From the NCBI GenBank assembly GCA_038065435.1, contig JBBTQZ010000029.1, forward strand, positions 1 to 28,770: a stretch of DNA of 28,770 nt, in the 5' to 3' direction. Below, one piece after another: positions 1 through 28,770 of the stretch. Position 1 is the stretch's first letter. Every line of letters starts with the position of its first letter. The stretch comes from Patescibacteria group bacterium. GTDB taxonomy: Bacteria; Patescibacteriota; Minisyncoccia; Phycocordibacterales; WO2-35-19. Below the pieces are notes generated by a model. It was not told where the DNA came from, did not search any database, and saw only the letters and a list, made by a program, of their open reading frames with translations. The position numbers and the translations under genes were made by a program.

Positions 1-1
1 A

Positions 2-286
2 GCCATACTCAAAAACGCATCCATACTTGTGTTAGACGAAGCCACTTCAAGCCTAGACTCGCATTCAGAAAGTTTGATCCAAGACGCGCTTGATAAACTT
101 ATGCAAGGCAAGACAGTGATCGTCATCGCTCATCGCCTTTCCACCATCCGCAAAATGAACAGAGTAGTCGTCATAGATAATGGTAAGATAACAGAAGAAG
201 GAAGCCATGAAGAGCTTCTAAACCAAGAAAATAGTCTGTATAAAAAGCTCTGGGACTTGCAGGCCGGTGGCTTCTTGTCGGAATAA
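2..286 (+). CDS. ABC exporter ATP-binding/permease protein, C-terminal end (5' truncated by the window edge)
   Basis: Walker B/D-loop [13 protein letters not shown]-loop IAHRLSTI, C-terminal LWDLQAGGF; frame open to the window start. Confidence 0.93.
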
Positions 287-318
287 TCACGGATGGAATC
301 CTGTCACAATTAGACCAC
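242..318 (+). repeat. 77-bp direct repeat R, copy 1 (3' end of the ABC gene plus downstream sequence)
   Basis: Aligns without gaps to 2451-2527; the last 28 bp GGATGGAATCCTGTCACAATTAGACCAC are identical. Confidence 0.95.
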
Positions 319-354
319 ACCCCTAAAATACAATGGCCGTCATTGTATTTGCAC

Positions 355-382
355 TTGACAGTCTGGGGACTTTGTGTACAAT
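355..382 (+). promoter_or_regulatory. sigma70-type promoter for the leader peptide/ABC exporter
   Basis: TTGACA (355-360), 16-nt spacer, TACAAT (377-382). Confidence 0.7.
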
Positions 383-392
383 AGACAATACT

Positions 393-473
393 ATGAAAAA
401 CATAGGCGTACAAATGAATACCCCATTCACCTCTCTTGCTGAGAGGCATTCGCGCTGTGTTTTAAGTATTTAA
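393..473 (+). CDS. Putative 26-aa leader (attenuator) peptide MKNIGVQMNTPFTSLAERHSRCVLSI
   Basis: Starts about 4 nt after the predicted transcription start; its last codons overlap the 5' arm of the antiterminator. Confidence 0.65.
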   Translation: MKNIGVQMNTPFTSLAERHSRCVLSI

Positions 474-523
474 ATCTAAACAAAATTTGAAAACTTAGAA
501 CGCCGCGCAACCCGCGGCGTTTT
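452..523 (+). promoter_or_regulatory. Transcription attenuator with mutually exclusive antiterminator and terminator
   Basis: 452-467 pairs with 493-508 at 15 of 16 positions (2 G-U pairs). Terminator stem AACGCCGCG (499-507), loop CAACC, CGCGGCGTT (513-521), then T-tract. The two structures share 499-507. Confidence 0.75.
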
Positions 524-599
524 AAGTAAACCGTGTACCAAACTTTGTTCTGGTACTACGGAGTTCTTTGAAATTCACACAACAGAAAGGAGAAAACGA

Positions 600-2387
600 G
601 TGAGAAACAACCCACTGTGGTACTTGTTTAGCAAGACTTGGGAGTATAGTGCTGGTAATCGAAAGAATGTCGTATGGTATTGGATCATGTTTATCCTGGC
701 CGAATCGGTGGACACAATTTTCAGTCCGCTGATTTGGGCAAAGATGATCGAGGTTTTGACAATGCAAGGAATCAATTCCGCAAGCATTGGTACTTTGTAT
801 CTTTGCTTAGGAGGAGTCCTCTTACGCTTAGTCGTCTCATGGGGTTTCCATGGGCCAGCACGTTGTATTGAACGCAACAATGCGTTCAAAGTACGTGCCA
901 ACTATTGGAGAGGCTTGCTTAAAGGTGTCGTCACGTTGCCACTCGAATGGCATGTGGAGCATCATACTGGAGACACTATAGACAAAGTTAACAAGGGAAC
1001 TGGCGCATTGTTCGAATTCTCGGAAGTATCGTTCATTCCCATTCGTTGCTTTATTCAGCTGCTGGGTAGTTATGCTGTATTGGTCTACTTCAGTCATTCA
1101 GCTGCCTACATGGTTTTAGGAATGCTTTTGGTGAGCGCTTGGATTACCATGCGTTTCGACAGAGTTCTCCTAAAGCAATACAAGGAGCTGAACGCTAACG
1201 AAAACCAAGTCTCTGAATCTGTGATCGATGCGATTAGTAATATCTCAACAATCATTGTTCTCCGAGTAGAAAAGCTGGTTTTCGACGCTATCATGCACAA
1301 GGTTGAGAAACCATACGAGCTTTTCAGGCACAACCAACGCCTAAACGAGCTCAAGTGGTTTTTGACCAGTACCTGCTGCAATGTGATGACTGTCTTGGTA
1401 GTGATCATGTACTTCTTCCAAAACTGGGGAGCCGCACCCGGCACTCTAGTAGCTAGTTTCTACATATTGACCAGCTATCTCGATCGCATCAGCGAACTAT
1501 TTTTCCGATTTACAGAAATGTACGGAACTGTCGTTCGTCGCAAGTCTCGAATCATGAATTCCGAGGAATTATCTAAAGATTTCAGGAGTGAGAACTTCAC
1601 TAATCATGTCTTGCCAAAAAAGTGGCAAAGATTGAATGTGAACAATTTATCGTTTTCGTACTACGGAGATGGTGAAGCGTTACATCTGAACAATGTTTCT
1701 TTTTCGGTAAATCATGGAGAACGAGTGGCTTTTGTGGGCGAGACCGGAAGTGGTAAAACCACATTCCTGAAAATCATGAGGGATCTATACCATCCGAGAG
1801 AGCTGAACCTTTCTGTAGATGGACGACCGATCGCAAATGGTTTTGAAGGAATCAATCAAGCTATTACACTTGTGCAACAAGATCCAGAAATCTTTGCAAA
1901 GAGTATCTGGGAAAACATTACCATGGGAGCAGATCATGAGTTGGAGTTGGTCTTGCAGTTTACAGACATGGCTTGCTTCACTCACGTTGTCGAAAGTCTA
2001 CCGAAAAAGTTCGACTCCTCGATTCAAGAAAAAGGAGTCAATCTTTCAGGTGGGCAACAACAAAGATTGGCTTTGTCCCGCGGGCTTCTTGCTTGCCACG
2101 ACAAAGATATAATCTTGCTTGATGAGCCAACAAGTAGCTTGGACACGATTACTGAAATAAAAGTCTACCAGAATATCTTCAAAGGTTTTTCTGGGAAAAC
2201 GATTATTTCTACCGTTCACCAGCTTCATCTCCTACCTCTCTTCGATCGAATCTGTGTTTTCGACAATGGTCGGATTAATGCATCTGGTACGCTACAAGAG
2301 CTTCTGTCTTCTTGCCCCAAGTTCGTTTCCCTCTGGGAAGCGATGCAAAAGGCAGCGACAGGAAACTCAGTGGCAATCGCAGAGTAA
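600..2387 (+). CDS. ABC exporter, fused TMD-NBD (MsbA/multidrug/peptide exporter type), no peptidase domain
   Basis: N-terminal transmembrane helices; Walker A GETGSGKT, Q-loop, signature LSGGQ, Walker B ILLDEPT, HQL; GTG start with GAAAGGAG SD. Confidence 0.93.
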   Translation: MRNNPLWYLFSKTWEYSAGNRKNVVWYWIMFILAESVDTIFSPLIWAKMIEVLTMQGINSASIGTLYLCLGGVLLRLVVSWGFHGPARCIERNNAFKVRANYWRGLLKGVVTLPLEWHVEHHTGDTIDKVNKGTGALFEFSEVSFIPIRCFIQLLGSYAVLVYFSHSAAYMVLGMLLVSAWITMRFDRVLLKQYKELNANENQVSESVIDAISNISTIIVLRVEKLVFDAIMHKVEKPYELFRHNQRLNELKWFLTSTCCNVMTVLVVIMYFFQNWGAAPGTLVASFYILTSYLDRISELFFRFTEMYGTVVRRKSRIMNSEELSKDFRSENFTNHVLPKKWQRLNVNNLSFSYYGDGEALHLNNVSFSVNHGERVAFVGETGSGKTTFLKIMRDLYHPRELNLSVDGRPIANGFEGINQAITLVQQDPEIFAKSIWENITMGADHELELVLQFTDMACFTHVVESLPKKFDSSIQEKGVNLSGGQQQRLALSRGLLACHDKDIILLDEPTSSLDTITEIKVYQNIFKGFSGKTIISTVHQLHLLPLFDRICVFDNGRINASGTLQELLSSCPKFVSLWEAMQKAATGNSVAIAE

Positions 2388-2411
2388 AAGATGTGTGCGA
2401 AATACTTTTAG

Positions 2412-2446
2412 ATCCCGCCCTCCAGCAAATGGACGGCGGGATTTTT
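2412..2446 (+). terminator. Intrinsic terminator T, copy 1
   Basis: ATCCCGCC...GGCGGGAT hairpin plus T-tract; 35 bp identical to 3033-3067. Confidence 0.88.
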
Positions 2447-2450
2447 TTAC

Positions 2451-2527
2451 AAAAAACTCTAGAACTTGCAAGCCGGTGGCCTTTTGCTAGGATAATCATG
2501 GATGGAATCCTGTCACAATTAGACCAC
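2451..2527 (+). repeat. 77-bp direct repeat R, copy 2 (orphan 3' tip of the first ABC gene family)
   Basis: Ungapped match to 242-318; mismatches mainly in the formerly coding part. Confidence 0.93.
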
Positions 2528-2584
2528 TCCATGTAACAAAATACACTGTCTTGGAGTCTTATTTATAGAAAGAGAGGTTTTTAA

Positions 2585-2974
2585 GTGCCTATACCATATC
2601 CAACCTCAATGGATGTCATGTATGTAGCATTTGACTTTAACAAGTCATTCCCAGCAGACTTCGTGAAGGAACTCAAAGAAAAGTTTCCGGAGTGGACTGA
2701 TCTTCATTTTTCTTTAGACAACAATAATCAAAACGTCTGGGAATTTCTAAGAATGTACCGAGACCGATTGTCAAAATTCAAAGCAAAACAAATTCTTAGT
2801 GCCACAAAGAATGGTAGCTTTGAAGAACTTGTTGACCGGGCCAGGCAAGCAGTAGAGATGCAAAAATATTTCGCCGATCTTAGACCCCGATTTTTTCCAG
2901 AAGAAGTTGAGGCGGAGAAGAAGAGACACAAGCAGGCGGATGAGGATGCAAAGGCTTACTATGGCTTCGAGTAG
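2585..2974 (+). CDS. Hypothetical protein, 129 aa
   Basis: Open frame lying between repeat R and terminator T; GTG start preceded by GAGAGG; no motif recognised. Confidence 0.7.
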   Translation: MPIPYPTSMDVMYVAFDFNKSFPADFVKELKEKFPEWTDLHFSLDNNNQNVWEFLRMYRDRLSKFKAKQILSATKNGSFEELVDRARQAVEMQKYFADLRPRFFPEEVEAEKKRHKQADEDAKAYYGFE

Positions 2975-3032
2975 TATCAATCCCTAACAATAATACCAGG
3001 GATCCGAACCAAATCTCTGTGAAGTACCTCTA

Positions 3033-3067
3033 ATCCCGCCCTCCAGCAAATGGACGGCGGGATTTTT
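3033..3067 (+). terminator. Intrinsic terminator T, copy 2
   Basis: Identical to 2412-2446. Confidence 0.88.
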
Positions 3068-3110
3068 GTTTGTTGTAAAAAAGAGATTTTTGGGTTAAAT
3101 TATATGTATT

Positions 3111-4502
3111 ATGCAAAGAATCTTTATAAAAGACCTGAAAGATCATGTGGGGCAAGAGGTGTCCGTATCGGGCTGGGTTAGCATTGTAAGAGATCAGGGC
3201 AAGATGGTTTTTTTTGATTTTCGCGACATGAGCGGTACCGTGCAGGGGGTAGTGCTTTCTGATAAAAAAGATTTGGTGGAAAGAGCAAAACCAATTCGAT
3301 CAGATTGGGTGGTAAGAGTAGAGGGTAAGGTCAATAAAAGACCCGATAAAATGGTGAACGAAAAAGTGCAAAATGGTGATATTGAACTAGAGATAACAAA
3401 CATTCAAGTTTTAAACGAATCTAAAACATCACCTTTTGACGTCCTTACGGACACATCGAACATAGATGAAGAGACACGTCTAAAATATAGATATATCGAT
3501 CTCAGAAGCGAGCGTATGCAGAAAAATATGCGGCTTAGAAGCGAGTGGGTAAACAAATGTAGAGGTTATTTACTTAGAAATAGCTTCACAGAAATAGAAA
3601 CGCCGATCCTGACCGAATCAACCCCCGAAGGAAGCAGAGACTTCGTGGTACCAAGTCGCCTAAATCCTGGTAAATTTTATGCCCTTCCCCAATCACCCCA
3701 ACAATACAAACAACTCCTCATGGTCGCCGGTTTTGAAAGATATTTCCAAATAGCTCGGGCAGTACGCGATGAGGATCTCCGAGCGGATAGAGGATTCGAA
3801 CATACTCAGATAGATATAGAAACTAGTTTTTTGAAACAAGACGAACTTTTAGATCTTCTTGAAGCAATGTTCATAGAAGTAGCAGAATCACTTGGACACA
3901 AGATCAAGCAAAAACCTTTTCCACGTATTACATACAAAGAAGCAATGCAAAAATACGGCGCAGACAAATTTGATATGCGCACCGAAGAAGAGAAGGGGGA
4001 TGGCAAAACTCTGGCATATGCATGGGTGGTAGATTTTCCATTTTTTGAAAAAACCGATCAAGGAGATTGGACCTTTACCCACAACCCATTTTCTATGCCA
4101 AAAGAAGAATGTTTAGAAGACCATTTGACAGGCAAGAACATAGAGAACATTATCACTCAGCAATACGACCTTGTATGCAATGGTTACGAATCAGCTGGAG
4201 GTAGTATAAGAGCTCATGATCCTAAAATCTTGGAAGCTACATATAAAATCATGGGCTACTCAGATGAAAAGATTCAGAAAAGTGTTGGGCACATGCTAGA
4301 AGCCTTAAAATATGGAGCGCCACCCCATGGGGGTATTGCCATAGGGGTGGAGAGAAATATAATGAACTTAGCAAATGAAGCTTATTTGCGCGAAGTACAA
4401 GCTTTTCCGATGACCCGCGGCGGTAAAACATCAGTGATGAACGCTCCCAGCGAACTTTCTCTAAAACAATTAAAAGAGCTGGGGATCAGTATTAAGAAAT
4501 GA
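3111..4502 (+). CDS. aspS: Aspartate--tRNA ligase, bacterial type, short (GAD insertion absent)
   Basis: OB-fold N-terminus (RDQG..FFDFRD), motif 1 EIETPIL, ALPQSPQQYKQLLM, motif 2 RDEDLRADR, motif 3 PPHGGIAIGVER. Confidence 0.95.
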   Translation: MQRIFIKDLKDHVGQEVSVSGWVSIVRDQGKMVFFDFRDMSGTVQGVVLSDKKDLVERAKPIRSDWVVRVEGKVNKRPDKMVNEKVQNGDIELEITNIQVLNESKTSPFDVLTDTSNIDEETRLKYRYIDLRSERMQKNMRLRSEWVNKCRGYLLRNSFTEIETPILTESTPEGSRDFVVPSRLNPGKFYALPQSPQQYKQLLMVAGFERYFQIARAVRDEDLRADRGFEHTQIDIETSFLKQDELLDLLEAMFIEVAESLGHKIKQKPFPRITYKEAMQKYGADKFDMRTEEEKGDGKTLAYAWVVDFPFFEKTDQGDWTFTHNPFSMPKEECLEDHLTGKNIENIITQQYDLVCNGYESAGGSIRAHDPKILEATYKIMGYSDEKIQKSVGHMLEALKYGAPPHGGIAIGVERNIMNLANEAYLREVQAFPMTRGGKTSVMNAPSELSLKQLKELGISIKK

Positions 4503-5140
4503 TAAGTGTCCAAAAAATAACTGAGGAATTAATACGGAAATATGACCCCATAGCAGTTTATCTTTCAGGATCGAGAGCAAGGGGCAGAGAACGACCAGAT
4601 AGTGATTATGATTTTCATTTGGTTGTACCGAATTTCACACACCCTATTTCAGAAAAAATCTTGGGCCAATCAGTTGATATAAAATCCATATTCTTTTCTG
4701 ATTTACCAAATTCTATAATTGATACCGTATACTCTCCAGCAATACCGTATCAACCCATCTATAAAGACGTAAAATTTTTGAAAGATTTAAATAATCTTGA
4801 AGAAAGAACTAAAAACGCCTACGAGGTTGGTCCCGCAGAGTGGAGCAAACAAGAATATACAGAGAATAAAAATCGTACTTTGCGTTTCTTAGAGGCAATT
4901 GAGGGGACTACCCATGTTCCCATTATTTCTTTTCGGCACTTCTGTAAGTTTTTTGATCTTAGTCTTTTATGCTGGTTTGGCATACGAAAAAGATGGTCAG
5001 TTCCTATTTATGAAGCCTTGGATATTTTTTCCAAAGAGGATCCAGAATTTTACGAAATAATATGTTCAATGGAATCTTCGTCTTCAGCCAAAGAAAGATC
5101 TGCACTAGCACGAAAGTTATACACAACCCTATTCAGATGA
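4499..5140 (+). CDS. Pol-beta superfamily nucleotidyltransferase domain protein with helical C-terminal domain
   Basis: YLSGSRARG...DSDYDFHLV motif; ATGA overlap with the aspS stop codon. Confidence 0.82.
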   Translation: MISVQKITEELIRKYDPIAVYLSGSRARGRERPDSDYDFHLVVPNFTHPISEKILGQSVDIKSIFFSDLPNSIIDTVYSPAIPYQPIYKDVKFLKDLNNLEERTKNAYEVGPAEWSKQEYTENKNRTLRFLEAIEGTTHVPIISFRHFCKFFDLSLLCWFGIRKRWSVPIYEALDIFSKEDPEFYEIICSMESSSSAKERSALARKLYTTLFR

Positions 5141-5165
5141 TTATCTATTTATGTAAATCTTTTTT

Positions 5166-5240
5166 ATGAAAATACTTAATCTATCTAACATCCGCGAGAC
5201 CACTTTCTTACCCAGAGATGTAAAGAGGTTAAATCCATAA
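5166..5240 (+). pseudogene. Orphan 3' remnant of an archaeal/eukaryote-type AspRS
   Basis: Translates MKILNLSNIRETTFLPRDVKRLNP*, matching the family C-terminus (M)KLLGLxNIRExxLFPRDxxRLxP*. Confidence 0.8.
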
Positions 5241-5243
5241 ATC

Positions 5244-5252
5244 TGCTAAAAT
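5244..5252 (+). promoter_or_regulatory. Extended -10 promoter, probably leaderless scpA transcript
   Basis: TGcTAAAAT followed 6 nt later by the ATG at 5259. Confidence 0.5.
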
Positions 5253-5258
5253 AAGAGG

Positions 5259-6011
5259 ATGGAAACTGATTTTAAAGTACAGGTGGGGGAGTTTGAAGGA
5301 CCGTTAGAGCTTCTACTTGAGCTTATAGAAAAAAGGAAGCTCCACATAAACAGCGTCTCCTTATCCAAAGTGGCGGAGGACTTTTTGGAGCATATAGAAA
5401 AACAAGAAGAATTTCCGATAGCAGATAGCGCCGACTTTATATTGATCGCCTCTACTCTACTTCTCATAAAATCAAAATCCCTCCTACCCAATTTGGAACT
5501 AACAGAAGAGGAGGAAGAGAGTATCGAGAATTTGGAGGAAAGACTTAGAGAATACCAAAAATACAAAATTCTAGCTTTAAATATCCAAAAAATGTTCGGC
5601 GATTTTCTTTTTTTCGCCGAAGAATCAAAATCGCGACAAGTTGTATTTGCTCCCACAGCCGAAATAAGCACAGCAAACCTCCATAAAACAATACTAGAAA
5701 CACTTTCCAACATACCCAAACAAGATTTTTTGCCAAAAGTAAAAGTAGAAAAGACAATAAACTTGGAGGAAATAATAGAAAATCTCTCTAAAAGAGTGCA
5801 GAAAAGTATAAAAATGAGCTTTTCTTCCTTCGTCAATAATTCGGCGGACAAAGCGGGTTTTTCAAACAAAGAGAATCGCGTAGAAGTCATCGTAAGTTTT
5901 CTGGCCATGCTGGAGCTAGTAAAGCGTGGGGCGATGAGAGTGAGCCAGACTACACACTTTGGTGATATTGAGATGGAAAATGAAAATTTATCTGTCCCAG
6001 TTTATAATTAA
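5259..6011 (+). CDS. scpA: Segregation and condensation protein A
   Basis: FEGPLELLLELI, FILIASTLLLIKSKSLLP, VIVSFLAMLELVK. Confidence 0.96.
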   Translation: METDFKVQVGEFEGPLELLLELIEKRKLHINSVSLSKVAEDFLEHIEKQEEFPIADSADFILIASTLLLIKSKSLLPNLELTEEEEESIENLEERLREYQKYKILALNIQKMFGDFLFFAEESKSRQVVFAPTAEISTANLHKTILETLSNIPKQDFLPKVKVEKTINLEEIIENLSKRVQKSIKMSFSSFVNNSADKAGFSNKENRVEVIVSFLAMLELVKRGAMRVSQTTHFGDIEMENENLSVPVYN

Positions 6012-6040
6012 AGACCTAAAATAATATAGAACGAAAAAAT

Positions 6041-6586
6041 ATGGACCAAATAGAGCAAAAACTGGAAGCAATACTTTTCTATAAGAACGAACCGACTAGT
6101 GTGAAGGTATTGTCCAAAATTTTAAACATCACAGAAAAAGAAGCTTTGGATAGGCTAAAAAATCTCCAGACCTCGCTCCAAAATCGTGGTCTGTCTCTTG
6201 TTCTGACAGAAAAAGAGGCTTGCCTTGCAACATCCAAAGAGATGGCAAATCTCATTGAGCAAGTAGCCCGTGACGAAATGAGCAGGGAAATAGGCAAGGC
6301 AGGACTAGAGACTCTCTCTATAATCGTCTATAATAGCGAAGGTGTAAGTAGAAGAAAAATAGATTACATCAGAGGGGTAAATTCCACTTTCATATTGCGC
6401 AATTTACTCGCACGTGGTCTCATAGAAAAAGAAGTCTCTAAAGAAGACCAGCGAACATTTGTCTACAGACCGACAGTTTTACTCTTGGCTCATATGGGCA
6501 TCACAAGCCTCTTAGAGCTCCCAGATTATAAAAATATAAGAGCACAAATATTAACACAAGAAACCAGTAATGATGGAGAAAATTAA
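6041..6586 (+). CDS. scpB: Segregation and condensation protein B
   Basis: LEAILF, AGLETLSII, IDYIRGVNS motifs; adjacent to scpA. Confidence 0.96.
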   Translation: MDQIEQKLEAILFYKNEPTSVKVLSKILNITEKEALDRLKNLQTSLQNRGLSLVLTEKEACLATSKEMANLIEQVARDEMSREIGKAGLETLSIIVYNSEGVSRRKIDYIRGVNSTFILRNLLARGLIEKEVSKEDQRTFVYRPTVLLLAHMGITSLLELPDYKNIRAQILTQETSNDGEN

Positions 6587-7499
6587 ACAAAATATGAACC
6601 CAGAGCAAAGAGCTAAATATTTTTTTAGAGCTCTGTTGGTATTTTCTGTACTCTCGGTATTTATTTTTATTGTTCTGATAAATTCTATAGAAAAAGAGGC
6701 AGAACCGATTGCTAGTACAACCAATAGGGGAGAGAACGAAAGAATCTCAATCGAAGCAAAAAGTGCTTTTGTTTGGGATATTTTGAACCAACAAGAATTG
6801 TTTTCCAAAAATGCCGATCTCGCTCTACCTCTCGCTTCACTCACCAAAGTAATGACCGCTCTCACCGCCAAGCAAATCTTAGATGATAATGACACCATCA
6901 TAATAGAGGAGGGTGATCTCTCACCTGAAGGAGACTCTGATTTCAAAATAGGAGAGACGTGGAGAGCTCAAGATTTGATCGATTTTGTACTGATCACCTC
7001 TTCCAACGATGGAGCTCATGCGCTAGCCAAAACAGCGATGAGAAAGGAGGGGGGCGAAGAAGATTTTATAAAAAAGATGAACAAAACGGCTCTAGATATA
7101 GGTTTGGAGAACAGTCGTTTCTGGAATGAGCATGGGTTGGATAGACGGATAGATAGAGGCGGAGCATACGGATCAGCGAGAGATATGGCTAGACTTTTTG
7201 AATATAGTTTGAAAAATTCACCAAATATTTTAGAGGCTACCAGACACGATAATCTGGCTATTTATAGCTCGGCTACTGTATATAATGCTATAAATACCAA
7301 TGTATCGGTGAGTGCAATATCGGGGCTTCTGGCCTCAAAAACAGGCTTCACCGACCTTGCTGGCGGCAATCTGACTATAATCTTTGATGCTGGCCTGCAA
7401 AGACCCGTTGTTGTGGCGGTACTTGGTTCTAGCGAGGAAGGTAGATTTTCTGATACTCTGAAGCTTGTAGAGATGGCGATGAAAAAAATAAAAAACTAA
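6570..7499 (+). CDS. D-alanyl-D-alanine carboxypeptidase (peptidase S11)
   Basis: N-terminal TM anchor; SxxK (ASLTK), SxN (SSN), KTG motifs. Confidence 0.93.
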   Translation: MMEKIKQNMNPEQRAKYFFRALLVFSVLSVFIFIVLINSIEKEAEPIASTTNRGENERISIEAKSAFVWDILNQQELFSKNADLALPLASLTKVMTALTAKQILDDNDTIIIEEGDLSPEGDSDFKIGETWRAQDLIDFVLITSSNDGAHALAKTAMRKEGGEEDFIKKMNKTALDIGLENSRFWNEHGLDRRIDRGGAYGSARDMARLFEYSLKNSPNILEATRHDNLAIYSSATVYNAINTNVSVSAISGLLASKTGFTDLAGGNLTIIFDAGLQRPVVVAVLGSSEEGRFSDTLKLVEMAMKKIKN

Positions 7500-7503
7500 A
7501 TTT

Positions 7504-8574
7504 ATGATAATAGATATTGTAAAAGTATTTTTACCAGCAGTCGGCTCGTTCATATTGGGCGTTCTACTTACGCCCATCCTTACTCATTATCTATACAAAT
7601 ATAAATGTTGGAAAAAAAGATCGGGCAAAACAGCTTTGGATGGTACCGACGCTACAGTCTTCAACTCTCTTCATAAAGAACGCGAGGTAAACACCCCAAG
7701 AATGGGCGGTATCGTTATATGGCTTAGTACTAGCCTTGTCATTGTAGGCATATGGGTTTTATCTGTTATGTGGCCGACAGAGACGACAGTGAAGCTAGAC
7801 TTTCTCTCCAGAAATCAAACATGGGTACCGCTTGGTACTTTGCTTCTCGGAGCTTTTGTAGGTCTTATAGATGATATTCTAGAAATAGTAGGGTCAGTAA
7901 ATGGTAAAAAAGGTGGACTTTCGCTTGCTATAAGACTTTGCGCTGTCGGCGTCATATCGATCCTCTCGGCTTCTTGGTTTTTCATCAAATTGGATGTCAA
8001 TTCTATCGGTCTGCCGGGTGGTCTCGAGCTTTATTTGGGGCCATTATTTATAATTTTATTTTTACTTATTGCTTTCTTCATTTATGCTGGAGGAGTAATA
8101 GACGGCATAGACGGCTTAGCCGGAGGTGTATTCACCACTATGTTTGCCGCCTATGGAGGTATAGCATTCTACCAACAGCAGATAGACATAGCGGCTTTTT
8201 GCGCCGCTGTAGCCGGAGCTCTGTTAGCTTTTCTTTGGTTCAACATACCACCAGCACGATATTATATGTCAGAGACCGGTACCATGGGTCTTACCATCAC
8301 CTTAGTAGTAGTAGCTTTTATGACGGACAGGCTTGGCGGAGGCTACGGCGTACTTGTACTACCAGTTATTGCTCTACCCCTAGTCTTAACCGTCGCCTCT
8401 GATATACTACAGATCTTTTCAAAAAAACTGCGTGGTAAGAAAATATTTTTAGTTGCTCCACTTCATCATCACTTCGAAGCTCTCGGTTGGCCTTCTTATA
8501 AAGTGACGATGCGCTATTGGGTATTCAGCCTCATCGTTGCCATACTAGGAATCACTCTGGCTCTAATAGGTTGA
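7504..8574 (+). CDS. mraY: Phospho-N-acetylmuramoyl-pentapeptide transferase
   Basis: TPRMGG, GLIDD, IDGIDGLAGG, APLHHHFE motifs; multi-pass membrane protein. Confidence 0.95.
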   Translation: MIIDIVKVFLPAVGSFILGVLLTPILTHYLYKYKCWKKRSGKTALDGTDATVFNSLHKEREVNTPRMGGIVIWLSTSLVIVGIWVLSVMWPTETTVKLDFLSRNQTWVPLGTLLLGAFVGLIDDILEIVGSVNGKKGGLSLAIRLCAVGVISILSASWFFIKLDVNSIGLPGGLELYLGPLFIILFLLIAFFIYAGGVIDGIDGLAGGVFTTMFAAYGGIAFYQQQIDIAAFCAAVAGALLAFLWFNIPPARYYMSETGTMGLTITLVVVAFMTDRLGGGYGVLVLPVIALPLVLTVASDILQIFSKKLRGKKIFLVAPLHHHFEALGWPSYKVTMRYWVFSLIVAILGITLALIG

Positions 8575-8592
8575 AAAAGTTAGAATTAGTCC

Positions 8593-9693
8593 ATGACCAC
8601 AAGAGTCGGCAAAATACACAGACCGTTTTTATTATGGACGATCATACTTACAGTGGGTGGGTTTTTCATATTTAGTTCAGCTTCTCTTGGTATCCTAGCC
8701 CAAAATCCACTCAAGTTTTCCAGCCTTGCCTTCAATCAATTTTTCCTTGGATTATTTCTGGGCTCCATAATCTGCATTGTCGTAGCGCGTTTAGATTATA
8801 AAATTTGGCGAAAACTAGCATTGTTTTTGTTTTTGATATCTATCGTACTTACTCTCATGGTCTTTATTCCAAGTCTTGGTATATCACACGGGGGAGCTAA
8901 ACGGTGGATAGACCTCGGATTCATAAGCTTCCAACCTTCAGAGTTTCTAAAAATAGGCTTTATTGTATATTTTGCCGCCTGGCTCTCCACTTTCAAGAAA
9001 AAAGTTGATACTTTTTATTGGGGGCTTCTACCTTTTCTTGTCTTTAGCGCAGTTGTAGGAACCATACTTCTTCTACAGCCAGACACCGACACTTTCGCCG
9101 TCATAATTTTCGCTAGTCTAGCTATGTATATATCGGCCGGAGCAAAATGGAAACATATAGCCATCATATTTTTGATCGGTGTATTATCTTTGGCTATTCT
9201 AGCCTTTACAAGACCATACATAAAACAAAGGATCACCACCATGCTAAACCCAAACGAAAACGCTCAGACTTCCAGTTACCAACTAAGGCAATCGCTCATT
9301 GCGGTAGGTTCGGGCAAAATATGGGGTAGGGGATTTGGGCAAAGCGTCCAAAAATTTGAATATTTACCAGAACCAGTCGGGGATTCTGTATTTGCCGTAG
9401 CTTCAGAAGAATTCGGTTTTACAGGTAGCATAGCTATCATAATCGCTTTTCTTATGTTTGGTATTTCCGGATTCAGAATAGCCGCGGAGACAACTGATGA
9501 TTTCGGCAAATTTGTAACCATCGGCATCGTAATACTTATAATATCCCAAGCGTTTATAAATATCGCTGGTATGATAGGAGTCCTGCCTCTGACTGGCATA
9601 CCTCTGCCTTTTTTGAGTCATGGTGGTACAGCACTATTTATAACCCTTATAGAGAGTGGTATTATAATGAGTATTTCTAGGTATAAAAAATAA
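8593..9693 (+). CDS. ftsW: SEDS peptidoglycan polymerase, FtsW type
   Basis: GAKRWI, FQPSEFLK, LPEPVGDSVFAV, GIPLPFLSHGG; located between mraY and murG. Confidence 0.92.
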   Translation: MTTRVGKIHRPFLLWTIILTVGGFFIFSSASLGILAQNPLKFSSLAFNQFFLGLFLGSIICIVVARLDYKIWRKLALFLFLISIVLTLMVFIPSLGISHGGAKRWIDLGFISFQPSEFLKIGFIVYFAAWLSTFKKKVDTFYWGLLPFLVFSAVVGTILLLQPDTDTFAVIIFASLAMYISAGAKWKHIAIIFLIGVLSLAILAFTRPYIKQRITTMLNPNENAQTSSYQLRQSLIAVGSGKIWGRGFGQSVQKFEYLPEPVGDSVFAVASEEFGFTGSIAIIIAFLMFGISGFRIAAETTDDFGKFVTIGIVILIISQAFINIAGMIGVLPLTGIPLPFLSHGGTALFITLIESGIIMSISRYKK

Positions 9694-9698
9694 AAAAT

Positions 9699-10829
9699 AT
9701 GAAAATAGTATTCGCAGGCGGTGGAACAGGGGGTCATTTTTATCCAATTATTTCTATTGTAGAATCGATCCACAAAATAGTAAAAGAAAAAAAGCTGATA
9801 TCACCAAAATTATATTTTTTCTCTACTAGTCCATACAATCAGGGTATCCTATACGATCATAATATTGAATTCAAAAAAGTAACCGCCGGTAAAATACGAA
9901 GATATTTTTCTATCAAAAATTTCTTAGACCTGTTCAAGACTGGCTGGGGAGCAATAAGTGTGTTTTTTGATCTATTCGATATTTTCCCCGATGTCGTGTT
10001 CGGTAAAGGTGGTTATGCCAGCTTCCCAACCTTGCTCGCCGCAAGAATATTGGGCATCCCCGTGTTTATACACGAATCGGATTCAGAACCGGGTAGAGCA
10101 AACAGATGGGCTGGTAAATTCGCCAAACGCATAGCTATATCGTACAAACAAGCAGCCAGTTTTTTCCCAACCAATCGTACCGCTTATAGTGGACAACCGA
10201 TACTTGTAGAGAGGTTGGAGCCCATAACTGCCGGAGCTTTTGATTTTTTTGATTTCGATCAAAGCATACCGACTATTTTTATCATGGGAGGCTCTCAAGG
10301 ATCCGAAAATATAAACAATCTCGTTCTTGATTCTCTGCAAGAGCTTTGCAAATATTTTCAAATAATCCATCAGACAGGCGAGAGAAATCTCAAAGTAATG
10401 CAAGAATCGAGCGACGCCGTATTGATAGATAGTCCTTACAAAAAACGTTACAAACCATTTGGATACATGAACAGTCTGGAGATAAGAATGGCTGCAGGGT
10501 GTGCTTCTCTTGTGGTAAGTAGAGCCGGCTCTACTATATTTGAAATAGCCAGTTGGGGTAAGCCCTCCATCATAATACCTTTGAGCAAAGAGGTGAGCCA
10601 CGATCAGACCAAAAACGCCTATTCCTATGCTTCTGTCGGAGCTTGTCTTGTGATGGAAGAAGCCAATCTCAAACCTCATATCTTTATAGAAGAAATGCGC
10701 AGAATAATAGAAAATAAAGAAATATGGAATAAAATGTCTTCTTCAGCCAAAAGCTTCTTCAAACCCGGCGCATCCGACCTGATAGCTAAAGAGCTTCTCA
10801 CCATCGCCCTCGGACACGAGAAGTTGTAA
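9699..10829 (+). CDS. murG: Lipid II GlcNAc transferase
   Basis: GGGTGGH, GKGGYAS, GGSQGS, VSRAGS motifs. Confidence 0.96.
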   Translation: MKIVFAGGGTGGHFYPIISIVESIHKIVKEKKLISPKLYFFSTSPYNQGILYDHNIEFKKVTAGKIRRYFSIKNFLDLFKTGWGAISVFFDLFDIFPDVVFGKGGYASFPTLLAARILGIPVFIHESDSEPGRANRWAGKFAKRIAISYKQAASFFPTNRTAYSGQPILVERLEPITAGAFDFFDFDQSIPTIFIMGGSQGSENINNLVLDSLQELCKYFQIIHQTGERNLKVMQESSDAVLIDSPYKKRYKPFGYMNSLEIRMAAGCASLVVSRAGSTIFEIASWGKPSIIIPLSKEVSHDQTKNAYSYASVGACLVMEEANLKPHIFIEEMRRIIENKEIWNKMSSSAKSFFKPGASDLIAKELLTIALGHEKL

Positions 10830-10832
10830 TTT

Positions 10833-10866
10833 CCCTCTCATTAGACAAGGAGAGGGTAGGGTGAGG
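10833..10866. repeat. REP-like palindromic element
   Basis: CCCTCTC-N10-GAGAGGG followed by TAGGGTGAGG; single copy in this window. Confidence 0.45.
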
Positions 10867-10876
10867 TCTGATTTTC

Positions 10877-10885
10877 TGCTATAAT
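10877..10885 (+). promoter_or_regulatory. Extended -10 promoter, probably leaderless gltX transcript
   Basis: TGcTATAAT followed 6 nt later by the ATG at 10892; no SD. Confidence 0.65.
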
Positions 10886-10891
10886 ACCCCT

Positions 10892-12211
10892 ATGCAAAAT
10901 AGCGAAATAATCGTGCGTTTTCCGCCCAGCCCAACAGGTCTTCTGCATATAGGCAATGTGAGGACGGCCCTTTATAATTGGCTTTTTGCAAGGCAAAACC
11001 AAGGCAAATTTATAATACGCATAGAAGATACCGACAAAGAACGCTCAAAAAAAGAATACGAAGAAGATATGCTCAGTAGCCTAGCTTGGCTTGGGTTAAA
11101 TTTTGACAATGAAAGTAATATTTTGAGACAATCCGAAAGGGGAGAGATCTACAAACAAAAAATTCAAGAGCTGATACAAAAAGGAGTTGCATACGTATCC
11201 AAAGAAACAGAAGGTGAGAATAGGGAAGTGGTGAGGTTCCGAAATCCAGGAGGTAAAATAAAATTTGATGATTTGATACGTGGTCCAATAGAAATGGAAG
11301 TGGGGGATTTGAAGGATTTTATTATAGCCCGCAACATAAACGAGCCTGTCTACCATCTTGCGGTGGTAGTGGACGATCTAGAATCGGGAGTAACTCACGT
11401 CATTCGTGGCGAAGATCACCTATCCAACACCCCTCGGCAAATACTTATTTTAGAAGCTCTTGGCGGTAGTCGACCTATTTATGCTCATCTGCCGCTCATC
11501 TTAGCTGAAGACAAATCCAAACTTTCCAAAAGAAAACACGGCGAAGCTGTTTCGCTCAAATATTATCGCGACAAAGGCTATGGACCAGAAGCCATTATCA
11601 ACTTTTTAGCTATGATAGGTTGGAACTCTGGTACAGATCAAGATATTTTTAGCCTAGAAGAACTTTTAAAAGTTTTTGATATAAGTAAAGTGCAAAAAAA
11701 GGGTGGCATTTTCGATCAAAAAAAGTTGCGTTGGACCAATAAAGAACATATGAAATTGAGGCTAGAGTCCACCAATCAAAAAATTGAAGACAAAATAAAA
11801 GAACATTTTAGCCAAACAAATATCCACCCGAAGCTTATTGATCTAGTGTTTGAAAGGATAGAAGTGATTTCAGATATAGATGACCTGGTACAAAATGGGG
11901 AACTGGGTTATTTCTTCAATAAACCAGATTTAGATGGATCAAAGATTGCATGGAAAAACCAAAGTATGGAAGATTTGAAAAGAATTATGAATCAAGAATT
12001 AAGAATTTTGGAAAACCCATTGGAGAATGTAGAAAAGGTGAAAGAAGAATTGGTAAACTTGGCAGAAAAAGAGGGAAAAGGGGAGGTACTTTGGCCATTG
12101 CGGTATGCCCTATCGGGCAAAGAAAAGTCGCCCGATCCATTTACCCTTATAGATATCTTAGGAATAAAAGAGGGCCAAAAAAGAATTCAAGATGCTATTA
12201 GTAAAATATAA
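10892..12211 (+). CDS. gltX: Glutamate--tRNA ligase
   Basis: RFPPSPTGLLHIGN, RIEDTD, HVIRGEDH, KLSKR. Confidence 0.96.
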   Translation: MQNSEIIVRFPPSPTGLLHIGNVRTALYNWLFARQNQGKFIIRIEDTDKERSKKEYEEDMLSSLAWLGLNFDNESNILRQSERGEIYKQKIQELIQKGVAYVSKETEGENREVVRFRNPGGKIKFDDLIRGPIEMEVGDLKDFIIARNINEPVYHLAVVVDDLESGVTHVIRGEDHLSNTPRQILILEALGGSRPIYAHLPLILAEDKSKLSKRKHGEAVSLKYYRDKGYGPEAIINFLAMIGWNSGTDQDIFSLEELLKVFDISKVQKKGGIFDQKKLRWTNKEHMKLRLESTNQKIEDKIKEHFSQTNIHPKLIDLVFERIEVISDIDDLVQNGELGYFFNKPDLDGSKIAWKNQSMEDLKRIMNQELRILENPLENVEKVKEELVNLAEKEGKGEVLWPLRYALSGKEKSPDPFTLIDILGIKEGQKRIQDAISKI

Positions 12212-13472
12212 AATATATAAAATCTTACAGATATTTACTATTGTGGTGGTATTGGTATTTTCACCTTATCATTTACTTTTTGCAGCTCTGGAGACAGAGC
12301 TTCGCGACAAAATAGAGGATCACAGCAATAATATAAAGAAACTGGAAGAAGAAATAGCCACCTATAAGACACAGATAGAAAAAGTCGGTACAGAAGCAAA
12401 AACCCTACAAAATGCAATCAAGGAGTTAGATCTAAATCAGAAAAAGGTACAAGTCGAGATCAAAAAGACGGAAACCAACATCACCAAATCCAATCTGACT
12501 TTGGAAAGCTTGGGAGTGGCTATAGAAGATACGGCGGAAAAAATAGATACAAATTCTTTAGCTATTAAAGAAAGTCTGAGTGCTATGAGGGAGGCAGAGA
12601 ACCAATCCATCATAGAGCATATTCTTTCAGACAAGAGCCTTTCGGAAATTTTAGACACTTATGAGTCGACCAATCAATTTCAGAGCAAAATCAGAGAGAG
12701 ATCCCTAGAATTAAGCGCCTACAAAGAAGACCTTTCTAACAAAAAGCTGGCTATAGAAAAAGAAAAGCAAAAACTAGTCTATTTCAAATCCGATCTTGGT
12801 GATAAAAACAAGATTCTAGCGAATGGTAAAAAAGAGAAAAATACCTTACTCACCAGCACACGAAACCAAGAAGCGGAATACAAAAAGATAGTCGCTCAAA
12901 AACAGGCCGATAAAGAAAGATTCGAAAAAGAACTTTTTGAATTTGAATCAGCTCTCAAACGCTCCGTTGACCCCAATAGTTTTCCAAGCGCTGGTAGCAG
13001 CGTCCTTAGCTGGCCATTGGATACTGTATTCATCACTCAATACTTTGGCAAAACAGTAGACGCAAAGAGGCTCTATAGTTCAGGGACCCACAATGGTATA
13101 GACTTCAGAGCAAGCCGTGGTACACCTGTCAAAGCTGCTTTAAACGGTACTGTAATAGGTACCGGCAATACCGACGGTGGAGGTTGCTATTCTTACGGTA
13201 AATGGGTACTCATAGAACATCCAAATGGTCTTACGAGCCTCTACGCCCATTTGGATCTCATAAAGGTCCAAAACGGTGAGAGGGTAGAAACAGGCCAAAC
13301 AATCAGCTATTCAGGCCAGACCGGCTATGCCACAGGGCCACACCTACACTTTAGCCTCTACGCAAGCCAAGGAGTAGAGGTCCAAAAGTACTCTTCTAGC
13401 AAAAACTGCAAAAATGCTAGTATTCCAGTAGCGGACAAATCGGCTTACTTAGATCCAATGAAATATTTTTAA
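12192..13472 (+). CDS. Coiled-coil plus M23 peptidase (EnvC/MepM-like murein hydrolase or activator)
   Basis: Signal/TM segment, long coiled coil, HNGID, YAHL, TGPHLHF. Confidence 0.93.
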   Translation: MLLVKYKIYKILQIFTIVVVLVFSPYHLLFAALETELRDKIEDHSNNIKKLEEEIATYKTQIEKVGTEAKTLQNAIKELDLNQKKVQVEIKKTETNITKSNLTLESLGVAIEDTAEKIDTNSLAIKESLSAMREAENQSIIEHILSDKSLSEILDTYESTNQFQSKIRERSLELSAYKEDLSNKKLAIEKEKQKLVYFKSDLGDKNKILANGKKEKNTLLTSTRNQEAEYKKIVAQKQADKERFEKELFEFESALKRSVDPNSFPSAGSSVLSWPLDTVFITQYFGKTVDAKRLYSSGTHNGIDFRASRGTPVKAALNGTVIGTGNTDGGGCYSYGKWVLIEHPNGLTSLYAHLDLIKVQNGERVETGQTISYSGQTGYATGPHLHFSLYASQGVEVQKYSSSKNCKNASIPVADKSAYLDPMKYF

Positions 13473-13513
13473 GAAATATTTTAAAATTTTTAATAATTAA
13501 TTTAAAATAAAAA

Positions 13514-13687
13514 ATGCAAATAAAAATAAGCGAAAAAATAATAAAAAATAATAGGGGAGGCTTTATACAAATCGCCATAGTTATAGTAGCCGCTCTAGTC
13601 TTACTCAAGTATGCTTACGATATAGATGTACTAGAGAAGGTATACGGGTGGGCAATGTGGGTTTGGAGTAAGTATAAGGGGCTCTAG
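13514..13687 (+). CDS. 57-aa small membrane protein with prepilin-like N-terminus (not in the ORF track)
   Basis: MQIKISEKIIKNNRGG|FIQIAIVIVAALVLLKYAYDIDVLEKVYGWAMWVWSKYKGL: basic leader, G|F, then a hydrophobic helix. Confidence 0.7.
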   Translation: MQIKISEKIIKNNRGGFIQIAIVIVAALVLLKYAYDIDVLEKVYGWAMWVWSKYKGL

Positions 13688-13855
13688 GTATACTGCCCAA
13701 AAGATATATTGTGCGACGTTACTAATGCTCCCTAGCCCCATAGACTAAAGCCTTCTCCCTTCAAAAAACTCCGTGTGGAAAATATTTTGCAAATATAATT
13801 TTATATCAAAACTTATTGTAATATTTTATAAATTTTAAATTCTAAATTGAAAATT

Positions 13856-13896
13856 AAACAAAAATCCCCCGTCATTACGACGGGGGATTTTTGTTT
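13856..13896. terminator. Bidirectional intrinsic terminator
   Basis: Perfect 18-bp inverted repeat with a 5-nt loop, between convergent genes. Confidence 0.9.
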
Positions 13897-13914
13897 TACC
13901 TCCCCTACCCTGCC

Positions 13915-14361
13915 TTATTCAGATCTATTGACAATAAAGTCGTTGTAGGCCAAAGTCTTACCCCAACAATAACTAGAAGATTTCCAAGGGCGCACACCAT
14001 CCTTTTCAAAGATATACCTTGCATAAGCGGTATTACCTTCTATAGAAAGTAAGTCAAACCCAAGTTTTTCAGCATCCTTGCTGTGGTAATGCTCGTTGAT
14101 CTGCATCACCCCTCGGTCTAAATAATTTATTTCTCCTCGGAGTACACTGCCAGCACTATTGTAGTGACGAAAACGCGATTCGCATTTTGCCACCTCTACC
14201 ATAACTGGTATATCAGAAAAATAATTTCTGACATATTCTTCAGCAGTTAGAGGTTTAGCTTTCACCGCCTTGTTTTCCACCTTGTTTTCGATAGAAGCGG
14301 TTTCTAGCGCAGGGCTAACACCGAGTCCGTTTATACTACTTGCGATCATAAGTAGTCCCAA
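13915..14361 (-). CDS. Secreted lysozyme-like/lytic transglycosylase domain protein (start uncertain)
   Basis: AKCES catalytic Glu, GVMQIN motif, AYARYIF...PW. Confidence 0.82.
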   Translation of the reverse strand: MGLLMIASSINGLGVSPALETASIENKVENKAVKAKPLTAEEYVRNYFSDIPVMVEVAKCESRFRHYNSAGSVLRGEINYLDRGVMQINEHYHSKDAEKLGFDLLSIEGNTAYARYIFEKDGVRPWKSSSYCWGKTLAYNDFIVNRSE

Positions 14362-14548
14362 AGCTGTAGTTCCAAAAATAAGCCTATTGTTTAATTATAA
14401 TCCATCTTCCCTAAGAGCCGTAAAAAGTAAAATAAGAGAAGAAGAGAGAGAAAAGAAGAAAGAATCAAAGACACGACTCTAAAATATCTGCCTTTGCTTT
14501 AACTTCCGGTCTCTAACTAAAAATCCAGCTATACACTGGATTACTTAT

Positions 14549-14577
14549 ACTCTAGCACACTCTACTCTTGCTGTCAA
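14549..14577 (-). promoter_or_regulatory. sigma70-type promoter upstream of the transglycosylase gene
   Basis: TTGACA, 17-nt spacer, TAGAGT on the minus strand. Confidence 0.5.
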
Positions 14578-14603
14578 TAGGAAAATATGGTCTAATTTTG
14601 AAC

Positions 14604-17600
14604 CTAAAACTCTATGAAACTGGGGTTTAAAGCGAAGTTGGCTGTCACACTTTTGGCTCCGTTCATAACTATGCTACAAATGCCAGTACCAGTACAAGCT
14701 CCGCTCCAGCCGGTAAATACTCTACCCGGAGCGGCAGTAGGGGTAAGGGTAACTGTAGAGTTTTCAGTAAAGTTGGCACTTTGAGAAGCACACCCCGAGC
14801 CGCAATTTATACCAGCCGGAGAACTCACCACTGTCCCCTGCCCCGACTTTATGACAGTAAGTTGGAATTGATTGGCGTTCACTGTTAGCGATATTGAATC
14901 AGTAGTTCCCCCGGGGTCACAGGTAAGAGTATAAGTACGGGAAGCGGTAAGCGCTTCAGACCGGGTGTCAGATGTGCCTGTCCAGCCACTACAACCACCA
15001 GTACAAGTGACGGAGCAGGAAGTGGCATTGGCGCAAAGACTCGGAGTAGTGCCGCACCATTTTACAGTAGCTGTCTGTCCAGAATTGATAGCTGGAGGAT
15101 TATCGGAATCATTCACTTTTAAATCAGCGGTAGCCACTGGGCCGATAGTGAAGCTGTTTGCATCAGAGACTGTTGAAACACCATTGGTGGCGCTGACATT
15201 TAGAGTATGAGGGCCGTTAAAAGCGCTGTTGGCATACATGTTAGCCACTTCAGTAGCCGTCAGAGCGCGGTTGTAAACCGCTACTTCATCTATGGTACCA
15301 GCAAAATAAGTATTAGCTTCGGCAGAATATTTACGTCCAATTTCAGCTCTAGAAGAAATACCGTAATCTACTGCTTGGCTTCTGCAAGCATCTGTATGTT
15401 GTAAAACATTATCGACATAAACCTTAGCAGTAGCACCATCATAAACTCCAACTACAAATTTCCAACCAGCACCTCTCAAATCAGTAGTACCTAAAGCATA
15501 GCAATCAGCCCAGCCATAACCAGTCTCTCTAACGATAAGACTAGCTCTACCGAGCCCAGCGCCGTTTTGCAAAAAGAAATTCCAACCGTAGACACCACCG
15601 CTCTCACTAGAAACAGAACTTACAATTTGAGGATATGCTACTTGACTTGCATTTGCATTTATCCAAGCAGCAACCGAAAAGGCCCCGCTTGGTTTTAAGC
15701 TTGCATTGTTTCCTAAATTTATATATTGAGAACTACCATTAAGACTTAAAGCTCTACCAAATCTTCCGGCTGTCCAAGTAGGGGTATTTATTAAATTACC
15801 AGTATTACTGTTACCACTTCGGTCATAAGTAGTGATGCCAGTATTTTCAGCAAAATCGTAAGCCGCAAGTCGAGTAGCACTAACCCCAGATATGGTTGGC
15901 ATCTGCACATAAGAAAGTTGAGTGGTGTTGGCGCCAGCGGGGCAATAGGTATACGGCATCCGAGGTCCGATATCTGATCCCCCTACCCCATTAGAAAACC
16001 ACATGAGGCAAGTATTGGAACCACCGGTCGTCCAAGAAAGAGGCATATTTGAGGTATCGGTATAATTGCTTCCTTCGGCTGGGCTAGTGATACTAACCGA
16101 CAGAGCACCACAAGCGCTGGCCACTGTGCCAGAAACACTAGCGCTTAAAGGGGAGGAACCGGAAGTATTGGTAGCTCTAACTGTATATGAATGAGTAGAA
16201 CCTAAGGCTAACCCTGTATCTGAAAAAGATAGTCCGGAACCATTATAAACCGGAGTGCCTCCCCCATCGCGATAGACTTGATAACTAGTAGCGCCAGAGA
16301 CGGCATTCCAAGAAATATTGAGCCAATTATTACCACAGGTACTTGGAGCGGCACTAAGTCCAGTCGGAGTGGCAGGGATAGTAGGCGGAGGAGGTACAAG
16401 AGCACATTTATATTCCACCACATTGCTGCCATTTTTTCGGAAAGTGTAGCTGTAGTTATTTTTTTCGGTGGTTTGGGAAGGACTGTTCCACACAGGAGAA
16501 GGTGAAGCGGGAGGACTAATCCAGCCATTACTTGTTTGATGTCTATTCCAAACAGAGCCCGTATTTACCCAATACGCCTTTTTATTATTTACCAAATCAA
16601 GAAAAGGAGAAGATGTTATAGTACCCAAACTCCCCGGACCCTGATCGTTCCATTGCAAACTCCAACTACAAGTTTCTGTTGACCCACTAGCGTAATAGCA
16701 TATTTGTTCATAAAGTTTTGATTGATTAGAGCTTGGAGGAGCCACTACTGCTATATGATCCGAATAATAAAAATTATCTGTTGGATAATACTTCCCTACC
16801 GGATTTTGACTTGCCTGCAATGCACTACTCACCTCATACCAAGTATCATTGCAAACTGTTTTGCGCGAGGGTTTGACGGTGATGGTGTAAATTAAAGAAT
16901 CACCGCAAGACGGTTGAGACACTGAATTCACATTAATATAAAAAGTATAATCTCCGGGAGGAGTAGAAACGGAAGGTGCTATAGTAAAGCCAGAATATGA
17001 AGGTTCATCTCCCGATGGGCCTTCATAAGCTTCTCCACTACTAGTAGATGGCGTACATGTAGCACCAACAGGGCAACTAGCATAAGTAGCTGTCCAACCT
17101 TGGAAGTAATCATTAGAATATACAACAAAACTAGCAGTACCAGAATCTCCTTGATAAAGAGTTAAGTTTGTCGGCCCATTTACATTAGCTCCTATTGGAT
17201 CATTTGTACAACTACCCCCGCCTCCGTCAGAACAATCAGCCGGACAAGATGTTGCATCTTCAGAACCTGTACAAAAACCATCTCCGCAAACAGCGCCACC
17301 ACAACTACCACCACCATGATTAGCACAAAATGTACAGCATGACTCATCAGAACATAAATAATAAGTAATATTGTCATTACATGTACATTGAGGTGTAGCG
17401 TCTCGTTCACTACGTTTCCATTCTAAACAAGAAGCTTCAGTTTCTTGGCAAGAATCTGTACATGTACCAGTACATACTATTGGATCATTATTCCAAATAT
17501 AATAAGGTGGTGGACCTTGTGTTGGGCATATTAAACTAGCAAAAGAATTATTAGGAACGACTAAAAAAATAAAAAAATAAAATAAAATAAAAAACCCCAC

Positions 17601-17633
17601 AAACAAAAAAGCTTTATTTAATTTCAGTTTCAT
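14604..17633 (-). CDS. Large secreted multidomain surface protein (Cys-rich region, Ig-like, FN3, LamG, InlB-B-like repeat)
   Basis: Signal peptide MKLKLNKAFLF...SFA; CGDGFC..E....CP.DC; FN3 (PTGL..ISWNAV..YQVYRDG..YTVRA); LamG (FSVAAWIN..W.FVVGVYDG..GTIDEVAVYNRAL); C-terminal LTVIKSGQGTV..FTGWSGAC..SVTANF. Start placed at ATG 17633 (the track gives 17666). Confidence 0.88.
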   Translation of the reverse strand: MKLKLNKAFLFVGFFILFYFFIFLVVPNNSFASLICPTQGPPPYYIWNNDPIVCTGTCTDSCQETEASCLEWKRSERDATPQCTCNDNITYYLCSDESCCTFCANHGGGSCGGAVCGDGFCTGSEDATSCPADCSDGGGGSCTNDPIGANVNGPTNLTLYQGDSGTASFVVYSNDYFQGWTATYASCPVGATCTPSTSSGEAYEGPSGDEPSYSGFTIAPSVSTPPGDYTFYINVNSVSQPSCGDSLIYTITVKPSRKTVCNDTWYEVSSALQASQNPVGKYYPTDNFYYSDHIAVVAPPSSNQSKLYEQICYYASGSTETCSWSLQWNDQGPGSLGTITSSPFLDLVNNKKAYWVNTGSVWNRHQTSNGWISPPASPSPVWNSPSQTTEKNNYSYTFRKNGSNVVEYKCALVPPPPTIPATPTGLSAAPSTCGNNWLNISWNAVSGATSYQVYRDGGGTPVYNGSGLSFSDTGLALGSTHSYTVRATNTSGSSPLSASVSGTVASACGALSVSITSPAEGSNYTDTSNMPLSWTTGGSNTCLMWFSNGVGGSDIGPRMPYTYCPAGANTTQLSYVQMPTISGVSATRLAAYDFAENTGITTYDRSGNSNTGNLINTPTWTAGRFGRALSLNGSSQYINLGNNASLKPSGAFSVAAWINANASQVAYPQIVSSVSSESGGVYGWNFFLQNGAGLGRASLIVRETGYGWADCYALGTTDLRGAGWKFVVGVYDGATAKVYVDNVLQHTDACRSQAVDYGISSRAEIGRKYSAEANTYFAGTIDEVAVYNRALTATEVANMYANSAFNGPHTLNVSATNGVSTVSDANSFTIGPVATADLKVNDSDNPPAINSGQTATVKWCGTTPSLCANATSCSVTCTGGCSGWTGTSDTRSEALTASRTYTLTCDPGGTTDSISLTVNANQFQLTVIKSGQGTVVSSPAGINCGSGCASQSANFTENSTVTLTPTAAPGRVFTGWSGACTGTGICSIVMNGAKSVTANFALNPSFIEF

Positions 17634-17713
17634 TAAGTATATTATACAACCTTCTTCCTCTAACATCGATAAAAATATGTGGATAACATCATGTATTTAA
17701 AATAAAAGCAAAA

Positions 17714-17755
17714 GAGGCCGACGGGTAGGAATAAATCCATACTTACGTCGGCCTC
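17714..17755 (-). terminator. Hairpin downstream of the 307-aa gene
   Basis: GAGGCCGACG...CGTCGGCCTC 10-bp stem; A-run on the plus strand gives a U-tract for the minus transcript. Confidence 0.7.
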
Positions 17756-17780
17756 AAAGATGTGGTCATAGCGCACCTCC

Positions 17781-18704
17781 TTATCGGGAGGCATCGAATC
17801 CGGCAAAATTGCTGTCCGGATCGGTGGGATCAAATACCACTCCCTGAACAGTGATCCCGCCACCATCGGCAGTGACCGAAGCGTAGACGGGTCGAGAGCC
17901 GTCAAGCGAATTATTGGGCAACTCCACTACGATCCTCGATCCAATTTGGCGAAATTCCACCTTGAGGACTTCCATCCTCCCAACTTGCAACTGGTATAAA
18001 AATCCAGTGGCATATCCTAGAGTCCCTCCAAAATACAATTTTCCCTCATATGCTTGACGGGATGCCTTGATATGGGGGGTTTTTGCCTCCGGATCAAATC
18101 GGGGCGCGAAACTCAAGCTAACCTGTTGGTTCTCACTCGTACTACCAACCACAAAGTGGAGAGAGTCAAGATAAAACCATGGTCCAGGTTCGGTGCCGTT
18201 CACCAAGAGCAGGCGGTAACGTCCGTCCAACAAGTTAGAATATTGAGCAACCTGTTGACGGATGTTCTGACCGACTCCGAGACGAAACGGCTCGCCGGAC
18301 AGGGTGAGCCACTCGGTATCATCACTGCGAAGCGAATCCGGTTCCCAACGCTGAAGTGTGAGCCAAAGTGGGTTGTTCATACCACTTGCATCAAAGCTGA
18401 CAGGGCCGGGACAATTTGCCGTTCGAGTTGATACAGCGGAAACTGAGACAAGTGAGCCACTCGCGAAAAGATGATTATCTATCATCGCGAGAACACATTG
18501 TTCAGATCCGACGACGAGTTTGGCCAAGTTTGGTCCAGCCCCTTCTCCTGCCATCCCAATGTTGGCAAGAACGAAAATCAGAAACAAACGATTCATCGGT
18601 TTTACCCCTTTTTTGCTAACACACCCTCCCTCATTGGCGCGCGACATGAAAATGCAGGCGCTAAGAATTCCTAAAACAAGCAATACTAAGATTAGGAATA
18701 GCAT
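17781..18704 (-). CDS. Hypothetical secreted/membrane-anchored beta-rich protein, about 307 aa
   Basis: GAAAGGAGG SD upstream of ATG 18704; two hydrophobic N-terminal segments; no family recognised. Confidence 0.75.
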   Translation of the reverse strand: MLFLILVLLVLGILSACIFMSRANEGGCVSKKGVKPMNRLFLIFVLANIGMAGEGAGPNLAKLVVGSEQCVLAMIDNHLFASGSLVSVSAVSTRTANCPGPVSFDASGMNNPLWLTLQRWEPDSLRSDDTEWLTLSGEPFRLGVGQNIRQQVAQYSNLLDGRYRLLLVNGTEPGPWFYLDSLHFVVGSTSENQQVSLSFAPRFDPEAKTPHIKASRQAYEGKLYFGGTLGYATGFLYQLQVGRMEVLKVEFRQIGSRIVVELPNNSLDGSRPVYASVTADGGGITVQGVVFDPTDPDSNFAGFDASR

Positions 18705-18779
18705 CCTAATACCTCCTTTCAAGTTACAACCTTTGCAGGTTTCTGATATTAAGAATACAGATTAAACAAAAAATGTCAA

Positions 18780-18932
18780 GGAATTGAGGTTTTGTATTGT
18801 GGTTTGGCTCCAAATTTCTCGGGCCTGAACCAAATCGTAGTAAGGGTACCGCCAGGGACAGTCCCCGGTCCCAACTACCTCTGGATCGGAGAAGAACCAA
18901 CTTCTCCCATCTACACTCTCTGGACCAAGTAG
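18780..18932 (+). pseudogene. Orphan 3' fragment of a TIGR03437-like (Solibacter/Bryobacter-type) gene, copy A
   Basis: GIEVLYCGLAPNFSGLNQIVVRVPPGTVPGPNYLWIGEEPTSPIYTLWTK*; resembles the VLYAGLAPGFxGLYQINVRVP motif; in-frame stop at 18750 and no plausible start. Confidence 0.75.
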
Positions 18933-18948
18933 GATCTCCCACTTGCCC

Positions 18949-18981
18949 AAGCGGTCGCACCAACCAGTGCGACCGCTTTTT
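18949..18981 (+). terminator. Intrinsic terminator after fragment A
   Basis: 12-bp stem AAGCGGTCGCAC/GTGCGACCGCTT, loop CAACCA, T-tract. Confidence 0.88.
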
Positions 18982-18985
18982 CTTG

Positions 18986-19014
18986 TTGACAAAATAAGCA
19001 AAAAGATGTAAGCT
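18986..19014 (+). promoter_or_regulatory. sigma70-type promoter of the tyrS-like operon
   Basis: TTGACA, 17-nt spacer, TAAGCT; AAGGAGG SD before ATG 19079. Confidence 0.6.
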
Positions 19015-19078
19015 GGCACATTAACAGGAAATGGTTTTCTGTTAGAAACAGCACATTAACAACAGAAGGAGGTAAGTC

Positions 19079-20338
19079 ATGAAGAGGTTTGATCAGCAAT
19101 TCCTTGCCCGTGATTCGGAATCGTGGGTCGGAATGGAAGTCAACGAACTTGTCGGCTTCCTGTTGCCGAAATGCCAAGAGGTCATCACGACTGATCGGTT
19201 GCGGCAAAAGATATCCGAACATCCAACGCTAAAGGTGAAATTTGGAATTGATCCAACAGCGTCGGAAATCCACATCGGCCATGTGGTGCCAATCATGCTT
19301 TTGCGTCAGTTTGCAAAAGCTGGTCATCACATCGACTTTATCATTGGAGATTTCACCGCTCGGGTCGGCGATCCCACCGCGAGGAACACCGGTAGGGTTC
19401 CGTTGAGTCCGGAACAAATTGTGAAGAATATGGAAACATACACCAGCCAGATCGGGAAGTACATCGATTTGCGTATGCTTCACATTCACTACAACGCCAA
19501 ATGGTTAAATCCGATGACCTTGCAAGAAATTTTCGCTATCTTCCAACAAATTAATCTGTCGGAAGCCATGCAGCGTGAAGATTTTAGAGCGAGGATACGC
19601 AACGAGCAAGCGGTGTCGCTCGCAGAAGTCTGTTACGGAGTCTTGATGGGTATAGATTCGGCTCATCTCGGAACTCATGTCGAGATCGGTGGTATAGATC
19701 AATTGCTGAATTTTCAGCAATGCCGTAAGATCATGCGTCAGTCTGGTATGGACGAAGAGGTGATTCTGATGACGCCCATCTTGGAAGGAACGGGTGGTGA
19801 TGGGAAAAAGATGAGTAAGAGTTACGGCAATTATGTTGCCGTCAACGCGACTCATGAGGACAAATTCGGAAAGATTATGTCCATTCCCGATCGGCTAATC
19901 GGTCAGTACTTCCGGTGTTTCGCCGATGTTCACCAGCGAGAGTTGGGGGAACTTGACGCGTTCATCGGGGAGAATCCGATGGAAGCCAAGAAGCAACTCG
20001 CCACTCTCATTGTTGCTGTTGAAACGCAACACATTGAGAATGGCTTGGGAGAACGCGAATCCTTTGAGCGAAAATTCTCTCAAAAGAATATTCGCAACGA
20101 GGATTGCATTGAATTGACTGAAAACGCAACCACCACGATCTTGGATGCTCTAGTGAAAAGCAGTCAATTCAAGAGTAAAAGCGAACTTCGCCGACTATTC
20201 GAACAGCAAGGCGTACAAGCCATGAACGAAGACGGAGAGGTTGCGCTCTCTCCTGAAATCGTCGTTAGCCAAGTGCGCGGCGTTGTGCGAGTCGGCAAAC
20301 GCCGTTTCTTCAAGTTCGTTGTTTCGAAAGGAGATTGA
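19079..20338 (+). CDS. tyrS: Tyrosine--tRNA ligase paralogue, atypical
   Basis: KFGIDPT..HIGH, IGDFTA..GDP, GGIDQ, KMSKS, C-terminal S4-like domain (SKSELRRLFEQQGV...VGKRRF). Confidence 0.88.
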   Translation: MKRFDQQFLARDSESWVGMEVNELVGFLLPKCQEVITTDRLRQKISEHPTLKVKFGIDPTASEIHIGHVVPIMLLRQFAKAGHHIDFIIGDFTARVGDPTARNTGRVPLSPEQIVKNMETYTSQIGKYIDLRMLHIHYNAKWLNPMTLQEIFAIFQQINLSEAMQREDFRARIRNEQAVSLAEVCYGVLMGIDSAHLGTHVEIGGIDQLLNFQQCRKIMRQSGMDEEVILMTPILEGTGGDGKKMSKSYGNYVAVNATHEDKFGKIMSIPDRLIGQYFRCFADVHQRELGELDAFIGENPMEAKKQLATLIVAVETQHIENGLGERESFERKFSQKNIRNEDCIELTENATTTILDALVKSSQFKSKSELRRLFEQQGVQAMNEDGEVALSPEIVVSQVRGVVRVGKRRFFKFVVSKGD

Positions 20339-20973
20339 AGATGATACCAATAATCTCCGAGCTCAAACAACGCGGGCTAGTAACAAATGTTTTAGGTTCT
20401 ATCCCGCCAAAAATACGACCCGCGCTTGCCGTATGGGCGAGAAAAGAACCGAAGGACTCATTTTTCGCGTTTGTCGCTCTTTCAAAAGCCATAACAAACG
20501 AACCGCTTGCGGTGTTCGTTGATGATCTGTGTTCGCAGCTCGTTATGGAACGAACCCAAAACGAACAGGCGAAAATGAACGGGCGATATCGTGAGTTTTT
20601 CAAAGCTGCAGGTTGCATAGTAAAGTTCAGTAGTGAAATATATGCTAACGAGTTCTCTGCTGACGTTTTCCCATTTCTTATTGGATTGGGACGACATGTG
20701 CCTGTTAGTGAATTCAAACGCTGTCTCCCAGAAGATAAGAGACGAGATTTCAACAAGTTGACGCTTGATGAAATTCTGCACTTATTGCTGGAGCTTTCAC
20801 TGCTTGAACGGGTCGCAAAGGAGTGCAACCTTCTGCTGGTAGGCCACTTCAGCCAAGCAATTGTGGTATGCCATCGAAAAACTTCTCAAAATCCAATCTC
20901 GGCGATAGCGATCCCAAGATTGAATAGTAGAGAAGAAGTTGATGATTACAAGCAAAAAATCGCAATAACCTAA
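20335..20973 (+). CDS. Degenerate TyrRS catalytic-domain homologue, 212 aa, lacking HIGH and KMSKS
   Basis: IISELKQRGLV ~ TyrRS LLAELQWRGLV; FLIGLGRH ~ FLRDVGKH; ECNLLLVGHFSQ ~ EGCRLQIGGSDQ; 4-nt overlap with the tyrS stop. Confidence 0.65.
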   Translation: MKMIPIISELKQRGLVTNVLGSIPPKIRPALAVWARKEPKDSFFAFVALSKAITNEPLAVFVDDLCSQLVMERTQNEQAKMNGRYREFFKAAGCIVKFSSEIYANEFSADVFPFLIGLGRHVPVSEFKRCLPEDKRRDFNKLTLDEILHLLLELSLLERVAKECNLLLVGHFSQAIVVCHRKTSQNPISAIAIPRLNSREEVDDYKQKIAIT

Positions 20974-21809
20974 GGGGCATTTTCCATGAAAGAATCTGCC
21001 CCTTTTTCTTCTCCAAAAATCTTTGTGGCAGACAACGGAAATCGTTCATAAAAATATCGCAAAATTTTAAATTGGTTATCTGTGCAATTCTTCTTACAAT
21101 ATTTTTTGAAGTAAAAATAAAATTTTTTTAAATACTGATCTCGTTTTTCTAATTTAAGATTATCAATTAAAAATCCTCCTATTAAAAAACAGCTGTGTAT
21201 ATCTGTAAGAACAAAATCTTTTTTCATAAATGGATCAGCTGACCAATGCCATAAAAAACCAGCATTTTCTAACTTCTCTTCAAAAACAGAAGTGTAATGA
21301 TTTCCTTTTAAACCATAAAACATATCTTCTGATTTAATTTTCTTAAGAGAGTTGATTCGAAAAACCTTGAAACTATTTTTGTTTAGTCGTAGGACTTTTT
21401 TCACGCTGGCACCACACATTATTTTCAAACTTATCTTGAATTTGTTATCAGGAAAAGGGATACATGAAATATCAAAAAAATTCAAACGACTAAATCCTCT
21501 TATGATTTCTTTCTCATAAGACGAGGGGGTGAATAATTTTTTTGACAGCGTATCAGCAACAATCCAAAGATCAATATCACTTTTGTCTCCTGTTTTACGA
21601 AATTCTTCTAATGAACCAGAGCGCAAACATACAGCGAGTGATCCTGTAAGAAATAAAGAATATTGTTTTTTAAAAAGAGAGTCGCACGATAGCGCGATGG
21701 CTCTAATTGTTTTTGTCAATGGCTTTGATAATTGCGCAACATTCTCTAAATTAATGAGATTGTCTGTATTTTCCAAATTTTTCAGAGGGTCATTTTTAAT
21801 TATGCCCAT
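20970..21809 (-). CDS. Pol-beta superfamily nucleotidyltransferase
   Basis: LFLTGSLA...KSDIDLWIV (hGS...DhDh) motif. Confidence 0.7.
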   Translation of the reverse strand: MGIIKNDPLKNLENTDNLINLENVAQLSKPLTKTIRAIALSCDSLFKKQYSLFLTGSLAVCLRSGSLEEFRKTGDKSDIDLWIVADTLSKKLFTPSSYEKEIIRGFSRLNFFDISCIPFPDNKFKISLKIMCGASVKKVLRLNKNSFKVFRINSLKKIKSEDMFYGLKGNHYTSVFEEKLENAGFLWHWSADPFMKKDFVLTDIHSCFLIGGFLIDNLKLEKRDQYLKKFYFYFKKYCKKNCTDNQFKILRYFYERFPLSATKIFGEEKGADSFMENAP

Positions 21810-22846
21810 ATTTTTGATACTAAATTATAGGCTTCACCGTCTTCCATTGGGTAGGGAGCAGATTTCATGTAATAAGCACACGCCCCTTTTATAACTCCGC
21901 CATGCTTCTTATCCTTCTCGGCTTTTGCGATTCGTATTAAATCAATAATTGAACCAGCGCTGTTTGGTTTATCGTCACTCTCAAGCTGAATTGAAATTTT
22001 TACTTTTGAGCCAGCAAACACTTCTGCTTCCATGTCAAACAAGGCTTTTTTAAACGCTCCTTTTGTCGGATCATAATGGTGACCGATATGATTCGGCACT
22101 CCTTCGGATATGAATAAACTTAAGGACTTATATTTAGATATAAGTTTAGTCTGTGCTCGATATATAAAATTTGCAAAATCCGTATTCCCTCCTATATTTA
22201 TCTGTGAGGACTTAATAATTTTCGCACCCCTATCTTTTAGCATGTTGAGAACCGACCGATGGAGCATTGTTGAACCAACCTGACTTTTAATATCATCACC
22301 AATCAATGGAAGTTTTTGCTTCTCAAATTGTTGTGCAATATCGGATTTTTGAGCAAATATAGTTGGTATACAGTTTACAAACGCACATTTAGCTTTTAGT
22401 GCCGATAAACCATAAAATTCTGTCGCCTCGATTGAACCAGTCGGAAGAAGATTTATTAAAATATCAACTTTATACTTTTTTAAAACATTGGGAACATCAA
22501 CTACTTTTTCTTTAGATTCCTTAACAAATTTTTGTAAATGTTCCGGGTTACCATCAAGCGTAGGTCCGCGCAAAACAGGGGCTTTATTCAATACTTTCAA
22601 ATTAGCTATACGATAAAAATTGTTTGGAGACTCGTAAATAGCTTCATCGATAGTTTTACCTACTTTTCTATCTGAAATATCAAACGCTACTACTATTTCT
22701 ATATCATTTAACGAATATTCGCCTAGTATAGGAAACAATAATCCCTCCGTTGTTTTGCCTTGTTGATAATAAGTAAGACCTTCAATTAAGCTACCCGCAC
22801 AATTACCAAGACCAACAATTGCGACATTAATTTTTCTTTGTTTCAT
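21800..22846 (-). CDS. ino1: myo-inositol-1-phosphate synthase (bacterial/archaeal type)
   Basis: VAIVGLGNCA, GDDIKSQVG, NIGGNTDF, DKPNSAG, YMKS. Confidence 0.9.
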   Translation of the reverse strand: MKQRKINVAIVGLGNCAGSLIEGLTYYQQGKTTEGLLFPILGEYSLNDIEIVVAFDISDRKVGKTIDEAIYESPNNFYRIANLKVLNKAPVLRGPTLDGNPEHLQKFVKESKEKVVDVPNVLKKYKVDILINLLPTGSIEATEFYGLSALKAKCAFVNCIPTIFAQKSDIAQQFEKQKLPLIGDDIKSQVGSTMLHRSVLNMLKDRGAKIIKSSQINIGGNTDFANFIYRAQTKLISKYKSLSLFISEGVPNHIGHHYDPTKGAFKKALFDMEAEVFAGSKVKISIQLESDDKPNSAGSIIDLIRIAKAEKDKKHGGVIKGACAYYMKSAPYPMEDGEAYNLVSKIWA

Positions 22847-23598
22847 ATAACCTCTTTAATTAGTTTATTAAATTGTTTCCACTCAATTTTGCTTGAGTGT
22901 CCTCCATCGATAATATGCCGTTTCGAATTTTGATGTTCATCTTCAAGAGCTTTAGACATAGCGACAGGAGTTACTTTATCTGCCTTACCACAAAAAATCG
23001 TGTGTTTGATATTTTGATTTATAAATTTTTTATCCATATCAGGAATAATAATTTTCCCTTTTATTTGACTAAAAAACTTCTTTTTGTTCTTAAATCGATA
23101 AGAAAAAGGATATGCAAAAGACATAATTTCTGATGTCTCGTCGGCAATTTGCAAGTTGGATTCATCAACTTTATAAGCAATCATACCCCAAAGTGGAGAT
23201 ATAAAAATAGATTTATTGATTTTAGGAAAAATAAATTTTTTTAATGATAAGCCGGCAATCAATCCACCAAAACTCGTGGCGAAAATAATTATTTCTTTAT
23301 GTTTTACTTTTTCTGTTTTATGCGGGCCGTATTGGATAATTCTTTCATTTAAAAATTGATACCAAAATTTTACATCCTGAACAGCGTTTTCTATAGAAAA
23401 TTTCCCATGGCTATCGAATGTGCCACTATACATTAAAGTCAAAACATTATATTGCTCTTTATTTAAAAAATCTATAAATTCGGAACGTCCAGGATATTTG
23501 GGAAATCCTGGCAAAAACAAAATAGTGCCTTTTATCTCTTTCGTTGTGTTGGCCGGATACCAAATCGCCCTTTTGTTTTCTTTCAATTGTGTAAACAT
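22843..23598 (-). CDS. Alpha/beta hydrolase
   Basis: LFLPGFP oxyanion loop, ATSFGG nucleophile elbow, GKAD.VTP Asp, GGHS His. Confidence 0.85.
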   Translation of the reverse strand: MFTQLKENKRAIWYPANTTKEIKGTILFLPGFPKYPGRSEFIDFLNKEQYNVLTLMYSGTFDSHGKFSIENAVQDVKFWYQFLNERIIQYGPHKTEKVKHKEIIIFATSFGGLIAGLSLKKFIFPKINKSIFISPLWGMIAYKVDESNLQIADETSEIMSFAYPFSYRFKNKKKFFSQIKGKIIIPDMDKKFINQNIKHTIFCGKADKVTPVAMSKALEDEHQNSKRHIIDGGHSSKIEWKQFNKLIKEVI

Positions 23599-23599
23599 A

Positions 23600-23779
23600 T
23601 TATTTTTTATTTTGTAATAATTTTAAAATTTCCTCTTTTACAAAAAATTTCTTTCCTTTTGGATTAAGTCGACGAGATTTTATAAGACCTTGTTTTTCCC
23701 AGCGATAAATAGTAATGGCTCTAACATTAAAAAATTTAGCTATTTCATTTGTGGTTAGATAGGGGTTGTTATTTTCCAT
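23600..23779 (-). CDS. Small MerR/excisionase-like HTH protein, 59 aa
   Basis: YLTTNEIAKFFNVRAITIYRWEKQGLIKSRR; start placed at ATG 23779 (the track extends it to 23842). Confidence 0.85.
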   Translation of the reverse strand: MENNNPYLTTNEIAKFFNVRAITIYRWEKQGLIKSRRLNPKGKKFFVKEEILKLLQNKK

Positions 23780-23930
23780 ACATTTGGTATCATTTAATAA
23801 CATTGATATACTTATAATAACATGGCTATAAATCTTATGCAATATGTTTTAGCGTAACCCTCACGCTCCCCCAACCTTCTTGTTTCAAGCCATTTTTTAC
23901 GGAGCCAATTTTAAATACTTCTGGAACCAG

Positions 23931-24047
23931 TTTTCAGGATTGTATCAAGTGAACGTACGCGTTCCGCTTGGCACCCTTCCATGAAATAACTACCTCTGGA
24001 TCGGCGAAGATCCTATCTCTCCCGTCTACACTCTCTGGACCAAATAA
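23931..24047 (+). pseudogene. Orphan 3' fragment of a TIGR03437-like gene, copy B, with an internal TGA
   Basis: FSGLYQVNVRVPLGTLP*NNYLWIGEDPISPVYTLWTK*; 83/117 nt identical to 18816-18932 by hand count. Confidence 0.82.
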
Positions 24048-24072
24048 CTGTGAAGGGTCACCCTCCCCCAAC
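24042..24072 (+). repeat. AAATAACTG-N3-AGGGTCACCCTCC-YCCAAC repeat, copy 1
   Basis: 27/31 nt identical to 26127-26157; palindromic core AGGGT-C-ACCCT. Confidence 0.85.
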
Positions 24073-24073
24073 C

Positions 24074-24120
24074 AAAAAGCCATTAGACCCGTCAACCAAC
24101 GGATCACCTAGTGGCTTTTT
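24074..24120. terminator. Intrinsic terminator after fragment B
   Basis: AAAAAGCCATTAG...CTAGTGGCTTTTT outer stem; inner CCGT-CAACCA-ACGG. Confidence 0.8.
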
Positions 24121-24131
24121 TCTTTACCCCT

Positions 24132-24150
24132 GGGGAGGGTCACCCTCCCC
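24132..24150. repeat. Palindrome GGGGAGGGT-C-ACCCTCCCC (core-only copy)
   Basis: Perfect 9-bp arms around one C, upstream of the ATP-grasp gene. Confidence 0.85.
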
Positions 24151-24212
24151 CACAATGATTGATTCTTTTGCATTATTAATGTATCTTGCCAACAGATAAG
24201 GAGTCTTTGAAA

Positions 24213-25202
24213 ATGAAAAATGTATTGTTTGTCGCTGGACTAGCAGAGCGATATTATTACGAGCCCTTCATTGTGGCTTGTGAGAACAGGGTGAATGTGT
24301 TCGTGTTCGACCCCACCATTATACCGCGTAATGGTGCTCTGAGTATTTATTTGAGCACGGACGGAAACCTAAGTGGTTTTATTGATACCTTCAGACTCAA
24401 CGGAGAAAACACAGAAAATGTCCGCTTGTCTCTTTGTGATATTCAAACTGCATGGTATCTGCGGGAAAACATCCAGCACCAAAACCAGAAACATAATTCT
24501 TTGGAAAGACGCTTTGCAGATAATGAATCCTATGGAGCGGTGCGTTCTCTCCTTTCCGCTCTTGATTGTAAGTGGATTAACAAAAAGGAAACTGTGGAAT
24601 TCCTTTCCAGCAACAAACTTTACCAACAAAAAGTTGCATTGGAAGCCGGACTCGTCGTACCCCCAACATTAGTAAGCAATAGCCCAGAAGATGTTGTTAA
24701 TTTTTCGAAACATTGCAACGGTCTGTTACTCAAAACCATCGGTTATATAAAACTGGACGACGATGGGAAATATTTTTTGTACTCCAACCGCTTCACTCAC
24801 ACAGAAATCCAAACAAGTGACCGAGCCATACACAACGCTCCAGTATTTGCTCAAAAGTACATCGAGAAACTTTATGAACATCGGGTTATGGTTATCGGTA
24901 ACCGAGTTTTGTCTTGTAGGATCAACTCGCAGGCCAGCCAAGTTTCAAGAATAGATTGGCGACATTACGACTTCGAAAAAGTGGCTCATGACTACGTGGT
25001 ATTGCCTGAGGATATACAACACAAACTACTCTGCTTCATGTCGAAGATTGGTCTCCGTTATGGAGCCATTGATCTCATAGAAACCCCGTCAGGAGAATTT
25101 GTGTTCCTAGAGATCAATCCTTCTGGCCAATGGGGCTGGATACACGATCTGGCTGGTCTCCCCATACCAGAAGCCGTAGCCGAAATGCTCGAGTCTATTT
25201 GA
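24213..25202 (+). CDS. ATP-grasp RiPP maturase (MvdC/MvdD-like graspetide synthetase)
   Basis: FADNES..WIN, SNKLYQQKVA..GL.VP.TLVSN, PVFAQKYIEK..RVMVIG, IDWR, GLRYGAIDLI.TP.GEFVFLEINPSGQW.W; AAGGAG SD before ATG 24213. Confidence 0.9.
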   Translation: MKNVLFVAGLAERYYYEPFIVACENRVNVFVFDPTIIPRNGALSIYLSTDGNLSGFIDTFRLNGENTENVRLSLCDIQTAWYLRENIQHQNQKHNSLERRFADNESYGAVRSLLSALDCKWINKKETVEFLSSNKLYQQKVALEAGLVVPPTLVSNSPEDVVNFSKHCNGLLLKTIGYIKLDDDGKYFLYSNRFTHTEIQTSDRAIHNAPVFAQKYIEKLYEHRVMVIGNRVLSCRINSQASQVSRIDWRHYDFEKVAHDYVVLPEDIQHKLLCFMSKIGLRYGAIDLIETPSGEFVFLEINPSGQWGWIHDLAGLPIPEAVAEMLESI

Positions 25203-25231
25203 AACACGTCGATGCTCATTGATGCTCGTTT

Positions 25232-25266
25232 GAAAAGCCAAAGTTTGCAAGAACGGCGGCTTTTTT
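25232..25266. terminator. Probable bidirectional terminator between convergent genes
   Basis: GAAAAGCC...GGCTTTTTTC imperfect hairpin. Confidence 0.6.
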
Positions 25267-25269
25267 CTT

Positions 25270-25785
25270 CTACTCAAAGAATCCTCCATCTTTATAAAAT
25301 TTAATTAACATCAGGGCTGTTTTTTTCTCTGACTTTTTGACTTTTTTTAGCCATTTTTGGCTTTCTGACAAACGCTTGCGAATAAGCAGATACAGTAGAC
25401 GAGTAATTTTGTTGAAATTATCTTTGGGTTGATACTTGAGAGCCATGGAGCTGTATTTAAGTGCCATTTTTTTGTTTTTATACCCCCAAATCGCATAACT
25501 GATTGCATGGTGATACCAAAGCCATAATATAAGTCTTCTTTCATGCCCTTCTTTTTTGGAAAGATACGTTGTATCAATTTTCTCTAATATATTTTTGATC
25601 TTAGTTGTAATATGCCTAGGACTTATATAGTCTTTGATCTTGGATATAACAATTTTCTGATCCTCATTTAAGTATAGACCGTAAAGCTCATCAGTATTCT
25701 CTGCATGTAGCAATTTATAAACATTGCTGATTAAACTATTCCCATGATCTTTTTTTTCGGTTGACCTTTTTGTTACTTCACTCAT
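25270..25785 (-). CDS. Hypothetical helical (TPR-like) protein, 171 aa
   Basis: Open frame; ALKYSSMALKYQPKD resembles a TPR helix pair; AT-rich. Confidence 0.7.
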   Translation of the reverse strand: MSEVTKRSTEKKDHGNSLISNVYKLLHAENTDELYGLYLNEDQKIVISKIKDYISPRHITTKIKNILEKIDTTYLSKKEGHERRLILWLWYHHAISYAIWGYKNKKMALKYSSMALKYQPKDNFNKITRLLYLLIRKRLSESQKWLKKVKKSEKKTALMLIKFYKDGGFFE

Positions 25786-25798
25786 AAAATTATGCTAA

Positions 25799-25826
25799 CG
25801 GGTCGCGGTTTTAATGCCGCGACCCG
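25799..25826 (-). terminator. Strong hairpin 3' of the precursor gene (terminator or stability element)
   Basis: Perfect 10-bp stem CGGGTCGCGG/CCGCGACCCG, 10 nt past the precursor stop; weak U-tract. Confidence 0.7.
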
Positions 25827-25836
25827 ATCGGGAACC

Positions 25837-25998
25837 TTATCTGCTCGCATCTTCACACTGATCATGCATCTCTTGTTGCTGACCAGCGGTAGTTACGACC
25901 GTAAAGTGACTGGCAGTAGGATGAGATACTTCCGGTTTCTCCTCAATTCGTCGAAGCAGAAGAGGAGTCTCTTCGGTTTCTTTGATAAGAACTGGCAT
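25837..25998 (-). CDS. Putative graspetide precursor peptide, 53 aa (not in the ORF track)
   Basis: MPVLIKETEETPLLLRRIEEKPEVSHPTASHFTVVTTAGQQQEMHDQCEDASR; GAAAGGAG SD; Thr/Ser followed by Glu/Asp in the C-terminal core. Confidence 0.8.
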   Translation of the reverse strand: MPVLIKETEETPLLLRRIEEKPEVSHPTASHFTVVTTAGQQQEMHDQCEDASR

Positions 25999-26073
25999 TT
26001 ATTTCTCCTTTCCTCAAGAAGCATCTTGCAAGCATGCTCCTATCCAAAATACAGTCTTACCTGTCTATTAAAC

Positions 26074-26101
26074 ATTATAAATCTCAAAATCATTCTGTCA
26101 A
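26074..26101 (-). promoter_or_regulatory. Consensus sigma70 promoter for the precursor gene
   Basis: TTGACA (26101-26096), 16-nt spacer, TATAAT (26079-26074). Confidence 0.8.
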
Positions 26102-26126
26102 TTTACTTTTTTCAACAACATGTTCT

Positions 26127-26157
26127 AAATAACTGGAGAGGGTCACCCTCCTCCAAC
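26127..26157 (+). repeat. AAATAACTG-N3-AGGGTCACCCTCC-YCCAAC repeat, copy 2
   Basis: 27/31 nt identical to 24042-24072. Confidence 0.85.
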
Positions 26158-26212
26158 AAAGAAAGCTCCGGAACCCTTTTCAAATGGAGCTGGGGTTATA
26201 TAAAAATAGAAA

Positions 26213-26686
26213 TTATTTGCGGATAGTGATGCTTATTTCTACTGTGATGTCGTCAGTGATGGAGTTCTTTGATACAGAGACTTGCATTGCCCCACTCTTA
26301 CCTTCCTTTTCGGCCAGAATAAATGCCGAGGTTGCTTCTTGTGTGGAATTTTTGATGGCCCAACCACTTTCCTCCAAATACTCACTGTAAATTTCAAAAT
26401 TTTCTTCTACAGTTTTTTTGGAATAATAGCGGTAAACTTGCTGTTCTTCGCGGCTATCTACCGTTCTCACTATTTCATTCCTCTGCATAGGTGCACCCTC
26501 CTCAAGAGGTAAATCGGTCGGCAGCAGAGGAGCCAGCTTGCCCGGCTCTACATATTCTATAGTAACTTTGGGAGGCACAACTACCTCTTCCTCTTCTTGA
26601 GTGCCCTTAAACCAACCGCTTCTATAGCCCCAATACCCCAGAGCGATCAATACGATCAAAAAAAGTACTAACAATTTGTCTTTCAT
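26213..26686 (-). CDS. Hypothetical membrane-anchored protein, 157 aa
   Basis: N-terminal TM helix; follows the DsbA-family gene in the same operon. Confidence 0.8.
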   Translation of the reverse strand: MKDKLLVLFLIVLIALGYWGYRSGWFKGTQEEEEVVVPPKVTIEYVEPGKLAPLLPTDLPLEEGAPMQRNEIVRTVDSREEQQVYRYYSKKTVEENFEIYSEYLEESGWAIKNSTQEATSAFILAEKEGKSGAMQVSVSKNSITDDITVEISITIRK

Positions 26687-26691
26687 AATAT

Positions 26692-27399
26692 TTATTTTAG
26701 AGCTGTTTCTAATTCTTTTTCAAAATCGGCCAAAGGCAGTGCTCCGACCACCCTCTTGCCGTTTATAAAGAAAGTTGGCGTACCAGAGACTCCAGCCTTA
26801 TTGCCTGCGTCAAAATCTTGTTTTACCGCAGCTTCCGCCTCGCCGTTGTCCAAACATTTGTTAAACTTCGCGGTGTCCAACCCCAAGTCAGAGGCGTATT
26901 TCTTTAGATCCACAATATCCAAACCAGCGCCATCGGATTGCCCTTTGCTAAAAAGAATATCGTGATAAGGGAAAAACCGTCCCTGTCGGTGCGCGCATTC
27001 TGCCGCCTCACTCGCCTTTTGAGCATTTTTATGAAAACTCAAAGGAAAATGACGCACTATAAACTTTACTTTGCCCGTGTCTATATATTTTGCTTTTATA
27101 CTGGTATATGTTTCTTCGAAAAATTTCTGGCAAAATGGGCACTGAAAATCTGTAAACTCCACCACTTCTACCTTGCCTTTGCCAATACTCGGAGCGTAGA
27201 GTCTATCCTCCAAATCAACTTTCTCGGCTGGTAAATTTTGCTGACCTTGCACGACAGCACCTTTTGCTAAAGGAGAGCCTCCGGCAATTTTGTTTGCCCC
27301 CACAGATATACTGATCGCGATAATAATAGAGCCAAGTAATATACTAGCGGGGATACTCCAATCTTTTTCTTCATTAAAAAGTTTATCTAGTATGCTCAT
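26692..27399 (-). CDS. DsbA-family thiol-disulfide oxidoreductase
   Basis: TM anchor, EFTDFQCPFC, RHFPL, GTPTFFING. Confidence 0.93.
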   Translation of the reverse strand: MSILDKLFNEEKDWSIPASILLGSIIIAISISVGANKIAGGSPLAKGAVVQGQQNLPAEKVDLEDRLYAPSIGKGKVEVVEFTDFQCPFCQKFFEETYTSIKAKYIDTGKVKFIVRHFPLSFHKNAQKASEAAECAHRQGRFFPYHDILFSKGQSDGAGLDIVDLKKYASDLGLDTAKFNKCLDNGEAEAAVKQDFDAGNKAGVSGTPTFFINGKRVVGALPLADFEKELETALK

Positions 27400-27445
27400 A
27401 TTGTTTTTCTGAATTGTTTAGGTTCATTTTAATCTTTTTATCTAT

Positions 27446-28770
27446 TTACTTCAAGTCAAGCTCCACTCTATCCCCCTCCAAGAGGCCAGATACCACTTCC
27501 ACTATTCCACCTTTACCGATGAGACCTGTGGTAATCTCTGTCTCGCTCACCTCCCCTCCTTCAATCTTTTTTACAAAAGATTTGCCATCTTTTTTTGTTA
27601 CCGCAAATATCGGAATGGAGAGTGCGTCTCCCATATAATCAGTCTCTATATTTATATTTGCCGTCAAGCCACTTTTTATGCGCTCATCCATCTTTTGGAG
27701 TTCAATCCGCACTTTATAATTTGCCACACCGTCTACAATGGTCTCTCCCGGATCTATGAAGACTACGGTGCCCTCAAATACTTCTTCAGGCAAAGCGTCA
27801 AACACTATTTTCGCTATATTACCAATATTTAGTTTTGATATATTTATTTCCGAAACATTGGCTTCAATGTACATATCTGATTCAGAGATCATAGAGATCA
27901 GTGTCTCTCCCGCTTTGGCTATACCGCCCACTTTTGCCTCTTGCAGAGTAACAGTGCCGCTAAAAGGAGCAACTATTCTGGTTTTATATAGATCTGCTTC
28001 TAAAGAGCTTACGGAAGATTTTGTTTGGCTCAATTTTGCTTCTACTCCTCCGATGGTGGAAATGCTCTTTTTGGCTGTCGCCACAGTACTACGAGCGCTG
28101 TCTACAGCGGTTTTATATCCAGTTACCGTACTTTCGTATTGATATTCAGCTGGAGCAAAAGAGTTTATGGCGTAAGCCACTCTATCTATAAACAGCGACA
28201 CGGTGTTCATTCTTTCAATTGCCTTATAAGAAAATTGCCCGGCATTGTCTGGAGTAACAAGCGATAGCTCCGCCTTCCATTCATTGAGGAGTCGCTCTAC
28301 AGATCTGCGAGTAGTATTGAGCTCAAGGGCTACCTCACTCGGCACTTTGAAATAGTGAGTGAAGTTGCCATCATCAAATTTGACTTCAAATTGTGGATTC
28401 TCTTTTGGTTGCTTAAAGAACTGATCAACTTTGTTGCGCACAGCATTATCACTCGTAGAATAGCCGTCCATTATAGCGAGAGCTATATTTTTGCCCTGAT
28501 CCTTATAGTCAGCCTCTGCTTCTGTTAGGACCGCTTTCTCTTTGGAGATAAGGGCGAGCTGTGAGGTATTGTCTAGCTCTGCAATGAGAGTCCCTTGTCG
28601 TATATAATCCCCCACTTCTACAAAAGATCTGGCTACTCGCCCCCCAATATCAAACCCTAGATCCACTTCGTCTCTAGCCTTGGTCTTGCCTGTTATATTT
28701 ACTTCTTGGATCAGGTCCGCCCTTACCACAAACGCAATTTCCTTTTTTTCTTTGCCATTTAGGCCAATCA
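27446..28770 (-). CDS. Efflux periplasmic adaptor (HlyD/MacA-type membrane fusion protein), 5' truncated
   Basis: V.VGD.I..G.LIA.LD lipoyl half, I.APFSGTV, EANVSEINI, GLTANINI; frame open to the window end. Confidence 0.9.
   Translation of the reverse strand, partial: IGLNGKEKKEIAFVVRADLIQEVNITGKTKARDEVDLGFDIGGRVARSFVEVGDYIRQGTLIAELDNTSQLALISKEKAVLTEAEADYKDQGKNIALAIMDGYSTSDNAVRNKVDQFFKQPKENPQFEVKFDDGNFTHYFKVPSEVALELNTTRRSVERLLNEWKAELSLVTPDNAGQFSYKAIERMNTVSLFIDRVAYAINSFAPAEYQYESTVTGYKTAVDSARSTVATAKKSISTIGGVEAKLSQTKSSVSSLEADLYKTRIVAPFSGTVTLQEAKVGGIAKAGETLISMISESDMYIEANVSEINISKLNIGNIAKIVFDALPEEVFEGTVVFIDPGETIVDGVANYKVRIELQKMDERIKSGLTANINIETDYMGDALSIPIFAVTKKDGKSFVKKIEGGEVSETEITTGLIGKGGIVEVVSGLLEGDRVELDLK

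Follow-up and report, generated by a model that had tools for sequence, protein, structure and literature searches.

The window, a stretch of 28,770 nucleotides of Patescibacteria DNA, carries a mobile cassette with two genes related to tyrosyl-tRNA synthetase (TyrRS). One encodes a horizontally acquired second TyrRS, which has Met in the tyrosine pocket and is not the housekeeping enzyme of its genome. The other encodes a protein predicted to be a degenerate TyrRS catalytic domain, called the pseudo-TyrRS partner below. The same pair is found in distant bacteria, again next to enzymes that handle nucleotides, and this suggests a small-molecule pathway or a resistance module not recognised so far. 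The reading we tentatively prefer is that of a small cassette for a specialised metabolite, in which the TyrRS is auxiliary or resistant and whose product may be a tyrosine- or tyrosyl-adenylate-like conjugate of a nucleotide or cyclitol. The features are listed in Table 1.

Table 1. Features of the cassette, with window positions and the basis of each assignment.
Feature	Position	Strand	Basis
Mobile five/six-gene cassette, about 4.9 kb	18986..23843	.	90% DNA identity with metagenome contigs L004-L007
Met-type tyrosyl-tRNA synthetase, 419 aa, second TyrRS of the genome	19079..20338	+	TIGR00234, PF00579
Pseudo-TyrRS partner, 210 aa	20341..20973	+	AF2 fold, TyrRS the best fold match; alternative TTG start at 20335
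Pol-beta-fold nucleotidyltransferase-like protein, 279 aa, convergent with the partner	20970..21809	-	Motif, AF2/VIA
Myo-inositol-phosphate-synthase-like enzyme, 348 aa	21800..22846	-	PF01658, E 7.7e-17
Alpha/beta-hydrolase-like protein, 251 aa	22843..23598	-	Weak Hydrolase_4 and Abhydrolase_1 matches, below cut-off
Small HTH (excisionase/MerR-like) ORF, 59 aa, heading the minus-strand operon	23600..23779	-	Translation

Judged by its profile matches, the 419-aa protein is a full-length type-2 TyrRS. It scored 256 bits with TIGR00234 (tyrS; cut-off 113.8), covering model positions 3-404 of 406, and matched PF00579 with an E-value of 1.4e-56. The initial annotation had stated that HIGH, KMSKS and the S4 domain are all kept. 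The two ATP signatures are indeed present (HIGH at residues 65-68, KMSKS at 244-248), but no separate Pfam S4 match was found, and the C-terminal domain is deduced only from the full-length TIGR00234 alignment. The pocket was compared with Tyr169, Gln173 and Asp176 of the B. stearothermophilus enzyme. Tyr186 and Asp193 are retained, Gln173 is replaced by Met190 within the motif E-V-C-Y-G-V-L-M-G-I-D-S, and the preceding Pro is replaced by Gly187, so the window TyrRS does not have the canonical tyrosine pocket. The earlier placement of Met at the Gln173 position is thus confirmed: 6BQY and 1H3E have Gln there when aligned with the window TyrRS, and Y-P-x-x-Q was found in all 11 canonical TyrRS compared. 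A replacement of Tyr34 by Lys was considered as a second pocket change and rejected, because Lys is also found in the canonical type-2 enzymes 6BQY and 1H3E.

This pocket defines a clade. Y-G-x-x-M was found in 117 of the 120 nearest homologues of the window TyrRS, and the ATP motifs were kept by nearly all of the 120 closest relatives (H-x-G-H in 116, K-M-S/G-K-S in 119). Across the Met-type sequences compared (the window enzyme and 116 others), Met was present in 100% and Gly in 97%, and the Met type was monophyletic with a support of 100/100. The window gene is under purifying selection (dN/dS 0.10 against L004), and its GC content is 0.481 versus 0.407 for the whole window. Neither a T-box nor any other leader was detected, at the Rfam gathering threshold over the whole window or at E <= 1 over positions 18650-19150. 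A tRNA scan of the window found no tRNA genes. The Rfam searches gave one spurious miRNA match.

A canonical tyrS lies on a separate contig (C34) of the same 601-kb genome, and its product is 30% identical to the window TyrRS. The separate housekeeping gene looked for is therefore present, and the earlier view of the pair as something other than housekeeping agrees both with this and with its place on a mobile, compositionally foreign cassette. Two tyrS genes were found in each of the genomes G000, G401, G402 and G403, and a canonical TyrRS is also encoded by the pair carriers Baia soyae, Paenactinomyces guangxiensis and one Parcubacteria MAG. The other 400 genomes sampled from the phylum yielded neither the Met-type TyrRS nor the partner; these counts, and no others here, may include one unpublished genome (G154).

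In three related genomes of 2.7-3.5 Mb (G405, G451 and G452; completeness not reported), the Met type is the sole TIGR00234 match. These orthologues are about 53% identical to the window TyrRS, and the partner is absent from all three genomes. The relatives G450 and G453 have one canonical TyrRS each. Since all ATP motifs are kept and the Met type is the sole TyrRS detected in three partner-less genomes, the sequence data indicate that the Met-type enzyme is almost certainly a true TyrRS. For the latter reason, Met190 alone does not imply a new substrate, and the earlier proposal that Met in place of Gln173 marks a non-tyrosine or hydroxy-acid substrate is weakened. The Met type also occurs without the partner in Croceifilum and Zambryskibacteria.

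The partner gene is translationally coupled to the TyrRS gene, with a stop codon between them. The TyrRS stop TGA at 20336-20338 lies 3 nt before the partner ATG, a Shine-Dalgarno motif AAGGAG is located at 20328, and this ATG is more likely to be the start than the upstream TTG. The partner had no match in Pfam (E <= 0.1) or NCBIfam and no BLASTP similarity to either TyrRS of the genome, and a search of its family profile against PDB sequences gave only noise (E 0.18). Comparison of partner and TyrRS by hhalign gave a single co-linear segment, pairing partner residues 91-149 with TyrRS residues 133-188 in the CP1/dimer-interface region, at a probability of 6% that is not significant alone. 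The initial annotation had put the best resemblance at the dimer-interface segment, and the only segment does fall there, at this non-significant level. Given this probability, the homology between partner and TyrRS rests on the predicted fold.

The AF2 model of the partner has a pLDDT of 91.8. The top 50 Foldseek matches were all TyrRS (E about 3e-8), and VIA-align placed it on TyrRS catalytic domains with Z-scores of 17.6, 17.0 and 16.2 over 186-204 residues. The fold also matches TrpRS and cyclodipeptide synthases (CDPS), which is the class-Ic Rossmann fold of aminoacyl-tRNA synthetases (aaRS). The chain ends after the Rossmann fold, and HIGH, KMSKS and the C-terminal/tRNA-binding domain are absent. 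The sequence and predicted fold thus support the initial description of a TyrRS-like ORF without HIGH, KMSKS and anticodon domain, except that its length is more likely 210 aa than 212 aa; its adjacency to the synthetase gene proved to be conserved across phyla. We consider the modelled protein a degenerate TyrRS catalytic domain and the founder of an unannotated protein family. An HMM search placed at least 108 clusters (50% identity) in this family. A pattern scan of the genome collection recovered just three partner loci, because that scan needs exact peptide patterns.

The partner has a conserved polar pocket formed by W32, R34, K38, D61/D62, R71, H147 and E151. All of the 23 close homologues carry H147 and E151, which are also the consensus residues (at least 50%) in a set of 60 diverse members; within the non-significant hhalign segment both align co-linearly with Tyr186 and Met190 of the TyrRS. 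The partner was also considered as a CDPS. This was rejected because there was no CDPS Pfam match, alignments A1 and A3 of the partner family showed no conserved Ser at the CDPS nucleophile position, and TyrRS is structurally closer. A protein-atlas feature match to PsiA clusters (top score 0.79) was below the noise level of the tool and was discarded.

Complex modelling predicted that the TyrRS and the partner pair as a heterodimer, using the surface by which TyrRS normally dimerises. The median score was 0.76 over three runs, and the best of three controls was 0.00; among reference pairs, 58 of 80 solved complexes and 2 of 110 mismatched pairs attained that mark. The runs shared at least 95% of contacts, with a partner pLDDT of at least 86. 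The modelled interface joins TyrRS residues 140-188 with partner residues 107-150, which is the canonical TyrRS dimer surface, and the partner is accordingly modelled as keeping the CP1 dimer surface. TyrRS homodimers have been solved, so the score may reflect memory of this interface instead of real binding. The heterodimer suggested by the initial annotation is therefore predicted in silico, by a score that may echo the solved dimers.

The cassette is mobile and compositionally mixed. It aligned by blastn with the metagenome contigs over 4860 bp at 90.2% identity, and its flanks in the window are different. On L004 and L005 it has a phage-type integrase on one side and an rve transposase on the other. 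The GC content is 0.44-0.48 in the half with the TyrRS and partner genes and 0.31-0.35 in the half with the nucleotidyltransferase, myo-inositol-phosphate-synthase (MIPS) and hydrolase genes. In the nucleotidyltransferase-like family, G56, D78, D80 and R151 are invariant (alignment A5, G-S...D-x-D motif), and PF01909 weakly matches 2 of the 11 members. The best VIA matches of its AF2 model (pLDDT 78.5) were ANT(4') (Z 8.3), 3C18 (Z 7.4) and Tam41 (Z 7.2), the best being small-molecule O-nucleotidyltransferases; the fold match is marginal, with a best Foldseek E-value of 0.02. The MIPS-like protein likely belongs to the MIPS fold family, as it matched the catalytic-domain profile PF01658 with 61.9 bits (cut-off 27), and its gene is kept in the cassettes of L004-L008 and L015. 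L015 also has a homologue of the hydrolase at the same position. In L004-L006 the position of the small HTH ORF lies within a 351-aa product with HTH_17/MerR matches.

The partner was found beside a Met-type TyrRS in Patescibacteria and Thermoactinomycetaceae, including two pair carriers with culture-collection strain numbers (Baia soyae DSM 46831 and Paenactinomyces guangxiensis CGMCC 4.7156). In L004-L009, L013 and L018 the genes of the pair lie side by side or are translationally coupled, and in L012 and L016 they are divergent; the partner is kept in different phyla and orientations. The tightest link of the partner is with the adjacent Pol-beta-type nucleotidyltransferase. Fusions of the two exist in both orders (P0173, P0235, P0237, P0248 and P0249), and in one case the partner is fused with a thymidylate-kinase-like domain. 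The other genes of this cluster family vary and include MIPS-like, NUDIX-EPSPS and SAM-hydrolase-like enzymes, hydrolases and exporters. L059 encodes on one strand an S66 peptidase, a NUDIX-EPSPS protein, a nucleotidyltransferase-partner fusion and a Met-type TyrRS. The P0235 contig combines the fusion with a GCS2 ligase, an enolase-like protein, a GATase, a TyrRS and an EamA exporter, and L018 adds a NUDIX protein, a methyltransferase, an aminotransferase, SAM_HAT_N, an ADK-like kinase and an ABC exporter. The TyrRS and partner are separable. A Saccharibacteria MAG has the partner with a canonical TyrRS only and no Met type, and its locus holds the partner with the nucleotidyltransferase, MIPS and hydrolase genes and without a TyrRS. 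A strict two-subunit enzyme is therefore not required.

We consider it quite possible, though short of probable, that the cassette serves a specialised metabolite. The Met-type TyrRS, the pseudo-TyrRS and the ANT-like nucleotidyltransferase are the constant core genes of a family of mobile clusters that recurs. Its variable genes resemble those that known antibiotic pathways use to build nucleoside or cyclitol scaffolds: the MIPS-like enzyme here, and elsewhere the NUDIX-EPSP-synthase fusion, SAM-hydrolase-like enzymes, kinases and an aminotransferase, with the hydrolase and exporters alongside. The pseudo-TyrRS may act as a tyrosine- or aminoacyl-handling subunit that works with the nucleotidyltransferase and is probably docked on the Met-type TyrRS, which would supply activated tyrosine, be a product-insensitive target copy, or both. 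This reading is favoured by precedents for the accessory enzymes. The cyclitol of aristeromycin is made by a MIPS orthologue (PMC9092360), 3'-enolpyruvyl-UMP is made by the EPSPS-family enzymes NikO/PolA (PMC5365060), and SbzA, an extra IleRS copy, is both a resistance protein and an aminoacyl transferase (PMC12945691). Against it stand the lack of an NRPS, PKS or ATP-grasp ligase in the window cassette, the unusual host for antibiotic synthesis that a 0.6-Mb episymbiont-type genome would be, the occurrence of the Met-type TyrRS without the partner and of the partner with a canonical TyrRS only, the complex score that may echo solved homodimers, the marginal fold match of the nucleotidyltransferase-like protein, and the non-significant sequence homology between partner and TyrRS. 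The initial annotation had likewise proposed a specialised-metabolite or inhibitor-resistance role. The mobile cassette and its biosynthesis-type neighbours agree with that, but the step to a new substrate has lost weight.

Another explanation, which we think unlikely, is a trans-subunit, tRNA-dependent aminoacyl transferase, in which the heterodimer would take Tyr from Tyr-tRNA(Tyr) and load it onto a nucleotide or cyclitol. This acceptor would be the product of the MIPS-like enzyme and of the nucleotidyltransferase, whether fused or adjacent. Because a tRNA bound to TyrRS spans both subunits, the tRNA(Tyr) body would sit on the full-length chain, whose tRNA-binding domain would serve the partner across the interface, and the acceptor end with its Tyr would reach into the partner's remodelled pocket. 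There the His/Glu pair, at the positions of Tyr169/Gln173 in TyrRS and Tyr178/Glu182 in CDPS, would transfer the tyrosine. The model on the canonical dimer surface, the translational coupling, the fusion of the partner with the nucleotidyltransferase-like protein and the lack of its own tRNA-binding domain all fit such an enzyme, as do the conserved H147/E151. The equivalent CDPS residues are essential and position the aminoacyl moiety (PMC3105412), and SbzA is a precedent of an aaRS copy that transfers from aminoacyl-tRNA (PMC12945691). However, the residue mapping is based on the non-significant hhalign segment, no nucleophile is conserved at the CDPS serine position, the partner is present in a genome with a canonical TyrRS only, and the complex model may be a memory of homodimers. 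The Met-type enzyme could also be a back-up TyrRS against an external inhibitor or toxic tyrosine analogue, comparable to B. subtilis TyrZ or to antibiotic-insensitive second aaRS copies. The pseudo-TyrRS would then be a subunit that regulates it or serves as a decoy, next to an unrelated minus-strand operon. We regard this as improbable. In its favour, the genome has a canonical tyrS as well, the Met type can apparently be the only TyrRS of a genome and occurs in housekeeping-like contexts without the partner, a MarR gene lies upstream in one relative, as for tyrZ (PMC9437257), and the two halves of the cassette differ in GC content. But the fusions and the repeated co-clustering with nucleotide-handling enzymes, hydrolases and exporters indicate one system, the Saccharibacteria locus keeps the partner and the nucleotidyltransferase, MIPS and hydrolase genes but not the TyrRS, and no T-box leader was found.

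A conflict system directed at tRNA or nucleotides, anti-phage or toxin-antitoxin-like, appears very improbable. In such a system the nucleotidyltransferase would act on the ends of tRNAs or produce a nucleotide signal, with the TyrRS-like proteins as sensors or protectors of tRNA(Tyr). The mobile cassette next to an integrase and a transposase is consistent with this, and so are the weak Foldseek matches of the nucleotidyltransferase-like protein to CD-NTases, cGAS and CCA-adding enzymes, together with Hailong HalB and MNT antitoxins among its VIA matches. In addition, the NUDIX domain of a related cluster matched a PADLOC candidate model (E 8.9e-9), and the Croceifilum gene adjoins a putative Argonaute-like ORF. 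However, none of the five window proteins tested matched PADLOC, the MIPS-like, EPSPS, aminotransferase, methyltransferase and exporter genes are atypical of defence systems, and the best fold matches of the nucleotidyltransferase-like protein are small-molecule O-nucleotidyltransferases. Finally, the 210-aa ORF could be a functionless, decaying remnant of a duplicated tyrS in an accidental position, as it has lost every aaRS signature motif and shows no detectable sequence similarity to TyrRS. We give this almost no credence and judge it already refuted by the conservation data. The gene is under purifying selection (dN/dS 0.18 relative to a cassette of 90% identity), motifs are shared by 84 clusters of the family (E <= 1e-10), the predicted fold is confident, and the gene is fused to other domains and retained across phyla and orientations.

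Known aaRS-derived proteins include CDPS, HisZ, MshC and SbzA. If the preferred reading of a specialised-metabolite cassette is true, a widespread, unannotated pseudo-TyrRS family would join them. A TyrRS clade would also be defined that has Met for the alpha-amino-binding Gln and apparently still sustains translation; this clade is relevant to TyrRS inhibitor design and to engineered TyrRS/tRNA pairs. The compact mobile clusters of TyrRS, pseudo-TyrRS, nucleotidyltransferase and scaffold enzymes would form a candidate family. They are not of NRPS or PKS type, so we expect that standard genome-mining tools may well miss them. The same core in the two culture-collection strains makes the question directly testable, and it bears on how 0.6-Mb Candidate Phyla Radiation (CPR) episymbionts use accessory DNA. 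Should the transferase explanation hold instead, the pair would be a new split enzyme that makes aminoacyl-nucleotide-type compounds in a tRNA-dependent way. This route would differ from those of CDPS, Fem/PacB-type transferases and SbzA and would exist even in CPR genomes of ultra-small size.

Among known systems, MupM, AgnB2 and AbmK are self-resistance or dual-function aaRS copies in biosynthetic clusters, as is SbzA of SB-203208 synthesis. Like SbzA, the window TyrRS is an extra full-length synthetase in a conserved, biosynthesis-type cluster, with the housekeeping copy elsewhere. These systems are not known to have the truncated synthetase-like partner and the nucleotidyltransferase-like protein seen here. 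SbzA has retained the architecture of an aaRS and also acts as a transferase of the amino acid from aminoacyl-tRNA (PMC12945691). The literature searched on TyrRS self-resistance and genome mining gave no natural case of TyrRS self-resistance, and that on TyrRS paralogues, truncated TyrRS and TyrRS clusters gave nothing relevant. B. subtilis TyrZ is likewise a second, more selective type-2 TyrRS, and the MarR-type regulator near one relative adds to the likeness; TyrZ has a T-box leader, in contrast to the window TyrRS, and no described pseudo-TyrRS partner.

MshC, a CysRS-like aaRS paralogue, works in the mycothiol pathway, which starts with an inositol-phosphate synthase (Ino1). The best NCBIfam match of the MIPS-like protein is TIGR03450 (mycothiol_INO1), but its 268 bits are below the cut-off of 638 bits. 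No MshA, MshB or MshD homologue was seen in the cassette, and the window synthetase, in contrast to MshC, keeps the tRNA-binding region. CDPS resemble the partner as stand-alone class-Ic aaRS Rossmann folds of about 200-250 aa that have neither ATP motifs nor a tRNA-binding domain. In both, the TyrRS Gln position is taken by an acidic residue (E151 in the partner, E182 in AlbC; PMC3105412), and the fold match is Z 14.3-9 with CDPS versus Z 16-17.6 with TyrRS. CDPS have a serine nucleophile and no CP1 dimer surface (PMC3105412), whereas the partner has no conserved Ser and is predicted to keep the CP1 surface.

The double-length TyrRS of Leishmania and trypanosomes likewise joins an active and an inactivated TyrRS unit through the dimer architecture (PMC9437257), and 3P0H was among the fold matches of the partner (Z 14.4). 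The pseudo-dimer of Leishmania is one polypeptide, whereas the window pair is encoded by two genes with a stop between them. In the Leishmania enzyme the inactive copy keeps a working anticodon-binding domain. The inactive copy of the window has no such domain, but has a conserved polar pocket of its own and stands in a biosynthesis-type cluster instead of a housekeeping one.

The profile search aligned the 419-aa protein with positions 3–404 of the 406 positions of TIGR00234, the tyrS equivalog, at 256 bits (cut-off 113.8 bits), and PF00579 was matched as well (E 1.4e-56). Its nearest solved structures are type-2 bacterial TyrRSs (6BQY, E 4.9e-59, and T. thermophilus 1H3E). As the initial annotation had stated, this is a full-length TyrRS with intact ATP motifs, HIGH at 65–68 and KMSKS at 244–248. 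The tyrosine-pocket helix reads Y-G-V-L-M-G-I-D-S, versus Y-P-x-x-Q-[GA]-x-D-S in canonical enzymes. Alignment to canonical TyrRSs confirmed the reported exchange, with Met190 in place of the Gln to which the alpha-amino group of the substrate binds (Gln173 in the B. stearothermophilus enzyme), and the pocket residues Tyr186 and Asp193 are retained. A Lys at the "Tyr34" position was considered as a second pocket anomaly and rejected, since Lys is normal in type-2 enzymes.

Coordinates of the cassette, its genes and the adjoining region
Feature	Position	Strand	Description
GC-rich region	18797-18985		directly left of the cassette border 18986
Terminator-like hairpin	18949-18978	+	12-bp stem, 8 GC pairs, T-run
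Cassette	18986-23843	mixed	TyrRS, partner, convergent 279-aa protein, MIPS-like gene, alpha/beta hydrolase, small HTH
Met-type TyrRS	19079-20338	+	419 aa; TIGR00234 and PF00579 matches
Partner	20341-20973	+	210 aa; start ATG 20341, AAGGAG 20328
NTase-like protein	20970-21809	-	279 aa
MIPS-like gene	21800-22846	-	
Hydrolase	22843-23598	-	251 aa
HTH	23600-23779		59 aa

Among the 120 nearest homologues (52–95% identity), Y-G-x-x-M was present in 117, H-x-G-H in 116 and K-M-S/G-K-S in 119. When Met-type enzymes were compared with 11 canonical sequences, position 187 was G in 97% versus P in 11/11, and position 190 was M in 100% versus Q in 11/11, a near-exceptionless split (P to G and Q to M). The Met-type clade was monophyletic in the tree, with a long stem and a support of 100/100. 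Within the phylum the Met-type TyrRS is rare, and neither this enzyme (best identity 40%) nor the partner was found among the other 400 sampled genomes, which include one unpublished genome, G154. In six-frame searches of three related genomes from a different phylum-level lineage (G405, G451 and G452; 2.7–3.5 Mb), the Met-type gene was the sole TIGR00234 match, and these genomes have no partner; their relatives G450 and G453 have one canonical TyrRS each. The same search found a TyrRS in 14/14 control genomes, including archaea. Attachment of tyrosine to tRNA(Tyr) is thus very probably what the Met-type enzyme catalyses, and the earlier suggestion that Met190 marks a non-canonical substrate was weakened. 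At one locus of this lineage (L020, 3357–4907), the TyrRS is followed by a gene of the MbnB/TglH/ChrH family (DUF692) and a 218-aa ORF. Enzymes of the MbnB/TglH/ChrH type have a role in pathways to peptide-derived natural products.

The host genome, of which the window is contig C29, is of the Patescibacteria/CPR type (601 kb, 64 contigs, rated 92.7% complete). The pair had been taken as something other than housekeeping, and a separate canonical tyrS was indeed located on contig C34 (304 bits, L-L-Q-A-Y-D-S, 30% identical to the Met-type TyrRS); the Met-type TyrRS of this genome is accessory and is carried by a mobile cassette. The canonical enzyme (L001:1423–2685) carries K-I-G-K-S at the KMSKS position, comparable to K-F-G-K-T of type-1 enzymes. 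Over 4860 bp the cassette shares 90% identity with the metagenome contigs L004–L007. In L004 and L005 it sits between an integrase of phage type and an rve transposase, its transposase side is visible in L006 and L007, and its flanks in the window are different. At about 70% DNA identity, L008 has the same gene order, and L015, from a Saccharibacteria MAG, keeps everything rightwards from the partner and misses the TyrRS. Two GC halves were observed within 19079–23598, the plus-strand TyrRS and partner (0.48 and 0.44) versus the minus-strand NTase/MIPS/hydrolase operon (0.31–0.35; whole window 0.41). This two-part composition suggests that the cassette was put together from parts of different origin.

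The GC-rich region beside the left border contains only short mechanical ORFs and ends in the strong terminator-like hairpin. Rfam returned nothing for the region, which may encode a small RNA or mark where an upstream unit ends. At the other end of the cassette (22843–23779), the HTH and the hydrolase are two ORFs with a stop between them, whereas a single 351-aa product with HTH_17/MerR matches was called at the same place in L004–L006 (L004:5717–6772). The discrepancy reflects a frameshift or else a fusion/split difference between the loci.

The partner ORF is translationally coupled to the TyrRS, whose TGA stop (20336–20338) lies between the AAGGAG and the ATG of the partner; the start at TTG 20335 in the mechanical listing seems less likely. 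The partner had no Pfam or NCBIfam match and no BLASTP similarity to either TyrRS of the genome. When 1.84 billion cluster representatives were searched by HMM, 108 clusters were recovered, 84 of them at E ≤ 1e-10, with the motifs W-A-R..P-K, V-D-D, R...E-Q, F-S-S, L-P..K-R, E..H...E and G.F-S. The partner belongs to a genuine family of conserved genes. Its AF2 model, calculated from an alignment with 23 homologues, reached a pLDDT of 91.8 and a pTM of 0.88. The top 50 Foldseek matches in the PDB were TyrRS throughout (E about 3e-8, TM about 0.7). Exhaustive VIA-align gave TyrRS at Z 17.6, 17.0 and 16.2 (186–204 of 210 residues, rmsd about 3 Å), with TrpRS next (Z 13–14) and cyclodipeptide synthases from Z 14.3 down to 9. 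In the AFDB clusters, the first two matches were unnamed members of its own family, followed by TyrRS. The partner is thus predicted to have the TyrRS catalytic-domain fold, which bears out the noted resemblance to the Rossmann/CP1 region. Sequence homology to TyrRS was not significant by hhalign (probability 6%), and the lone segment is co-linear, pairing partner 91–149 with TyrRS 133–188 in the CP1/dimer region. In this putative register, H147, E151 and L154 would occupy the positions of TyrRS Tyr169, Gln173 and Asp176, and W32-A-R-x-x-P-K would stand in place of the HIGH-carrying strand-loop.

The ESMFold2 complex of TyrRS and partner, modelled with our own alignments, scored a median of 0.76 in three runs (0.76, 0.76, 0.78), versus 0.00 for the best of three controls; 58/80 solved complexes and 2/110 mismatched pairs reached this mark. 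Contact agreement between runs was at least 95% and partner pLDDT at least 86, and the predicted interface (TyrRS 140–188, partner 107–150) is the canonical TyrRS dimer surface. Because TyrRS homodimers have already been solved, the model is evidence that a dimer surface of TyrRS type is kept in the partner, and binding itself is beyond its reach. The translational coupling fits a complex. The two proteins are found apart in some genomes, which argues against an obligate one. Of the proposed heterodimer, the dimer surface was predicted and obligate pairing was disfavoured.

Among the loci compared, partner and Met-type TyrRS were linked in both Patescibacteria and Thermoactinomycetaceae, with differing accessory genes and with exceptions both ways. 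Paenactinomyces guangxiensis and Baia soyae carry a partner (41–44% identity, hhalign probability 100%) divergent from the Met-type TyrRS, and beyond the pair a homologue of the 279-aa protein and a NUDIX-EPSP-synthase fusion; the Baia locus has an NAD-dependent epimerase in addition. A canonical TyrRS is present in each of the two genomes as well. Baia soyae has, in addition, a degraded duplicate of the divergent pair (G401 C1:171434–171969; L039, L054), in which 47 residues of the partner remain along with an N-terminal TyrRS fragment that has a TAG within it. The Croceifilum Met-type gene is near-identical to that of Baia on the tree, having lost the partner and kept the NUDIX neighbour. 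This partnerless TyrRS adjoins a 391-aa ORF (L057 of G406, 2885–4060) that, judged by its translation, looks like a PIWI/Argonaute-type candidate. Two Parcubacteria loci, L013 and L018, have the TyrRS coupled to a partner of 187–188 aa (hhalign probability 95%), surrounded by SAM_HAT_N, an S51 peptidase, an ADK-like kinase and an ABC exporter, with NUDIX, methyltransferase, aminotransferase and ThiF upstream. L059 carries on one strand an S66 peptidase, NUDIX-EPSPS, an NTase-partner fusion (P0173) and the Met-type TyrRS. A partner-NTase fusion (P0235) shares its contig with a GCS2 ligase, an enolase-superfamily protein, a GATase, a TyrRS and an EamA exporter, and P0218 joins a thymidylate-kinase-like domain and the partner in one protein. 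The exceptions are a Zambryskibacteria Met-type TyrRS alone in a housekeeping-like context, that of G405 alone beside an MbnB/TglH-like gene, and the Saccharibacteria MAG, with the partner and only a Q-type TyrRS.

The fused NTase domains and the stand-alone 279-aa protein form one aligned family with invariant G56, D78, D80 and R151. The 279-aa protein carries a G-S...D-x-D signature, and its model is moderately confident (pLDDT 78.5). Foldseek gave only weak matches to the Pol-beta superfamily (cGAS, CdnE, CCA-adding enzymes; E 0.02). VIA-align placed small-molecule O-nucleotidyltransferases first (ANT(4') Z 8.3, 3C18 Z 7.4, Tam41 Z 7.2), with ANT(4')-IIb, AAD(9), ANT(6) and LinB at lower ranks. 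We treat it as a putative Pol-beta-fold NTase. The MIPS-like protein matched its Pfam domain and scored below the mycothiol_INO1 equivalog cut-off. In aristeromycin synthesis, the five-membered cyclitol comes from the MIPS orthologue Ari2 (PMC9092360), and the EPSPS-family NikO/PolA give 3'-enolpyruvyl-UMP for nikkomycin and polyoxin (PMC5365060). By these analogies, the MIPS-like and EPSPS neighbours may be akin to enzymes of nucleoside-type metabolites.

These results fit an accessory, horizontally mobile system, in which a constant core would consist of the Met-type TyrRS, the pseudo-TyrRS and the NTase-like protein, and the lineage-specific additions of scaffold enzymes, hydrolases and exporters. 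A specialised-metabolite cassette is the most likely reading, held tentatively at somewhat less than an even chance. The TyrRS would then serve as an auxiliary source of activated tyrosine, as a target copy insensitive to the product, or in both roles. A narrower and more novel form of this reading, a trans-subunit tRNA-dependent transferase, is rather unlikely. It draws on the fact that TyrRS binds tRNA across subunits, and on the putative acidic residue at the Gln position of the partner, which resembles that of cyclodipeptide synthases (PMC3105412). A back-up enzyme in the manner of TyrZ, with the pseudo-subunit as its regulator, is a little less likely still, and a conflict or defence system is improbable. 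A dead remnant is barely conceivable; dN/dS against the 90%-identical L004 cassette was 0.18 for the partner, 0.10 for the TyrRS, 0.24 for the NTase-like and 0.11 for the MIPS-like gene.

In a limited search of the open-access literature, no account of the Met-type clade, the partner family or the cluster was found, and an earlier description elsewhere is possible. The TyrRS entries in a review of duplicated aaRSs are TyrZ and fused pseudo-dimers only (PMC9437257). For the specialised-metabolite cassette, SbzA provides the precedent of an aaRS copy fulfilling both roles (PMC12945691), and we rate the present system, by type, as a gene cluster in which an aaRS paralogue is accompanied by an accessory protein resembling an aaRS.

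Follow-up and report, generated by a model that had tools for sequence, protein, structure and literature searches.

Graspetides (omega-ester RiPPs) include the microviridins, which are made by two paralogous ligases from a TxKxPSDx(D/E)(D/E) core and carry two esters and one amide. For plesiocin and thuringinin, a single ATP-grasp enzyme makes all the rings on a peptide with a Thr-rich N-terminal half and an acid-rich C-terminal half; the pattern of thuringinin-type (group 3) cores, as quoted in the preliminary description of the present locus, is TxxTxxxExxDxD. The genomes of Patescibacteria are tiny and encode very few natural products, and these bacteria are believed to live on other microorganisms, so that a conserved cassette for a modified peptide would offer a rare handle on their interaction with hosts or competitors. 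Graspetide loci have been predicted in two CPR ATP-grasp branches, where they also encode TPR proteins and "cluster 23" proteins, in a study conducted in silico only (Makarova et al., 2022, Biol Direct 17:7; PMC8939145). The precursors named there belong to cluster 1871 (e.g., KKT85345.1) and cluster 4012 (KKU81073.1, KKT38822.1), the core signature of branch 1 is TxxxTx(6-10)Dx(1-4)D, and the same source describes every characterised graspetide as a protease inhibitor (PMC8939145). The literature that we searched contained no experimental work on any CPR graspetide or on any member of this precursor family.

The locus analysed here is very probably a three-gene graspetide cassette consisting of an ATP-grasp ligase, a 53-aa precursor and a TPR-like protein. 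It is a further example, from a minor subgroup, of a precursor family and of CPR ligase loci that had already been predicted, independently, in silico (PMC8939145). The preliminary description had noted that secondary metabolism is rarely reported in CPR; the cassette is real, but its CPR setting and its precursor family had been published in silico, and the basic discovery of the CPR precursor family dates to 2022. What this copy adds is the confirmation of a precursor missed by annotation, a near-obligatory TPR-like partner and the apparent mobility of the cassette. The precursor family is widespread and keeps a clear-cut set of three Thr and three acidic residues, and its peptides are short enough for direct heterologous expression.

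Layout of the cassette and its signals

The window (the whole stretch of DNA that was analysed) is an entire 28.8-kb contig from a genome of 601 kb that is 92.7% complete, a size typical for Patescibacteria. The closest named relatives of the proteins encoded in the window are in Parcubacteria/Paceibacteria MAGs; the host is a groundwater bacterium of the Parcubacteria type with a tiny genome. The features of the locus are as follows.

24042..24078, + strand: left copy of a 37-nt direct repeat with a REP-like GGGTCACCCTCC hairpin, 84% identical to the right copy
24213..25202, + strand: ATP-grasp graspetide ligase (macrocyclase), 329 aa, assigned by NCBIfam and PDB matches and an invariant active site
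25270..25785, - strand: TPR-like accessory protein, 171 aa, family A, with motifs WLWYHHA and PNKITRLLY, assigned by recurrence and an AF2 model
25799..25826, - strand: GC-rich hairpin of 10 bp in the interval from the precursor gene to the accessory gene (fold z = -4.1)
25837..25998, - strand: graspetide precursor, 53 aa, with leader T11-P-L-L-L-R-R17 and core T33-V-V-T36-T37...E43...D46...D50, assigned by homologues and selection
26005..26012, - strand: Shine-Dalgarno sequence GAAAGGAG, 6 nt ahead of the precursor ATG, read from the sequence
26074..26101, - strand: sigma-70-type consensus promoter of the precursor, TTGACA-16-TATAAT, with 12/12 matches
26127..26163, + strand: right copy of the direct repeat, a terminator-like hairpin 50 nt past the stop of a 157-aa gene, 84% identical to the left copy

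On the minus strand, the order is thus promoter (26101..26074), GAAAGGAG, 53-aa ORF (25998..25837), hairpin (25826..25799) and 171-aa ORF (25785..25270), the last of which ends 68 nt from the ligase stop. All elements of the preliminary description were found where it had placed them, including both promoter hexamers, the Shine-Dalgarno sequence and the 10-bp 3' hairpin. Its distance of about 630 bp between ligase and peptide also holds, with 635 bp between the two stops; however, this interval is not empty, as it contains the 171-aa gene (25270-25785, minus strand), a conserved third gene encoding a TPR-like protein that had been overlooked. The promoter is the sole perfect site of its kind within positions 23500-26800. 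In a 76-nt context the hairpin folds at -26 kcal/mol (z = -4.1 vs. shuffles), and none of 200 shuffles was as stable. A U-run is absent directly behind the hairpin, for which reason it would be more likely to act as an attenuator or RNA stabiliser than as a full terminator.

The cassette was found in several assemblies of the same population, originating from two studies. The small ORF had been described as absent from the gene track, which proved to depend on the annotation: two ENA assemblies of this population call the 53-aa gene, whereas one NCBI assembly has a 144-aa antisense ORF annotated there instead.

Ligase and precursor peptide

The ligase begins with MKNVL, as do its homologues, and has AAGGAG 9 nt ahead of its ATG. 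Its NCBIfam matches are to TIGR04187 (4e-58), MvdC (2.3e-51), MvdD (3.6e-47) and grasp-with-spasm (3e-30), four RiPP maturase models, compared with only 1.5e-10 for RimK. All of the maturase scores are under the curated cutoffs of these models, which argues that the protein belongs to a separate clade. The solved structures matched by the sequence are graspetide ligases only, the top five being MdnB (5ig8, 3.8e-35), AMdnB (7m4s), CdnC (7mgv), MdnC (5ig9) and 9bou. The ATP-grasp residues K174, R224, D287, E300 and N302 are invariant among 20 homologues, and the ligase belongs to the MdnB/MdnC (MvdC/MvdD) maturase family with its active site intact; the MvdC/MvdD-like enzyme of the preliminary description is therefore well founded, since its best family matches and best structural matches are all to graspetide maturases. 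The gene is single-copy in the genome. Homologues at 50-64% identity are numerous in metagenomes, and within the class 26 of the 401 sampled genomes have any ligase homologue, all at 29-45% identity, which indicates a patchy distribution.

The precursor ATG is the first codon after an in-frame stop. An HMM built from three peptides, that of the window and two encoded beside ligase homologues, was searched against the six-frame ORFs of the fetched loci, and a homologous peptide was identified beside every ligase of at least 45% identity with enough flank (20/20 loci besides the window); a lack of similar small ORFs near ligase homologues, which would have counted against the system, was thus not observed. 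Based on an alignment (A4) of the 20 peptides from related loci, two leader positions (P12 and R17) and four core positions (T33, E43, D46 and D50) are invariant, and L15, P22, V35, T36, T37, P42, M44 and Q47 are at least 90% conserved. By this pattern, the family keeps exactly three hydroxyl and three carboxyl side chains. Between the window core and that of its nearest relative (L042, with a 62% identical ligase), there are 12 synonymous and no non-synonymous changes over 23 codons, which points to a frame that is translated and under selection; judged from its codons, the small ORF is a real gene under purifying selection. The peptide gene is always convergent to the ligase gene, or on the opposite strand within the cluster, and its position relative to the accessory gene varies.

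The window peptide has Q at position 42, where 18 of the 20 relatives have Pro. This substitution, C48 and a short tail ending in D50-A-S-R define a subgroup common to L042 and L043. The QQQ run and the Cys singled out in the preliminary description are therefore present, but they are traits of this small subgroup and not of the family, across which Cys is not conserved; a new ring topology in the window peptide, which had been proposed with them, is possible. The HMM identified no homologue near the distant ligases of the class (30-40% identical), which are accompanied by other precursors. The leaders near more distant ligases, PFLTRF (L068) and PFILRF (L124), have a pattern similar to T-P-L-L-L-R-R-I.

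The ligase-linked precursor thus has both a leader motif and a core of conserved Thr and Asp/Glu residues, and the homologous loci and ligase matches together uphold the original proposal that the ligase is of the graspetide type and that its hidden precursor combines a leader motif with a single Thr/acid core. The small ORF could instead be a conserved protein unrelated to the ligase chemistry, such as a regulator acting on the TPR-like gene, with the ligase modifying some other substrate. In favour of this are the scores of the ligase under the curated cutoffs of named RiPP maturase models and the fact that the link from peptide to ligase is drawn from sequence, but we consider it highly improbable given that the peptide tracks the ligase, abutting it in L040, L046, L048, L055 and L056 where the accessory gene is elsewhere, that its leader is like known graspetide leaders, and that its conserved residues are exactly Thr and Asp/Glu.

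With the small ORF as the ligase substrate, the following mechanism may be proposed. The strong promoter would drive expression of the 53-aa precursor, and the hairpin would probably keep precursor mRNA in excess over that of the downstream TPR-like gene. The convergently encoded ligase would recognise the T-P-L-L-L-R-R leader, as a counterpart of the microviridin PFFARFL, and would use ATP to activate the carboxylates of E43, D46 and D50 for esterification by the T33, T36 and T37 hydroxyls, which would close as many as three lactone rings; the rings would most simply be nested around the A-G-Q-Q-Q turn, as in a stapled hairpin with T37 joined to E43, T36 to D46 and T33 to D50. The TPR-like protein, as a conserved partner, would most likely be a peptide-binding helper, and its role could be to present the precursor, to retain the product or to provide immunity. 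In the most likely case, TPLLLRR is the site bound by the ligase, and up to three ester rings are formed from Thr to Glu/Asp. We put forward as predictions the ester bonds themselves, how many rings there are and how they are arranged, what the TPR-like protein does, how the leader is removed, and the export and target of the product. No leader peptidase was identified.

TPR-like partner, possible export and apparent mobility

Pfam and NCBIfam gave no match for the 171-aa protein. Its family (family A) is encoded in 12 of the 21 loci, in varying order and orientation and sometimes in two copies, with W88, W90, H92, H93, N125 and T128 invariant. Five loci encode family B, a TPR protein of 230-270 aa recognised by Pfam, and four encode family C, a protein of 170-196 aa with QHG, TDR and FGTQY motifs that match the "cluster 23" alignment of PMC8939145; two of the four family C members have a weak DUF6624 match. 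One of these families is present in all 21 loci, never two and never none, and a TPR-like or cluster-23-like partner is thus effectively obligatory in the related loci, where ligase, precursor and partner genes co-occur. Families A, B and C share an h-h-Y-x-H motif and TPR-like models. Homology among them was considered but not supported, with non-significant profile-profile probabilities of 20% (A/B), 1.5% (A/C) and 1.3% (B/C).

The AF2 model of the 171-aa protein is all-helical (pLDDT 89). Its nearest solved folds are the peptide-binding TPR domains Sec72, Cpr7, FKBP51, Rgg2 and 14-3-3, all of them weak matches (E > 0.1, TM ~0.5), and its neighbours in the ESM Atlas are TPR families; the N-terminal half of family C likewise weakly resembles peptide-binding TPR domains or chaperones (CHIP, IpgC, PcrH). 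From these fold matches and Atlas neighbours, we infer that the 171-aa protein may be a peptide-binding helper. Complex prediction for the ligase, the precursor and the 171-aa protein as partner gave 0.01, 0.46 and 0.01, under the mark for either verdict. Family A has 176 representatives in a library of 1.84 billion proteins, and no fusions of its domain to a ligase were found. Weak SprT-like zincin or TraB/PrgY-like regions occur in its longer members; the genes for these are not beside a ligase and therefore say little about graspetide processing.

Upstream of the cassette, on the strand of the peptide, are genes for a 157-aa membrane-anchored protein, a DsbA-like protein and an HlyD-type adaptor (27446-28729), and past the end of the window longer contigs of the same population continue with an ABC ATPase and a MacB-type permease. 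The preliminary description had noted that the cassette includes no protease or exporter; this is accurate for an exporter within the 2-kb cassette itself, but a MacB-type ABC exporter with an HlyD adaptor lies directly upstream and could serve in export of the graspetide. This exporter does not recur at the other related loci. An alpha/beta hydrolase (22843-23598) and an HTH protein (23600-23842) were rejected as members of the system, as neither recurs at other loci. Sensor histidine kinases adjoin 6 of the 21 loci.

The same biosynthesis could also yield a product that stays inside the cell, in which case the TPR-like protein would bind the cross-linked peptide as its ligand, the two forming a signalling or regulatory pair, and the peptide would not be a secreted protease inhibitor or weapon. 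The constant presence of the TPR-like partner, the occurrence of peptide receptors (Rgg2, RNPP-type proteins and EEVD-binding TPRs) among its structural neighbours, the adjoining histidine kinases and the absence from the cassette of a signal peptide, a peptidase or an exporter of its own are all consistent with an intracellular ligand. We nevertheless regard it as unlikely: every fold match is weak (E > 0.1), a DNA-binding or output domain is lacking from the TPR-like protein, the graspetides that have been characterised all inhibit proteases (PMC8939145), and the MacB/HlyD exporter is located just upstream in the window.

Returning to the cassette as a graspetide module with a helper protein, its flanks suggest that it is mobile. 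The two repeat copies that bracket it have in common the flanks AAATAACTG and CCAAC, which occur in 0/19 other genomic copies of the hairpin; the GGGTCACCCTCC hairpin itself was rejected as a cassette-specific site, with 21 occurrences in the genome, such that only the extended 37-nt flanks are specific. Direct repeats flanking the module at E <= 1e-8 were identified in 5 of the 17 related loci with usable flanks (28, 32, 35, 45 and 319 nt, the 319-bp repeat being that of L048). For random pseudo-modules in the window genome, the counts were 0/596 at E <= 1e-8 and 4/596 at the weaker level of the window. One repeat copy lies at, or at most ~110 nt past, the 3' end of a neighbouring gene in the window and in four of the five repeat-flanked loci. 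Together, the bracketing of the cassette and the stronger flanking repeats at related loci suggest mobility. A more speculative reading, which we advance only tentatively, is that the CPR modules are recombinase-less mobile cassettes that insert just past a resident gene, at its 3' end or terminator, with duplication of that segment, and that the obligatory partner is a new graspetide component, whether a peptide-binding helper or an immunity factor. In the window, the cassette (about 24079-26126) lies between the two terminator-like copies of the 37-nt repeat.

Two genomes of the same genus (93-94% complete) gave no ligase match, and neither did two further genomes of the family; in a third genome of the genus, the sole match is a ligase of 38% identity encoded on another contig. 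These relatives keep the HlyD-DsbA(-157 aa) gene order. A clean empty site was sought in the congeners and not found, as the DNA beyond the HlyD-DsbA-157-aa genes is variable. These absences, the bracketing direct repeats and a search for RNA runs containing the stretch that found none would also fit a passenger that was acquired recently and is now silent or in decay in the window genome. There is very little likelihood of this, however, since the three ORFs are intact, the promoter and Shine-Dalgarno sequence match consensus, the core is under purifying selection relative to the locus with the 62% identical ligase, and two studies yielded several assemblies that contain the cassette.

Comparison with described graspetide systems

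The window cassette resembles the microviridin systems in its homologous ligase (MdnB/MdnC; MvdC/MvdD), in a leader of the pattern P-h-h-x-R-x-h (PFFARFL), and in having Thr and Asp/Glu as the predicted cross-linking residues. It is not itself a microviridin cassette: the genome has one ligase and not two, the core is unrelated in sequence and lacks the microviridin motif, and neither an acetyltransferase nor a dedicated transporter is encoded within the cassette. The core also has no Lys, so that no omega-amide would be expected. As for plesiocin and thuringinin, one ligase would be expected to make all the rings in the window core, although there is no sequence similarity to those peptides, and the window peptide has a single core and not repeats. 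The spacing T33-x-x-T36-T37-x5-E43-x-x-D46-x3-D50 departs from the thuringinin pattern in the T-to-E and D-to-D gaps.

The closest correspondence is to the CPR loci of PMC8939145. The ligases of branch 1 loci are 55-60% identical to the window ligase (58% over full length for GW2011_GWA1_47_8 and GWF2_44_8b), which would place it with branch 1 on the basis of identity. The locus has a TPR-like protein, as the adjacent 171-aa protein, and its sister loci have family B or C; the motifs WYHHA and PNKIT of the 171-aa protein do not appear in the available part of the PMC8939145 supplementary files. The window core (T33...T37...D46...D50) fits the branch 1 signature, and the precursor is homologous to clusters 1871 and 4012, from which this copy differs by Q42, C48 and its short tail. 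With both clusters it shares the TPLLLRR leader and a core of the form H-M/F-T-V-V-T-T-x-G-x-x-(P)-E-M-x-D-Q-x-E-D, given in the supplementary material as TPLLLRR...HMTVVTT...EMHDQQED, and the cluster 4012 member KKU81073.1 is the peptide of a locus in our set (L055), 50% identical to the window peptide.

Repeats and base composition around the cassettes

In five of the related loci (L037, L048, L058, L059 and L120), the ligase-peptide-accessory modules lie between direct repeats that are 28-319 nt long, and at most of these loci one copy is located at or just past the 3' end of the neighbouring gene; none of 596 random pseudo-modules from the window's genome had such repeats at equal stringency (E <= 1e-8). 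No recombinase gene lies within these repeat-flanked cassettes. The window itself holds three copies of a dispersed element.

Window 24055-24066, 24137-24148 and 26140-26151: REP-like palindromic hairpin, consensus about TGGGGAGGGTCACCCTCCCCCA

Across the 601-kb genome, 21 copies of this hairpin are scattered, against none in the reversed control. The copies are frequently found in close pairs, and frequently 3' of genes, in a terminator-like position.

Adjoining the cassette, window positions 21000-24000 have a GC content of 31-34%, compared with about 42% in the surroundings, and may represent a separate acquired islet. Genes encoded in this stretch are:

myo-inositol-1-phosphate-synthase-like gene
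alpha/beta hydrolase gene
gene for an 80-aa HTH_17/MerR (excisionase-like) protein

Other genes of the window

Window 25792-26226 (+): 144-aa ORF, antisense to the 53-aa precursor and its promoter
Window 26213-28729 and beyond (12001-16488 in the longer contigs L125/L126 of the same population), on the peptide's strand (-): MacB-type permease, ABC ATPase, HlyD adaptor, DsbA-like protein and 157-aa protein, in that order
Window 14604-17666 (-): 1020-aa protein with Laminin_G_3 and InlB-B-repeat-like domains

One public assembly (GCA_964356115.1) annotates the antisense ORF instead of the precursor gene, which is probably a mis-annotation. In the exporter-type run, the 157-aa gene is uncalled in the strain-level contig L126, where the interval is shorter by 157 nt. 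The 1020-aa protein is probably a surface protein.

Accessory domains, kinases and precursors at other loci

The TPR-like domain of the accessory family (family A) also occurs in fusions.

L128 4001-5464 (P0218) and L130 4001-5368 (P0131): family-A domain fusions

One joins the domain to a weak SprT-like HExxH region, with an SMC_N/AAA_15 ATPase gene adjoining, and the second to a weak TraB/PrgY-like region; a ligase is absent nearby at both loci. Six of the 21 related loci (L044, L045, L046, L055, L056 and L063) have membrane sensor histidine kinases (HisKA and HATPase_c) as neighbours of the graspetide genes. Candidate precursors were also identified beside more distant ligases.

L068 2179-2409 (+): candidate precursor, leader PFLTRFIEKP
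L124 3116-3319 (+): candidate precursor, leader PFILRFAEP

Both differ from the window family and carry many Thr/Ser and acidic residues in their tails.
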